Notes under the pieces: generated by a model | Told to the model about the DNA's origin: nothing | The model's database searches: none | Seen by the model: the letters and a program-made list of their open reading frames with translations, nothing else | Shown here: positions 1 through 64,000 of the stretch, piece after piece | Layout: each line of letters begins with the position of its first letter | How positions within the stretch are numbered: position 1 is the first letter of the stretch | Source: an uncultured virus (IMG/VR IMGVR_UViG_3300028844_003150) | Taxonomy: Duplodnaviria; Heunggongvirae; Uroviricota; Caudoviricetes | Direction: 5' to 3' (one strand) | Virus record (IMG/VR): IMGVR_UViG_3300028844_003150 | Span: 1-64,000 of that record | Length of the DNA: 64,000 bases | Position numbers and translations under genes: made by a program

Positions 1-319
1 CCAGATCAGGCGCTGGGTAGAAGTCGGGGGTAGTGACAGATGGTACGACGATACCACCCGGCTTATTCGGAGAAGCGAAGGTCAGGTCTGGTTCTGGTGG
101 GGCATCTGGCTTCGCAAACGGAGTTCCCAAACCTTCCGGGATACTTGGGAAATCAATATCTGTGCGGATAGGGGTCAGAGAGATCTCAGACAGATCGTCG
201 AAGAATCCAGAGGTGGCAGTAACCGCTTCGTCTGCGTATGCCTGCCACGTCTTCCAACCATCTGAAACGATGTCCCCAGCAATATGCTGGATTAAACTAC
301 ATTCTGAATCGATGGACAT
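1..319 (-). CDS. Virion-associated protein, partial (runs off the left end)
   Basis: Read manually: AGGAGG RBS, then ATG at 319 (MSIDSECSLIQHIAGDIVSDGWKTWQAYADE...). Open to position 1 and directly downstream of the 1491-aa gene. Not in the ORF track. Confidence 0.7.
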   Translation of the reverse strand, partial: MSIDSECSLIQHIAGDIVSDGWKTWQAYADEAVTATSGFFDDLSEISLTPIRTDIDFPSIPEGLGTPFAKPDAPPEPDLTFASPNKPGGIVVPSVTTPDFYPAPDL

Positions 320-323
320 CTGT

Positions 324-3300
324 CTACACCCTCCTGTTCAATATCATCGGGAACAGTTGCAAACTGCTTATGTCAAAGTCCGCTCCTGACTTGTTAACCA
401 GCTCAAATTGCCAGTATGTGGCTTTCACACCCCTACCGAGTTTGATCCTCGCGCCGGTAGGTGCGTCCGCAGTTCTCGGGGTTAGCTCGTACCAACGCTC
501 AGTTTTGACACCCCCAGAGGTGCTGAGCGTCTTCATAATTAGTGCCCCGTCACTAGTATATCCCAAATAAGCCCTTGGAACTCTCTTATAAAGGTTCGTT
601 CCGAAGTTCGTCATCCCAGATCTGATAACTGCGTCAATGTTTGTACCGTCATCGCTCGCTCCGTTAAGAGCGTAGATAGCAGAGTCGGTAGCACCCAAAT
701 ACGTCTGCCCCATCCTCCCAAAAGAGTTGAATGGGTAATTCGTATACTCAGTAACACCAAGAGACTCTGTATTGAGGACCATGGCTGTGTAGACACCATC
801 CGGGAGAACCAGCGAACCACCGAAGACCACACCGTCATGCAGAGCCTCAATAACGGCCCAGTTCACAGCGATGCTATCGGAGATCTCAGCGGTATCAGAC
901 AGAATCACGTTCAGCCGTGGGGTGAGTACTGAGGCATCTGCAAACAGGGTCGAATCCAGCTGAGAGACTATAGCGTTGTAAACTGCCCCCACGGTCTCTG
1001 CTACTTGTACAGCATCCGTAGCTTCTGCACCTTTACCAGAAGTCGCTATATCGACAAGAACGATTGTTTCAGCCGCGATTATGGCTGCTTTCAACTCATT
1101 TGTTACTAACCCAGAAACAACCAGTGTGTCTGTTAAGATCGCCCCCCGTACTTGTTTCTCGATGGTCGCATCCGCAAAAACTGACCCTTCGATAATTGCT
1201 AAGTTAAAGGCGAGTTTTACAAGCCCACTGATCCGCATACTATCGATCTGGGATTCGTACGCTTTGATCTCACTTATTAGGTCACCGTTTGTGAGTAGAT
1301 ATTCAAATATATGCTTACCAACAACTGAAGCAACGGTATCCGCTCCAATAACTCCTTCAGTAGCAGTTCCGAAAGTCGTACGATCCCCAAACACTTCGTC
1401 GAGGAAATTAATCGCTTCGGCAATGATTTCTTGCTGTCCGGGCACATCGGACATGACCAGCTCATCAACAAAAGAAGCCCCGAGCTGAATAAGCAATGTT
1501 TCTGCTCCTATAAACTCATCCCCAAGTATCTGGTCAGAAACCAGTGGTACCAAGTCTTCAGTCTGGATAGATTCAGAATAGGCTTCCAACACTTCATCTG
1601 CTGTGAGTGCGTAGTCAAAAACGGTAAGTCCATCTAGCCACCCGTCGAAATACGCAGATCCATCATACCCACCGTACACAGCTGTAACGGTATCGACTGG
1701 CACATTTGTGCTGGCGTCAGTTCCGTCTAACAACCCGTCAATGTAAACCTTCATACCAGTAGAAGCGTGCAAAGTTGCACAAATCATATAAACCTTTCCG
1801 GGCAGAACTGTCCCTGTGCTGGTAGCAGTGTGATTGGTTAAGTTCTCATACACCCGGAACTCAACTGTATTGTCTGCCAGTATCTTCAAACTAAGCACGT
1901 TAGTAGCACTAGCCCGCTCCGTATAAATGGGGATTACAGCGCCAGATGTAGTGATGTCTACCAAGCACATTATGGAAAAAGCAGAACCACTCAGAACAGC
2001 AGATGTCCCGAACGTAATGTACTGGTTAGACCCGCGATAAAATCGCATGGAATATGTATCAGGACGAGATCGCACAAGACTGGGTTGTTCAAATGTAGGT
2101 GAACCTACAGCTGTACCGTCGAGTGTACCGACTGAATCAACAATCGTTGTTGGACCTGCATCGTTAAGAGACCAGACATGCTTAGCATTAAGCATGAGGC
2201 CAATAAGACTAAACCCAAACCAACCAAGTCTTGCCCAATGTAGACGTTTTAACTCTTCAGTCCCAAGCTCATAGTTATAGAGTAGTACTTCATCAATGGT
2301 ACCAACGAAGTTTTGTGACCCGGAATCCAAGCTACCAATACATAGACTAGCCGTATTAAGAATAGAATTCGTACCAAGTAAATCAGTAGAAGTTGAATTA
2401 GTTTGAGCTACGTTATCAACATAAATCGTCATCCCAGCAGTTAAGTTAGTGCCGTCGTACGTAACGCATACTTCATGGATATTTCCATCGTTTATGGCAG
2501 AACCAGTAGAAGTGATAGATATACCAGTACCAGCTCCAGCACTGTAAATCTGGAACGTGATAATACCGTTCGCCATCTCAACATTTATACCTTGGTTAGA
2601 ACCAGTCGTATCCATCTTGCTAACGAGGGTATACGTACCTGTACCAGATGTCTGGATGAGCATCCATATGCTGAATTCATGGTAATAATCAACAGTCCAT
2701 ACGCTGTTAAGATCTGCGTAATTAGTACCAGTAAAGGTAACGCATTTGTTATTGTCGTTTACAAGTAACCCAGCTACGTTGAGTGTTGGCGATCCCACAT
2801 ATGAGCCGTTGTACCGACTCATAAAGTCACCACATGTGGTGCCGCCATCTTCTCCCAATCTAAAATATGCAGCAGGAGCTAAATGCAGCGCATGGAAACT
2901 GAATCCACCTTTTGATTCTGTTCTACCACGTGTGTTGTGCTTTCTAAAGAAGTGCCGCTGTTCATCTTGAGTAATTCCAGTGTGATGAAGAACTGCTAAC
3001 TCGTCCATTACACCATTAAGAAATTTATTAGCCCAAGCACCGTTACGATAGGAACAACCAAAATACATGTTATCTACAAGAGACCACGGAAGACTCCAAG
3101 TACAATTTTGGGAAGGTACCTTTAAACCATCAATCCATGCTTCTATATTACTATTTTGAAAAGTACCTCCTGAATCAAAAATAACTACATGATGTGGTTT
3201 TCCGTCGTTTAATTGACTTAGCTCTGGGTTGCCAGTACCAAGACGCAAATATACAGTGTGGTCGTGATTAGCAACAGTAAGCTCACCAGTCGCAAACTCA

Positions 3301-4799
3301 TTGATATGTACTGTACATATCGAAGTGTTGCCAGTATCCATCGCCGCCCATAGTCCACTCGCAGCAGTAGTCGTAGTAACAAACCAAAATTCAAATGCTA
3401 TTCTCCCATTACTACCAAACTGTAGAAAACGGAAAGAGTTACGACCAAGATGATTTACACCATCAAAAGCCCATGCTTGCCCTGCAGGATCTAATACCAA
3501 TGAACTCGCATTATTACCATTGGCAGTACCGAATAACGTAGCAGGACTTAACCCTTGGTTATAAGGAATCGCTTTGTCTGGTTCTACATCGGTTAAAGGG
3601 GGTGCAGATGCAATGCTTTCATTTAATCTATGGTAGTTATGCGGGTTGCTGAGTAAAACTTCCATAGCATAGCCAGTATTACTTTCACTGGCATAATACA
3701 TTTGCTTCTCTTCTTCATAGGTGAACTCGTAATCAAATAACGATATCTCAGTCAATTCACCATCAAAATATGTTCCCGCCGCATTTATAGCACCAATGCA
3801 AGGGGTACCAGTATTTGATACGGTACCTAGAGTACCAGTAGCAACGTTTGTTTTTGTTCGCACAAAACCATCAACGTATATATTCATCCCCGCAACGGTG
3901 CCACTACCGCTATACGTTATAACTGCGTGGTGCCACGCATCATCATTCACCACTATTGAACTCTCGTAGACTTCAATAGCGTTTGCTACAACGGTACCCC
4001 CAACAATACGGAATGCCAGATAGCCATCACTCCGCACATATACTTCCCATCCTCTGGAATACGCAGCTCCTTCTTTCTTGCTTATGATGCAGCCATCCGC
4101 AACCATCGCGGTCTTTAAACAAAACGAAATACTGAATGCGTCTGAAGCCCCGAAATCAAATATCCCGACATCTGGAAGTGTTACATGCTGGTCTATACCG
4201 TCGAATGTTACTGCGTCACTACCGTCTACATGCCCCGTAACTTCACGAGTGGGGTCATTCACATACGTACCCATGTTTCGGAATGTTTCATCGAAACACA
4301 GATCTACTACATTAAAAACTTTGACTTCTGAATTAGTCCATGTAAGAGAATCGAAAGCAGCGACTGGTGTGTACACAATGCCATCTTCTGAGTGCTCTAT
4401 AACGAAGGAGCCGGGAGAATTAGATACACCAGCAGTATTACTCGCAGTAATAGCTATTTCCGCAACAACAACGCCCGGAGTAAACTCGTACCCAATACTC
4501 TCATTTTCAAAGTAACTAGCCGTAGATACCCAGTTAGTAGTCGTATTACCATCGAAAGCGTTGTCAACCCCAGTACCGGATGTTGCGAACGCAGTACCAC
4601 CCGTACACTGGTCAGCCCCACTGACAGTGGCACGCATCTCAATGTTGGCAATCTTAATGTCGTTGCCCCCACCGCTTAGCCCAGTTACACGGATACGCCA
4701 ATACGGATATGCATTAGCACTAGGTTGCTTAGGATCAGACAGACGCCAGTACCCAAGTGGGTACTTCTGCATAGATACATATTTAGCATTTAATGGCAT
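324..4799 (-). CDS. Large virion/tail protein with an N-terminal discoidin-like domain and ~4 LamG/concanavalin-like repeats (putative receptor-binding protein)
   Basis: Repeated LamG signatures (YWRL/YHRLNE/YFRLGE/VWSLND; WHHAVITY..IYVDG; F.G..DE...Y) in a 1491-aa ORF within the structural arm. Confidence 0.8.
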   Translation of the reverse strand: MPLNAKYVSMQKYPLGYWRLSDPKQPSANAYPYWRIRVTGLSGGGNDIKIANIEMRATVSGADQCTGGTAFATSGTGVDNAFDGNTTTNWVSTASYFENESIGYEFTPGVVVAEIAITASNTAGVSNSPGSFVIEHSEDGIVYTPVAAFDSLTWTNSEVKVFNVVDLCFDETFRNMGTYVNDPTREVTGHVDGSDAVTFDGIDQHVTLPDVGIFDFGASDAFSISFCLKTAMVADGCIISKKEGAAYSRGWEVYVRSDGYLAFRIVGGTVVANAIEVYESSIVVNDDAWHHAVITYSGSGTVAGMNIYVDGFVRTKTNVATGTLGTVSNTGTPCIGAINAAGTYFDGELTEISLFDYEFTYEEEKQMYYASESNTGYAMEVLLSNPHNYHRLNESIASAPPLTDVEPDKAIPYNQGLSPATLFGTANGNNASSLVLDPAGQAWAFDGVNHLGRNSFRFLQFGSNGRIAFEFWFVTTTTAASGLWAAMDTGNTSICTVHINEFATGELTVANHDHTVYLRLGTGNPELSQLNDGKPHHVVIFDSGGTFQNSNIEAWIDGLKVPSQNCTWSLPWSLVDNMYFGCSYRNGAWANKFLNGVMDELAVLHHTGITQDEQRHFFRKHNTRGRTESKGGFSFHALHLAPAAYFRLGEDGGTTCGDFMSRYNGSYVGSPTLNVAGLLVNDNNKCVTFTGTNYADLNSVWTVDYYHEFSIWMLIQTSGTGTYTLVSKMDTTGSNQGINVEMANGIITFQIYSAGAGTGISITSTGSAINDGNIHEVCVTYDGTNLTAGMTIYVDNVAQTNSTSTDLLGTNSILNTASLCIGSLDSGSQNFVGTIDEVLLYNYELGTEELKRLHWARLGWFGFSLIGLMLNAKHVWSLNDAGPTTIVDSVGTLDGTAVGSPTFEQPSLVRSRPDTYSMRFYRGSNQYITFGTSAVLSGSAFSIMCLVDITTSGAVIPIYTERASATNVLSLKILADNTVEFRVYENLTNHTATSTGTVLPGKVYMICATLHASTGMKVYIDGLLDGTDASTNVPVDTVTAVYGGYDGSAYFDGWLDGLTVFDYALTADEVLEAYSESIQTEDLVPLVSDQILGDEFIGAETLLIQLGASFVDELVMSDVPGQQEIIAEAINFLDEVFGDRTTFGTATEGVIGADTVASVVGKHIFEYLLTNGDLISEIKAYESQIDSMRISGLVKLAFNLAIIEGSVFADATIEKQVRGAILTDTLVVSGLVTNELKAAIIAAETIVLVDIATSGKGAEATDAVQVAETVGAVYNAIVSQLDSTLFADASVLTPRLNVILSDTAEISDSIAVNWAVIEALHDGVVFGGSLVLPDGVYTAMVLNTESLGVTEYTNYPFNSFGRMGQTYLGATDSAIYALNGASDDGTNIDAVIRSGMTNFGTNLYKRVPRAYLGYTSDGALIMKTLSTSGGVKTERWYELTPRTADAPTGARIKLGRGVKATYWQFELVNKSGADFDISSLQLFPMILNRRV

Positions 4800-4804
4800 A
4801 ACTA

Positions 4805-7135
4805 TTACCTGTAATAAGGTGCGCCTACGAAGCCAACAGGGTATTTCGAAAACTCAGAAGTAAATTCTCCATTGAGATTTTCCTGTATGGCCGTTATTCC
4901 AACATCGGGTAATGAGAACACCCAACGATCAACAAAGGTATCGAATGCAGACACTACACCCTGAACACCATAGTTCTCACTACTCTCCCTAAATGGGTTC
5001 GCTTCGTTGATTTCTGCATCTGAAAACACGACTAGTGTGCCATGCGGAGTAACCAACCCACCAGTCTGTGAGTAATTATATTCTTCGTACGGATCTTCAT
5101 TCGGTGGCTTTGCTGTATTCGGTAAAGTACCGGGGGTCATCCAACAAGGCCAAGGCTCATTAGCACCACCCGGATCTCGAACACCACAGTCTATGGGGTT
5201 CCCAGTCTCATATTCTGACGAAATATTTATTTCGAAGCCCCAATAAGTAACGCTCCCATAAGAACCAACTACCTGCGCTTCTGTACCTGCTGGAGGGGGG
5301 CAAGCAGTAATACCCGGATCACATGGACCGATGTTGCCATCCCCTCGTGATCTACCGACAGTACCGTCGTAATAAAAATTCTTTTCCCAAGTCTTCGTCG
5401 CTTCAGTTTTAGATTCTGAATATGACTTGAAATGGTAATACGCTAACCGTTCAAAACTGGGGATAACTATTACGTTAGCTGTATCAGCAGCCATATTACC
5501 AGCCACTGTGGCTACCATCTGGTCATACGGTTTGAGCATAATTCTACGAGGCCCGCCCGGAGTTGACCTTGTTAACCAGTACCCAGAAGCGTGCCACCCA
5601 CCAAGGAAATTACCAGCACTCTGGAAGAACTCAGCTCCCGCAAAATTATATACCTCGTCAGCTGCATCAGTAACATCAGATATAAACCCATGTGCCCCAT
5701 TATCAGCGCCCGTTCCACAACGCCCATATGTGCACTGGGAATAATCAAATGATGCGGGGTATCCGTGATTAGTAACATATGAATCTCTGCGACAGGCAAT
5801 TGCATCCGCCCAACCAGTCCATACTCCGCACGAGCCATCGTCAAAATCTGAAAGAGCTGTATAGGTATAGCTCACTACACGTTCTACATCATCAAGCCCA
5901 ATATAAGAATACATCGGGGCAGTGTAACTATTGGAAGGCTGCGTCCCTTTAAATCCATCATCTGCCCTCCAGAAATAAAAACTCTCCAGCTCTCCAATCG
6001 TATTGGGCACCTTAATCTGGTCACTAGCACTATCAAATAAAAATAACTTTTCGCCAAACCCAACAATGGATATCACGTATTCCTGAATGAACATACGGAA
6101 TTGCTGGGACTTAAAATTACGCCCCTCTGGATAGTTCGTAGTTATCCCGGTAAATGTGCCCTGTGTCCCCGCAGAATTAAATGACCACCCATAATCTCCC
6201 AGAGCTTCAAACGCACCGATGTGCGTAGCGTAATCCTCCGGGGTCATTAACTTGAATGTAACTTCCGGCAGACCCGGCTGTGGGTTTAGCGCATCGTACT
6301 CAGCCTTGGTGTACTCCTGCCGAGTATCATCGAACGAAGTTTGGTATGAAAAGAACCCAGCCTCTTCGAACTCCGGAGGGATGCTACCGCGCTTCAAGCC
6401 ATTATCGTCCTCGAAACGATCCTCGTCATAATCACCCATTAGCTGCATACGTACACCATTAGTCACGGTATACAACCAAACTCTGGTCTTACCGCTGGGT
6501 AGCGTTTCTAGCCGTATAAAGTCAGTCTTGCCATCGAACTGGGGGTACAGTCCCATACCAAGCTGCAGCTGTACTAATTTACGGAGCTGGCCAGAGAACT
6601 GGCCGGGAGTTAAACCAGTAAGCCATCGCTCAGGAGCACTGTTGAGCGCAAACCACGGTGCTTCTGTAAGTCCTAACTCTGTATCGTAGTCGTTGTACAT
6701 CCACCGATTAGGTGGCATTGGTGGGTCAACTTTAGCGCCATCTATGGAAGACCCAAGTCCCTTGTCGAGGTTCTGATCCGCATTAAACAGTTCATAGTTA
6801 GAAGGCCAGTATCGCAGATACCAATCCAGCGATGCTGGGTTATATCTGGGTTCGAACATACCACTGTAGAGCTTAGTGGTTTTCAGCTGTTCTTCTCCAC
6901 CGATTAATGGTACGAAGATTTCTATAATGTCGTAGCCGGGGAGAGCAGTGACCTTAATAGTCTTCTCTTTATCCCGGTACTGATACACGGGATTCTTGTA
7001 CTGCCCCAATTTCTCGTTGCGCTCGATCATATTCGAGAGCAACTTACGAGCGAATTTCAGGTGATGGATACCCTTGTCCTTATCTCCCCGATAAATAGTC
7101 TGTTCGGGTTTGAACTCATTCATCGAAATAATCAA
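4805..7135 (-). CDS. Putative virion structural/tail protein
   Basis: 776-aa ORF tightly packed in the tail operon; no recognisable catalytic motif. Confidence 0.55.
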   Translation of the reverse strand: MIISMNEFKPEQTIYRGDKDKGIHHLKFARKLLSNMIERNEKLGQYKNPVYQYRDKEKTIKVTALPGYDIIEIFVPLIGGEEQLKTTKLYSGMFEPRYNPASLDWYLRYWPSNYELFNADQNLDKGLGSSIDGAKVDPPMPPNRWMYNDYDTELGLTEAPWFALNSAPERWLTGLTPGQFSGQLRKLVQLQLGMGLYPQFDGKTDFIRLETLPSGKTRVWLYTVTNGVRMQLMGDYDEDRFEDDNGLKRGSIPPEFEEAGFFSYQTSFDDTRQEYTKAEYDALNPQPGLPEVTFKLMTPEDYATHIGAFEALGDYGWSFNSAGTQGTFTGITTNYPEGRNFKSQQFRMFIQEYVISIVGFGEKLFLFDSASDQIKVPNTIGELESFYFWRADDGFKGTQPSNSYTAPMYSYIGLDDVERVVSYTYTALSDFDDGSCGVWTGWADAIACRRDSYVTNHGYPASFDYSQCTYGRCGTGADNGAHGFISDVTDAADEVYNFAGAEFFQSAGNFLGGWHASGYWLTRSTPGGPRRIMLKPYDQMVATVAGNMAADTANVIVIPSFERLAYYHFKSYSESKTEATKTWEKNFYYDGTVGRSRGDGNIGPCDPGITACPPPAGTEAQVVGSYGSVTYWGFEINISSEYETGNPIDCGVRDPGGANEPWPCWMTPGTLPNTAKPPNEDPYEEYNYSQTGGLVTPHGTLVVFSDAEINEANPFRESSENYGVQGVVSAFDTFVDRWVFSLPDVGITAIQENLNGEFTSEFSKYPVGFVGAPYYR

Positions 7136-7724
7136 TAAAGCCGGTATCTATAGCAATAGCAATTTCACGATCTGAACCATTAGCTATATCATTTAAACCA
7201 ACCATCATCTTATCCATGACATGTTCATACGCTGCCATAGAGTCATTGATTAGTTTGTATATATCCTGATACGGGATCTCAACAGAGATATGCTGCTTAT
7301 CAGGAGTCCTTGCTATACAACGACAATGTTGCTTAGTTTCAAGGCAGTTTAATCTATGGATTTGTTCAAGGTAATGATTAGAGAAAAAGAGCGGCTCTCC
7401 ACACACACTAGAAGCAAAGTCACGTTCAGCGAAACGCCGCGCCATATCGCGCAGCAAACCAATAGCGTATTGAGCCTGCCCAGCTACTGGGCCGCGTTGA
7501 GGTACCTTGGCAATTATTCCGCGTTCAGGAAGAAACAATAAGCCAAAAGGTGCACCAACCCGCGTTTCGATGTCCACAGGGAACCACCCATAACGCGCAA
7601 CGTCTTTCGGTCCTAAATGATGAAAACCAACAACGTTGCCCCAGTTATGGGGCAACGTTCTAGGTCCATCGAGGATCTTACCGGTCTTTGTATCTACCCG
7701 GCAATATTGTGGACTAGTATCCAC
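7116..7724 (-). CDS. Hypothetical protein (possible tail assembly chaperone)
   Basis: 202-aa ORF coupled to both neighbours. Confidence 0.45.
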   Translation of the reverse strand: MDTSPQYCRVDTKTGKILDGPRTLPHNWGNVVGFHHLGPKDVARYGWFPVDIETRVGAPFGLLFLPERGIIAKVPQRGPVAGQAQYAIGLLRDMARRFAERDFASSVCGEPLFFSNHYLEQIHRLNCLETKQHCRCIARTPDKQHISVEIPYQDIYKLINDSMAAYEHVMDKMMVGLNDIANGSDREIAIAIDTGFIDYFDE

Positions 7725-7726
7725 AT

Positions 7727-8347
7727 TTACGTTGAGCTGCTGGCATTGATCGTATAGGTCACGAGCAAGTCATCACCTGCACTCAAAGCACGGGCTGTGG
7801 TGAACAACGATGCCGCCAACAGGCGACCAGCTGCATTAGAAGTTTCGCCCAACGTTGCTACGGACAGAACAGCAGCACCGTAAACGGTAGCAGACTGCCC
7901 AGTATCAATCGTAAACGTCGCCTTGGAGCTAGAATTACTGATGCTCTGAGCTGTACTCGGGCCATTAACCGTATAGGCAGGACGCGAGGAACCCGTGATC
8001 TGAACAGCAGTGATCTCAGTGGCGTTGGTGGGGTAGTTCTCGTAATCCCACGTTGCCTGCGGGGCTTGGTTGGCTGTGTATACCGAAACGAACCATGGAT
8101 AGACCGGAGTTTCCGAGTTCTGCCCAAAGATAGCGTCCAAGAATACTTTATTCAGCGCCTCGTCAACGATCTTGTTGTGACTCTGCTCTGCAGGAGCAAT
8201 GCACTCACCGTTGCGCCAAACTTCTGATTCAAACACACCACCGATGGAGACTCTCTGTCTCGGCAGGTATAGTCCACCTTGGTCGTCCTGTTCGTACTGC
8301 CCATTACCAATGGCACGGGCAAATTCTCTTTCATGTTTAGGGTTCAC
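7727..8347 (-). CDS. Virion structural (tail fibre/collar-like) protein
   Basis: HNKIVDEALN...SNSSSKATFTI...TVYGAAV...GDDLLVTYTI pattern typical of small phage structural beta proteins; GGAGG RBS. Confidence 0.6.
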   Translation of the reverse strand: MNPKHEREFARAIGNGQYEQDDQGGLYLPRQRVSIGGVFESEVWRNGECIAPAEQSHNKIVDEALNKVFLDAIFGQNSETPVYPWFVSVYTANQAPQATWDYENYPTNATEITAVQITGSSRPAYTVNGPSTAQSISNSSSKATFTIDTGQSATVYGAAVLSVATLGETSNAAGRLLAASLFTTARALSAGDDLLVTYTINASSST

Positions 8348-8359
8348 TTGAACACCTCC

Positions 8360-9652
8360 TCAGTTGATTAAAACACCATTCCTACGAACTTCTGCGGTTG
8401 CATAATCCGTAACACCAAAGCCAGTCTGATCGCCCTTATCTGTCAGGGAGGTGACTAACTGCCTGATGCCGTCCTCTTCTCTGAGAAGCGAAGCACCCTT
8501 ACCATATTCGGATATTGCGACACGATCTTCAGTGATGGGGTGTACATTCCCGTTTGGATACCCCAACACAGCTCCTTTCGTCGAATACCAGAAAGCGACG
8601 TCTTCCTTGGCTGAATCCGAAATAAGGTCATTTTCAGCTATGAATTTAGTATGGGGTACTTCCATCCCGGTCCCGCGTACGCCGGGGTATGGATACACAA
8701 CATCCTGTTTCATTTCAGCAGGGTTGGTACCGGCCAAGAAGTACGTCTTATCTGCAGTGACGTACACACCATCTTCCACTGGTTGCACAATGTCGATATC
8801 AGCAGGGAATTGAAAATAAGTGAAGCGCGGGTCATACAACCCGTATCGCAAGGCGGGGGAGAAGATGAGGAGATTCCCCCGTGCTACCCATAAACGACCA
8901 TGCCCGTACCGGACAATATGTCCCGCAGGCATACGCTCCAAAAACTGTGTCTCCAGTTTCCGCCCCTGTTTCAGGGAGGTGAAGGAGTACGTAGTTTCCC
9001 CCATGGGGATATTCGCCTGCCAGTAGAGCTGATCGCCCCCGGCAGTGGACACATACACATTCACGGAGGAAGCAGTGCTCTGGGGGATATTCATTAGCTG
9101 AATTCCCCCACCCGCTGGTACCGTAATAGGCATGGCTAAAATGGAGCCGGACTCTTCACCGAAGGGATTCAGGTAGGTAACTGCGACCTGATATTCACCT
9201 TCGTCTAAAGAACCGGCGATCTGCATAAGCAACGGCTGACCAAGTGGGGCATCTACCCCCCAGTCTGCATGGGCACCGTCGCTGTCGATAATTCCTGAAT
9301 TATCACCGTTGCTGTAATAGATCAGCTTATTAATCTCGGCGTAACTGATTGGATTGTCCGGATCAAGACCCGTACGGATATTGGTAGCTGTGAAATCAGG
9401 ATGCAGCTGCTTCAGCGCCTGCCCCTGCATAAACACGGTGAGCTGGCCTGCTGTGAAGAGGCTGTGGACAGTCTCCCCGCCGCTGTCATACACAGAAGTG
9501 TACCCCTTGCGCCGGGATGGTTCGCCAGAGTTCGTGATATCTACATTGAGAAGTTCGCGAGCAGAGTTTTCAGGAAGGTCTGTTTCATGTGAAACATTGT
9601 TCTTACCTTTTGGGAATCGCAAATCAATAAGAGGTTTATCATCCTTTATCAC
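8360..9652 (-). CDS. Podovirus tail nozzle / tubular protein B-like protein
   Basis: FPKGKNNV...ARELLNVDITNSG...RRKGY N-terminus and beta-propeller-like composition; position after the adaptor. Confidence 0.65.
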   Translation of the reverse strand: MIKDDKPLIDLRFPKGKNNVSHETDLPENSARELLNVDITNSGEPSRRKGYTSVYDSGGETVHSLFTAGQLTVFMQGQALKQLHPDFTATNIRTGLDPDNPISYAEINKLIYYSNGDNSGIIDSDGAHADWGVDAPLGQPLLMQIAGSLDEGEYQVAVTYLNPFGEESGSILAMPITVPAGGGIQLMNIPQSTASSVNVYVSTAGGDQLYWQANIPMGETTYSFTSLKQGRKLETQFLERMPAGHIVRYGHGRLWVARGNLLIFSPALRYGLYDPRFTYFQFPADIDIVQPVEDGVYVTADKTYFLAGTNPAEMKQDVVYPYPGVRGTGMEVPHTKFIAENDLISDSAKEDVAFWYSTKGAVLGYPNGNVHPITEDRVAISEYGKGASLLREEDGIRQLVTSLTDKGDQTGFGVTDYATAEVRRNGVLIN

Positions 9653-10351
9653 TTAGATTCCCCCGTATGCGACTACCTGTGCTCCACGGTTTTTACGTTT
9701 GGCTTGCCTGTCTGCGTCGTTGAGGAACATTTCCCAGCGCCTCTCCCACACATCAGAGCGTCCGTTATCGTTGGTATCTACGTCATCCTTGCGGTATGCG
9801 TAGGCCTTTACTTTGTGCAGCAGCTTCTTGCGAAACTGACCGGGGATCTCCATGACCGTCTGGTCCATGGGTTCCCTGTACACATCCAGCTTAATCTCTT
9901 CGGTAGCTACTTCGCCATCGACAGCTGGGGGTATTGGTACAAGGCGGACATATCCTGTGGCGTAGTCCGTGAGGATGTAATCTGGCTCACCCTCGGCAGT
10001 TTCCCAGTTACCGAAATCAAATGAGAGTGCTCCGTTTTGATATCGACGTTCAAGCTCTGCGACGCTAATAGCAGGTAGATGCCTACCGTCTGCGCCAACG
10101 CCGCGTCGTACCTTCGTGATGCGTTCATCAAGTGCATACAAATCCTGTTGTTCGACAGTGTCGATTTTAAATGAGGACCTGTCGAATAACAGATCGAGTC
10201 TCTCGCAGATTTCCTTTTGTGCTTCGCCCAGCCACTCAGTGATCTCTGCGTTAGACCATAAAGAGTCTGAATCATCCCCGTTGCCGGGGAGTTCAGGATC
10301 GCTCATCTCTAAACGGAAATGAGCTATCAATTCGTCAGTATCAAGTGCCAT
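9653..10351 (-). CDS. Head-tail adaptor (tubular protein A-like)
   Basis: LI..FR..MSD...LWS..EI..WL.EAQ.EIC and RLVPIP motifs; position downstream of the capsid genes. Confidence 0.7.
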   Translation of the reverse strand: MALDTDELIAHFRLEMSDPELPGNGDDSDSLWSNAEITEWLGEAQKEICERLDLLFDRSSFKIDTVEQQDLYALDERITKVRRGVGADGRHLPAISVAELERRYQNGALSFDFGNWETAEGEPDYILTDYATGYVRLVPIPPAVDGEVATEEIKLDVYREPMDQTVMEIPGQFRKKLLHKVKAYAYRKDDVDTNDNGRSDVWERRWEMFLNDADRQAKRKNRGAQVVAYGGI

Positions 10352-10730
10352 TTGCTCTTGCCGACATTACCTTCATCCAGATAGTATTGATCTCCTTACG
10401 ATCAACGTCGTATCCAACGATGCTCTTGATCGGTTCGAGTTTTGGTTTACTACCCGGCGTAAAATCTTCAGGGTTATTCTTCTCCGCCAGCTTCACGCAA
10501 GCATCAAAGATTTCCTGTTCCCGTTGAAACCCCACTGATGGGGCCTTGATCTGCGGTGGCTCATCGACAAGGATCTTCTGTTCCTGCTTGTCTGCGAATA
10601 CCGCTCCAATTGCAATAGCTTCATCTACAGCCATCTGAGGGACGTTGATCTCTTCGTTGGCCTTGAAGTCGATGACGGCTCCAAAACGTGAACGCAGAGT
10701 AAACGTACGTGGCATATACATAAGGCTCAT
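10341..10730 (-). CDS. Hypothetical head-module protein
   Basis: 129-aa ORF with GAGG RBS; DFTPGSKPK...IVGYDV motif. Confidence 0.55.
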   Translation of the reverse strand: MSLMYMPRTFTLRSRFGAVIDFKANEEINVPQMAVDEAIAIGAVFADKQEQKILVDEPPQIKAPSVGFQREQEIFDACVKLAEKNNPEDFTPGSKPKLEPIKSIVGYDVDRKEINTIWMKVMSARANGT

Positions 10731-10757
10731 AGGATTACCTCTCGTTATTGTAAGGAT

Positions 10758-10777
10758 GGGGGGTCCGAAGACCCCCC
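10758..10777 (-). terminator. Hairpin downstream of the capsid/decoration genes (putative terminator or stabiliser)
   Basis: Minus strand GGGGGGTC-TTCG-GACCCCCC: 8-bp stem with a C(UUCG)G tetraloop; weak U-tract. Confidence 0.65.
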
Positions 10778-10794
10778 GATTTACCGGCTAGTGT

Positions 10795-11223
10795 TTAGCC
10801 GTCGTTCTCGTTCGAACGTCCTGCGATGTAGTACTCGATCTCAACACGCGCTTCACCAACGGTGCTATCAGCAACGTCGTTCTTCACAGTGACGATACAC
10901 GGCACAGGGATCTCGTCTTCAGTGATCGCGGTAGAGAAGCGACCAACTGCAGTTGAGGCCTGAGCCGAATCGAGCACGACAGCAGAAGCGAGATCTGTAC
11001 CGTCAAGGTTCAGAGCTTCAACTGTCAGAGTTGGCAGAGTGCCGTCGAACAGGGTAGTCACATGAAGATGACAATCAGTGATTACCGCATTACCCGGCAG
11101 CTCCAGAACAGCAACATCGTCAGACGCTGCACCAAGGTCGGCCTGCGAGACAGAACCCGAAGCGACCAACTTGTACTGAGCACCATTTGCACGTTTGCCC
11201 AGTGGGTTTTTAACTAAAGCCAT
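10795..11223 (-). CDS. Capsid decoration/cement protein
   Basis: 142 aa immediately after the MCP; VLELPGNAVI...G.ARV.IEYYI.GRSNE pattern. Confidence 0.7.
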   Translation of the reverse strand: MALVKNPLGKRANGAQYKLVASGSVSQADLGAASDDVAVLELPGNAVITDCHLHVTTLFDGTLPTLTVEALNLDGTDLASAVVLDSAQASTAVGRFSTAITEDEIPVPCIVTVKNDVADSTVGEARVEIEYYIAGRSNENDG

Positions 11224-11241
11224 TAGTGATAAGCCCTCCGG

Positions 11242-12378
11242 TTAAATTGCAGAATCGACGGTGATAACGCCAAAATCTTCGATGACACCGGTACCCAGAC
11301 CACTGGAGGCTTTACCCTCGAACTGCGGCTTCAGGTAGCCCGCAATCTTGCCAGTGGAAATGGCATTGATGTTCTCGAAGTCGCGATCTTCCTCGACCCA
11401 AGTTGGCAGACCAATATCTGCATAACCAAGCGCCTGAGCACCGCAGAACAGCATACGCTGCCCATTGATATCAGCACTCGGACCCCATTTGCCAACACCA
11501 GAAACAGCACCAGTGGTGTTGAACACATGACGATATTCAGAGATAGCGATGCCATCAACCAAGATGGTGTCAGTACCCTTGAACAGTTCGTTGCCCTTAC
11601 CGCGCACACCGGCATCCCGAACGATCTGGATGAAGTCGGAGTCCTTACGCAACTGAGCCATACCCAGCGGAGTAACGAAAGCGTGGTAGAAAGCTACACC
11701 GTTGTCCATGCGAATTTCACGCAGGTAGGTGTTCTTGGCGTGAGCCTTCAGGTCAACGAAGGTCTGCCACTTCAGCGTGCTGGTAGCAGTGAAGTTGGCA
11801 TCCGTGTTAGCCAGAGTGGTCAGCGCACCAGTACCACCGGTTTCCAGCGAGAAATAACGATTCGCTGTAGGAGCCTTCACATCAGCAGCGAACTCCAACA
11901 GCGGGAGATCGGAACCAACACGGGGGGCACCATTGGTGTGAAGACCGTAGTCAACACCCGACAGAGACAGGAAAGCCAACTGATCGTGGCGATCAGACAT
12001 CCAGTAAGCCAGCTTGTTACGGCTCTGCTCACGGAATTTGATGATTGAACGCTGGTCAGACATGCGACCCTTGTTGCGGTTGGCATGACGGAGTTGGTCA
12101 ACCTGAATAACCTGCTCTTCAGAAGTCAGTGCTTCTTCGTAACCGGCCAGCTGACGGTCTCCGGCACGACCATCACCTTCAAGGTCGTTTACCAGCGTAA
12201 TGACGGCGCGAGCGCCTTTCTCATCCTTCTTCAGCTCATCAACACGCTGAATCAGAGAGTCCTCGGAAGTGCCCACGAACTTGTTCAGGAACGACATATT
12301 GCGTGCCTTGTTCCAGAAGTCCATTGACCAGACCTTCTTCTCGTGGTCGGTCAGGGCGGCAAAATTTGTTGCAGACAT
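11242..12378 (-). CDS. Major capsid protein (N4-gp56/DUF4043 type)
   Basis: TNFAALT...KKVWS, DLEGDG..GD..L.G.EEAL, DQLRHA, GAQALG.ADIG and DFGVI motifs. Start placed at the ATG at 12378 after GAGAGG. Confidence 0.9.
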   Translation of the reverse strand: MSATNFAALTDHEKKVWSMDFWNKARNMSFLNKFVGTSEDSLIQRVDELKKDEKGARAVITLVNDLEGDGRAGDRQLAGYEEALTSEEQVIQVDQLRHANRNKGRMSDQRSIIKFREQSRNKLAYWMSDRHDQLAFLSLSGVDYGLHTNGAPRVGSDLPLLEFAADVKAPTANRYFSLETGGTGALTTLANTDANFTATSTLKWQTFVDLKAHAKNTYLREIRMDNGVAFYHAFVTPLGMAQLRKDSDFIQIVRDAGVRGKGNELFKGTDTILVDGIAISEYRHVFNTTGAVSGVGKWGPSADINGQRMLFCGAQALGYADIGLPTWVEEDRDFENINAISTGKIAGYLKPQFEGKASSGLGTGVIEDFGVITVDSAI

Positions 12379-12526
12379 AGTAAATAGCCCTCTCAAAAGT
12401 TATCGCACAAAATCATCCTAAGCGGATGGCTCATTGGTTTGCCTTCGTATCGTGGAGGCCCCGAGTGCGACTCTGGTCAGGCAGTTACGATATGCCCCGC
12501 TGTATCGTAGCGGATTCGATTTGGTG

Positions 12527-12555
12527 AACATAAACGTATTCTTCAGAAATATCAA
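12527..12555 (-). promoter_or_regulatory. Putative sigma70-type promoter for the MCP leader
   Basis: Minus strand TTGATA-N17-TATGTT, overlapping the scaffold stop codon. Confidence 0.5.
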
Positions 12556-13559
12556 GAAACTGAATCACCCCGCATACGTTTAAGAGTTGCTTCCGGCAGT
12601 GCTGCGACGTCTTCATAAGACAGCTTGTCCACGTTGATCTCATCTTGGAGACCATGCTTGTCGGCGTCGTCGCCTAACTTGCTCGTGTCCGGTGGCTGCT
12701 TATCTGCCGCTTCGGTTGCCTTCTTCAGCCCTGCTTTCGTTCTCTCAGCTTCAACGTCGGCTTTTTTGCCAGCATCTTTAGCTGCGTCGTTTACATCAGT
12801 CATGTCCTTCTTCGGCAGGACAAAGTCCATGGCCCGGAGAAGAGCTTGTGTAGGTGTATATTTACCAGTAGCGTAAAAACCAGACCGTAACTCCTGTACT
12901 TTGTCCACAGTTTCCTGCGAATAGTCATCAGAATCAGGGTTAAACTGGTCGTACGTGGTTTCGATGTGGTCGATTGTCAGGTCAAGGCGCACCTGTTCGC
13001 GGGTCTGGTCAGTGGTAACAGCAGCAGTCTCATCGAGATCCAACTGCCATAATTCACGTTCCTTCGCACGCTGCTCGCCGCGCAAACGGTTCGCTTCGTC
13101 GATATTGTCTTCCGCAATCGCCTTGTTAATCTCAGCGTCCATAGAAGCCAGTTCGGTTTCCAGCGTAGTGCGGGCGTCTTCATTTTGCTGCGCTGCGGCA
13201 GAATCCTGCTCCTGTTTCTCATACCGAGCCAGCTTTTCTTGTAGTGCTCTGTTCTGAGCAGTCTTGGCATCAAGCCGAGACTTTGGAATCATTGGGGTGG
13301 ATTTGTCGTCCTTGTCTTCCCCGGATTTCGCGGAGGTGTCTCCCTCCCCTGCATCAGCTGTGTCTCCTTCTCCGTCGAGTTTCTCTTTGTCGGTTCCAGC
13401 GGCATCTGCCCCCTTGGCGTCTGCAGCAGCATCATCAGATGCTCCAGCTGCACTAGTATCCGTGCTATCAGTTTGTCCAGTGTCGTCATCCGGGTTATCT
13501 CCTCGGGCTGCTGCAACTGCAGCAGGGTCATCCCAATCTATCTCATCCTGTTTGCTCAT
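12552..13559 (-). CDS. Capsid scaffolding protein
   Basis: Acidic low-complexity N-terminus, MIPKSRLD motif, coiled coil, C-terminal LPEATLKRMRGD; lies between portal and MCP. Confidence 0.8.
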   Translation of the reverse strand: MSKQDEIDWDDPAAVAAARGDNPDDDTGQTDSTDTSAAGASDDAAADAKGADAAGTDKEKLDGEGDTADAGEGDTSAKSGEDKDDKSTPMIPKSRLDAKTAQNRALQEKLARYEKQEQDSAAAQQNEDARTTLETELASMDAEINKAIAEDNIDEANRLRGEQRAKERELWQLDLDETAAVTTDQTREQVRLDLTIDHIETTYDQFNPDSDDYSQETVDKVQELRSGFYATGKYTPTQALLRAMDFVLPKKDMTDVNDAAKDAGKKADVEAERTKAGLKKATEAADKQPPDTSKLGDDADKHGLQDEINVDKLSYEDVAALPEATLKRMRGDSVS

Positions 13560-15711
13560 TAGTCTTGTCCTCTGTCTTGTTATCGACCAGCTTCAGTTTA
13601 GCATTACGCTCTTCTGCTACGGCTTTGTTACGAATCTCCAACTCTTTCAAACGCAGCTCGTCGTGCTTGATAGCGATCTCATCACGCTTGATCTCCAGTT
13701 CTCGGTCGATCTTATACTTATCCAACTGTATCTTCGCAACCGCTTCTTCCCGATCAGCCTCTGCTTCAGCCAATCGAATCTCGTCGTCATTAGCCTTACC
13801 AGCCTGCCCATCCGGGTCTGCCAGCGCAGTCTGCTGAGCACGTACGAGGTTGAGTGCAGCCTCAGACTCGATCTTCTTCTGCTCAGCCATGGCTTTCCTG
13901 TTCTCAAGCTGCTTGGCCTGCAGTTCCAGTTCTGCCAGTTGTTTCTGCAATGCGGCTTCCTCCTCGGAAGGTCCACCGGCCATCTTCGCAGCCAACTCAC
14001 CCTTGCGTGCCAGATGCGAATTCTCAACCAGTACCTCGTCAGGAATAGCAATGCCAAGTTCACGCAGCTGCACAGCTTGCTCGAACTGGGTCTCCTCGAA
14101 GGTCTCGCGTGCAGGTACGCTGGTGACAACCAGACTGTACTCACCCAGCGTCAGGTCACGAGCGATCTCCCCTTCCGGTGAGACCTCGTTAATCATCATT
14201 GTCTCGTCCTGCTCACCGGGTGCATTACCTGTGATATGGATAAGTCGTGGTTCCGTTTTTCCCGTTCTTCCGTCGTGGACGGACGATTGGTCTGGTTGAG
14301 AACCTGCTCGACCCGCAGGAGCTGTACAACAAGGTGCGCTCACAGGAATTACATATTGTGAATACCACCGCAAACAGCGGCTGGAAGGTATGGAGTCAGA
14401 TGCCATGCTGATCTCTTTCAGGTCTTCTGCAGAGTTGTAGGAAATCCTGTCCATGCCGGTAGGTACGGTGTTCGGGGTGATCTTGTCCAAGCCGTCCATG
14501 TCGTTCAGCTCAGCGATCAACCCGGTTTCTGCGCCACGCTCTTCCAGATCCTCGATGCTCATGTTCTGCAGGGCACCGGTCTTCACCTTCCAGCCGCTGT
14601 TTGCGGTGGTATTCACAATATGTAATTCCTGTGAGCGCACCTTGTTGTACAGCTCCTGCGGGTCGAGCAGGTTCTCAACCAGACCAATCGTCCGTCCACG
14701 ACGGAAGAACGGGAAAAACGGAACCACGCCAATCGTCCGTCCACGACGGAAGAACGGGAAAAACGGAACCACGGTGAAATGTTTATACGGGGACTCCTCG
14801 TTGTGCACCATCACGTCATCGATAGTCACAGTCCACTTGATGCACTCGGTCTTGCGCTTGATGATGCTGACTTCGAACTCTTGCAGGATCAATTGGATCT
14901 TCTCTCGTGGCATCCCGTCCGGAATAACCCGAGTCTCGCCAGAGATCATGTCAACGAAGTGCTCCTTCATCTGGATCTGCTTATGTTGCCGTTCCAGCTG
15001 ACGCCAGCGCCGGTTGTACTTCGAATTGTCTTCCGGGAAGCGGTGCCCCTCACCCGCGAAGGTATCCGGGCGGGTATCCATGAAGTCATACCCGATGTAC
15101 CGGTCAGAACTGGTTTTCGCCCCCAGTTCCTGCGAAGCCCGTTTGCCGTACAGCATCTCGATGTCGTTCAAACTGAGCCATTTACTCAGAAACACGTCCT
15201 TCCAGCCGTCCGGGTCGTACTCTTCCGCGTCCGGGTCGATGACCACATTGCGCGGATTGCACAAACTGACGTCCACTTCACCAAAAATGTTGGTATCGAA
15301 GTTCATCCGGGCGTCGAAAAAGCCGCGAGAGGTGATTACGCCGTCCGCGAATACCTCTGACTCGATGTAATGGGTGTTATTGGCATTCCCGATCTGGATG
15401 AAAACCTTCTGAAGTGCGTCCGCAGTCTCTTGAACGCCGTTTTTGGTCGCTTTGAAGCTGATGTCGGCCTGATTATTCAGCTGCTCACCGAAAATTGCCG
15501 CCGCAGAGGGAAGAACTTTGTTGAATGTCAGCGCAGGACGCCGCTGGCGGGCCAATTTCGCCTTCGCATCCGGGTCCCACTGCTCACCAGCGAAGAAATT
15601 TTCGCATACTCGCGCCTTGGCTGAGTATAACGTGTGTCCGTTGTCCCTACTATAGACATACCGGTCCAGTTGTTCCTGCACGGTTGCGTAATCACTTGTC
15701 GATATGCCCAT
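13543..15711 (-). CDS. Portal protein (P22/933W-like; sequence disturbed by internal duplications)
   Basis: FF.GEQW...RPALTFNK, VVIDPDA..YD, VPFFP, L.DPQ..YNK motifs and a C-terminal helical barrel. Confidence 0.9.
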   Translation of the reverse strand: MGISTSDYATVQEQLDRYVYSRDNGHTLYSAKARVCENFFAGEQWDPDAKAKLARQRRPALTFNKVLPSAAAIFGEQLNNQADISFKATKNGVQETADALQKVFIQIGNANNTHYIESEVFADGVITSRGFFDARMNFDTNIFGEVDVSLCNPRNVVIDPDAEEYDPDGWKDVFLSKWLSLNDIEMLYGKRASQELGAKTSSDRYIGYDFMDTRPDTFAGEGHRFPEDNSKYNRRWRQLERQHKQIQMKEHFVDMISGETRVIPDGMPREKIQLILQEFEVSIIKRKTECIKWTVTIDDVMVHNEESPYKHFTVVPFFPFFRRGRTIGVVPFFPFFRRGRTIGLVENLLDPQELYNKVRSQELHIVNTTANSGWKVKTGALQNMSIEDLEERGAETGLIAELNDMDGLDKITPNTVPTGMDRISYNSAEDLKEISMASDSIPSSRCLRWYSQYVIPVSAPCCTAPAGRAGSQPDQSSVHDGRTGKTEPRLIHITGNAPGEQDETMMINEVSPEGEIARDLTLGEYSLVVTSVPARETFEETQFEQAVQLRELGIAIPDEVLVENSHLARKGELAAKMAGGPSEEEAALQKQLAELELQAKQLENRKAMAEQKKIESEAALNLVRAQQTALADPDGQAGKANDDEIRLAEAEADREEAVAKIQLDKYKIDRELEIKRDEIAIKHDELRLKELEIRNKAVAEERNAKLKLVDNKTEDKTNEQTG
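14246..14728. repeat. 144-bp perfect inverted repeat inside the portal gene (14246-14389 vs 14585-14728)
   Basis: Direct base-by-base comparison. Confidence 0.95.
14684..14773. repeat. 45-bp perfect tandem duplication in the portal gene (VVPFFPFFRRGRTIG x2)
   Basis: CCAATCGTCCGTCCACGACGGAAGAACGGGAAAAACGGAACCACG at 14684-14728 and 14729-14773. Confidence 0.95.
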
Positions 15712-15724
15712 TTTTTACTGACCC

Positions 15725-17746
15725 TCAAGCTGCTTGGTGGTTAGAAACAGAATTTCGCATGTTCAAACGGTCTTTCCACGATTTCAGTTTCTTTTTCGGT
15801 TGTTGTCTGCGGGGTGGAGCCTGTTGCGCCACCATCCTTACCAACCAAGCGAGTGCATCCACTTGGTCATCGAACGCCCCTCCGGGGAACCGGAGTAACT
15901 CCATCGTAAACGGCTCTACCCATGGCTGGTTTCTCGGCAGTAATATCCTTCCCTGCTGCATCCAACCCTGTGCCGGTCTTGCCCGTGCGTCCTTGTCCGT
16001 AACGGGTTTGAGGGAGTCGTCGAAAACGGGATACCATCTCTTCTCCTCCAGTAATTTATCGATAGCAGGCTTAGCTGCCATCTGAATCACGCCCTGCTCC
16101 AGCCCGATCAGCTGCAGCCTGTTCTTATACGGTTCACACGTTCCAACTACCAGTTCAGCCAGATCTGCAGTGCGAGCACGCACAACGTTAATAATATGCA
16201 GCCTATCGTCAAAGTCGTGTGCACCGACAACCCCCACAGTCCAGTCGTTAGTATGTTTTTGCCCAATCGCCAAGTCCCAAGCGATATAGACATTCATATT
16301 CGAATAATCAGGTACAACCTCTTCGTACCTAAACATCGTATCTTTAAAGTACACACCGGAATCTGGGACGGGGTTCTGCTGATACAGGGCTGACCAGATG
16401 CGTGGTTGCGAGGATTTACGCTTCCGCTTGAAGAATGCCTCGTTATACCGTTCCGGGTGCAGAGCCTCGTCCTTCTTCCTCACCGGCTTCGATCCGGGCA
16501 CCCTTTCATACAGTAACTGACCGTCATCCGTTGCAAACTCATCGTGCTCAGCCAGCGCTGGTAATGACAGCACATCCCAGCGGACTACGTCTTCGACGCT
16601 ACGATCCACCTCGTGCAACTGCTCAGTCAGCATGTCGATCTGCAGCGACTTCAGCCGGTCTTCCTTGGCCTTCTCCAGCATCGCGATTATCTCGTTGCGC
16701 TGTTCCTCGATCTCACGGAGCGCTTCCATCTCCTGAGTAAGAAGCCTTCCGCTCCAGTCGTCGTCGTTCCATCGCGTCTGGATACCCAGCACGCCGCCAC
16801 CGGGAGAGAGTCGTGTCTCTGCAGTAGAGTCCCACCAGTCCCACACGTTGTTACGCACAGTTTCGGAGTCTGCTTCCTGCATATCCTTGACCGGGTCATC
16901 GATGATGAGCACATGTGCGCCCTTACCCGTAATACCCAGACCCACACCAGCCGGTACGTATCCACCACCCTTGGTTGTGTACCAACCCTCGGTAGCCTGC
17001 GCCTTCGGATTCAACGTCACACCGGGGAACATACTCTTGTATGCCGGGTTTTCGAGCAGCTGCTTGATCTTGCGGCTGAAGCCCATCGGCAGAGACACGG
17101 CATAACTGGCCGCGATGATCTCGTGATCCGGGTGGTGTCCCAGATGCCACGCCGGGAAGTTCTTCGATGCGATCTCGCTCTTCCCCAGCCGTGGTGGCAT
17201 GAAAAAAAGTGACCGTGGGGCTAACTCCAAATACACCGCACGGGAAAAAAATTCCAGCTTCGCACAGATCAACTTGTGCACCCACCCCGGTTTGTAGTTC
17301 GGGTTGAAGCGCATGATGAAATTTATAAGCCGCCGCCGCGAAAGTTCACGTTTGGCAGTCTCTGCACGCGCCATATCCGGGATGCGTGCCTTCTTCGCAC
17401 CTTCAGACCGCTTCTTGGAGATAGCCTTGGCATGTGCCATGGCCGCTTTCTTCACTTCCTCGCGAAACGCCTTCTGGTAAGCGTGTTTATCAGCCGTACG
17501 ACGGAAATTCTCTACCGTAACCTTCTCGTGTTGGCACACAAGGCAGACAGTATGGTACTCAGCAGGCTTTGTACGAGGTAAAAATTCATTGAAACCCGCC
17601 CGAATGGACGAATAATCGCGGTTACACTGGATACACTTCTTCGTATGCGTCTTTACGTCGAGAGACTTTGGGTACCCGTTATAATCAAATTCAACTTGTT
17701 GATCCGCCCTTTGTTTGGGCTTCAGGTTATCTTTGGGGTCTCGCAT
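15725..17746 (-). CDS. terL: Terminase large subunit
   Basis: MPPRLGKS Walker A, LIIDDPVKD Walker B, QTRW, SALYQQNP, WDLA and RFP...DDQVDA nuclease motifs. Confidence 0.95.
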   Translation of the reverse strand: MRDPKDNLKPKQRADQQVEFDYNGYPKSLDVKTHTKKCIQCNRDYSSIRAGFNEFLPRTKPAEYHTVCLVCQHEKVTVENFRRTADKHAYQKAFREEVKKAAMAHAKAISKKRSEGAKKARIPDMARAETAKRELSRRRLINFIMRFNPNYKPGWVHKLICAKLEFFSRAVYLELAPRSLFFMPPRLGKSEIASKNFPAWHLGHHPDHEIIAASYAVSLPMGFSRKIKQLLENPAYKSMFPGVTLNPKAQATEGWYTTKGGGYVPAGVGLGITGKGAHVLIIDDPVKDMQEADSETVRNNVWDWWDSTAETRLSPGGGVLGIQTRWNDDDWSGRLLTQEMEALREIEEQRNEIIAMLEKAKEDRLKSLQIDMLTEQLHEVDRSVEDVVRWDVLSLPALAEHDEFATDDGQLLYERVPGSKPVRKKDEALHPERYNEAFFKRKRKSSQPRIWSALYQQNPVPDSGVYFKDTMFRYEEVVPDYSNMNVYIAWDLAIGQKHTNDWTVGVVGAHDFDDRLHIINVVRARTADLAELVVGTCEPYKNRLQLIGLEQGVIQMAAKPAIDKLLEEKRWYPVFDDSLKPVTDKDARARPAQGWMQQGRILLPRNQPWVEPFTMELLRFPGGAFDDQVDALAWLVRMVAQQAPPRRQQPKKKLKSWKDRLNMRNSVSNHQAA

Positions 17747-17753
17747 CTAGGCA

Positions 17754-18239
17754 TCAGGAATCCAGCAGCCTGAACTCCCCATCTATGACGTTGTCGTTTT
17801 CGTCAACCAGAGCAAGCAGATCGTCATCCGATAACTGTGCGAGATCGTGTTTAGCTTCCGCAGCTGTGTGGGACACTTCCAACTTCTTCACTTCAGGTGC
17901 GTAGAACCCAAGCATCTTCGCTATTTCACGCCAACCAGCGATCTGTGCTTGCGGATCTCCAGCGAGTTTTGCGTCATTAACCGCATCCTTAAACCCCTCG
18001 ATCACATCGTCCTGCGTGATCTTTGACCGTGCTGCAATCTCTGCGCGAATTCTTCGAAGTAACTGACGACATTCAGGTTTCTCCATAATCCGCTTTGCAC
18101 CACGGTAGGAATCCTTGAACTCAAAACCAGCTTCCGCAGCAGCATCGCGATAAGTCATCCCTTGAGCAACTGCATATACCATGCGCTCCTCTTGCGGAGT
18201 GACTCCGGTGGCAACTTTTAGGTCTGCGTTTTTAGCCAT
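17754..18239 (-). CDS. terS: Terminase small subunit
   Basis: N-terminal HTH (GMTYRDAAAEAG), helical core, IAKMLGFYAPE; immediately upstream of terL. Confidence 0.8.
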   Translation of the reverse strand: MAKNADLKVATGVTPQEERMVYAVAQGMTYRDAAAEAGFEFKDSYRGAKRIMEKPECRQLLRRIRAEIAARSKITQDDVIEGFKDAVNDAKLAGDPQAQIAGWREIAKMLGFYAPEVKKLEVSHTAAEAKHDLAQLSDDDLLALVDENDNVIDGEFRLLDS

Positions 18240-18247
18240 ATTGCGAG

Positions 18248-18276
18248 AAAATAGATGAACTTAGCGTAAAAAGCAA
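18248..18276 (-). promoter_or_regulatory. Putative sigma70-type promoter for terS (nearly leaderless transcript)
   Basis: Minus strand TTGCTT-N17-TATTTT, 8 nt before the terS ATG; no SD. Confidence 0.45.
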
Positions 18277-18336
18277 GCTGGCCGCTGCTAAGCACAGGCT
18301 AGCCGCTGCCAAGCACAGGGTATTTACAAACAGAAC

Positions 18337-18390
18337 GGCAGGGGTAATGGCAGGGGTAATGGCAGGGGTAATGGCAGGGGTAATGGCAGG
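18337..18390. repeat. Tandem repeat (GGCAGGGGTAAT) x4.5
   Basis: Four exact 12-bp units plus GGCAGG. Confidence 0.95.
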
Positions 18391-18645
18391 ATCTCTTTTG
18401 GGCTACTGCCGTGGAATTTTTTAAAAAAATTTTGAAAAAAATTAGCTGAGTTACCGGCTGGTGTACTGTGTGGGGCTTCCCCACAGACACCCCCCACTTC
18501 GGATTCGTATTCCCCAAAGACAAGCGGAGGGACCCAAGGGTCCACCCTATTTAATTGCGCTCGCAAGCTCACGCACGTGAGCCGTGTCGTTTGTAGCTGG
18601 TGATAGGGCTGTGTTCGCAGTCCCCAGACTACGGAGGTAGTTATT

Positions 18646-18996
18646 ATGTCCGAGAAATCCTTTGAGTTCGAAGCTCTGCATGGCTCCCTGTTCGCAGGCA
18701 CTGCTGACTGGGGCGGCAACTGGTCAGAGACCGGTGGCGCTGGTACCCATGCAGTCAAGCTCTCCGTAGAGGACGGCGTGCCATACGTCGCCTTCCGCAA
18801 GTACGGTGCTTCTAAGTGGACACAGCACGAGGTTGAGTTGAGCGACTCTACTCACCCTTCCCTGCGTGGCCACGTCACGTTCAAGGGCAACGTCCTGAAC
18901 ATCTGGCTTAATTACACCAAGGGGCACGAGGGTGATTCAGAGTATGCACGCTATGATCTGAAACCTCGCGCACCCCGCGTTGAGCCACTCATCTAA
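18646..18996 (+). CDS. Early hypothetical protein (first gene of the plus arm)
   Basis: GGAGG RBS, 116 aa, followed by a GC hairpin. Confidence 0.75.
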   Translation: MSEKSFEFEALHGSLFAGTADWGGNWSETGGAGTHAVKLSVEDGVPYVAFRKYGASKWTQHEVELSDSTHPSLRGHVTFKGNVLNIWLNYTKGHEGDSEYARYDLKPRAPRVEPLI

Positions 18997-19243
18997 CCAT
19001 CCGGGGGGCCTCGTGCCCCCCAACCTTGGGAGGCTTTCTATGCGTACCAACCCTGACTTCCTGTTTAACCTGTCCGTATTCCTCGGCATCACAGTTCTCG
19101 AACTGCTGCTGCTCATCGGCATCTACCATGTTCTCGCTTAGGAGGCACACCATGTCTGTACTCATCTTCGCCCTGTGCTGCATCGCCGGATACTTCATCG
19201 GCACTGCAGTCATTAACACCTTACGTTCATTAGGAGTATCGCT

Positions 19244-19447
19244 ATGATCGACTACTACGCACTGCTCGTCGGCTGCTCATCCGCAGTCGTTATCCTCATC
19301 ACTTACAAGTACATCAACCCGCTGCTGGAGGCACTCATGCACAAGCTCATTTACAAGATGCACCTGTCTTACCTGACATCCCGTCCCCTGACCCTGCGCC
19401 GCATCGGACGGATCTTCAAACTGCGCTTCAAACTCGCACGGATGTAA
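19244..19447 (+). CDS. Small membrane protein
   Basis: GGAG RBS, hydrophobic N-terminus, basic tail. Confidence 0.5.
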   Translation: MIDYYALLVGCSSAVVILITYKYINPLLEALMHKLIYKMHLSYLTSRPLTLRRIGRIFKLRFKLARM

Positions 19448-19762
19448 CTTCACCTTCGCCGCTTGGAACACGATAACCCCGTGTTCCAGGCGGCTCCTTT
19501 CTTCGTTCCACAATCAATGACCTCGTCACTTTGTTCCTCGGCTTATCTAATCGATTCACTTCGTTCATCCGTGCTGCCGTGCTGGAATCTTCGATTCCAG
19601 CGCAGCACATCGACTCGCTCCGCTCGTCGGCCAGAGCCGGGTCACAGTGGGGCCTGATCCTGAGTGGGCTACTGTATGGATATACAGTAACTAGTTTCCC
19701 TGAGCACGGATGCAACGAGGCCCGGACCGGGGCGTAGAGCCTTCTTTCTGGCGCTTTTTTCC

Positions 19763-19775
19763 TAAGCTCTTGATT
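19763..19775 (-). promoter_or_regulatory. IHF consensus site
   Basis: Reverse complement AATCAAGAGCTTA matches WATCAANNNNTTR. Confidence 0.55.
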
Positions 19776-19978
19776 TCCTTGGTGTGTTAAGAGGGGAGGG
19801 GGTGGTTCAAATTTTTGATCTTCCCCGAAAGTGTAGAGGTGTTGGTGTGGTGTGGGTGTTTAGGTGTGGTTCGTGCGAGTCCAAGGCAATCGTGTGTGCG
19901 ACTCGCAAGCTCGCGCAGGTGAGCGGTGTGTGGTGAAGGTTGGGTGTTGTGCCTGACCAAGATCGCTGGAGAAATGCC

Positions 19979-20215
19979 ATGTCTGGAATCATTGATGACG
20001 AAGGCCAGCAATGGGAACACTGTTGTCATTGCGGAAACTTCACACGCATTCAGGATCTGGTGACTGGTTACAGTCCCAAGTGGCCTGACTATCCGTGGGT
20101 GGATCTGTGCAAGAACTGCAAGTCCAAACTGAAACCTGTTGTCTACGATATAGACGTAGATGACAACTACAGGATTCCCACAATACTCAAAGCTGACATT
20201 GAGGAGGCACCGTAA
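19979..20215 (+). CDS. Small zinc-ribbon protein
   Basis: CCHC...CKNC; GGAG RBS before the ATG at 19979. Confidence 0.6.
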   Translation: MSGIIDDEGQQWEHCCHCGNFTRIQDLVTGYSPKWPDYPWVDLCKNCKSKLKPVVYDIDVDDNYRIPTILKADIEEAP

Positions 20216-20542
20216 ATGTTCACATTTATGCTTTTAACTGCGCTTGGCATGTACATCGTTCTGTGGAAGATCGGTGCATTCAAGCTGTTCAAATTCAGGG
20301 AGACACGTAGAGCCGCTGATGGTGGTCTCGATGCTGCAATGACCTTCGGGCTTGTAGCTGTGTTCGCTGGAACCATGTCCGGAATGCTCATTGCAATGGG
20401 CAGCGGACTGATGCTGAGTGGTCTGTTATTCCTGACTCGCTCTTTTATCAAGCCCACGAAATCCATAGGAGGCACCTTGGATGGAATTGCCCATAGGCTC
20501 AAATCAGTTCCAACATTACTGCGAAGGACTGCAAACAACTGA
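20216..20542 (+). CDS. Membrane protein
   Basis: GAGGAGG RBS; 2-3 hydrophobic segments. Confidence 0.65.
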   Translation: MFTFMLLTALGMYIVLWKIGAFKLFKFRETRRAADGGLDAAMTFGLVAVFAGTMSGMLIAMGSGLMLSGLLFLTRSFIKPTKSIGGTLDGIAHRLKSVPTLLRRTANN

Positions 20543-20708
20543 TAGTCCAGAAGACATACTGGACCAGATTGAACAACGCACAGGGAAGTGCATCAACGAA
20601 TTCAGTGCTGAAGAGCTTGATGCTCAGATCGCTGAAATAACCAGCAGCATCATCGCTTGGTTATAAAGTAGTACTAACCTAAACCAACTGAAACATGGAG
20701 AAACGCAA

Positions 20709-21560
20709 ATGAACGAAGAAACACAGCAGAACACCATTAATGGCTACACACATGACGGTGTGGACGCAGAGATGGTGAAAGCTACACAGATTGAGGAAGT
20801 CATTTCCCAGTTCGGGGATATTGAGGACCTGCATCAGCGTAGCTACAAGACATTCCTGTTTGCTTCACTGGCTTGGAGTTACAAGTTCAAGCTGGCTCGT
20901 AGCATCATCCGTATGCTGGATCAGAACGCTGGACTGGCAGACGCACAGGAACGTAACCAGAAGAAGCGTGAAGATGCACTCGTAGAGGTCATCAAGCGTA
21001 CAGAGACTTCAGTTGATGAGCTGCAGAATCTGTACAACTGGGCGGCATCACAGACAAAGGAAGATCTGCTTCCGCTGAATGCTGATGTCATCGCTGCACT
21101 GCAAACCGAACCAGAAACTCCGAAAGATGAAATCGCTGAGTATGCCGAGATGATGGGCATCACTATCGAAGAAGCCACGGAAGATCTGGAAACTGTGACT
21201 AATCCTGAAGTTGAGCGAGCCGTGGAATTCGCTGATGAGGCAGCTGGAGAGCTGGATCAACGTACCGATGGCAACTATGAACTCAACTTTCCCATCACAG
21301 ACTGGAATGCAGTCAGCACCATGGAAAAGATTGCCGAGAAGGCTGAAACCTATGCACTGAAGAGCAAGCAACTGTGGAGACAGAACCGCAGGAAGAGCAA
21401 GAAAGCTCACCTCATTGCTAACGTGAAGGCTTTCGAAGCAATCATGAACAGGGCAGACGAACTGGCTGTGCAATACCGCACTGACGTGGAAACTCAGATT
21501 GCAAAAGCACAGGAGCTGCAGACTGCTCTTCACGAGGATAGCAATCCCGTAATGGCGTAA
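20709..21560 (+). CDS. Hypothetical acidic helical early protein
   Basis: 283 aa, GGAG RBS, followed by a hairpin. Confidence 0.75.
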   Translation: MNEETQQNTINGYTHDGVDAEMVKATQIEEVISQFGDIEDLHQRSYKTFLFASLAWSYKFKLARSIIRMLDQNAGLADAQERNQKKREDALVEVIKRTETSVDELQNLYNWAASQTKEDLLPLNADVIAALQTEPETPKDEIAEYAEMMGITIEEATEDLETVTNPEVERAVEFADEAAGELDQRTDGNYELNFPITDWNAVSTMEKIAEKAETYALKSKQLWRQNRRKSKKAHLIANVKAFEAIMNRADELAVQYRTDVETQIAKAQELQTALHEDSNPVMA

Positions 21561-21569
21561 GGCAAGGGT

Positions 21570-21590
21570 CCCCGGATCGAGAGATCCGGG
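21570..21590 (+). terminator. Hairpin after the 283-aa gene
   Basis: CCCCGGATC-GAGA-GATCCGGGG with a GNRA loop. Confidence 0.55.
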
Positions 21591-21630
21591 GGCTTAATCC
21601 TTCACGGCACCGGGGTACAGTGGGGTCTGA

Positions 21631-21952
21631 AATGTACGATTGTATGTACGACCATTTTTTAGACCCTAAAGCATTGATCCATAAAGCAAAAGCACCCTAG
21701 TTTGTACGATCCAAACACCCCTTCTATAGGTGGAGTACGTATTAGAGGGTGTGCGGGGGGCCTCTAGTACTACTAATACGTACCTTTATAAACCAATAGG
21801 TATAGTAGTACAGTAGTACAAATCAGTCCCTTCTGCTTTATAAATCAACAAGTTGCTGATGTACGATCATCAGTACTTGTACGATCGTACATTTTCTCGA
21901 TGATCGTACAAATGTACTACCATTGTACGATCATCATTTTCACGGTAGTACA
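21631..21952. other. Putative replication origin (GTAC/TGTACGAT iteron-like cluster with IHF sites)
   Basis: 16 GTAC in ~320 bp of non-coding DNA; IHF match AATCAACAAGTTG at 21843-21855; upstream of the primase-helicase. Confidence 0.6.
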
Positions 21953-21956
21953 TCCT

Positions 21957-22595
21957 ATGAAAATAGTATTTGGCTCCTATGAATTCCCCACCAAGAAAGC
22001 CCTGATCGAGGAGATTCGAAACCGGGTAAATGCCGCTAAATTGAATAAACCCATGACTCCTCAGGACACCAATTTCTTCTGGTGGCTTATCCACGACAGA
22101 CATCGCCACGCTGAACACAAGTTGCTTCATCCTATAAAGCATTTCTTTGTCAGACGTGGTGATTACGGTGAGAAACAAATCTGGATGGAGTACGACAATG
22201 GGGAAATAAATGACTTCTCATGGCGTGCCTGTGTAACACCACGCACTAATAAAGATGATGCACTGGCAGCTGGGCGGACAGCTATAAAATCTCAGATACG
22301 TGAGTTTGTAACTGCATTAGATGAACTACGCTGTGCAATATCAGGAGAACTGGTTACTTTTGGAGATTTCGACGTTGACCATCATCCTGTTCCTTTCAAA
22401 CAATTATTCGACGAGTGGTTGTTTGCTGAAGGCCTGACCTACGACGACATAAAAACAAACATAGGAGAACCACGCAGTCTTACAACGTCCATGATCGTAC
22501 AAGAACAAGAACTTAGCTGGCAGCAATACCATGAACGCTATGCTGAGCTACGAATATTGAAATCTGAGCTTCACAGGACACTGAAGAACAAGTAG
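21957..22595 (+). CDS. DCL/DUF3223-like protein with a C-terminal HNH-like segment
   Basis: F.TKKAL...I, DFSWRACV, A.R.AI..QI and VDHHPVPF...W..YH motifs; start placed at the ATG at 21957. Confidence 0.6.
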   Translation: MKIVFGSYEFPTKKALIEEIRNRVNAAKLNKPMTPQDTNFFWWLIHDRHRHAEHKLLHPIKHFFVRRGDYGEKQIWMEYDNGEINDFSWRACVTPRTNKDDALAAGRTAIKSQIREFVTALDELRCAISGELVTFGDFDVDHHPVPFKQLFDEWLFAEGLTYDDIKTNIGEPRSLTTSMIVQEQELSWQQYHERYAELRILKSELHRTLKNK

Positions 22596-22636
22596 ACTGA
22601 GCGCTCACAAAAACACAACCCGCCGAGGGAGGCCCC

Positions 22637-24934
22637 ATGGCATGGAAGACCAAGGACGGTGAGCTGTCCAGCTCACTGCTGCTACCTATTAATGACCCGA
22701 TTGAAGATTACATCACCGTCCTACGCTCTAATAAGCCATGTAATAAGACGATAAAAATCGACAAGGAAGGCAACTGGGAAGTATCTAGCTACCAGAAGCA
22801 TTACCAATTTCAATTCTACAAGCTGCCTATCACGACTATTGAGCAGCTGCTTGTAGATATGGAGCAACTAAGAAGATGTAGTTATTACTTCTTCGTGTAT
22901 GGCGCACCAACCCCTTATGCGGTTGAGCATGGAGATACCGATCTCTTAAAGCGCCGATCTGTTTCTCGGGAGGATCAGCCTGCAACGTTGATCGCAAGAG
23001 CTGCCTCCCTCATTGTGTTTGATATCGACGCACTGATCCTTCCGGGACTCACCTATGATGAAGCAGGAGCCAGAGAAGTAGTTAAAGTATTGGTTAAGCG
23101 TGGTCTCACGCAACTTGAGAACACCAAACTTATCTACTACTGGACTTCGAAAGCAGGCAAGATTCCTAACCAAGCCAATATCCGTATCATTGGCATCTGT
23201 GAAAGTGCCGCTACGCTGGAGACCATCAAGGCATGGGCTTCTACCAGTGGGATTGTAGACGCCAAGATCTATGACCCTCAACAACCTATTTATATATCTG
23301 ATCCTGTAATTACTCCTAGAGCCAAGTGTCCAATCAAACAGGAAGATCGCATTGGCATGATAGATGGTGAGTACGAGGAAATAGCTGAACTCCCCAAGAT
23401 CAAGTTCGAACAGCAGGAAAGTGCACAAACACCGGACGACCCCAAGGATGACGTAATCCTTGCCAAGCTATATGAACATGGCTATGTGAAATCCAAGCTC
23501 AACCCCGGCAAGTACGACATCACCTGTCCATGGGTACATGAACATACCAATGAAACTGATTCAGGCACTGTATTCATGCTGCCTAATTACAGTGGATTTT
23601 CACAACACGCATTCCGCTGTCAACATGAGCACTGCGCGAATCGTAACTTGGCTGACCTGCAGGCAGCACTGGATATCAACCTAGACGTAGATGATGCCGA
23701 GTTCATAACAGAAGCGAAAGATGATGATGGATCAGCTGATGCCTTGGTACGACGTTACATATATCACAAGGACGCTGATCGCTTTTATGACTTGGTGACA
23801 GGTCAGGTTCTGAAGATCGAATCCATAAACAGGACGTACGCGCACATACACATGCGCCCTTTGGCTACTACACTCATGTTCAGACGTCCTGATCTGATAA
23901 AAGCAGACAACATGGCGTACATACCGGGACAACCACGCATCACAACGTGGAATGGACTGGTAATCATCAACATGTGGAAGGACGAGGTACACGTAACACC
24001 TGTTAAAGGAGATCCCAAACCATGGCTAGATCATTTGTCCTACTTGATGGACGAGAACGATTCAAAGCACTTTCTAAGCTGGGCAGCGTACACGCTGCAG
24101 AATCAGGGAACAAAGATCAATCATGCGTTGCTGATAGGCGGACCACCGAGGATAGGAAAGGACACGCTTTTAGAGCCGCTCAAGCGCAGCTTAGGTTCTT
24201 ACAACGTATCCGAGCCGTCTGCTGAAGAGCTGAAGGAAACATATACTAATTACCTGCACCATACGAAACTTGTAGTTTTTCAGGAATGCCAGAACTTTGA
24301 CAAACTCAACATTGAAAACAAGCTCAAGCCAATGCTCGCAGCACCTCCTAGCTCATTACGGGTACGTATGTTTGGGCAAGGATTTTACGAAACACCTAAT
24401 CTCGTGCAAGCGGTGTTCATGTCCAATCACCGTAACGCACTTAAAATTTCGCGTGGTGATGGACGTTACTACACCATCTGGTGCGATGTAGAGAAGAAGG
24501 AAGAAGCCTATTACATCAACCTGTATAAATGGCTGGAAGACGAAGGTGGACTGGCTATTGTGGTTGACTATCTATTGAATTATGACGTATCACAATTCAA
24601 TCCGAAAGCATTACCACCTACCAATGCGTATAAAGAACTTATTACAGAATTAGGGTCTACAGATCTTGAAATGGTATTGAAGGAGTCGATTGAACATGGA
24701 CAACCACCATTCCACAAAGATATAGTTAAACCATCAGATCTGATAAAACATCAAGGCTGGGAAGGCGTAACAACAAAGAAACTTTCTAATGCGTTCGACT
24801 CACTGGGATGTCTACCCCGTACAGTACGGGATACAAATGGCAAACGTACATCACACAGCTTCTGGGCTATACGCAACGTAAGAAAATGGCGTAAGAGCAA
24901 GCCCATCCGCTGGTTGGAGGCTTACAGAAAATGA
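22637..24934 (+). CDS. DNA primase-helicase (primase N-terminus, Zn finger, SF3/D5-like P-loop helicase)
   Basis: VFDID primase motif; CPWVHEHT...FRCQHEHC Zn finger; KINHALLIGGPPRIGKDT Walker A; FMSNH; GRY. Confidence 0.85.
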   Translation: MAWKTKDGELSSSLLLPINDPIEDYITVLRSNKPCNKTIKIDKEGNWEVSSYQKHYQFQFYKLPITTIEQLLVDMEQLRRCSYYFFVYGAPTPYAVEHGDTDLLKRRSVSREDQPATLIARAASLIVFDIDALILPGLTYDEAGAREVVKVLVKRGLTQLENTKLIYYWTSKAGKIPNQANIRIIGICESAATLETIKAWASTSGIVDAKIYDPQQPIYISDPVITPRAKCPIKQEDRIGMIDGEYEEIAELPKIKFEQQESAQTPDDPKDDVILAKLYEHGYVKSKLNPGKYDITCPWVHEHTNETDSGTVFMLPNYSGFSQHAFRCQHEHCANRNLADLQAALDINLDVDDAEFITEAKDDDGSADALVRRYIYHKDADRFYDLVTGQVLKIESINRTYAHIHMRPLATTLMFRRPDLIKADNMAYIPGQPRITTWNGLVIINMWKDEVHVTPVKGDPKPWLDHLSYLMDENDSKHFLSWAAYTLQNQGTKINHALLIGGPPRIGKDTLLEPLKRSLGSYNVSEPSAEELKETYTNYLHHTKLVVFQECQNFDKLNIENKLKPMLAAPPSSLRVRMFGQGFYETPNLVQAVFMSNHRNALKISRGDGRYYTIWCDVEKKEEAYYINLYKWLEDEGGLAIVVDYLLNYDVSQFNPKALPPTNAYKELITELGSTDLEMVLKESIEHGQPPFHKDIVKPSDLIKHQGWEGVTTKKLSNAFDSLGCLPRTVRDTNGKRTSHSFWAIRNVRKWRKSKPIRWLEAYRK

Positions 24935-25099
24935 TTAAACAACACCCAATGCCCGAACGTCCGCAATACCCGGAAGAAGATAACTTCAGTGACCGTGATA
25001 ATTGCGGTGAAACCTGCGTCATCTTCTCATTCGCACTGTTTGGAATAATAGGTGCAGCACTAGGAGCACTGGCAACCTATTTCATAATGAGGTAATAAC

Positions 25100-25342
25100 A
25101 TGGGTGACATGGCTGATTGGTGCCTAGAGATGGCACTCATGTATGACGACCATCTTGATTTCATATCCCGTCGCAAGATAGAACAACACATCTGGACTAC
25201 CAAGGAAGGACAGGAAGTACATGTCACGAAGATGACAACGCAACATCTAATAAATACAATACTAATGATCGAAGAGGGGAGATCCAACCATGACAAAACG
25301 TGGATACAAATCCTACAAACCGAGCTTGACTCTAGGTTGTGA
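25100..25342 (+). CDS. Small hypothetical protein
   Basis: GAGG RBS; MGDMAD and WTTKEG....V.KMTTQHLINT motif common in phage proteins. Confidence 0.6.
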   Translation: MGDMADWCLEMALMYDDHLDFISRRKIEQHIWTTKEGQEVHVTKMTTQHLINTILMIEEGRSNHDKTWIQILQTELDSRL

Positions 25343-25452
25343 CATATTACTGGCTGCAGTAGTGATATTCGGAATACTTCTGTTAATGGTCTATGCAGAA
25401 GAATTCGTAGCAGCATTGTGTGAAATAACTGGATGCGAGGAAACATCAAGCA

Positions 25453-25734
25453 ATGGAAGAACTGACTGATCCGCAAAGTAACGAAAAAATAAGTAGCCTT
25501 GCACGCCGGGTAAATGACATGTCTCCGAATGAAGAACCTGTAGATAAAGACAAAGTACGTGCTTGCCGGGAAGAGTATGAGAAATTTGCTAACTTCCATG
25601 GAGCAAGACCAAAGAAGTATGTAACTGATCCAGAGTTGTTCAGACAATTCATATCCAAGCAATATGACTTGAATACCCGTGCTGCTGCCAAGTTATGGTT
25701 AAAGCAGATGGGAGTGACGATAGAATTACCATAG
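25453..25734 (+). CDS. Hypothetical protein
   Basis: 93-aa ORF in the plus-strand operon. Confidence 0.5.
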   Translation: MEELTDPQSNEKISSLARRVNDMSPNEEPVDKDKVRACREEYEKFANFHGARPKKYVTDPELFRQFISKQYDLNTRAAAKLWLKQMGVTIELP

Positions 25735-25738
25735 CTTA

Positions 25739-26008
25739 TGGCAACGTAGATTACCTCCCTAATCTACGTGCTGCACTGACGTTGTGTGGGCATGACGCAG
25801 TGCAGCTGCCACCTAATTCCCGTGTAAATATAGTACCTCCGTTATCGCAATAGGCCTCCCTGCTAATACGCGAGCTTACATATCACTGCACGGGATCTTA
25901 ATAGCACGAGGCACAATAATGGGTGGTGAGCTGCAGCATCATTACACAAGATGTCCTCGATGCTGCCTCGTGTGATAGTAGTTTGCTGTAAGGACATCAT
26001 CTGCAGCA
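25739..26008 (+). ncRNA. Candidate structured non-coding RNA with CCUCC loops
   Basis: Intergenic ~290 bp with nested perfect stems; G-U pairs favour the plus strand (see findings). Confidence 0.65.
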
Positions 26009-26024
26009 TAGTTATGGAAACGAC

Positions 26025-26219
26025 ATGAACTTACTTGATTACGAAAAACGTATTACTGAATTGGAACGAGAAGTAGCGAACCTGAAACTGGATAAGATAG
26101 AAGTTCAGAGCCAACTGAACATGCTATCAATGCTCGTGTCATGGATGAAACGAAAAACAGTATGGGAAGCAATCTGTGATGACTATCCATGGCTGAAGGA
26201 ATACAACGATGGCAGCTAA
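26025..26219 (+). CDS. Small coiled-coil protein
   Basis: 64-aa ORF directly after the structured RNA. Confidence 0.5.
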   Translation: MNLLDYEKRITELEREVANLKLDKIEVQSQLNMLSMLVSWMKRKTVWEAICDDYPWLKEYNDGS

Positions 26220-26493
26220 GAAAGGCGACCCATGCAAGCATTGCGGTAAACCTGTAGAGCAGAATCAGGCTCATATATGTAACCACTGTAAGAATTATCC
26301 CGAACGACGTAACGACGAAACTATCAAACTGTATAACCAGTTTGTATTACCAAGGAAAAAACAATGGCGACTAACACACTAGATATCCAGCAACGCATCA
26401 TGCAGTTTCAGATAGATCTCTGGTGCGAATATAACTACATGAATTCTGATGACCTGACAGATATAGATAAACAAATCTATAACCTGTTGGGTC

Positions 26494-26802
26494 ATGCTAT
26501 GGCTGCACGAGTTGCTGATCGTAACAGACAGGGAAGTGACGACAGTGAAGAGCACTAGGAAAACTGCCACTGTGACCCGTGAAGGCGTAGAGATTGAAGT
26601 TGACTATACTTATTATCCCGCTTCCCATGGAGCAAGGGAGAAAGGTAGTGGGGTACAACTGGAACCTGATGAACCAGCTACTGTAGAAATAAACGAGATG
26701 ACCATACAGGCTATCGACGTAACCGCATTATTGGTGGATTATGAAGAAGACGTTATGGAGGAGGTTCTGGCGATGGGAGATGAGAAGGATGGGGGTTACT
26801 AA
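26494..26802 (+). CDS. Hypothetical acidic protein (true start probably downstream)
   Basis: VDYTYYPA...LEPDEP..VEI motif seen in phage hypothetical proteins. Confidence 0.5.
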   Translation: MLWLHELLIVTDREVTTVKSTRKTATVTREGVEIEVDYTYYPASHGAREKGSGVQLEPDEPATVEINEMTIQAIDVTALLVDYEEDVMEEVLAMGDEKDGGY

Positions 26803-27588
26803 GTGTTTTCGCATTTGTGGTTACGGACTAGGTGACTACCCAACTGTATTCATACCTGAACGTACTGTCTTTTTTAGCTGGATATGGTGCCGCTATTACG
26901 ATAAGAATGGTGGACTCGTATTCTTCACTACATTAAATGAAGCAGAAGGATTTCTGCATAAAAAAATGGGTGTAGGTGAAGTCGTATCAAAGAAAGTAAC
27001 TGATAAGGAGTTCATGGCATGAAGTTATCAGATGAGTGGTTCCGTAGCACGCAGATCCATGAAAAACATAAAGATGTCTATGACATCGGTTTCTATAGTG
27101 GAATGCAAGCTGCCATGAATCTCATTGTAGCAAAAGGCAGCGTAGAATCCGCTGAAATAATTCGGCAGGAAATTGCACGCGACACGGATAAAGACCCATG
27201 AAAGTAAAAGAAGCCATAATAGCGTTACAAAAGATGCATCCTGATGCTGAAATAGTAATACCACCGAGTGATAAGCATGGAGCATTTGTACGACTCACTA
27301 AAATAAATTCAGCTCTGCATATCCCAGCTTACTCCATAGAAGAATCAGCAGCCTGCTTGGATGAGAAAGCTCCAATCTGCGTTGTATTTGAAGGTGAGTC
27401 ATGCTCGGACTAGAAGACTACCAATCACTATTATTTACCCTGAAGGAAGACCCAGAAGCAACAGCAGCATTACTACGGCTTTGGTCGCACCTGTGTAATA
27501 CAGAGACTGCCCTGATCGAGGCTGAAGAAGAGCTGAAATGCTATACAAATGCCATCGACAGGGCATTAGCAAGAAAGTCAATAACCAG

Positions 27589-27617
27589 TTGACCCCCACA
27601 ATACTCGTGTGGATAAT
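27589..27617 (+). promoter_or_regulatory. Sigma70-type promoter with an internal inverted repeat (putative operator)
   Basis: TTGACC-N17-GATAAT, with CCACA-N7-TGTGG in the spacer. Confidence 0.65.
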
Positions 27618-27625
27618 AGCCCCAC

Positions 27626-27811
27626 ATGATACGCATCAATATAACGATCACCGAGCCATTGCTCACACGCCTCGACGCCGAGGTAAACTTTCACGAAACC
27701 AGCCGTTCTGAATTACTCAGAACCATCCTGCAGGAACGGTATAACCGTATGCCAAAGCAAGGATTCGGTTCACTCACAAAAGAAGAATTAAAGAGGTGGC
27801 AGGATGATTGA
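27626..27811 (+). CDS. Ribbon-helix-helix (CopG/MetJ-like) regulator
   Basis: RINITITEPLLTRLD......SRSELLRTIL pattern. Confidence 0.8.
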   Translation: MIRINITITEPLLTRLDAEVNFHETSRSELLRTILQERYNRMPKQGFGSLTKEELKRWQDD

Positions 27812-28562
27812 TCGCTGGTCATTCAGCCGTCTAAATGTATATGAGTCGTGCCACAAACGTGGACAGCTTGCCTATGATGAAAAGCTGCCTGAGATCCGCA
27901 GACCTGATGGTAACAAGGCTGCTGATCGAGGAACACGAGTCCACGAGGCTGGTGAAGATTACATAAAGCATAAAACGGATAAGATGATTCCGGAGTTGAA
28001 AAACTTCGAGACTGAATTCGAACATGCGCGTGCATTGACCGATGAACAGTTTTCATCTGAACAAACGTGGTATTTCGATGAAGACTGGAATCCTACAGTA
28101 AGTCTGGAAGACCGATGGCTTACCGTTATCATTGACCTTCTAGTGTGGATCGACGACTACGAAGCTGTCGCTATCGATTTCAAGACAGGTAAACGCTATG
28201 GCAATGAAATCAAACACGGACAACAGATTCAACTGTACCAGCTGGCAACGCTGTTACGCTACCCGGATACCGATTTCATCACTACAGAAATATGGTACCT
28301 CGATCAGGATGAACTCGCATCACAGAAATACAAGCGTAGACAAGGCTTGCGATTTCTTGAGAGCTTTGACAAGCGAGGACGTGCGCTTACGACTGATGTA
28401 ACGTACAAGGCAAATCCATCTACATATGCTTGCCGATTCTGTCCATATAGAACAGGTGCAAACAAATGGGTATGCGGTACTGGTGACTGCACGCTTAATC
28501 CACCTGATCCTACAGAACTTCCTGAAGTGAAGTGGCATGAGATGCTGGAGAAGTTAAAGTGA
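27804..28562 (+). CDS. PD-(D/E)XK (Cas4/RecB-like) exonuclease
   Basis: WSFSRL..YESC, RGTRVH, IDFKTG, QIQLY, CRFCPY...C. Confidence 0.85.
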   Translation: MIDRWSFSRLNVYESCHKRGQLAYDEKLPEIRRPDGNKAADRGTRVHEAGEDYIKHKTDKMIPELKNFETEFEHARALTDEQFSSEQTWYFDEDWNPTVSLEDRWLTVIIDLLVWIDDYEAVAIDFKTGKRYGNEIKHGQQIQLYQLATLLRYPDTDFITTEIWYLDQDELASQKYKRRQGLRFLESFDKRGRALTTDVTYKANPSTYACRFCPYRTGANKWVCGTGDCTLNPPDPTELPEVKWHEMLEKLK

Positions 28563-28738
28563 TGACCACACAGGAAGCAAAGACCAAGCAATGTCCAATG
28601 ATACAAATGCGTTGTGTCGCTGAAAATTGCATGGCATGGCAACCACACGAGTATATACCCGGCAGCGGATACTGCGCCCAGTTTTCCATACAGGCACAGA
28701 TATTTGAATCAATACTGAAGAAAAAAGCTGTATCGTAA

Positions 28739-28930
28739 ATGAGTACATTACGAATGCGCGTAGTCGTCGAACAGGACGAGCTACAGGCAAAGATCAAAGC
28801 ATTAAAAGACTTCCTGCAGTCTCCCATGTTCCATACGTTGCAGTTTGACCATCAACGTCTACTGCATACGCAGCTGACTGCCATGGAAACTTACGACAAC
28901 ATACTGGACATGAGGTTAGATCTTTTATAA
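28739..28930 (+). CDS. Small coiled-coil phage protein
   Basis: RVVVEQDEL..KI..L..FL...QL.AM..Y..IL..RL family pattern. Confidence 0.6.
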   Translation: MSTLRMRVVVEQDELQAKIKALKDFLQSPMFHTLQFDHQRLLHTQLTAMETYDNILDMRLDLL

Positions 28931-30372
28931 TGGGATGGAAAGTACGTGACCCGGAAAACAAACAGCCAACTCCGCGCCGAAAAAAGGCAACACCTCTCCC
29001 TTCAAAAAAGAAAAGAATTGGCAGAACGGCGAAGGTTTCCGTCAAGACCAACGCTTTTGAGTTATTCGATGCACCGGGTGTTGCGCCGCTCTACGAAAAC
29101 CAAATAGAGACACGCACACACCTACTAGAAAATCCTTGTACCTATGATGCTTCAGACCCCGGTACTGGTAAAACCAGATCTGAAGTAGAAGCATGGGTCA
29201 TGCAGGTAGCATGGGGAGATGACATTGATACATTCTTCCCAGCAGAATTTACTTATGTAGTAGCCACGGCTGCTAATAGAAAAGCAGCATTCGATTCAGA
29301 TGTAGATATCTACATTACTAATCTGGATGCAGTGACATGGCTCGCCAAGCAACCGAAAAGTTTCTTTGATAAATTTGATGAAGTGGTAGTAGATGAAGCT
29401 ACTGCCTATAAAAATCCACAGAGCCAACGATCTAAAGCTGCCAATAAGGTAGCTGACTTTTTTGATTACAGACGGCTACTGTGCGGTACACCAATGCCGA
29501 AAGGCGTGCTGGATATGTGGATGCAGATGTTTCTTCTGGATCGCGGCCAGCGGCTGGGACAGAGTTACTATAAGTTCCGTAGCCAGATGTGTGATGTGAA
29601 ACAGGTAGGTCCACGTCCTGAACACAGGCAATGGACAGACAAGCCGGATGCAAGCACCACAGTTGCAGGGTTGATAGCTGATATCACCATACGTCACAAG
29701 TTTGAAGACTGTCAGAACATTCCGCCTAACGTACAACGAACGAAGTATTTCGAATTAAGTAAAAAGCATCGCGAACAGTACGAGGAAATGAGACAGCACG
29801 CTATTATTGAGACCGAAGGTCATACGGTAATGGCAACCAATGCTGCTGTACTGGCTAACAAGCTGGTACAGATAGCATCTGGATCTGTTTACTCCCGTGA
29901 AGGAGAAAAAGTACAACTACATCCCGAACGAACCGAGCTAGTCATGGAACTAGTGCAAGAGCGGGAACACAGTATTGTATTCTTTCAATGGGAGCATCAA
30001 TTACACGCATTACGAGAACGAGCTGACAAACTGGGAATTACTTATGAATCAATTTATGGCGCTGTTCCTGACAGAAAACGAGAGAAAATCGTACATGGCT
30101 TTCAAGAAGGGTTGTATCAAGTTCTTTTCCTCCAACCCGAGTCGGCGGCTCATGGACTTACCCTTACGAAAGCTACTGCCTCCATATGGGCGTCCCCGAC
30201 GTATAGGCCGGACATAATGCGGCAGGGTCTTGCCCGTATTTACAGGGCAGGACAGGAATACCTGACCGAAAACATCCGTATCTGTGCGCGTGGTACTGCT
30301 GATGAGCATGTCTTCCAAGTAATGGAAGGCAAGGCTGTACGTATGGATGCATTACTCGGATTCCTTGAGTGA
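28930..30372 (+). CDS. SNF2-like SF2 helicase
   Basis: DPGTGKT, VVDEAT, LCGTPMP, AAHGLTLT, ARIYRAGQ. Confidence 0.9.
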   Translation: MGWKVRDPENKQPTPRRKKATPLPSKKKRIGRTAKVSVKTNAFELFDAPGVAPLYENQIETRTHLLENPCTYDASDPGTGKTRSEVEAWVMQVAWGDDIDTFFPAEFTYVVATAANRKAAFDSDVDIYITNLDAVTWLAKQPKSFFDKFDEVVVDEATAYKNPQSQRSKAANKVADFFDYRRLLCGTPMPKGVLDMWMQMFLLDRGQRLGQSYYKFRSQMCDVKQVGPRPEHRQWTDKPDASTTVAGLIADITIRHKFEDCQNIPPNVQRTKYFELSKKHREQYEEMRQHAIIETEGHTVMATNAAVLANKLVQIASGSVYSREGEKVQLHPERTELVMELVQEREHSIVFFQWEHQLHALRERADKLGITYESIYGAVPDRKREKIVHGFQEGLYQVLFLQPESAAHGLTLTKATASIWASPTYRPDIMRQGLARIYRAGQEYLTENIRICARGTADEHVFQVMEGKAVRMDALLGFLE

Positions 30373-30848
30373 TGGCCACTAAACGACATCTTACTTCTGC
30401 AATGCGCGAAGCTACAGATATAGAGTTCCGTGCATTGTGGCTTCATTTCAATCAACCTCACATGATGACATCACGTTATAAATCGGCATTAACCAGAATA
30501 AAGCGACGCATTAATACAGAGTACAGAGCAAGGGAGAAACAGAATGCTTAAACAGGATTGTATTGCCGTTGTATTCAAGGGCTACGATATGACTCACACC
30601 GCAGTTGTGAATGGAGCGCCGCGAGAAGTATGGCGACACATGATGAGACTGTGGGGTCTTGAGTTAATCACAGCCCGCACACTTTCATGGGACGAACAAA
30701 CTTATGTACAAATTTCTAATAAACCTGAGCGTAGGACTGGTAGTAGCAATCCGAGTTTCCATCCTGCTGCGTAACATCCTTGAGTTGTACAGACCACAAC
30801 AACAACGCCTCTGGAAACGATGAAACACCTACTTCCACCTCCTAAATA

Positions 30849-32744
30849 ATGAAAGTTCCTTTCTTTTTGCAGAAGCGCGGGATCAAACAGATCCTTGGCT
30901 TAGACTGGGAAACTTATTTCGATGTGGAATACACATTGAAAAAAATGAGCACCAGTGAATACATCCGTGACAAACGGTTCAAAGCGCATGGTGTCGGGCT
31001 ACAAAAAAGCACCAACAAGACCGGGCGTTGGATTACTAACAATAAACTCGAATCGGAACTCGGTAAGATTGACTGGAATAGCACAGCTATCCTATGTCAC
31101 CACACCCAGTTTGATGGACTGATCCTGAGCCATCATTTTGGACACAAGCCAGCCTATTACCTAGACACATTGAGCATGGCTCGTGTGTGGATTGACCATA
31201 CAGTGGGGAATTCCTTGGATGACGTTGCCAGCTACTACAGCTTGGGCAATAAGTTAAAAGATGTCCTGATGGCAACCAAGGGCATTCGGGATCTCCCACC
31301 GGCTCTGGAGAAACAACTTGCAGCGTACTGTAAGCAGGACGTACACCTGACGCTGGAGATATTGAATACCATGTGGGAAGAGGGCTTCCCAGAAGATGAG
31401 CTAGACTTGATCGACTTAACGGTGAGGATGTTTACCGAACCAGTATTAAAAGTCGATGAGAAGATGGCTCAGGCGGAGCTGGAGCGTGTCCGGGCACATA
31501 ACCTACGGGTTATCAAGAATACAGCCAGTTACTTCGGCATCCCCCGTAAAATCACAGGGGATGAGCGAATGGAGCAGGCCAGACAGATTTTATCGTCTGA
31601 TCTGAAGCTCAAAACAGCTCTGGAAGGCATGGGGGTTGTAGTCCCCATGAAAACCACCCCCAAGGGCAACGTAAAGCCTGCCTTCGCCAAGAATGACCTC
31701 GCCTTCCTCGAACTACAGATGCACCCGGACAAGCATGTACAGAAGGTCTGTGAAGCCCGTCTGGTGGTTAAATCAACCGTGGAGGAGTCCAAGGCAACGA
31801 AGCTGCTGCTCCATGCCCGCCCTGCCCTGCCTATCTATTTGAACTATGGCAAGGCACATACATACCGCTGGACAGGTGGGGACTCCATGAACCCCCAGAA
31901 TTTCCCCCGAGAAGGCGTCCTCAGACGCTGTATAAAAGCTCCACGCGGCTACAAGCTGGTGGTAGTGGACTCTGGGCAGATCGAAGCACGTGTGGTGGCG
32001 TGGCTGGCAGGACAGTGGGATCTACTGGAAGTCTTTGGCGATCCTAAACGAGATCCGTACTGTGAGTTCGCCACGGAATTATTTGGACATCCAGTCCATA
32101 AGAAAGATAAACGAGAACGATTCGTAGGTAAGGTGGGAGTGCTTGGATTGGGCTTCGGAATGGGGTGGGCGAAATACAAATATACGCTGGCATCCGGTTC
32201 AATGGGTGCCAAGGTTGAGATCACTGATGGGCAATCGCAGGATGCCGTAAACCTGTACAGATACCGGAATGACAAGATCGTTACATTCTGGAAATTCATG
32301 GAATCCATGCTGCACGCCATGGAGAAGGATCAGGTACGGGAGCTGAAAGAGGGTCTGATTACATTCTCATTAGAATCTGTTCAGATGCCAAATGGATTGT
32401 CCCTGTCGTATCCAGAACTCAGACAGAAACGCACCTATGACAATATGGGTGACGGATTCCAGTACTGGAACGGACACAAGTACACCAAAATATATGGAGG
32501 ACTGTTTACAGAGAATCTGACGCAGGCTATAGCTCGAATTATCGTAGCCAATCAGATGCTGGAGATTGCAGAACATTACAGAGTTGTTATGATGACGCAC
32601 GACGAAGCCGTCTATCTAGCACCGACTCGTAAAGCGCAAGCCGCCTTGGATTTCGGACTAGAAATATTCCAGACCAGCAAGGACTGGTATTCCGATATCC
32701 CACTAGCAGCCGAAGGTGGCTATGCAGATGAGTATTCCAAATAA
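30849..32744 (+). CDS. Family A DNA polymerase with 3'-5' exonuclease
   Basis: ExoI LDWETY; motif A VDSGQIEARV; motif B RFVGKVGVLGLGFG; motif C THDE. Confidence 0.92.
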   Translation: MKVPFFLQKRGIKQILGLDWETYFDVEYTLKKMSTSEYIRDKRFKAHGVGLQKSTNKTGRWITNNKLESELGKIDWNSTAILCHHTQFDGLILSHHFGHKPAYYLDTLSMARVWIDHTVGNSLDDVASYYSLGNKLKDVLMATKGIRDLPPALEKQLAAYCKQDVHLTLEILNTMWEEGFPEDELDLIDLTVRMFTEPVLKVDEKMAQAELERVRAHNLRVIKNTASYFGIPRKITGDERMEQARQILSSDLKLKTALEGMGVVVPMKTTPKGNVKPAFAKNDLAFLELQMHPDKHVQKVCEARLVVKSTVEESKATKLLLHARPALPIYLNYGKAHTYRWTGGDSMNPQNFPREGVLRRCIKAPRGYKLVVVDSGQIEARVVAWLAGQWDLLEVFGDPKRDPYCEFATELFGHPVHKKDKRERFVGKVGVLGLGFGMGWAKYKYTLASGSMGAKVEITDGQSQDAVNLYRYRNDKIVTFWKFMESMLHAMEKDQVRELKEGLITFSLESVQMPNGLSLSYPELRQKRTYDNMGDGFQYWNGHKYTKIYGGLFTENLTQAIARIIVANQMLEIAEHYRVVMMTHDEAVYLAPTRKAQAALDFGLEIFQTSKDWYSDIPLAAEGGYADEYSK

Positions 32745-32997
32745 TCTTACTCCTGACCAGTTAACTGAGCAGGTAAGCGATATCGTCCGTGAAATTATCG
32801 ATCACGGATTTATGTCTTCTGTAGTGCAGCTTGAATCCAGAGACATGGTAGTAATAGCAACACAGGGTGACGGTACCGACCAGAACCCGATTGTGCCGCT
32901 GTTTTTCCTGCCCTCTCCGGAGATCATGCTGAGCCTTATTGATCCAGCTACGGGGGACCCAATTTTTAAATTGGCATCGGCCAACTAGAGGTGTAAT

Positions 32998-33378
32998 ATG
33001 ACGAAAGCAATCGGGGAACTGATTGATGATATGCACGACGTACGAGAGCAACGACGAGCGATAGCGAAAGAAGACAAGGTACTGAAAGCGGAATACGACG
33101 AACTGGAACAGAGTTTAATTTCTGCATTGGAAGCCACAGGACAAACCAAGGCCGCTTCCGAAACAGCATCAGCGACAATCAAACATACAGTAGTAGCCGA
33201 CGTTCAGGACTGGGATCGATTCCACGCTTGGATGCGTAAGACCAACCGACTCTACATGCTTGAGCGTCGTCCTTCGCAACTTGCTTTCCGTGAATATCTG
33301 GAAAATGCCCGTGGTGGTAATCCGCCTCCGGGTGTGCAGAAATTTGAACTTACATCAATCTCATTGAGGAATGTATAA
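32998..33378 (+). CDS. Conserved phage replication-module coiled-coil protein
   Basis: V.DWD.F..W......LERR..Q...PPGV pattern; GAGG RBS. Confidence 0.65.
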   Translation: MTKAIGELIDDMHDVREQRRAIAKEDKVLKAEYDELEQSLISALEATGQTKAASETASATIKHTVVADVQDWDRFHAWMRKTNRLYMLERRPSQLAFREYLENARGGNPPPGVQKFELTSISLRNV

Positions 33379-33380
33379 CT

Positions 33381-34102
33381 ATGGCAACACGCAAAAAGGC
33401 TATAGCTCACAAGAGCGGCACAAACCTTCCGGCTAATATCGACAAGCAAATGGAGGAAGAAGCACGCAACATCAACAGTACCATCACTAATGTCGGTAGT
33501 GACCAAATCAAGCTGGACCAAGACAACGGCTTGTTCTTTGAAATTCCCGGTCTTGGCCAAGCTGAACCTCCAATGGAAGTAGTCGTGGTTGACTACATTT
33601 CGTCCAACCAGTTCTACATCGACCCGTATGACAAAAACAATATTGTCCCGCCTGACTGCTGGGCTATTGGCAAGGACATCCGGGCGCTGGCTCCTGATCC
33701 GAATCGGGTGCTGGCAAAGCTTGTCAGAATCGTTTTCTGGTTGCAGTTGTTCCGCCTGATGCAGACGAGGATGAAGAACTGCGTTATCTGAGCATCAGTC
33801 CAATGGGACTAAAGAGCTTCAGTACATTCGTATCGGCAGTGGCAGCACGTTTCAAGAAGCCGCCAGTCGGTGCCATCGTTGAAGTCGGTATCGTGAAGGC
33901 CGGTAAGGGTTTCACTACGTCATTCGGTAAGTTTAAACCGAATCCGAATTATCGCGAGCATTACATGCGTCGTGATGATGCCAAACCAGTACTGGAAGCA
34001 GGCTTTGAAGCTGCTGCCAGTGGCAACACTGACAAGCCTGCACCAAAGCGTAAGGCTGCTCGTAAGAAAGCACCTGCCCGTAAGCGTCAGGCACGGAGGT
34101 GA
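33381..34102 (+). CDS. Single-stranded DNA-binding protein, frameshifted near 33708 (split across track ORFs 33381-33791 and 33803-34102)
   Basis: PPDCWA in the first frame; GKACQNRFLVAV...YLSISPMGLKSF in the second frame; basic C-terminal tail. Confidence 0.65.
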
Positions 34103-34374
34103 GTAAGCCCACACGGGCTGACTCCCACATTCTCAACGCACCAGTAAGGAGTGCAAAAAAAGTTATGGCAAAGAAAATCGATGTGAAGCCACTGCGTGAA
34201 GAAGCCAAGGCTATCCGGGGACGGATGGCTGAGATTCGGCGCAGTCGGACTGAAGCAAACAAGGACCTTCGTGAAGCTCAGAAGGTTGTCACTGGCATTG
34301 ATCGTATGCTGAAGAAAGAAGCTACAGCACTTGGCCGCGTGGTAGCCAAGATCGAGAAAGCCACAGCGAAATGA
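34099..34374 (+). CDS. Basic coiled-coil protein
   Basis: Lys/Arg/Ala-rich, coupled to the preceding gene. Confidence 0.55.
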   Translation: MSKPTRADSHILNAPVRSAKKVMAKKIDVKPLREEAKAIRGRMAEIRRSRTEANKDLREAQKVVTGIDRMLKKEATALGRVVAKIEKATAK

Positions 34375-34545
34375 CTGCGGCCATGAGAACGGTGTTCATG
34401 TTCTCTTTCGGACGTAATGCCCTAATGCCTGAAGATTTCACCGAGCATCCAGTATCGTGGGCGCAGTTTAAAATAGCAATGCGGGAACAACTGCTACTGG
34501 AAACGGTAGCAGTTAATCCCCCCGCAGAGATCGTGGAGTTTAAGA

Positions 34546-34956
34546 ATGCCTAGCAAGCCGGAATCAAGATTCATAGATCGAATCCACCGGAAACTCAACA
34601 AGGACATTTACAAACAAGCCATGGGTCTCACCGCTGTTAATGGCACCCCTGATTATTATTACGAAGGTAATGCCGGTCACATATGGGTGGAATATAAGTG
34701 GTATGACAATAAACCAACTTACGTTGACCTGTGTGATACCGGAAAGAAACCTAACCTAAGCAAGCTGCAGCAGCATTGGTTGAATAGGGCTTATCATAAT
34801 AAACAACCTATTGCTGTTGTAGCTGGCTTTCCTAAAGGATGCCTGATATTCATCAACGACGAATGGAAGATGCACCTTACAGATCCAATCGTAATCGATT
34901 TGTTCACAACGACTGAAGAATCGTGGGTAGACAGCTTGAATGACCTTAACCTATGA
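34546..34956 (+). CDS. VRR-NUC-type endonuclease (putative Holliday junction resolvase)
   Basis: ESRF, GTPD, WVEYK, LSKLQQHW. Confidence 0.8.
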   Translation: MPSKPESRFIDRIHRKLNKDIYKQAMGLTAVNGTPDYYYEGNAGHIWVEYKWYDNKPTYVDLCDTGKKPNLSKLQQHWLNRAYHNKQPIAVVAGFPKGCLIFINDEWKMHLTDPIVIDLFTTTEESWVDSLNDLNL

Positions 34957-35599
34957 AGAAGCCAAAGAAATAACAGGAACACTATCTTACCCATCTAAAA
35001 TGCCATGCCCGTCTTGGGGCATAGATCCAAAGAATTGCGTGACTGGAGCGAAACTCCGGGCACAAAAAGGAACGACCTGCAGTATCTGTTACGCATGTAA
35101 AGGTCATTTCTGTTATCCACTTGTACGACAGAAACAAGCAGAACGTCTACAAGGAACACACGATGGTCGCTGGGTAGAAGCAATGATCGTAATGATTAAA
35201 GCGACATCCTGTAGGCATTTCAGATGGTTTGACTCAGGTGATTTACAAGGCAGTGAACACCTATTACGAATATTCCTTATTGCCCTGCGGATGCCGGATG
35301 TTCAGTTCTGGCTTCCGACACAAGAACACAAGCTGGTACACGAAGCCAAATTTGATTTACCAGCCAACCTGACTATCAGATTGACGAATTACATAATAGA
35401 TCCAATATATCCAGTACGAACAACGTTTCCAACTGCAGAAGTAATTACTTGTAGCAAGGAGGACTGGGATGTTCATACTACTTACAATGATGGTATTCAC
35501 CACTACTGTCCTGCTGATGGCACAGGCGAAAAGAAATGCGGTGCGTGCAGAGCGTGCTGGGATAAATCAATCCAGACAATAATGTACCGGAGAAGCTGA
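34940..35599 (+). CDS. Gp88-like Fe-S (radical-SAM-like) protein
   Basis: SKMP, C.TG..L, CSICYA, FRWFDSGDL, FWLPTQE, CPA...CG.CRACWD. Confidence 0.75.
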   Translation: MTLTYEEAKEITGTLSYPSKMPCPSWGIDPKNCVTGAKLRAQKGTTCSICYACKGHFCYPLVRQKQAERLQGTHDGRWVEAMIVMIKATSCRHFRWFDSGDLQGSEHLLRIFLIALRMPDVQFWLPTQEHKLVHEAKFDLPANLTIRLTNYIIDPIYPVRTTFPTAEVITCSKEDWDVHTTYNDGIHHYCPADGTGEKKCGACRACWDKSIQTIMYRRS

Positions 35600-35700
35600 T
35601 GTACAGGCCGCTATCATGGGAAGAAGTAATATTACTCATCTTAACCATATGGGGCTTATGGATCATATGGGAATGGTGGCACGACGACTAGGAGAAAACA

Positions 35701-37728
35701 GTGCAGACTAACAACGCGCAACGAGAAATTGAGTCAACGTTCGAAGCAAAATCAAGTAAGTTCAGGATTGAGGCATCATCAAAAGCCTTTCAGATCCTGA
35801 GTTCAAATCTATATACAGACAAGCCATTAGCTATTATGCGCGAACTGGCTTGTAATGCACTGGATGCCCACTGGGAAGCTGAGTGTAAAGAACCTTTCCA
35901 GATAATTCTCCCCACCGCATTAAATCCCTCTCTTGAGTTCCATGATTATGGCATAGGCATGTCGCCTGAAAAGATAGGGACACTATTCACTACATTCTTC
36001 GCGTCCGATAAGAACCTGACTAATGCTGTGATAGGTGGTCTGGGGCTAGGATCAAAAACACCGTTCAGTTATACAGATACATTCACACTCGTTTCTTACT
36101 GGGAAGGAATGAAATACACATTCCTGTGCTATATAGACGAGGAAGGTGAACCATCAATACAGGCAGCTGGCGAGCCGGAACCATCTGAAGAACCTCGTGG
36201 AATTCATTACATCATCCCTGTAAAGAACGAAGACTTCAGTACGTTCCGGTATAAAGCGCAAGCTGTTCTGAAATATTTTCCTGAAGATTCCTACACTATC
36301 AACACAGACATCTCACCACAGGACTATGCAATCAAGAATGATATGTATGGACTAAGGGCTAATGCTTCATATGATGAGAAACATATGAATGTGCTGATGG
36401 GGCCAGTTGCATACAAGATGGATAAGGAGGCTTTACCTGAAAAAATACAAAGCCGATTTCGTTCATTACTGCGTGAAAAGCCGATAGATGTATTTTGTAA
36501 TATTGGTGACATCGATATCCAAGCATCAAGGGAAGCATTGTCATATGACAAAAGATCCCAAAAGAAGATCGAAGTTGTACTGCAGGCAGTCAAAGACCGT
36601 ATCAAGGATGATATGGAAAAGGAACTGGTTAATTGCTCCACGTATCTGGAAGCATGTGCAAAGGCTACGGAACTATCATCCGACTTCAGCTTTAACATCG
36701 ATAGTATGTACTGGCGCGGGACCAAGCTGACAACAGATTTTGCCGGAGAAGAATGTGACATAGTTTCCTCTGGTTCACTTACGGCTAATAATCAGTTACG
36801 ACTTAACTATTCCAGATACCACAGCTTGAATGCACAACGCATTATGGAAGCCAAGATCATGCTATATGATCCTTCCATACCTATGAGCAACCATAAATTA
36901 AAACATTACTTGCTGGAGAATCCATCAATTAATGTGGTTGTGTTTCGTAATGAAACCAAGATGCTCAACTGGATGTGGAGATTACAACTGTTCGATCATT
37001 CATTGGTAGAAGATCTGCCAATGCCACCTGAGAAGGAACTGGAAAGAACTACCAAGGGTACACGCCGTAAGACGGCACCAGTTAAGTTAAAGATCAGAAC
37101 TGGTTTCAATGAATGGGAAGCAGCCACCAAGACAATTGAAGAAATAAATGAACTGGAGAATGCGTGCTGGGCACCATTATCCGGTGGCGGCTACGAACCG
37201 TGGGCAAAAGACACACACGCTGACTTATACAGAGCCGTGTGCAACCTAAGCGGTGACGCTGTAAAGATGGTTGGAATACCCAAGTCCTTAATGCATAAGG
37301 CAAAATCTATTACTCTGCCTTACATAGAAGAATTCGTCCGGTTCAAAATGATTGAATTCATCGATACAGAAGAACGATATAACATGGCTTTTATAGCCAG
37401 ATCTGAACTGAAGTGGATGCCAGAATATGCTCAACATGTCCCGGAAGATTGGCATCATTTGGAAGTATCCCAGTATGCATTGGAGTACAGAAACCTGAGT
37501 GATATGAGGCGACAGTACCGGCATGTATGTGGAGACTTGTTTAAATGGGATATCGATAAGAAATTCAGTCTTATCGAAGAAGCGGAATACAGAAAAAAGT
37601 ACAAAGTATTTCGTGTACTTGACCATATGTATAGTCGCGAAAAGCATCTTATTTCGGATGTACTAGAATTGATCCATGGAGAAAACGATGGCGTACATAA
37701 TCAACAACCAGTCAGTGACAATAATTGA
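35701..37728 (+). CDS. rIIA: rIIA-like protein (GHKL/HSP90-like ATPase N-terminus)
   Basis: LSSNLY, RELACNALDAH, DYGIGMS, GGLGLGSKTPFSYTD, SREALSYD. Confidence 0.85.
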   Translation: MQTNNAQREIESTFEAKSSKFRIEASSKAFQILSSNLYTDKPLAIMRELACNALDAHWEAECKEPFQIILPTALNPSLEFHDYGIGMSPEKIGTLFTTFFASDKNLTNAVIGGLGLGSKTPFSYTDTFTLVSYWEGMKYTFLCYIDEEGEPSIQAAGEPEPSEEPRGIHYIIPVKNEDFSTFRYKAQAVLKYFPEDSYTINTDISPQDYAIKNDMYGLRANASYDEKHMNVLMGPVAYKMDKEALPEKIQSRFRSLLREKPIDVFCNIGDIDIQASREALSYDKRSQKKIEVVLQAVKDRIKDDMEKELVNCSTYLEACAKATELSSDFSFNIDSMYWRGTKLTTDFAGEECDIVSSGSLTANNQLRLNYSRYHSLNAQRIMEAKIMLYDPSIPMSNHKLKHYLLENPSINVVVFRNETKMLNWMWRLQLFDHSLVEDLPMPPEKELERTTKGTRRKTAPVKLKIRTGFNEWEAATKTIEEINELENACWAPLSGGGYEPWAKDTHADLYRAVCNLSGDAVKMVGIPKSLMHKAKSITLPYIEEFVRFKMIEFIDTEERYNMAFIARSELKWMPEYAQHVPEDWHHLEVSQYALEYRNLSDMRRQYRHVCGDLFKWDIDKKFSLIEEAEYRKKYKVFRVLDHMYSREKHLISDVLELIHGENDGVHNQQPVSDNN

Positions 37729-38434
37729 GAACAATGCGATAGCTACTTGTTCACTGATTGATTTCGAATTTGCAGAAGAAGTGCTGGCTGCATTGCGGCG
37801 CGGAGATGAGCAAACAGCACTGGCTATCATCAACAAGGAACGCGCCATCAAGGACTGGGTTAATGATGAAGACACCATGATGGTGAAAGATCGTGACATC
37901 TTCTTCCGTGAATCTGGAGTTGAAGAATGGAGACCAGTTCACAACGCACTAATTGATCGTATCGTTGACATGCGCGATCAGGGATTTGATCCAGAACCGA
38001 TGATTAAGTTCCTGTTCAACATCAACCAGAATCCATCAGAAGATTCTAAACAGGAACTGTATGGTTTCCTCGAAACAAATAAGTTACCAGTTACCATTGA
38101 TGGGCATTTCCTAGCGTATAAGAAAGTCCGTGAGAATTTCATGGATTGTCATTCGGGTAGGTTTGATAACAGTCCCGGTAAGACAGTGGAGATGCCACGG
38201 CACGAAGTCGATGCAGATCGTACTCGTACCTGTTCACGCGGACTACATGTTTGTTCCGGTGGATACCTAAACCACTTCGGTGGTTCCCGTACCATGCTTA
38301 TCAAAGTACACCCGAAAGATGTTGTATCTGTTCCTACAGATTACAAGAACAGCAAGATGCGGTGCTGCAAGTATTACGTTGTTAAAGAACTCAATCATGA
38401 AGATGTTGAGAAGGTAGCTGTTTATGTTAGTTAA
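37688..38434 (+). CDS. rIIB: rIIB-like protein
   Basis: NPS....ELYGFL, DGHFLAYKKV, DNSPG..VEMPR..VD, CSRGLHV, VHPKDVVSVPTDY, KMRCCKY. Confidence 0.9.
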   Translation: MAYIINNQSVTIIENNAIATCSLIDFEFAEEVLAALRRGDEQTALAIINKERAIKDWVNDEDTMMVKDRDIFFRESGVEEWRPVHNALIDRIVDMRDQGFDPEPMIKFLFNINQNPSEDSKQELYGFLETNKLPVTIDGHFLAYKKVRENFMDCHSGRFDNSPGKTVEMPRHEVDADRTRTCSRGLHVCSGGYLNHFGGSRTMLIKVHPKDVVSVPTDYKNSKMRCCKYYVVKELNHEDVEKVAVYVS

Positions 38435-38849
38435 CAAGATAAACTGGATTGTCCCACGGGAAACACCGGAGGACATGTTACTTTTCATAGACAAGAACCT
38501 TGATAGCGCACGGTTTCTTATTGGTATGTTTATACCGGAAGGTTCTCGTTTTACAACTCCAGAATATCATATCCTTGAAGGTTATTTCTGCGACGGCTGG
38601 CGTACTGGAGAATTACGACTCAGAACCAGAGCAAATGCTCACCATTATCCAATACCGTATTACGGACTGGATCACATTGAATTTATTATCCCTAATACGA
38701 AACGAGATATGAAAACCAGTAAGAACTTCTGGATAAAACCCGGAGCGTTAAAACGCATGGTAGACATACCAGATCGCTGGCATTGGAGTGATTTTAAATT
38801 ATGGGTAAAACACCACCCGCACATAGAAGAGGAACAATTGCATGGCTAA
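38424..38849 (+). CDS. Hypothetical protein
   Basis: 141-aa ORF overlapping both neighbours. Confidence 0.5.
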   Translation: MLVNKINWIVPRETPEDMLLFIDKNLDSARFLIGMFIPEGSRFTTPEYHILEGYFCDGWRTGELRLRTRANAHHYPIPYYGLDHIEFIIPNTKRDMKTSKNFWIKPGALKRMVDIPDRWHWSDFKLWVKHHPHIEEEQLHG

Positions 38850-39663
38850 CAGAGAACTAAAAGCGAATTTAATGCTTCACTGTGGTGGACACCAAGTGGA
38901 GTACGAAGAACTGCAAATGGTGAAGACGCCGGAGCCGGAAGGTATCTGGAATCCAGTTCCTCATCCTGTCATTTTCCAGACTATGATGGATACCCTGTTG
39001 AGTACCGGGTACCAGATCAAGCAAGCTGTACATGCCGTATCAGCCAAGGGTGCTAATTACTTCGGACTGGTACAGGTCGATGCAGACTATCTCGATACCG
39101 ATGAATATGGATTGGTAGTCGGTTTCCGTAACTCCCATAACAAGAGCTTCTCAGCCAGCATGGTTGCCGGTGCACAGGTATTTATCTGTGACAATCTGGC
39201 TTTTAGCGGTGAGATTAATTTCAAGCACAAGCACACCACGAACGTAATGGATAAGCTGCCGGGTCTATTTGCTGAAGGTGTGGGTAAACTGAACGGGATG
39301 TATATGCACCAAGAGGTGCGTTACGAGGCTTACAAGGCCCACCAGCTCGATGATAACAGGGCTGAACGACTAATCGTTGATATGTACCGTAGCGGGTACA
39401 TTATGACGCAGGAAGTAGGCAAGATCATCAATGTCTATGACTCCCCCTCGCATGAAGAATACGGACAGGGAACTGCATGGACGTTGTTCAACTCCGCTAC
39501 AGAAGCGGTCAAGGGGAAGCTCGGACGTTTACCGAAGTCCACGATGGGTTTCCATTCTATACTTGATGGAGAATGTGTCGAGGAACTGAATGAACAAGCA
39601 CAAGTACATCAGCAACAACATGCTGGCAACGCTGCGAGCGTTGTCGGGGAAGAAGCCGCTTAA
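38842..39663 (+). CDS. DUF932-like protein
   Basis: PVPH, GFRNSHNKS, VFICDNLAF, KHT, TAWTLFN..TE. Confidence 0.75.
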   Translation: MANRELKANLMLHCGGHQVEYEELQMVKTPEPEGIWNPVPHPVIFQTMMDTLLSTGYQIKQAVHAVSAKGANYFGLVQVDADYLDTDEYGLVVGFRNSHNKSFSASMVAGAQVFICDNLAFSGEINFKHKHTTNVMDKLPGLFAEGVGKLNGMYMHQEVRYEAYKAHQLDDNRAERLIVDMYRSGYIMTQEVGKIINVYDSPSHEEYGQGTAWTLFNSATEAVKGKLGRLPKSTMGFHSILDGECVEELNEQAQVHQQQHAGNAASVVGEEAA

Positions 39664-39987
39664 ACTGAAAGGGTGTCATACCCTGACAGTTTCAGCACTC
39701 ATGGCCCGTGGAGCCGTTAAACTCCATCCACGACCCGGTTTCATACAAGTCGAACTTACAGATTCAGGTATCGATCTGTTGAACTGGGCGGAGCACGCGA
39801 AGTTGCGTGATTATAGAACCGAAGCATTACCAACTGTGCAGGAGTTCAAGCACAAAAAACCTACCCGTGAAGCCGGAGTATAGATACGGCTTGTTACTGG
39901 TTCCCGCCCTTATTATTGCAATAAGGAAATTCTATCGACGACAACGACTCAACTTGATAACGAAAGACGAACTTGGAGAAATACAGC

Positions 39988-40419
39988 ATGGCAAAAATCA
40001 ACGTAAAAGATTTAGATTTAAAGACCGGTAAGGAAATTCAACGCCTGATTGACGTAGTGCAAAACCGTAAGAAGCTGAAGAAACGTACACCGTTCCCTTC
40101 TGACTTCAAAGCCAATGCAGCTGCGTGCTGGCGCACATCCGGACTGTCCAAGAAGAAGTTCGCTGATACAATCGGTGTATCTGATTCCCTGATTTTCAAC
40201 TGGGACAAGCAGTACCCGGAGGGAACGACAACCAGCTCCCCGAAAGTAGTGGCGACAGACACAGCAACCAAGATATTATTGGAAACGGCACATGGCTATA
40301 TCCGCGATTTCGAAGCTGGGACCAGAACAGATCCAGCAACTGGTGAGTCAACTTTACTCTGTGCCTCCACTGTTCTCAACATCCTTATGGAGCAAGAAGG
40401 AGATGCCAACACGGTATAA
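39988..40419 (+). CDS. HTH DNA-binding protein
   Basis: F..DFKA.A...SGLSKKKFADTIGVSDSLIFNW. Confidence 0.7.
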   Translation: MAKINVKDLDLKTGKEIQRLIDVVQNRKKLKKRTPFPSDFKANAAACWRTSGLSKKKFADTIGVSDSLIFNWDKQYPEGTTTSSPKVVATDTATKILLETAHGYIRDFEAGTRTDPATGESTLLCASTVLNILMEQEGDANTV

Positions 40420-41026
40420 ACACAAGAACGGCAAATACAGCACGGTCAACACTGAGAATCGATCTTTTATTAGTGTCGATAAATCTTTTGTAGCTGATTA
40501 CGCTGAATATGGAACCAAACTGATGCTTACGGATGACCTCCGTGGCGGCGTGCTTGGTGAAGGGTGGGACGTTACGCTGGTTCGCCCGGAAGAGATGGGC
40601 ATCTGGATACCACCCTATAAATTTCTGGAGATGACTGGACAGGAACCAGAAGAAGAACTGGTTGACTTGCGTGAACGCCTCCGGAAAGAACCAGATTTCG
40701 CGGATGCTGAAGAAGCTGCACAGTACCGCGATGACAAACTCAATGCAGCTATGCACGCATTTATACAACAAGGAGAAATAACAATGGGAAGTGAAACCCC
40801 GTACGATAATAACCGCGACGGCTTCAAGACCGTCCATTATTACAATGGACAGGCAGTTGGCAACATCTCGGATCGTGAGATCTTCTTCATCATTCAGGAA
40901 CTGCAGGCTGAGCTGAAAGCACTCAAGAAGCTGGGCAAGGACAAGTCGAAAGCTGTGAAGGCGCATAACAAGCGCATCAACCGCGACATCAACAAGCTGA
41001 TGACTGAACTCGACTCGCGTCACTAG
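40403..41026 (+). CDS. Hypothetical protein, with an internal RBS/ATG at 40783
   Basis: GGAG before the ATG at 40403; AAGGAGAAATAACAATG at the in-frame internal start. Confidence 0.5.
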   Translation: MPTRYKHKNGKYSTVNTENRSFISVDKSFVADYAEYGTKLMLTDDLRGGVLGEGWDVTLVRPEEMGIWIPPYKFLEMTGQEPEEELVDLRERLRKEPDFADAEEAAQYRDDKLNAAMHAFIQQGEITMGSETPYDNNRDGFKTVHYYNGQAVGNISDREIFFIIQELQAELKALKKLGKDKSKAVKAHNKRINRDINKLMTELDSRH

Positions 41027-41027
41027 C

Positions 41028-41423
41028 ATGAGTGATGAAAAACAGGAGGTCGCTCCCACAGGGCCTCCTGTCCAACATACTTGGGTCGTTTGTGACGTTG
41101 GCAATTTCCATACTGAGTACGAGTGCACTAAGTGTGGTACTCGTACCTGCGTAGCACCTGAAGATACTCTATTCGAACCCCTACCCGGATTATGTTCAAT
41201 GAATAACCCAGATTTAGTTAATCATCCACCACATTACACACAACATCCATCAGGTGTGGAATGCATTCAAATTACAGAACATATGGGGTTCAATCTTGGC
41301 AACGTCGTAAAGTACGCATGGAGATGCGATCTCAAGCACGATGCTATTGAAGATTTGAAAAAGGCCCGTTTTTATTTAGAACGGGAAATTGAAAAACGGG
41401 AGAAACAAGCGCATGGCCGTTAA
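41028..41423 (+). CDS. Zn-ribbon plus DUF3310 (SaV-like) protein
   Basis: DLVNHPPHY...VECI...FNLGNVVKY.WR...EDLKKARFYL. Confidence 0.85.
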   Translation: MSDEKQEVAPTGPPVQHTWVVCDVGNFHTEYECTKCGTRTCVAPEDTLFEPLPGLCSMNNPDLVNHPPHYTQHPSGVECIQITEHMGFNLGNVVKYAWRCDLKHDAIEDLKKARFYLEREIEKREKQAHGR

Positions 41424-42231
41424 AGTTTTTTATCATGCTAATTGCACCGATGGTTCCGGTGCAGCCTTAGCTGCATTCATTTCCATGGGAGATACCGCAG
41501 AGTACATCCCAGTCCAGTACAACATGCCTATGCCTGACGTTGGACCAAGCGACGTTATTTACATAGTTGACTTCAGTTATTCATACGACCAGTTGATCGA
41601 GCTGGGTAATAAGGTAGCGAAGGTCGTTGTACTCGATCATCACAAAACAGCAAGACAAGCACTGGAACATATAGACCACCCAAACATAACGGTTCAGTTC
41701 GACATGGAACAATCCGGAGCCGTTCTTACGTGGAAGTATTTCCATCCAGACCGTGCAGTTCCCCCTTTGCTCAGCCACATTCAAGATCGTGATTTGTGGC
41801 GCTTCAATATGAAGGGAACGAAAGAGATCCATAGAGCATTGGGTATGTACCCCGATTGGATAGACTGGGCGCAGTTTCTGTTCGAGGTGGGTCAGCTAAT
41901 CCCTCTTGGCGCTGCGATCATTAAATTTCTCGATGTACAAATCGACAGGATCATTTCCCACCCACCCCGTGAGTTCTTCGCTACTGATGAAATAGTACCG
42001 ATGTACAACATACCGGGGTTTTTAATATCTGATGCGTGTGACGCAGCACTCAGGAAGTACCCTGAATGCCGCTATGCCGTTGGATACATCCACTTGCCTG
42101 ACAGGATGCTCTATTCTCTCCGCTCCCGACAGGGATCTGGTGTAGATGTGGCAGAGATTGCTTTGCGTTATGGCGGCGGGGGGCATGAAAATGCTGCCGG
42201 TTTCCGTATACTACATGACCAGAAAGAGTAG
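41413..42231 (+). CDS. DHH/DHHA1 phosphoesterase
   Basis: YHANC.DG, VDFS, LDHHKT, DRDLW, SLRS, GGGGHENAAGF. Confidence 0.9.
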   Translation: MAVKVFYHANCTDGSGAALAAFISMGDTAEYIPVQYNMPMPDVGPSDVIYIVDFSYSYDQLIELGNKVAKVVVLDHHKTARQALEHIDHPNITVQFDMEQSGAVLTWKYFHPDRAVPPLLSHIQDRDLWRFNMKGTKEIHRALGMYPDWIDWAQFLFEVGQLIPLGAAIIKFLDVQIDRIISHPPREFFATDEIVPMYNIPGFLISDACDAALRKYPECRYAVGYIHLPDRMLYSLRSRQGSGVDVAEIALRYGGGGHENAAGFRILHDQKE

Positions 42232-42318
42232 GTATAAAGAAACTCACTGGTCTGCACCTACCGTAAGGCGTGCTAGGACTACATGCATTGATCCTCTCCA
42301 TGGGCAGTGAGTTTCTTT

Positions 42319-42636
42319 ATGAATACTGACGAACTACGAGATAGGCTCAGACGAGCTGAACAATACAAACCAATGTTGGACAGGGCACAGCACCTAGCAT
42401 TGGATCTATCAAAACTGCTGGACAAACGCGACGAAGAAATAGCGCGTCTACGCAGATCCCAGAACATCGTTCATCTAACTCCAATGATCTTGGAGAAAGA
42501 ACGCCAATCTATACGAATTGAAATATTCCAGAAGGTCTTCAAGCTGGTTCGCATGTGGAAAGACAATCATGCCAAACTGGAACAGTTACTGAAGGAAATG
42601 ATTGCGTACGAGAAGAACCATGACGGGAGTACATAG
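42319..42636 (+). CDS. Coiled-coil hypothetical protein
   Basis: ORF whose ATG lies in a 16-bp stem. Confidence 0.5.
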   Translation: MNTDELRDRLRRAEQYKPMLDRAQHLALDLSKLLDKRDEEIARLRRSQNIVHLTPMILEKERQSIRIEIFQKVFKLVRMWKDNHAKLEQLLKEMIAYEKNHDGST

Positions 42637-42802
42637 TAAATTCACCAGAGAGGAAATTAACTTGATTCGTGCAGCCGCCGCAGAGAGGACACGATTACGA
42701 AAAGAAGCCCTGAAACTTAGCAATGAAGAACTGGCGAAGAAGATGGGTACCTCCCCCACCACGATTAGTTCTATAATCAATTACTACCATCCCTACAAGT
42801 GA
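42620..42802 (+). CDS. Small HTH (Cro/XRE-like) protein
   Basis: LSNEELAKKMGTSPTTISSIIN. Confidence 0.7.
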   Translation: MTGVHSKFTREEINLIRAAAAERTRLRKEALKLSNEELAKKMGTSPTTISSIINYYHPYK

Positions 42803-42824
42803 GCGCACAGGAGAAAATAAACTC

Positions 42825-43046
42825 ATGATGACACCCGAGGAACTTAGGCAGCGCATCGTTGACCACGCAGTTGCTGATGATAAAGATCACCAGACAATTG
42901 TTCAGGTTATGGACCAATTTGTTATCGATCACCCCGACGGCGACTTTGCAGCCATCCGCAGACTTGTGGTCAATCATGCGGAAACTACTGATGCGAGTCA
43001 CCAGCGGCTGGTCAAAGCACTGGACAGGCTCCTAGAACAACAGTGA
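42825..43046 (+). CDS. Small helical protein, translationally coupled to the glutaminase
   Basis: AGGAG RBS; GTGA overlap with the next gene. Confidence 0.65.
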   Translation: MMTPEELRQRIVDHAVADDKDHQTIVQVMDQFVIDHPDGDFAAIRRLVVNHAETTDASHQRLVKALDRLLEQQ

Positions 43047-43987
43047 AATTTGACAGCCCAGTTTTCAAAGGAATGCTGGAGGACGCGTTCGAGCTGGGAC
43101 ATGGTATCACTGGCGGCAAGGTTGCTGACTATATCCCGGCATTGGCCCTCGCTAACCCGGAAGACTGGGCCTTTACAATACATCCATTGATAGATGCGCC
43201 ACCGCAAAACTTCGGTCAAGTGGATGAATACTTTACGATACAGAGTATTTCTAAAACATTTTCTTATTCGCTGGCGCTAACGGAAGTGGGAAGAGATGAG
43301 GTGCATAACCGAGTGGGCGCTGAGCCCAGTGGCCAAGCGTTCAATGGTATTGCTCTGATGATTGACGGTCGCCCACACAATCCGATGGTCAACGCCGGTG
43401 CCATTGCAGTCACAGGTTGTTTGCATGACCGTTTCGGAAGCAGTGCAGTAGATGAGGTGGTCAGTTTGTTTTCAGAGTTTGCTGATGAGCAGCTGGTAAT
43501 AGACCAGAATGTCTATGAAAGTGAGCTTTCGAGTGGGCACGTTAACCTCGCCATCGCTCATCTGCTAAGAGCCAAGGGGGTCCTTACGACGGACCCCCTA
43601 AAGGTAATTGAATTGTATTTTTCAATCTGCTCACTGCTGGTTAACACACGTATCCTCGCGCGCATGGGTGCAGTGTTGGGTAGAGGTGGCAAAGCAGAAG
43701 ATGGCCACTATGTTTGCGAGGTGGAAAGCGCGACCAGCGCACTGGCGCTAACTCTAAGCTGTGGGATGTACGACCGGAGCGGCACTTGGATTCGTGACAT
43801 TGGGCTGCCGACAAAAAGCGGAGTGAGTGGTGGATTGCTTTGTATTGTCCCCGGAAAGATGAGTATGGCTTTCTGGTCGCCTCCTATCGATGAATTCGGG
43901 AATACAGTTCGAGGAATGGCAGCTTGCCAAAATTTGGTGACAGACTTGGATCTTCACCTCTTTGGACCGGGTTCGATATTTGACTGA
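43043..43987 (+). CDS. glsA: Glutaminase (serine beta-lactamase-like fold)
   Basis: GKVADYIPALA, FTIQSISK catalytic SxxK, EPSG..FN, PHNPMVNAGA, CGMYD.SG, GLPTKSGVSGG, SPPID..GN. Confidence 0.95.
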   Translation: MKFDSPVFKGMLEDAFELGHGITGGKVADYIPALALANPEDWAFTIHPLIDAPPQNFGQVDEYFTIQSISKTFSYSLALTEVGRDEVHNRVGAEPSGQAFNGIALMIDGRPHNPMVNAGAIAVTGCLHDRFGSSAVDEVVSLFSEFADEQLVIDQNVYESELSSGHVNLAIAHLLRAKGVLTTDPLKVIELYFSICSLLVNTRILARMGAVLGRGGKAEDGHYVCEVESATSALALTLSCGMYDRSGTWIRDIGLPTKSGVSGGLLCIVPGKMSMAFWSPPIDEFGNTVRGMAACQNLVTDLDLHLFGPGSIFD

Positions 43988-44007
43988 TATTACTACCATC
44001 CCTACAA

Positions 44008-44193
44008 GTGAGCGCAATGGAAAACTTCATTAAGCTGTTGGAGACCACCGATTCCGTGAAGATGTATATCACGCGGGGCGGAGAATTTTTCATAGAGATA
44101 TGGACACTCCAAGGAAGTTATTTTCATGTACAGAGCATGTCGCTGGAGGCCGCAATAGTGGACGCAATAGAGAGACTTCCCCCGACAACATGA
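44008..44193 (+). CDS. Small hypothetical protein
   Basis: Starts within the right-hand direct repeat. Confidence 0.45.
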   Translation: MSAMENFIKLLETTDSVKMYITRGGEFFIEIWTLQGSYFHVQSMSLEAAIVDAIERLPPTT

Positions 44194-44448
44194 CAGAAAA
44201 AGGTGAACCAATTGAAGCGATCTGGAAAGAAGCCTTTGAGACCGGCCATGCTTGCAGGCTGGTTGGGCGCACGCTCAAAAGGGGGTCCTTCACAATGGCT
44301 TGGTTTTCTTGTAACGATGGTCGCGTGTTTCCTCTGTCCAAAGCCGATCTCCTCCGGTACAAACCCGACGCAAAGGTCTCAAAAACATACAAAAAGCCAA
44401 AAATGAATGCTAGACTCTCCGCTGGCTCAAAACCATGAGGGCAGTGAG

Positions 44449-45222
44449 ATGTATAAATTTCTGGTATCGATACTGGTATTCATAATTGGATTTGTAGTTA
44501 CCCAACGAGTTCTCGCTTGGGATCACACAGTAATAATGTCTCCGTTTGAAGGGTCTTCTTATACAGTCCCATTACCAGAAGGACGAGCGTGTATTTACGT
44601 TACAGACTGCACAGAGAACATCCTCACAACCCCAGCAGTTCCATCGACTCCTCCTCCAAGTTCACCGACTTTAATATCAGAAATACCTAATATAGTTGGA
44701 ACTGAAGGGTGGTCTTTTTTTGATGTGGTGGACCGTTCAGAGTGGGCTATCGAAGTGGACGACGAAGAAACTTCCGACGCCACCAAAGCAGACCGATACC
44801 AGAAAGCACACGCTATTGATGACGACCCAACCACGATCTGGCACACCAGATGGGTAGATCCTGCGACTCCCATGCCACACTGGGCCAAGATTGATCTGGG
44901 GAGAGAGGCTTGGGTTGATTCGATGATTATCACCCCCCGGCCTTGGACTGGCCCAGACTGCGCTTACTGCGACACGAGCAACGTCAAAGGTTACGAAGTC
45001 TGGGTGAGTAAGGACGATAACATCTGGGCGAGGGTTGCTGCTGGGGAACTGGTATTTGTGGAGGGGGCACCACAGACAATCAAATTCTCAATCCCAAATC
45101 TAGTCAGGTACGTGCGACTGGATATTCTAAGTGCTTCTGGGGACACAGCAGCTGTGACACTTGGAGACATTCAAATTACTGAATCCACCAAAGACATAGT
45201 CATAACTGGGGGTGGTGTGTGA
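44449..45222 (+). CDS. Secreted discoidin (F5/8 type C, CBM32-like) domain protein
   Basis: Signal-peptide-like N-terminus; AIDDDPTTIWHTRW, PHW..IDLG, RYVRL. Confidence 0.8.
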   Translation: MYKFLVSILVFIIGFVVTQRVLAWDHTVIMSPFEGSSYTVPLPEGRACIYVTDCTENILTTPAVPSTPPPSSPTLISEIPNIVGTEGWSFFDVVDRSEWAIEVDDEETSDATKADRYQKAHAIDDDPTTIWHTRWVDPATPMPHWAKIDLGREAWVDSMIITPRPWTGPDCAYCDTSNVKGYEVWVSKDDNIWARVAAGELVFVEGAPQTIKFSIPNLVRYVRLDILSASGDTAAVTLGDIQITESTKDIVITGGGV

Positions 45223-45337
45223 GGTGTTTGATGGAAATCTGGTTACTGACCTCGCAAGTGCTATTACTCACTGGGGCAATCGTAATACTCGCCACTATTG
45301 CTATAGTGTCACACCTTGGTAGGAGTCGTGATGCCCC

Positions 45338-46012
45338 GTGAACTCAATTGGCCCCAAGAACGATACATCTGCGAAGAAGAAAGACGGTCCATGCTCAGGC
45401 GGAGGGACATGGAAAGAGAACCAAGCGTTAAGCAAAACCGTAGAAAAATACTCAGACGCAAGCCATTGGACGGAGGAAGAAGTCCTGATCCGGTTCGAGG
45501 CGTGGATGCTTTTTGTTATAGACCGTGCAACAGCAAACTTACCGAAGCACTACAAAGCAAACATAAAAAACGACATCGATCAAGAAGCCCGCATCGCCTT
45601 GCTACTGTGTTGGCGAGACTATCAGAAGAAGAAGGCTCTATGTAAATTCACTACGTTCTCCTTCCTCCGTATCAGGGGGGCAGTCATAGATTTCTTCCGT
45701 GAGAGAAGAACCTCCGATACTCCATTCCCAAAAATAGTCTCTGTAGACTTCAGTTGCCTACTTAATGATGAAGAGGAAGCAATATCGAGAGCTGTACTGG
45801 GGGATACAATAGTAACTACAGATCTACTAATCGATTTATGTAACGCGCTCTTCGCCTTGGACCCATGGGAGAGAAAACTAATCTCTCTCCATTACACGAA
45901 AGACAGTACGTTGAAAGAAATAGGTGCTCTAGCCGACGTGACTGAAGGACGAGCCTGTCAGGTACACGCCGACGTAATAGAGAAGCTACGACTGAGCATG
46001 GATCACAGCTGA
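45338..46012 (+). CDS. Sigma70-family sigma factor, FliA/WhiG-like (regions 2 and 4)
   Basis: DIDQEARIAL, KFTTFS..RIRGAVIDFFR, L...ERKLI.LHY....TLKEIG....VTEGRACQVH. Confidence 0.85.
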   Translation: MNSIGPKNDTSAKKKDGPCSGGGTWKENQALSKTVEKYSDASHWTEEEVLIRFEAWMLFVIDRATANLPKHYKANIKNDIDQEARIALLLCWRDYQKKKALCKFTTFSFLRIRGAVIDFFRERRTSDTPFPKIVSVDFSCLLNDEEEAISRAVLGDTIVTTDLLIDLCNALFALDPWERKLISLHYTKDSTLKEIGALADVTEGRACQVHADVIEKLRLSMDHS

Positions 46013-46185
46013 TCGAGAATATTTTTCCGGCGCTGGTAGCCCTGTTTAATTGACCTCACACCAGAGCCAACACTGACACCCGGTTTGTTCGGATCAAGCG
46101 CTTTCACTTGCGGTTTCTTTGGTTTCTTCTTGGTTTTGGTCGGTGTAGCTATTGGGCTACGAAGCCCTCTCATTCCTGTATTCAT
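46003..46185 (-). CDS. Small basic protein
   Basis: GAGGG RBS; Lys-rich; last gene of the late operon. Confidence 0.55.
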   Translation of the reverse strand: MNTGMRGLRSPIATPTKTKKKPKKPQVKALDPNKPGVSVGSGVRSIKQGYQRRKNILDQL

Positions 46186-46196
46186 GGTCGTGCCCT

Positions 46197-47060
46197 CTAT
46201 TCAATTACAGTTGGTGGAAGTGGTCGTGCGCCTACAATAACTGGAGTACCCAGTACATACAACTCATCTACAGAAGCCTGATTCCCACCATCCTGTTCGC
46301 TGAGTGCGACGAACTGGATATACCTCGCTTTCGTAGTGGGGAACTCAATGGTGTGAAGCTGATCGCCGGGAGGGAACGTCCCACCAGCTACCTGTGTCCA
46401 TCCTACGCCATCCATGCTGACCTGAAACGAATAGTCTTTGACTACAGCATTACCGCCACTAGCTCTTGGTTGCTGCTGAAAAGCAGTGAGTTGGTAAATA
46501 CTACCCATGTCTATCGCGATAGCATGAGGGAACTGGGCTTCAGTTGGAGTGTACCGTGAGTGCCATATGTCACCCTGACTTGTACAGGGAGTACCACGAT
46601 CAAAAGCACACTCAGGTGGCATCAACCAGTTGTCCTTTTCGTAACTGGTGTAGGCTAGGACAGTCCACTCATCAGCAGGGATGTCTGGATCAAGTGGGGG
46701 CGGGGGTATAATGACTACCCCATCAGTCTCATCCTTACAGCTTGTCTCGCTGTCTCGGCTAACCCTACCCCCAGTATCTACAGTCCGTAGGACAATACAA
46801 TACTCACCGTTTTCAAGACCAACCAAGGAAATGCTAGACTCAGTGCCGCCCAGATCATCAGGTTGTCTGACGCCATTGATATAAACTTCATAGTGTGAAA
46901 TCTCCTCGTTGGTTAGTGGTGTGTCATCTTCTCGCGCAACTGGTGGGTCGAACGTCCACCCAACAGCAGCGTACAATGGGAAGCAAATGAACAGGAGCCA
47001 TATCGCTAATAAAATAGCGGCTACCTTGGTCATAATTGCTTCAACTTGTCCCATTGCCAA
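46197..47060 (-). CDS. Secreted FN3-like plus discoidin domain protein (start possibly 47033)
   Basis: Signal peptide; W.F.PP..REDDTPL...EISHYEVY...TVDTGGRVS; WHSRY, PH.I.IDMG, ARYIQF. Confidence 0.75.
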   Translation of the reverse strand: MAMGQVEAIMTKVAAILLAIWLLFICFPLYAAVGWTFDPPVAREDDTPLTNEEISHYEVYINGVRQPDDLGGTESSISLVGLENGEYCIVLRTVDTGGRVSRDSETSCKDETDGVVIIPPPPLDPDIPADEWTVLAYTSYEKDNWLMPPECAFDRGTPCTSQGDIWHSRYTPTEAQFPHAIAIDMGSIYQLTAFQQQPRASGGNAVVKDYSFQVSMDGVGWTQVAGGTFPPGDQLHTIEFPTTKARYIQFVALSEQDGGNQASVDELYVLGTPVIVGARPLPPTVIE

Positions 47061-47136
47061 TCCGGTGTGCAGAACAGATTACAGCGAGGTTCGCAGAACT
47101 GTATCCCGCGCATCTCACAATCTTGAATGCAGGTGC

Positions 47137-47520
47137 CTACTCCACTATAACAGGGGGTTTGGGTCGTGCTGCTGACCTCGACTCGAAAGGGACGCCGTCT
47201 GCAAAGAACTGTCCGAAACCGATGTCGGTAATATCAACACCCTCGATGCGCGTACAGCCACCGGGCATTGGAACTGTCTTTACTACGTTCCCCAATAGCG
47301 CACTGTCGAGGACATACATGGTGGCTGATTGGATCTCTCCCGGCAGGATCGGCTGACCGTCATCACGTTCAGTGGGGTTCTGGCATTCGAAAGCCTTCGT
47401 TCCTTTGTATACAGTACCTTCTGACATAACATCGAAGGACACTAAAGACAGTATTAACATCAAAGCCACCATCCCAGCCCAGCACTGTATACGGCATTCT
47501 TTTTTCGTTAAGTCGAACAT
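47137..47520 (-). CDS. Secreted protein paralogous to the N-terminal domain of 46197-47060
   Basis: Signal/TM segment; PTERDDGQPI..GEI; C-terminal ARPKPPVIVE vs ARPLPPTVIE. Confidence 0.6.
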   Translation of the reverse strand: MFDLTKKECRIQCWAGMVALMLILSLVSFDVMSEGTVYKGTKAFECQNPTERDDGQPILPGEIQSATMYVLDSALLGNVVKTVPMPGGCTRIEGVDITDIGFGQFFADGVPFESRSAARPKPPVIVE

Positions 47521-47523
47521 AAA

Positions 47524-47916
47524 CTACTCCTCTATTGGAAACCAAGGGGTGCGTTTCCCCCCATAATATTCTCTTGCTAAACCCAGTCCTAACATATACT
47601 CAGCTAGAGATTCGCCATCAGCATAAATAGACCCGAGAACACGCCCAGCGTACTTACCATATACAACGTTGTCCACAGACAAAGTCTTGCCCTTGAGAAA
47701 TTCTTCAGCAGTTCTGGTTGCAGTGAGGCCAAGCTCTTTCTCTTTCTTGTTCCGTGTTCTGGTCTCAGGAGTATCGATTCCGAACTCCCGAACAGATATG
47801 AGCACCCGGTTACTCGGCCATGTCCTAATATAAAGTAGTGCAGTGTCTCCATCTTTTGCTCTCACCAGTTCCGCTGCATAGGGTCCGTAAACGATCCCCG
47901 AAGGTAATACCATCAT
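47524..47916 (-). CDS. Thermonuclease (SNase-like)
   Basis: DGDT, GIDTPE, KYAGRVL, GLAREY.GGKR. Confidence 0.85.
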   Translation of the reverse strand: MMVLPSGIVYGPYAAELVRAKDGDTALLYIRTWPSNRVLISVREFGIDTPETRTRNKKEKELGLTATRTAEEFLKGKTLSVDNVVYGKYAGRVLGSIYADGESLAEYMLGLGLAREYYGGKRTPWFPIEE

Positions 47917-48365
47917 TGATCTAAAATATCCTCGTGTAACTGGAGTCTCTCCAGCCGCGCTTTACGCTCTTTTGGTGTCTCCCAATACTCAGGACCCGCT
48001 GCCATGACGCCACCATAAATAAGCCAGTGCCTGCGATCTTTCTCTGGTACTGACCACAGGTTAGCCATTACCTTACAGCCTTCCAGTAAGTCTTGGTTTG
48101 CTTCCCACACAGTACGCTTCTTCTCCATCCCAGAACGATGGAGCCAGAAGTGGTAATCGTGGATGACTGCGGCGGGACTCCAGTAACCTACCTTTGAAAT
48201 AATCGATTGCGCCAATGGCGGTATGCTTGCAAAATCATGTTCGAAGCCCACCGGAACAACCGTAACCACACCCTTGCTATTAGTGAAGCTAAACTGTTCG
48301 AAGACTCGCCATCTTTGATGGTCGATTTGCTCATTAATATACCGTCCTTGGAAGAAAGGAATCAT
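47913..48365 (-). CDS. DUF1353-family protein
   Basis: VPVGFEHDFASIP...AAVIHDY. Confidence 0.8.
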   Translation of the reverse strand: MIPFFQGRYINEQIDHQRWRVFEQFSFTNSKGVVTVVPVGFEHDFASIPPLAQSIISKVGYWSPAAVIHDYHFWLHRSGMEKKRTVWEANQDLLEGCKVMANLWSVPEKDRRHWLIYGGVMAAGPEYWETPKERKARLERLQLHEDILDQ

Positions 48366-48556
48366 TTCGGATTAGGGACGACGTACTGTGCCACATAGGT
48401 TGCAAAACCAGCGAACGCAATACCGACTTCTGCCGGAATAGTTACACCGCTGAATTCCCCTACACTCCACGCTAACATAGTAGAGAGGAAGGTCATTGCG
48501 CCACCGACGTTGACCTTGCGATCAGGGGCTGGGAGTTTGTTAACTGTACCGTTCAT
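48362..48556 (-). CDS. Putative holin
   Basis: 64 aa with two hydrophobic segments, adjacent to the endolysin. Confidence 0.55.
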   Translation of the reverse strand: MNGTVNKLPAPDRKVNVGGAMTFLSTMLAWSVGEFSGVTIPAEVGIAFAGFATYVAQYVVPNPK

Positions 48557-48558
48557 AA

Positions 48559-48996
48559 TTAAACCTCTGCTGTTCCGCTTTCCATTTCACGAGCCAGTTC
48601 CTGTGCACGAATGCCAACCTGCCTCGCCCATTTACTCTTCAACATATTACGAGCTGCTAAATCATAATGCCCTTCTTCGATATATCCAATAGTATTTCTG
48701 AACTGTGCAAAAGTGGGGACACCCATGTTGAACGCCATATTTATGATTACTTCCCGACGCACGTCATCAAGAGAGTCGAACCAATAGTACTTTTGCTTTA
48801 GTTCTTTGATGGTGTCCTGAATATCGTTGTGAAGGAGGTACAGCGCCTCGTCTTCACTCAGCCCACGGTCACTAATGTTTCTACCGTAGCCAATTGTAAG
48901 TTTCCCGACACTGTCCTTGTACGGTTTGTGATAACCATCCTTGTAGACTCTCCCCTCGTGCCGCTTGAAATCTTCCACCATCCTGTCGAAATTCAT
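48559..48996 (-). CDS. Endolysin (T4-type/GH24 lysozyme)
   Basis: HEG...PYKDSVGKLTIGYGRN, MAFNMG, SKWARQVG.RA. Confidence 0.92.
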   Translation of the reverse strand: MNFDRMVEDFKRHEGRVYKDGYHKPYKDSVGKLTIGYGRNISDRGLSEDEALYLLHNDIQDTIKELKQKYYWFDSLDDVRREVIINMAFNMGVPTFAQFRNTIGYIEEGHYDLAARNMLKSKWARQVGIRAQELAREMESGTAEV

Positions 48997-49241
48997 ACCC
49001 CAAGTCTCCTTATTTGTTCTAACAAGAGATCAATTTCCTGCTGTTCCAGTGGGGTTGGGTCTCTGCTCTCATATCGCGCTTTGCCCCGAATACGATCAAT
49101 ACGATCCTGTAGTTCCCAACTGCGCTGCTGTTTTACAGCGTTCTCAAAAGTCTCTTGTTTCACATACCGGGTATCCCCGACATACAAAGCCCCCGTACCG
49201 GCCCCACCAATGAGGACGGTTATAATCGCTTCTTTAATCAC
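48993..49241 (-). CDS. Small membrane-anchored protein (lysis region)
   Basis: N-terminal hydrophobic segment plus coiled coil. Confidence 0.55.
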   Translation of the reverse strand: MIKEAIITVLIGGAGTGALYVGDTRYVKQETFENAVKQQRSWELQDRIDRIRGKARYESRDPTPLEQQEIDLLLEQIRRLGV

Positions 49242-49677
49242 GACGCTGCTTCATCCTCGCGTCATAGTTTTCTTGGTGAGATACCTCGTTGATCTTGTCG
49301 TAGATCACGACAGTAGCCCCGATACCAGATACAAGGATGCTGGCTGCGAGACCCATTGCAATGATGAGTGCTCTGGGGGTTACTACCTCATGCTTCTTTG
49401 CGTAATTGTCTCCGACTTCCCTGCGAACTTCCAGTTGGCAAGCAGCTAATTTGTTGCTGACCATTTCAGGGATGCGATAGACATTGCCGCTGATCTCATC
49501 CAGTCGAGCATGGATACTGGCTTCCTCTCTGGCAGACCGGCTCAGAAATTCTACAGACGCCTGCTCGAAGGTGTTCTGTTGCTGTTCGAGAAGTCCAAGG
49601 CGCACCTGATGGTCATCAACACGCTGGTCTAGTGCGTGCAGTTCCCTCTGGATTTGCTCTACAGCGTCAGTAGTCAT
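49234..49677 (-). CDS. Coiled-coil protein with a C-terminal TM helix (lysis region)
   Basis: Start placed at MTTDAVEQ (49677) after AGGA. Confidence 0.55.
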   Translation of the reverse strand: MTTDAVEQIQRELHALDQRVDDHQVRLGLLEQQQNTFEQASVEFLSRSAREEASIHARLDEISGNVYRIPEMVSNKLAACQLEVRREVGDNYAKKHEVVTPRALIIAMGLAASILVSGIGATVVIYDKINEVSHQENYDARMKQRRD

Positions 49678-49685
49678 TACATGTC

Positions 49686-49997
49686 CTATGCGATATTCGG
49701 GTATACGGTGAATTTGGATATATCTGATTTCCAAGACCCGGTAGGTAATGTAACGTGAGCTTGGATCTTCCACTTACCATTGGGAACGAGGTCATCCGCG
49801 ATAGTTACATACTGGATAATCCCATCAGTTCCGTTTGTCTTGAACACAGATGTCTGGGTAACTGTTGTGCCATCAGGCTTTTCGAACAGGATGAATTGTG
49901 CGGTGGCTCCTGAAAGGTCAACAATTACGTCACCGTCCAAGAGAGTGATCTCGAAGATTGTCCCAATGTCCCCTTCATGGATTTCTCTTGCTGCCAT
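49686..49997 (-). CDS. BppU N-terminal-like virion protein
   Basis: GDIGT...VDLSGAT....F.KPDG...DG.IQY....DL...G.W..QA.V. Confidence 0.65.
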   Translation of the reverse strand: MAAREIHEGDIGTIFEITLLDGDVIVDLSGATAQFILFEKPDGTTVTQTSVFKTNGTDGIIQYVTIADDLVPNGKWKIQAHVTLPTGSWKSDISKFTVYPNIA

Positions 49998-50192
49998 GTC
50001 ATAACTCCACAGAGTGCTCTGATAGCTCAGTTATAAAATTCGTATGTGCATAAACTTGGTTTATGTACCCATCCACTTCCTTAGTCGGAGTGACGTATAA
50101 CTGCTGCTGCTCTGTCATGTGTATATGGGCCTCTTCGCTAAGAACAGGATTTATATANNAAGCAGTGATCTCAATTATATCAGCCAAAACGA

Positions 50193-50330
50193 CTATCTCT
50201 CTAATCTAAATGCGACTAACTTAGTGATCTTCAGCCCGAAACGGACAATTTCTACCCACGCCGCCGCGAAACTGTAGAGCACCCCAAGTCCAAAACTGTA
50301 TACCGGCTTTCCCATTCCTAGAGTATTCAT
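50193..50330 (-). CDS. Small hypothetical protein (45 aa)
   Basis: Read manually: MNTLGMGKPVYSFGLG...; ATGA overlap with the upstream gene. Confidence 0.4.
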   Translation of the reverse strand: MNTLGMGKPVYSFGLGVLYSFAAAWVEIVRFGLKITKLVAFRLER

Positions 50331-50875
50331 TGTGGTGTAATGTCGCTCAGGTCAGTATTAACATCGAATACATAAAGTGGGGTTACGTTGTCACTGTCAT
50401 ATATAGTGATCGTGTCCCCTACCTTATCCCAAACACGCCTGTTGAAATGCGCTTGTTCGATCTTGGTAAGGCGTCCGTCTTGCTCAGGACTTAGGCCGCT
50501 GCCAACAGATACGATTTGCAGACCCGCTGAGTTACTCGGGTTCACAGATACATTGTTGAACGTCCGCTGGGTGAACAAGTTGTTATTTGCACCAACGAGG
50601 TTCACAACGTACGACCCATCCTCCCACGTACAGAAATACGGATCGATCATAATCACAGCTCGGGCATACGTCACACCAGCTACTGTGTACTCCGTGTTGT
50701 GCAAATGCGTCTTCGGCCACGGGCGACCATCAGGGTCATCCTCAAGGTCACGCAGCTTCAGCCTGAATGCATCAACATCCATCTCATAGATTTCCGGGGA
50801 GGCCGACACCACAGTCAGATACGACTTTGGTATCGAGATCTCCCCGGTAATCCAGTTTACGGTTGGATCAGCCAT
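50327..50875 (-). CDS. Virion structural protein
   Basis: 182 aa, coupled within the fibre operon. Confidence 0.55.
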   Translation of the reverse strand: MADPTVNWITGEISIPKSYLTVVSASPEIYEMDVDAFRLKLRDLEDDPDGRPWPKTHLHNTEYTVAGVTYARAVIMIDPYFCTWEDGSYVVNLVGANNNLFTQRTFNNVSVNPSNSAGLQIVSVGSGLSPEQDGRLTKIEQAHFNRRVWDKVGDTITIYDSDNVTPLYVFDVNTDLSDITPQ

Positions 50876-53259
50876 TAGGCGTCAGAGTTGCGAACTGCAC
50901 CAACCTCGAAGCCCGTAGTACCGAAGGTCGCTGTAGCTGGGAACGGCTTGATCGGGCCATTCTTAATTGCGGAGTAACCGTTCTTGACTACGATAGCGAC
51001 TGGAGTAGTTCCGGCACCCTTAACAGCGGTGTACGAAGCCTCAGTACCACTTGTGATCTCAGCGTCATAGAAAGCCCGCATCACGTTGTTACCGATGGCT
51101 GCTGCAATACCAGCTGTACCCACCAAGGTGTAAGTGCTACCAGTGTACGAAGCGTATTCGATCAGTTCGTAGTTGCCATCAGCGTCACGCTCTACACGAA
51201 GGAAGCCAGCTGCCGGGGTGTTATCCGGGATGGAAGTGACCTCAATCTGCGTAGAACCAGCTGTGATTGCACTGGTCGCTACAGTTGCTTCGTCGTAATC
51301 CGGCTCAGCATCTCCGTTGATGTCAGTGGAAACGCCGTCCCATGGGTAGATTGTGACGGTATCACCAATCAACAACTTCGTAACCTTACCAGTCTGGTTA
51401 TTCGGTGGCTGCTGCTGGACACCCGCTAAGTTAGTGAGCAAGTCACCAACGATGGCGTCACTGTTATCCAGACCGATACCGAAGTTGGTTTGGAAGTTAC
51501 TACCAGTGTAAACACCGACGAACTGGTTATTAATGGTACGTGTAGCAACTGTGCCGTTAACAGCTACGGACTGGTTAGAGGTAGCGCCATACAGGAGCTG
51601 CCCATCGACAGGGTCAAGACCAGTCAAAAGCTGCAGGTAGAGATTACCTGTAGTGCCGTCATCATCCAGACCAAGCAATAGTGCAGTACCAGCAGTAGAG
51701 TTAGAGGTGACTGTACCAACAGTACCGTTACCACCGGAGGTCACACCCGTAATAGTTTCAGATGTAGCTGGAGGGGCGTAACCGTTCATGTCAACGATCA
51801 GGGTACCAGCAGCACCGTTGTCATCGTCATACAGGATACGGGCGCGACTACCACCACTGAACGTTACAACCTCACCAACAGTGAAGTTGACCGTCTGGAC
51901 GGTGTACGGAATCTCTGTACCCCAGACCATGAGTTCCGCTGCTGTCAGGTTGCCCGACTCGGTGTCATACGCAAAGTTCCTGTTAACACCAGTGAACAGT
52001 TGAGCGTTACGGGCGAACAGGGTTTCAGAAGTACCGCGCCGCTGGATGTACTTGGTACGTTCGTAAGACTGCAGCGAACTGGCAGAGCCGAAGTCCATCC
52101 TCAGGTAGTATTCCGTTGCACCGTTACCGTTGTTGTAATCGATGGTCTGGAAACCTTCGGTCAGTACGATGGTGTTGTACGGAGCACCCGCGACAGTACC
52201 TACAGCTGTAAGGTTGTTACCGTCAGCACTGGAGAACAACGCCAATGCGGTAGTACCAGTAGCCAGAGTCGTGCCACCTTCGAAGTACGAATGACCAAAC
52301 TCAAGCAGCTTACCCTTGATACGCTTACCATCGATATCTACATCATCATCGCGGGTTTTGATGAGCATACGAATGTTGCCATCAATGGAATGCGGCATGA
52401 ACGCGTTCTTCCAGTAGTCGGTGACAATAGCGTCGGCCTGAATAAGGACAGGCTGCGTGTCTCCGTTTGGTGTCGTAACCTGTAGGTTCAAACCAGAGTA
52501 CAGGGTTGCACCACTGGACTGTGAAATACTACCGTCGTACATGTGCTGGGCAATGGTGTCATCGATTACCATGGTACTCAGCAAGTTCACGATCTTGTTC
52601 GTATCCTTACCGGAAGGAACAGGATCGATACGGCTCAGGTCATCGTTACCGTAGATGTCCTCGTTATCGTTGAGGTCAGATAACAGACGGTGCATGTGCA
52701 GTGGGGTGTAGGCACGATCATGGATCACACCGTTAACAGTACCGTCACCCGAAGCTCCGTTACTGAAGGTATCGTTATCAGCAGGCAGACCAAGGTCAAC
52801 CGGGCTGACGAAACGTACTGATAGTTCACCAGACGCACCAGCGTCACTTTCCACCGTAATAAGTTCAGCAACCTGACCACCACTGAAAGTCAGCGTGTCG
52901 CCTGCCGTTACGTTGCCTGTTTGACCATCGAAGAAGAAGGAGTGTGTAGCGCCGAGAGCTGGGCCAGCCCATACCATGATACCGGTTGAAGGAACCGTGA
53001 TGTCATCCCGCATGTAAGCCGGGTAGAGCATTAGATCCGGTGCGCCATCTACAACTGCAGTAGTTGTGTTTTGCGTGAGCGTCAAACCATCCGAAGGCGC
53101 AACACCAGAAACATGCGCGATCTTCAGTTTGCCAGTTGTACCGTCATCGAAGACGCCGACGATAAAGCCGACACCTCCAGTCCACGTTACGTTTGCGCCT
53201 TCTGCGACAAACGGGCCATTAGCCTCGGTGTCGTATTTGACGTTGTAATAATCAGTCAT
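50875..53259 (-). CDS. Tail fibre/virion protein with Gly/Thr-rich repeats
   Basis: Repeated 'YD..SG.F..GE..T..GG....I....DDG..G.L' units; GAGG RBS. Confidence 0.65.
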   Translation of the reverse strand: MTDYYNVKYDTEANGPFVAEGANVTWTGGVGFIVGVFDDGTTGKLKIAHVSGVAPSDGLTLTQNTTTAVVDGAPDLMLYPAYMRDDITVPSTGIMVWAGPALGATHSFFFDGQTGNVTAGDTLTFSGGQVAELITVESDAGASGELSVRFVSPVDLGLPADNDTFSNGASGDGTVNGVIHDRAYTPLHMHRLLSDLNDNEDIYGNDDLSRIDPVPSGKDTNKIVNLLSTMVIDDTIAQHMYDGSISQSSGATLYSGLNLQVTTPNGDTQPVLIQADAIVTDYWKNAFMPHSIDGNIRMLIKTRDDDVDIDGKRIKGKLLEFGHSYFEGGTTLATGTTALALFSSADGNNLTAVGTVAGAPYNTIVLTEGFQTIDYNNGNGATEYYLRMDFGSASSLQSYERTKYIQRRGTSETLFARNAQLFTGVNRNFAYDTESGNLTAAELMVWGTEIPYTVQTVNFTVGEVVTFSGGSRARILYDDDNGAAGTLIVDMNGYAPPATSETITGVTSGGNGTVGTVTSNSTAGTALLLGLDDDGTTGNLYLQLLTGLDPVDGQLLYGATSNQSVAVNGTVATRTINNQFVGVYTGSNFQTNFGIGLDNSDAIVGDLLTNLAGVQQQPPNNQTGKVTKLLIGDTVTIYPWDGVSTDINGDAEPDYDEATVATSAITAGSTQIEVTSIPDNTPAAGFLRVERDADGNYELIEYASYTGSTYTLVGTAGIAAAIGNNVMRAFYDAEITSGTEASYTAVKGAGTTPVAIVVKNGYSAIKNGPIKPFPATATFGTTGFEVGAVRNSDA

Positions 53260-53270
53260 GTTTAAGTTCC

Positions 53271-55115
53271 TCAGTCAGGTATTAATAAAACAGTAGTGGA
53301 TAACCCGTTACCAGAATCTACTGTCCCAGTAATAGAGCCGGGAACAAACACTGGTTCCTCAGACCCCTTCTTCACACTTCCAGACACTGGCTGGTTCGAC
53401 CCATAAGCCCGTGTATCTGAAATCACGCCACTAGCATTAGTTACACCATCGATAATGATGGCAGTGGCTTTAATCGTTCCAGTTGCCGGGGTTGTTGGAG
53501 TCCCAGAAACTGTGAATGTATAAGCATTAGCGCCGGTTACAGTGATAGTCTTAATGCGGTTGTATTCATTCTGATCTGCCCCGGTGATCTTCACCTTGTG
53601 CCCAGTAGACAAGCCATGAGCCGTGTGGCTGACCGTAGCGGTGCTACCAGAACGGGTGATGGTGACAGTTTCATCCCACGGAAAAGGCCCAGTATTATCA
53701 GAAGGAGTTACTGTGACAGCAGCTCCTTGTATTACTGAGTTATCTTCTTGATTCCTAACAGTAACTGTCATGGTAGCCTGTCCGGATACCACAGTTACTG
53801 TAGCCCCGGCAGTGCGGATATACGGGGTGGAATACCCAGATCCGACGTTGATGGTCAGGGTACCGGAGCCTACATTGACGTAAATCGCTTCAGTACCAGC
53901 CGTACCATCCGAAGAAGCGTAGCTGGCAGTATCGAGGTAGTTGTTCCACGTCATCGTACCTGTGCCGAGACTGGTCAGTTCTACAGCGTGGTTGGAATTA
54001 CCGATGAAAGTGTTGTCTTGAAGGTCTGCGAGGTCATCTGTTACTACAGCCGCCGAACTGGTCGCTACGCTCGAACTATCGATCAAGCAGTTATCCAGTG
54101 TGGCGCTGTTGAGAGTAATCGCATCACACCCGCGCCATGTAGTTCCATCTGCTGTGCAGGCAGCACGCAGAGTAGTAATACCGATGTCAGTGAATACGCC
54201 ACCAATAATATCGAACACCGAACTGGCATTGTTCACCACGATCCTGCCGGGGTTATTGGTACCCAGTGCAGTTATATTGATGTTAGTCCAGTACACCTCA
54301 GTGGAGGCGTGGTCAATAATGAATTGGGTGAAATCAGTTGCGCTATGTACGGTATCTACCAAGGATATGGATACGTCGCTGTCCTCGAAATAAGCCAGCG
54401 TGGCTACCTGAGAATTGTTTTGCCCAATAACAAATCGGCCCTGTAATTCGTATGCAGAGCCTACTGCCGTCAGGATTCCCCAGCGATTGTTGATGCTGTC
54501 GTTCTGGGCGTTGAATCCCGCGAAGGTTGCCGGGGTTGTGGCATCTCCAGCCGTAATATACGCGCCCGTCCCGTAACGTATCGCGTCACAGCCGATGTTA
54601 GAACCTTTAACCGTGGCCAGCGTCTTGAGGCCAAAGCCGAAGTATGTAGGAGTAGCCCCCGGAGTTCCGTTCACTGTCCGGTATGGAATGCTACCTGTGT
54701 TGGAGGTGGTCACGTAGTCAACCACGTAGCACCGGGCTACCCTGCCAGCAGCACCATAGGTATTGCTACCCTCGACGTGGAACTGCATGAAGTTGGCGGT
54801 GCTCGTGCCAATGATGACATACGCCCCGCGATTGGCGAGGGTATCTGAAAGGCCGGGGGTAGCGTTGAACCCCCACACGAAAATATGTATCCCGGCAGCA
54901 ACTGTGCCTGTTCCGGGCGTCTTGTTTACCGCAAGGCCACGTTCCGCGTTGGAAGCTGGCTTATCCCAGCAACCTGCACCCTGCATACCCAAGTCAGCAC
55001 CGAACGCAGGAGCACCACCACCGCCGCCTGAAATATTAAAAGCTGTCCAGCCGGTGGAGGCGGATTCCGCCAGATCAATATCAGTAAGGTCTTCTGTGTA
55101 CGCAGGAACAGCCAT
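53271..55115 (-). CDS. Tail fibre/spike-like virion protein
   Basis: Beta-helix-like middle; TAHGLSTG.KV.ITGA....YN...ITVT..N.YTF repeat. Confidence 0.65.
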   Translation of the reverse strand: MAVPAYTEDLTDIDLAESASTGWTAFNISGGGGGAPAFGADLGMQGAGCWDKPASNAERGLAVNKTPGTGTVAAGIHIFVWGFNATPGLSDTLANRGAYVIIGTSTANFMQFHVEGSNTYGAAGRVARCYVVDYVTTSNTGSIPYRTVNGTPGATPTYFGFGLKTLATVKGSNIGCDAIRYGTGAYITAGDATTPATFAGFNAQNDSINNRWGILTAVGSAYELQGRFVIGQNNSQVATLAYFEDSDVSISLVDTVHSATDFTQFIIDHASTEVYWTNINITALGTNNPGRIVVNNASSVFDIIGGVFTDIGITTLRAACTADGTTWRGCDAITLNSATLDNCLIDSSSVATSSAAVVTDDLADLQDNTFIGNSNHAVELTSLGTGTMTWNNYLDTASYASSDGTAGTEAIYVNVGSGTLTINVGSGYSTPYIRTAGATVTVVSGQATMTVTVRNQEDNSVIQGAAVTVTPSDNTGPFPWDETVTITRSGSTATVSHTAHGLSTGHKVKITGADQNEYNRIKTITVTGANAYTFTVSGTPTTPATGTIKATAIIIDGVTNASGVISDTRAYGSNQPVSGSVKKGSEEPVFVPGSITGTVDSGNGLSTTVLLIPD

Positions 55116-55288
55116 TATTTAACTCGTTTTAGTCTCGGGTTTCGCTTCTTGGCAGCTTTCGATGCCTTACGGGTCGCTGATGCCAGTATCGCTCCGGCAG
55201 CGTCTTTGCTCACTCCGGATCTCTTCGCAATCTTTGCCTGCACCGATTTAAAACCGGGATGGGGATTTGCTCTCAATCCTCTAGCCAT
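55115..55288 (-). CDS. Small very basic protein (57 aa; possible DNA-condensing internal protein)
   Basis: Read manually: GGAGG RBS, MARGLRANPHPGFKSVQAKIAKRSGVSKDAAGAILASATRKASKAAKKRNPRLKRVK. Not in the ORF track. Confidence 0.75.
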   Translation of the reverse strand: MARGLRANPHPGFKSVQAKIAKRSGVSKDAAGAILASATRKASKAAKKRNPRLKRVK

Positions 55289-55300
55289 GCGTCACCTCCA

Positions 55301-58300
55301 TTAAAACCAGTTGCTATAAACCGTTTGCCCCGGCAATGCTTTCACTACAGCACCCGGTTTCATTGTTACCAAGTCTGGGATGCTCGCAATAGTATCAAAG
55401 GTAGCGGCCATACCACCAACTCCGTACCCACCCCATTTCATGTCTGTGTGTATGTCCACACCTTGCTGTGCATATCCGAGAAGACCCCCACGAATTGCTC
55501 CATGCTGTATGTAATCTGCAGCGCCCCAGTTCGCTTTACGAGGGTTCCCAGCAGATCCGTACTGTATAACCTCACGCAGTAAATCCGCCACGATCATCGT
55601 GGGGATATAAGCGAGCAACCCAACGAAAGCCGCGTAGTTCCCTTCCATGGCTTCGTGCCCTACTCTCTTCAAGATTCGTTCGTGGAACGTATACATGAAG
55701 CTCTTCAGGTACTGGAATAGCTGGAAGTGTGGATCAGACCCCCACAACGTACGCATTGAAGGGTTAGGACGCAGGATAGCCTCATCAGTCCACTGGATCA
55801 GCGCAGCTCGAATACGGTCATCCCGCGCCACTTCTTTCGGGTTCGCAACCAGTCTCTCCGCATGAGAGAACACACGCAGGGTTCCATCGTCCCGCAGCTG
55901 TACATCTTCAGCTGTGAGGTTCAGTTCGTTCAGCCACCGCTTGGAATGCTTGTTGGGGCGCTGGGAATGCTTGACGATGAACGCCTCTGCTGCTGCCAGT
56001 CCCATCAAGCGAGTAGTGCGGGTCCACGCTTCTAGCCCAATAACCCGGAAGAATCCATCATTAAAGCGCCTGAGCTTACCGGTTAGGTGCATACCATCGA
56101 AGCGAGCGCCCAGAGCATCTGATACCTGCGAGTGCTCGATGATGCCCAGCATCTCACCCAGATCGTTTAAATTGCTCTTGTTACGCTGCATGAAAGCCTT
56201 GGTAGCTCTCACAATCGATCCCATCTCGCTGGAGCGCACCGCTATGCCCATCACATCAGACAGGGATGTCAGGGTAGCCAGAGCGAGGTATCGCAGGTTC
56301 TGGTAGACGATAGCCACGCCCATAGCCTTGTTCAGCCCCTCGTTGATCGGAGAGAACTGGTGCTCTGGCAGAGCCATACCTGTGTACTTGTGCAACCACT
56401 CAGCTGTGTGGCGTCCGTAAGTACCCATGGTCGCCTTGACGTAATTGACGGTAGCTTTGAGCTGGATTGGCGTAGCGCCCTGAGCCTTGGCATCGTCCAA
56501 TAGCGCACGCAGCCCCTCGCCATCCTCACCGAAGCGGCGAGTGAACTCAGCGTGCTTCACAGCCTGACTGATATAGGTACCCGTCACTTCGCCAAGGTCA
56601 TTGTTCAGGAATGGGCGCATTTCAACCGGGTCCACGAACTTGAACAGGCGCGGGTTGTTGAAGCGCATCACTGGAACTTGTCTGTCCTCAGATACCTCGA
56701 AGTCCATTGACCCTTCAGCCGTGGCGCTACGGATCATGTAATCAACCATGGAATCCCCATCGAGGAGATTTTCAGGCTGCGGGATATCCACCATGATCTT
56801 GTCTTTCTTGATCTGGAGGGTCCACTCCCCAGTCTCGACGAATTGCTTGAACGCCTTCTCCAGCATAGTAGGACTGAGACCTTGGTAATGCTCAGTCATC
56901 CAGTTCTTGTGCTGGCGCATATTCATAAATACAGCCAGTTCCTTGCGTTTTTTGGCGTACTTATCCTGAGACAGTACAGCCCGGAACTCATCGACCTTGG
57001 ATGACATGGCGTCTTGGTTAATCACCCATGGGAAGTAATCCTTGATGTTCTGCTTGGTATTTACTCCAGCGTCTTTCTGGTACTTCCGCATTTCAGCGAA
57101 CAGCGCCCTTACCTGCTTAACCACGCGCTGTACACCGGGTGGTGCCTGATTCAGGTCCTTAGCCCCGTACAAATATTCTATTGCTTCGTTACCAAACTGA
57201 GCATCCTTCCCATCGAAGATACGCCGGATACGGTTTTCGAAGCGCCCCTTGAACTGTTGCTTCTGTGCCTGAAGAGTGGGGTTGCCTACGAATTCACCGG
57301 GTCTGTTATGGAATTGCTCAGCGATCTTCGTCAATGAAGGTATCCCATATCCCTTTATCCGCTCATCAACTGTGAAGAACAACGAGCGTATAGGCTTCAT
57401 TGCCAGCTCATAACTGGGCTGAAATGTCTGGATGGCATTCTCTGCCAGTGAATTAGGAAGTACCTTCGCAACTGCGGAGCGCGTGGCTGAAGCCTCGAAC
57501 GGATCAGAACTGCGCTCCAGCGCCTTGAACAAATTCTCCGCACGCTCAGACTCAGCCACAACACCCAGTACCTTGCGGAAAGCATTGGCGATACGCTGGA
57601 AGATGTTATCCGTACGCGCTCCCAGTTTGATGAGGCCTGCTCTCCAGAACTGGTACATGTAGGCAGCTGCATCATACGGATCTGCAAGTTGATCCAGTGC
57701 TGTGCGGTCATGTGACAGGAGGTTACGCAACTGGTTTTGCACATGCTTGGTTCTAGCTGCGTTCAAGAGAACATTAGCCGTGGCCTGTTCGATACGGTCA
57801 TCCAGTATCCATTCTGCAAATGCTCTATGGAATGCATGACCATACGGATCTTGGTCTCCGAGTGTAGCTACATACACCAGATTGGATGCGTCAGGCTTGG
57901 ATGTAAGTTCAGCGATCTTGGACTTCGTAGCCAGCTTGTTAAGCTGTTCGATGTCATTGGAAGTAAGCGGCAAGCTCTGTGCTGCAGCCATGCCATCCTG
58001 CGGAGAGAACGGCAGACCCCATGAACGCTTACCACCGGCCAGTGAATCCATCAAACTGTCGATGTTGCCCTTCGGCGCAATGCCCACCATGCGCTTCAGC
58101 GTATCGGCAATGGCTTGGAAGAAACGCTCCATACCAGTCTTGGGTTGTCTGGTTTCGGTGAACCACCGGCTCACACTGTCAGCAAACCACTCATCGAAAT
58201 CCAACAGGTAATCACGCAGGGCATCACTGGTCTGATCCAGTGTAGTAGTTCCCCGCGTATCAACTAGTGTAAGTAGTACAGACTTGGGCTGCTTCTTGGA

Positions 58301-61300
58301 ACGTAGCAACTGTTCAATGGTGGTGTTGTCCTTACCGTACTTCTTCCGCCAGCCAAGATATTCCTGCATTATCTTGCTCGCCATGGAGTCTTTCAACGTG
58401 TGGACATACCCACCGTAGACTGCATGACCAATCTCATGTGCCAGTACTTCACGGGTGAGCTGCTCTGATAGACCGGGACGGACATACACACCGATGCGCC
58501 CGTTCACTGCTGGTGTGGTGAAGCCGTGCAGGGTTCCATTGGCTAGGTTGGCGAGCCAATCCAGTTTCACTTCCTTGGTCAAATACGCAGCAGCCTGCTT
58601 GGATGACATCAGGTAAATGTTCTGTGGGGCTTTGATCTGTTTGAAGTATTGCTTGGCGATCTTCTCCGCATATGGATTGTTATCCGCCAGCAGTTCCTTC
58701 GTATTAACGTAGGTCTGTTTAATCGATGCACTGGCTTTGGGTACGCCCTGAGTTGTATAGCGCACAGCCGCTTCCTTACTCAGCTTCCTGTGCTCAGCTT
58801 TCAGTTTTTTCAGCTCAGCCATCTTCTCGGCACGAGTCTCCGGCGACCCCACAGCGATACGAGTAGTCAGATCGGCAATCGCATCCCGGCGTTTCTGGTA
58901 TTGCTCGACAGCACTGGGCTGTACAGGCTTGGGCGATTTGGGCGGGGCGGAACGTTGTTTCGCCTTCGCCTTTTCGCCTTTCGCCTTTTTCGCGGCTACC
59001 TTCCGTAGCTGTTCCAGCTTGATTTTTGTAGGATTGCTAGGCTTTTCAAGGACTTCGATGCCAAGTGCTGTAACGGAATCCGTTGAGGCGAAAAGGCGAT
59101 CTATGTCATCTGGTAAAAGCCCTGTCCCCCGCCTGAAGTCAGTTGTTATTTTCTCTGTATGCGAGAGTTCCTTGGTCTTACCTGTGAACTTGGCAGTAAC
59201 ATTGCCACCATTACGCCCGCGTAATTCAAACACACGACCTTTCTTAAAGTACTGGATGCTCTCTGTAGGTAATACTACGTACGGAGGAACACCTTCTGCA
59301 AAATCACGGTGTGGATACGAAAAGCTCAACCGCTTGTTGAGTTCCTTGACACGCTTTAATTCGTTCGATGCAGCCTTGCCAGCTTCAGCGGTTCCCTTCA
59401 GAGCATTGCGTGCACGAGCAATATCAGCCTCTGGTAACTTGTTGGCGATCATTGTGTCGAGCGTTTTCTTCTGCCCTGTATAAGTAGTCCTCAGTGCATC
59501 GACAGTTTTCTGTGCTTCTTCGACCTGTGTTGTGAAATCAGGCTTGGGTGCGAGGTTGGGCTTGTCCAGTTCTGCCTGTGCTCTAGCAAGCTCCCGTGCC
59601 TCTAACATGTTTTCAGGCTCGACAGACTCACGTTCCTCGGCTTCCGGAAGTATCTTGTTGTTGTACGCCTTACTAATCTGTGCCGAAGCCAGTACCTGTC
59701 CGAATGTCTTGGCTGTACCTTTGTCACCAGCAACAACCGTATCTGCACCGATCAGGTTTACAAGTTGCTTCAGCGCCAGTTGTGCCTGCTGACGTTCTGC
59801 GCCGCCACGCTCCATTGCTGTCTTCAGCGCACCGGGAGCGATGATTGTATTTGCAGCTGAGCCTTCAGGTAACTGGATGAGTTTCTGCTCAGCAGCCATC
59901 TCCAGCCCAAGCATCACATCATTGAACAGACGCATGTCTTCAGTACGTTCACCATGAGCTTCACGAGGTTTACCTGTTACTTCAGTGGAAGTAGTCAGCT
60001 CTTCCCGCTGACGCTCCTTACGGGCGAAGTTAGTCAGGTTCCTGACGTTGAGTACATTGTTACCAACACGAATCTGCCCCGGATATTGTGAAACGTCGTA
60101 ATTCTCATTAGCTGAGAAGAAGATATACTTGGGGGCCTTTCCAGAACGTCCAAGGTTAGCACCGGCTAAAGACTCTCCTGCATTCTCGTTACGATTACTC
60201 TTCAGGATGTTGGTAAACTTAGTACGCAGCTCCGGACTCAAGTTCTTGGACTCAAGCATTGACCTCACCTCTGTCAGAGGCGGAGTCTTGATGCCTTCAT
60301 AATTAGCCAAGAACTCACCGGGATTAGCTGGGTCGTATATCCTAGAAACCCCAGTACGCATAGCGACCCGCTCTTTACTACGGAGTTTCTTCAGCTTATC
60401 TTCAATTCGATTTAGCTTGGCCTTCGCTTTTTGCTTCTCTGCCGGGTCAAGTATCTGGTTCGGATTTACCTTGCCTTGCTCCTTTAATAGCTCAATTATT
60501 TTACGGTTAGTATTCCCTCCGGACTCTTCCGTAAACAGTTCTTCGCCACGCTCATTTATAAAACTGCGCTGTAGTTCAACATCATCAGGAAACATGGACA
60601 GTGCTTCGCGTTCAGTACGCTGTAACAATGTCTCGCCTTCAAATGGACCACGGAACTCAGGGGTGGTCTGCTCGATCCCGCGCAGGCTTACATCTGCCAA
60701 CTGTTGCTCAGCAGCATCGATCCGGGACAACAGGGTCTTCATCGTTACCTGTTCACCGGCCTTCTCAGGGACGAGGATCTTGTTAATGATATTGGGCATG
60801 TCGAACGTTTCAAGCCCAGCCAGATCACCCGTCTTAGGCACGTCGAATACCTCGGTAATCTTCCGATCCTGAAGTTGTGACTTAAATGTGCCTAAACTCT
60901 CCAGCATTTTAGTCACAGATGGCTGCTGGGCCTGTTCGGCCTCGTAAGCTGCTATCTGCTCCGCCACAAAAGGCTGATTCAGCTCATCCAGCTGGTTCTG
61001 CAGATTCGACTTGTAAGTGTCCTCTGGCATACCCAGTAGCTCACGAGCTGAGCCACTAAGCCTGTGGGTATCAGTAATGGGTACATCTAGCTGCAATTCT
61101 CTTGGTTCGAACCCAAGATTTTGAAGCTCCTGCTCCATAGCAGATGCCCCGGTACCACCCACCTCATCGAACGTCAGGTCGCCCTGCTGCATGTCGTTGA
61201 GGCTTTCGCTGGCAGCGAGGCCGGGGACAGGTAGCTGGGGGGTAGCCTCGCGCTGTAACGCGCCTCTGACGCCGCCGCCCACACCACCAGCGAAACCACC

Positions 61301-62098
61301 ACCCAGAGCGCCAAGGGAACCAGCCTCAACCAGCTGCTTACCCATCTCTGGGTTCTCATAACCCTCTACCAACCCATACTTGAATCCCTCGCTGACGCCT
61401 TCCTGAGCCGCCTCAGTGAGCGCTTCCCGTGGGGCTTGGTCAGCGATGCCCCTAGCCACTCCGCGCACCACACCACGCTTAGGCACAGCCGTACCAAGGA
61501 TTTTGAGGAGATGGGCTTGTGGAGCTACGTCCAGAAGGCCGATAATGCCGCCTTCCAGCGCAGCCATGCCGGGAGTGGTCACTCCTTCGGCCTGTAGATC
61601 CTTAAACGCATGACCTGTTTCCGGCACAGCGGAGCCAGCGAAGGCACCTGTGACAGCACCGGCCTGAGCCGCCTTCATAGCCCCACCAACGAGCGCACCG
61701 GCACCACCGGTCCCGATCATGGTCAGGGCACTGGGGGCCAGCGTACCAAGCCCGTATGCAGCCCAGTCAAGGAAAGACTCGACGGAATCTATGTCGAATA
61801 CAGACTCTACATTGGCAGGAACGGCTGACGCCGCTTCTTCCATGCTCTGTTCGTACCCTTCCGCACCGAATTCCTGCAGGGTTTCTGACCCTACAGCCTC
61901 ACCAGCTGCTTCTACAGCGCCGTAGGCACCAGCTTGCAGGGTATCGACGCCGCGCCTTAGCCCACGCTCAAACTGACCAGTCTCTGGTAGTGGGCGCGGA
62001 GGATCACTCTGCTTTATGCCGGGGAGTATCTCCTGCTCATTATGCGATGGGGGCACATAATTTTTTGAGAAGACGTCGTTGTCACGCAGTCCCGCCAC
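55301..62098 (-). CDS. Giant internal virion/ejection (polyvalent) protein with a zincin metallopeptidase motif
   Basis: 2265 aa; Gly/Ala-rich hydrophobic N-terminal region; LAHEIGH...DEWFAD; helical C-terminal domain. Confidence 0.75.
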   Translation of the reverse strand: MAGLRDNDVFSKNYVPPSHNEQEILPGIKQSDPPRPLPETGQFERGLRRGVDTLQAGAYGAVEAAGEAVGSETLQEFGAEGYEQSMEEAASAVPANVESVFDIDSVESFLDWAAYGLGTLAPSALTMIGTGGAGALVGGAMKAAQAGAVTGAFAGSAVPETGHAFKDLQAEGVTTPGMAALEGGIIGLLDVAPQAHLLKILGTAVPKRGVVRGVARGIADQAPREALTEAAQEGVSEGFKYGLVEGYENPEMGKQLVEAGSLGALGGGFAGGVGGGVRGALQREATPQLPVPGLAASESLNDMQQGDLTFDEVGGTGASAMEQELQNLGFEPRELQLDVPITDTHRLSGSARELLGMPEDTYKSNLQNQLDELNQPFVAEQIAAYEAEQAQQPSVTKMLESLGTFKSQLQDRKITEVFDVPKTGDLAGLETFDMPNIINKILVPEKAGEQVTMKTLLSRIDAAEQQLADVSLRGIEQTTPEFRGPFEGETLLQRTEREALSMFPDDVELQRSFINERGEELFTEESGGNTNRKIIELLKEQGKVNPNQILDPAEKQKAKAKLNRIEDKLKKLRSKERVAMRTGVSRIYDPANPGEFLANYEGIKTPPLTEVRSMLESKNLSPELRTKFTNILKSNRNENAGESLAGANLGRSGKAPKYIFFSANENYDVSQYPGQIRVGNNVLNVRNLTNFARKERQREELTTSTEVTGKPREAHGERTEDMRLFNDVMLGLEMAAEQKLIQLPEGSAANTIIAPGALKTAMERGGAERQQAQLALKQLVNLIGADTVVAGDKGTAKTFGQVLASAQISKAYNNKILPEAEERESVEPENMLEARELARAQAELDKPNLAPKPDFTTQVEEAQKTVDALRTTYTGQKKTLDTMIANKLPEADIARARNALKGTAEAGKAASNELKRVKELNKRLSFSYPHRDFAEGVPPYVVLPTESIQYFKKGRVFELRGRNGGNVTAKFTGKTKELSHTEKITTDFRRGTGLLPDDIDRLFASTDSVTALGIEVLEKPSNPTKIKLEQLRKVAAKKAKGEKAKAKQRSAPPKSPKPVQPSAVEQYQKRRDAIADLTTRIAVGSPETRAEKMAELKKLKAEHRKLSKEAAVRYTTQGVPKASASIKQTYVNTKELLADNNPYAEKIAKQYFKQIKAPQNIYLMSSKQAAAYLTKEVKLDWLANLANGTLHGFTTPAVNGRIGVYVRPGLSEQLTREVLAHEIGHAVYGGYVHTLKDSMASKIMQEYLGWRKKYGKDNTTIEQLLRSKKQPKSVLLTLVDTRGTTTLDQTSDALRDYLLDFDEWFADSVSRWFTETRQPKTGMERFFQAIADTLKRMVGIAPKGNIDSLMDSLAGGKRSWGLPFSPQDGMAAAQSLPLTSNDIEQLNKLATKSKIAELTSKPDASNLVYVATLGDQDPYGHAFHRAFAEWILDDRIEQATANVLLNAARTKHVQNQLRNLLSHDRTALDQLADPYDAAAYMYQFWRAGLIKLGARTDNIFQRIANAFRKVLGVVAESERAENLFKALERSSDPFEASATRSAVAKVLPNSLAENAIQTFQPSYELAMKPIRSLFFTVDERIKGYGIPSLTKIAEQFHNRPGEFVGNPTLQAQKQQFKGRFENRIRRIFDGKDAQFGNEAIEYLYGAKDLNQAPPGVQRVVKQVRALFAEMRKYQKDAGVNTKQNIKDYFPWVINQDAMSSKVDEFRAVLSQDKYAKKRKELAVFMNMRQHKNWMTEHYQGLSPTMLEKAFKQFVETGEWTLQIKKDKIMVDIPQPENLLDGDSMVDYMIRSATAEGSMDFEVSEDRQVPVMRFNNPRLFKFVDPVEMRPFLNNDLGEVTGTYISQAVKHAEFTRRFGEDGEGLRALLDDAKAQGATPIQLKATVNYVKATMGTYGRHTAEWLHKYTGMALPEHQFSPINEGLNKAMGVAIVYQNLRYLALATLTSLSDVMGIAVRSSEMGSIVRATKAFMQRNKSNLNDLGEMLGIIEHSQVSDALGARFDGMHLTGKLRRFNDGFFRVIGLEAWTRTTRLMGLAAAEAFIVKHSQRPNKHSKRWLNELNLTAEDVQLRDDGTLRVFSHAERLVANPKEVARDDRIRAALIQWTDEAILRPNPSMRTLWGSDPHFQLFQYLKSFMYTFHERILKRVGHEAMEGNYAAFVGLLAYIPTMIVADLLREVIQYGSAGNPRKANWGAADYIQHGAIRGGLLGYAQQGVDIHTDMKWGGYGVGGMAATFDTIASIPDLVTMKPGAVVKALPGQTVYSNWF

Positions 62099-62101
62099 AA
62101 C

Positions 62102-64000
62102 TTATCGCAGTCCTGTTCTGAGCTGATTAACGAATTCAGGGTTATTTGCCTTGAACGTATTAACGGCAGTCCTCGCATCTGGCGGCATATCAGAGATAGT
62201 AGCAGTTAACGGTACGAATTCTCCCGCTTCATTCTGCCCCATGAACTTGAAGTTGTTATCACCGATATCCAGTAACGTACCCTGCCGCATCATAGTTTCA
62301 AGGATGGACTCACCCGGATTAGTAATATCTTCTGGCACAATATCTGGGGAAAACGGATTCAATCCAGCCCAGAAACCCTGCCCAGATTCAGCCAGATATG
62401 TGAGTAATGAGTATTCACCTACTATCCGACCACGCTCATGCGGCCTAAGTCTGTCGAACGCAACATCTGGTTCCCATGCAGCAGCCCATGTAGCGAAGTT
62501 GCGTTTCACATTCGCCTTGTCTTCAGGATCTCCAGAGACACCGGCAGCGATACCTTCACCCAGTTCATTTAATACGTCCATCTGTGTCTGGGTGACGCCT
62601 TGCTCGAACAAATACTGCTCACGGTTTGCTTGCTGCTGAGCACGCAGTTCTTTATTAGCTGCGAACGGATCAGTGGACCCCTTTGTGTTACGTAGCCCAA
62701 GCGCACCCAACTTGGATGCTTGCTGACGAGTAAGTGAACCATTCCGCACAGCATCAAGATACTGTACTGGTACGCCCTTCTGAGTAGCAGCTAGATCACG
62801 GATAGCATCGATACCCCGGCGTACACGGCCAAGGTCAGCTTCTGCTTCGTCACGACGTGCCTGCGATACTGGTTCGTATGCACCGGCCAGACGAGATTCC
62901 TCAACTCTGCGGTCAAAGCCTTCAGCTCCACCGACTGCGTTTGCTGCGTTGATGTTGCCTGCGCCACTGCCGCGTAGTCCACGAATATTAAAGGAACCTT
63001 CAGGAGCACCCGGTGAGCCGGGAGCTAGGAACTGGCCTTGAGTAATTGCACCGGGAGCATCACCCAGCCCACCTTCAGCTGGCATGACACGTAACCCGGA
63101 CATAGTCGTAGTAGCAATGTCCTTCGGCCCCACGAATTCATTAGTGGGAGGTACCTGAAAATCACGGTCTTCTGGGACAATGGGTGTTGCGCCACCAGCA
63201 CTACCAACCCCAGTAGGAGGCGCTTCGCGGAGACCTACAGGAGGTGCCCCACTACCAGTTTGTACATTAGTAGCTGGTAATGATTGCTGATCTACTGAGC
63301 CTACGTATTCCTTGTTCAAGTTCCATTCATAGATGGAATCACGAGCATAACGAAGATCCTGCCCATCCATTCCGAGTGCATCTGCAGCATCAGCCATCCA
63401 GTTAGCACCCTTCTTGACTGAAGCAGGGATTAGAGACAACGCACCTGTAATGATCCCGCCGAGTACAGAACCAACCACGTCACCTACGTTTTGCTCTCCT
63501 GACATTACGTCATCAACGGTCTCACCACCGAGTTCGATAATACCCTCGATGCCTGCGAACACTCGATCATTCGCTTCCTGAAAACCGAATTCCCGTACGT
63601 TGTAAATGTAATCCTCCATTAAGTTTATTGTACCTACACCAGAAAGGAGTTTAGTTGCAGTTTTCAAACCTGCTTTTGCTTTCGACTTGGATGCAGCAGG
63701 CATATCATCCGGGGCACCCTCCACCATAGCATCTACTGATTGAGCTGCAGATGGTTGCCCACCACCACCAAGTCCGGGAACCTTGCTCGTGATTTTCTTC
63801 CGTAGATCCTTGGCTCCATCCCCTATCTTTTTCAGGAGTGGTTTAGTCTTGGCATCTGCTGCATCTACTACTTCTTTCGCCTTCTGTGTAGCAGCCTTTT
63901 CTGCACGGTCAACAGCACCGGGCACGTCGTTTTTTATGTTAACTGCTTCTTCAATAACGGAAGCCGTAACAGATGGTTTGCGCTGCGGGCGGGCTTTAAT
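62102..64000 (-). CDS. Internal virion/ejection protein, 5'-partial
   Basis: The frame stays open from 63925 to the window end; low-complexity Ala/Gly-rich; upstream of the giant protein. Confidence 0.65.
   Translation of the reverse strand: MKARPQRKPSVTASVIEEAVNIKNDVPGAVDRAEKAATQKAKEVVDAADAKTKPLLKKIGDGAKDLRKKITSKVPGLGGGGQPSAAQSVDAMVEGAPDDMPAASKSKAKAGLKTATKLLSGVGTINLMEDYIYNVREFGFQEANDRVFAGIEGIIELGGETVDDVMSGEQNVGDVVGSVLGGIITGALSLIPASVKKGANWMADAADALGMDGQDLRYARDSIYEWNLNKEYVGSVDQQSLPATNVQTGSGAPPVGLREAPPTGVGSAGGATPIVPEDRDFQVPPTNEFVGPKDIATTTMSGLRVMPAEGGLGDAPGAITQGQFLAPGSPGAPEGSFNIRGLRGSGAGNINAANAVGGAEGFDRRVEESRLAGAYEPVSQARRDEAEADLGRVRRGIDAIRDLAATQKGVPVQYLDAVRNGSLTRQQASKLGALGLRNTKGSTDPFAANKELRAQQQANREQYLFEQGVTQTQMDVLNELGEGIAAGVSGDPEDKANVKRNFATWAAAWEPDVAFDRLRPHERGRIVGEYSLLTYLAESGQGFWAGLNPFSPDIVPEDITNPGESILETMMRQGTLLDIGDNNFKFMGQNEAGEFVPLTATISDMPPDARTAVNTFKANNPEFVNQLRTGLR

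Follow-up and report, generated by a model that had tools for sequence, protein, structure and literature searches.

The window analysed here comprises the first 64 kb of an IMG/VR virus record that is 67,281 bp long and has direct terminal repeats. Its plus-strand genes span ~20.7 to 46 kb, and the structural genes lie on the minus strand. The plus-strand block includes a primase, an exonuclease, a helicase, a DNA polymerase, rIIA-like proteins, a glutaminase and a sigma-factor-like protein. The glutaminase gene (Pfam PF04960, E 8e-93; 43043-43987) and the gene for the sigma-70-like protein (regions 2 and 4; 45338-46012) are found at the end of this block. The primase gene occupies 22637-24934 on the plus strand, with its start codon at 22637. 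The gap under study, 25735-26024 (290 nt), comes after the primase gene and before those for the exonuclease, helicase and polymerase, and separates two plus-strand genes of 93 and 64 aa. It is the second largest gap between adjacent plus-strand genes on a provisional gene map, from which a spurious 52-aa ORF (25695-25853) was excluded.

The upstream gene (25453-25734, plus strand, 93 aa) has no PHROG or Pfam match, and the downstream gene (26025-26219, plus strand, 64 aa) belongs to no known family. Both proteins are ORFans: among 5.8 billion clusters only variants of 94% (upstream) and 98% (downstream) identity were found, on one 5,325-nt contig. Neighbouring ORFs of 54-93 aa also lack a Pfam or PHROG family, except for three function-unknown PHROG matches of an 80-aa ORF. 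In a diverged variant of the locus, called X6 and described below, 13 of the 16 differences in the upstream gene fall at third codon positions. The gene is therefore a real coding sequence, and its third positions (13 changed in 93) provide a near-neutral yardstick. Six of the seven listed X6 differences in the downstream gene are also at third positions.

No close relative was found among cultured phages. With a 1-kb query, blastn returned no match in 50,697 phage records. Identity of the terminase to its counterparts in Aeromonas phage phiA008 and Pseudomonas phage KPP25 does not exceed 40%, and the primase matches 235 records, every one at less than 60% identity. The region is partly present in 20 of 22 listed sequencing runs, from 9 studies; these runs are mostly labelled as marine, marine-sediment or mollusc metagenomes, and a few carry no organism label. 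The largest gap between plus-strand genes, 21561-21899 (339 nt), directly precedes a DUF3223 gene and the primase. It holds 8 of the 17 copies of TGTACGA in the window, on both strands, and 17 copies were reached by none of 100 shuffles. The region 21561-21930 folds at z -6.0, with a strong GC hairpin at its start (about 21567-21594). By appearance, this gap looks like an origin or an operator/promoter array.

A first-pass annotation of the DNA had proposed that the 290-nt gap encodes a new multi-domain phage RNA with three exposed anti-Shine-Dalgarno loops and a kissing-loop pair. All of the stems and motifs quoted there were recovered at their positions. As plus-strand RNA the whole gap (25735-26024) folds at -102.3 kcal/mol, with z -3.79 and none of 200 shuffles as good, compared with -95.1 kcal/mol, z -2.44 and 4 of 200 shuffles as good for the minus strand. 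The plus strand is thus favoured as RNA, as had been suggested. Under DNA energy parameters the two strands fold equally well (z -4.48 and -5.22, 0 of 200 shuffles each), so that folding alone cannot separate an RNA from a DNA-level element. The gap had also been called almost fully paired; in the MFE structure 162 of 240 nt are paired, and a paired fraction is not evidence by itself. It contains nine perfect inverted 8-mer pairs against a shuffle mean of 0.59, a number reached by none of 2000 shuffles, and the nine derive from five independent perfect repeats of 8-10 bp without mismatch. The expectation that the proposed RNA would fold better than shuffled sequence was borne out for the whole gap and for domains 1 and 2, but domain 3 is borderline and the last hairpin is at chance.

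Domain 1 (25739-25811, plus strand) is a three-helix junction without unpaired junction bases, in which a 5-bp closing stem holds two hairpins. As previously described, TGGCA/TGCCA closes a 10-bp hairpin (25744-25769, loop CCTCCC) and a 9+7-bp hairpin (25770-25806). The former is a perfect inverted repeat (100% complementary) with its CCUCCC hexaloop at 25754-25759; the latter has a UGGG loop and is unchanged in X6. The G-U pairs that were said to work only on the plus strand are present, two of them in the hairpin 25770-25806. Stacked, the helices of the domain amount to 21 bp. On the plus strand the MFE is -40.5 kcal/mol, with z -7.17 and 0 of 200 shuffles as good, and 0.37 of the ensemble is in the MFE structure; the minus strand gives z -5.08, also with 0 of 200 shuffles. 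When the 67-kb genome was folded in sliding windows of 150 nt, the one over domain 1 ranked second on the plus strand. X6 has two changes in the 73 nt of the domain: one pair is kept as U-G, and the loop-closing pair is opened by the other.

Domain 2 (25818-25895, plus strand) is a long irregular hairpin of roughly 19 bp, retained in both variants. It has a 9-bp base, the pair TCCCGTGTA/TGCACGGGA that spans 25818-25895 was found as annotated, and CCUCC motifs are located at 25836-25840 and 25855-25859. The domain folds at z -3.33 on the plus strand (0 of 200 shuffles as good) and at z -2.12 on the minus strand (4 of 200). Its apex is variable, with six X6 changes besides a compensatory pair.

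The three CCTCC motifs begin at 25754, 25836 and 25855, as annotated, and read CCUCCC, CCUCCG and CCUCCC. The claim that all three are displayed in loops holds for the first only. The probability that all five CCUCC bases are unpaired in the folded ensemble is 1.00 for motif 1, but 0.001 for motif 2 and 0.09 for motif 3. There are 38 copies of CCTCC on the plus strand of the window, and the three within 106 nt here are the densest cluster; under random placement of 38 sites such a cluster has P 0.063 for one strand and 0.19 for either strand. The sequences around motifs 1 and 2 repeat each other directly over 18 nt, with 78% identity, which hints at duplication of a module. X6 has no change in any of the three CCUCC cores, and five changes within 6 nt of motif 2.

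Downstream of this, domain 3 (25902-25973, plus strand) has two alternative helices, CACGAGGCA/TGCCUCGUG and GCAGCAUC/GAUGCUGC, both of which are inverted repeats. The competing stems that had been reported here, GCAGCATC/GATGCTGC and CACGAGGCA/TGCCTCGTG, exist, as does the last hairpin (25984-26008, plus strand, 7 bp). Domain 3 folds at z -1.95 on the plus strand (8 of 200 shuffles as good, borderline) and z -2.41 on the minus strand (5 of 200). For the region of the last hairpin (25976-26024) the values are z 0.0 with 90 of 200 shuffles as good on the plus strand, and z 0.35 with 120 of 200 on the minus strand. The segment GATGTCCT at 25950-25957 is indeed complementary to AGGACATC at 25991-25998, and this had been read as a kissing-loop pair. 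Written as the proposed RNA interaction (25950-25998, plus strand), GAUGUCCU (25950-25957) is the exact complement of AGGACAUC (25991-25998), with a duplex energy of -11.0 kcal/mol. The significance given to the pair did not survive, since at least one perfect 8-nt inverted pair occurs in 36% of shuffles and a single pair is for that reason unremarkable. In the ensemble, each of the two segments is largely engaged in other pairs (unpaired probabilities 0.05 and 0.09). When the two hairpins of the first-pass annotation are enforced, 25896-26024 folds at -30.7 kcal/mol, against -36.5 for the MFE, and a loop-loop form could be competitive only with a small pseudoknot penalty. The X6 contig ends before the 3' partner of the pair.

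The edges of the gap can also pair. The segment 25728-25737 (ACCAUAGCUU), which includes the upstream stop codon, can pair with AGUUAUGG at 25690-25699 or at 26010-26017. The first copy of AGUUAUGG is inside the upstream gene and the second adjoins the downstream start. The idea of a closing helix between the stop codon and the next start was rejected as context-dependent: the probability of this helix is 0.86 in one sequence context and 0-0.26 in four others, and thus falls as far as 0.

Several known types of element were considered for the locus. The 64-kb window has no match to Rfam 15 at gathering score, 6S, pRNA and riboswitch families included, in agreement with the proposal that the RNA is of no existing Rfam family. 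Below threshold, the best matches were a minus-strand one to Dictyostelium class I RNA (22.4 bits, E 0.07) and one to IS605-orfB-I (E 0.1). Group I and group II introns and ribozymes were rejected, with no Rfam match even at E up to 10, and ARAGORN found no tRNA or tmRNA genes in the window. The IS605-orfB-I model (RF03065, TnpB omega RNA) has a weak full-length alignment to 25819-26010 on the plus strand, on three stems. Most internal parts of that model are unaligned here, however, and the adjacent genes are not TnpB-like and belong to no transposase family. This reading was also rejected, at 17.9 bits against a gathering score of 94.2 and with no tnpB gene nearby.

Coding explanations fared no better. 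Six ORFs of 17-52 aa lie in or across the gap, and the three with more than one X6 difference lack third-position bias, so that a missed small gene was rejected. An 18-codon ORF that follows a GAGG acquires a stop codon in X6, and a 1-nt deletion falls in a minus-strand ORF of 48 aa. Translational bypass at repeated UUAUGG sites was dismissed, as the copies are in different phases with no matching take-off and landing codons. Minus-strand genes behind the three GGAGG were likewise discarded, two of these being followed by 2-codon frames only. A promoter consensus scan returned 4 promoter-like sites against 4.6 expected, with a consensus that may not be that of the host, and no plus-strand terminator was found in 24800-27000. 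The one RNA library in which the region is present (X20) yielded two 151-nt contigs, 25840-25990 and 26074-26224, which document presence in the library and not transcription.

The element is confined to one phage lineage at the species level. Two further assembled contigs, one in IMG/VR (L003/L006/L017) and one from a metagenome (L004), are 100% identical over the region, and four DNA runs from two studies, besides those of the possible source sample, contain 95-96% of sampled words. Protein-guided searches for the locus recovered identical copies only (L002, L003, L004 and L006), plus L005 and L007, the latter a contig that ends inside the primase. A primase with 82% identity is encoded on a 62,966-nt contig (P0002). 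L005 is a metagenome contig with a primase 55% identical to that of this phage; it lacks the element and has other small genes, without a gap, between primase and exonuclease. The interval between these two genes (24934-27804 here, 4107-7420 in L005) is a hypervariable block of small genes, in which the two phages have in common only an RHH-like gene (27626-27811) just before the exonuclease. GTDB genome contigs held no relative of the primase and 0 matches to a 20-nt pattern. A pattern of the hairpin stem was found at 23 loci in IMG/VR, of which only L017, the L003 contig, is homologous; the other 22 were judged to be chance palindromes. Searches with a covariance model built on domain 1, in the 67-kb genome, G001 and part of L005, recovered domain 1 itself and nothing else. 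Run X7 gave no contig, and run X8 a single unrelated piece below 90% identity.

The X6 variant is the sole source of comparative evidence. It is one contig from one run, covers 25315-25974 at ~95% identity and has a depth of 4.9. The element has 14 changes in 240 nt, a lower rate than at the upstream gene's third codon positions (13 in 93; Fisher p 0.023) and a higher one than at its first and second positions (3 in 186; p 0.043). No changes are present in 25657-25752 or 25763-25833, and 8 of the 14 are in the upper part of domain 2. The first of these stretches, 96 nt without an X6 difference, runs through the final 26 codons of the upstream gene into the beginning of domain 1, and could reflect overlapping constraint or a recent recombination tract.

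The changes were also compared with the fold. In domain 2, 25834 T>C is accompanied by 25878 A>G, a compensatory pair that converts U-A to C-G. When the 13 substitutions (12 events) are placed on the MFE structure, there is this one compensatory pair, three changes keep or improve pairing through wobble, three break a pair and five are in unpaired positions. In 20,000 trials of random placement, at least one compensatory pair arose in 8.9%, three or fewer broken pairs in 8.4%, and both in 1.4%. Enforcing the domain 3 hairpin of the first-pass annotation leaves the counts of compensatory, wobble and broken changes the same, and under that fold the changes at 25762 and 25934 preserve pairing on the plus strand only. 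The X6 sequence folds at -87.7 kcal/mol, against -91.2 for the reference; random mutation sets average -79.3 (sd 5.3), and 6.7% of 1000 were as good. The covariation anticipated in homologues thus amounts to one compensatory pair, three wobble-compatible changes and a retained fold, but in one 95% variant only. These sequence comparisons suggest a modest structural constraint on the element, with each single test at p 0.02-0.09. The element itself is real, unusually well folded and moderately constrained, and it falls in no described family.

Bacterial RNAs with C-rich motifs offer the closest comparison. In the account of PMC4615179, the cuckoo/CcsR RNAs (RSs0680, alpha-r14) are alphaproteobacterial sRNAs with anti-Shine-Dalgarno-like C-rich motifs on hairpins. 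They consist there of 2-4 adjacent simple hairpins without a multiloop, display CCUCCUCCC in each loop of 9-27 nt, and are transcribed together with a small gene upstream and then processed (PMC4615179). The element resembles the RNAs so described in carrying a C-rich anti-Shine-Dalgarno-like motif on a hairpin, in repeating the hairpin-plus-motif module, and in a same-strand layout compatible with co-transcription from an upstream small gene. Because cuckoo/CcsR RNAs are made in this way according to that account (PMC4615179), co-transcription with the upstream small gene is no argument against an sRNA. The differences from the published description are in motif and architecture: the element has CCUCC(C), with a loop 1 of 6 nt, instead of CCUCCUCCC in 9-27 nt; its domain 1 is a three-helix junction; and motifs 2 and 3 share one long hairpin. 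Moreover, two of the three motifs are outside stable loops, and the host system is a marine phage. Of the Rfam matches listed at E up to 10, none was to the cuckoo/CcsR model. Membership in the family, as defined in that source, was rejected on motif, loop and architecture together with the lack of a model match.

The same source describes the principle by which C-rich loops mask ribosome-binding sites, as in the UCCC hairpins of RNAIII and in related Staphylococcus sRNAs (PMC4615179). Similar to these, the stable hairpin of the element exposes a short C-rich loop from which pairing with a G-rich ribosome-binding site could begin. It differs in having no sequence or model similarity to these RNAs and no promoter or terminator of its own that was found. 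Early mRNA of phage T7 carries RNase III sites in its intergenic gaps, as single hairpins in short gaps. Both they and the element are stable irregular hairpins between the cistrons of a phage polycistronic mRNA; the element is different in being a 290-nt array of several domains. To our knowledge, few regulatory RNAs of lytic phages have been characterised, and the literature searched gave none for a marine phage.

If the C-rich motifs act on ribosome-binding sites, the phage itself has sites of the appropriate type. GGAG, GAGG or GGAGG precedes 32 of 87 provisional genes (5 with GGAGG, 27 with GGAG or GAGG). The candidate target is the primase ribosome-binding site, AGGGAGGCC, at 22626-22634 on the plus strand. 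It forms the best duplex among the 85 start regions scored, at -14.1 kcal/mol with loop 1 and -21.6 kcal/mol with motif 3. Motif 3, GGCCUCCCU (25853-25861, plus strand), is a perfect 9-nt complement of the primase site and is unchanged in X6. Its duplex with the site was equalled by 2.7% of 300 controls with randomised flanks, a value uncorrected for three motifs. Motifs 1 and 2 were unremarkable against the same controls (88% and 63%). Pairing with the primase site is a predicted interaction, to be treated as a lead rather than a finding.

These observations accommodate several explanations. We consider it fairly probable that the gap encodes a functional plus-strand RNA structure of some kind. 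The main rival to a masking RNA is a cis-acting element of processing, stability or coupling: an intercistronic RNA whose helices would be cut by RNase III or RNase E, stabilise 3' ends or insulate translation, and in which the C-rich loops would be incidental. The position inside a run of same-strand genes, with promoter and terminator signals not above background, agrees with this reading, and so do the stacked helices of ~20 bp (21 bp in domain 1, roughly 19 bp in domain 2) that both variants retain. The stop-codon segment pairs with AGUUAUGG upstream or beside the downstream start (0.86 in one context), and the constraint data from X6 fit a cis element equally. Three to four domains over 290 nt nevertheless exceed what a cleavage site needs, the closing helix reaches only 0-0.26 in the four other contexts, and relatives do without any such element. 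On balance a cis-acting role appears rather unlikely, while far from negligible. An explanation at the DNA level, as a palindrome cluster with protein-binding sites or single-stranded DNA hairpins, for example a lagging-strand priming or replication signal to the right of an origin, is in our view quite improbable. It would account for the five independent perfect inverted repeats of 8-10 bp and for the DNA-parameter folds (z -4.48 and -5.22, 0 of 200 each), and the site between the primase and the exonuclease, helicase and polymerase genes would suit it. Against it, the G-U pairs of domain 1 and the wobble-type X6 changes at 25762 and 25934 pair only on the plus strand, which is also the strand favoured as RNA; moreover, there are no iterons or AT-rich stretch here, and the gap 21561-21899 looks like a better origin or operator.

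The gap might also hold no function at all, as a recent insertion, or what is left of one after decay, among the small accessory genes of a hypervariable block. Its self-complementarity would then stem from the inserted sequence, and its low divergence from a recent recombination tract. The restriction of the element and both flanking genes to one species-level lineage is as expected for such an insertion, and the interval between primase and exonuclease differs in the relative with the 55%-identical primase. The unchanged 96-nt stretch (25657-25752), which spans the gene end and the start of the element, resembles a recombination tract, and near-identical 11-mers (10 of 11 bases) occur at the edges of the gap, at 25736-25746 and 26012-26022. 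A direct repeat of 10/11, however, is expected about once by chance in 551 nt by our own estimate. The divergence below that of synonymous-type sites (p 0.023), with one compensatory pair and few broken ones, speaks against this reading, as do the z of -7.2 and the single dominant fold of domain 1. The element is also preserved at 100% identity in two further contigs, and 95-96% of its sampled words are present in four further DNA runs from two studies. We regard a functionless origin as unlikely.

The best explanation overall, which we favour tentatively, is a lineage-specific folded plus-strand RNA module that is co-transcribed with its operon and masks ribosome-binding sites. Masking as the mode of action is possible, if doubtful, and is suggested by the complementarity of the motifs. 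The transcription, processing, target and effect of the module are all conjectural in what follows. The module would be transcribed within the long plus-strand early/replication operon, presumably without a promoter of its own. Domain 1, the very stable three-helix junction that forms the core of the module, would keep the CCUCCC hexaloop permanently open, and domain 2 would hold the two further CCUCC motifs in the weak upper part of its long irregular hairpin. The C-rich motifs may then pair with G-rich ribosome-binding sites, either inside the polycistronic RNA or after excision of the module. Such pairing would damp translation, with the phage's own primase site (AGGGAGGCC), 3.1 kb upstream, as the top candidate. 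A fuller version, in which a ~270-nt multi-domain phage RNA of no described family presents copies of the 16S rRNA 3' end ((A)CCUCC(C)) on a rigid three-helix scaffold, captures G-rich sites, its own primase first, to time the translation of replication genes, and switches its 3' domain between nested and loop-loop forms, seems to us very unlikely to hold in every part.

At present the element is a well-folded singleton with modest evidence of constraint, and not yet a discovery. If the module regulates translation at the phage's own primase site, it would represent a compact, RNA-based form of timing in a phage replication operon, and a new RNA family.
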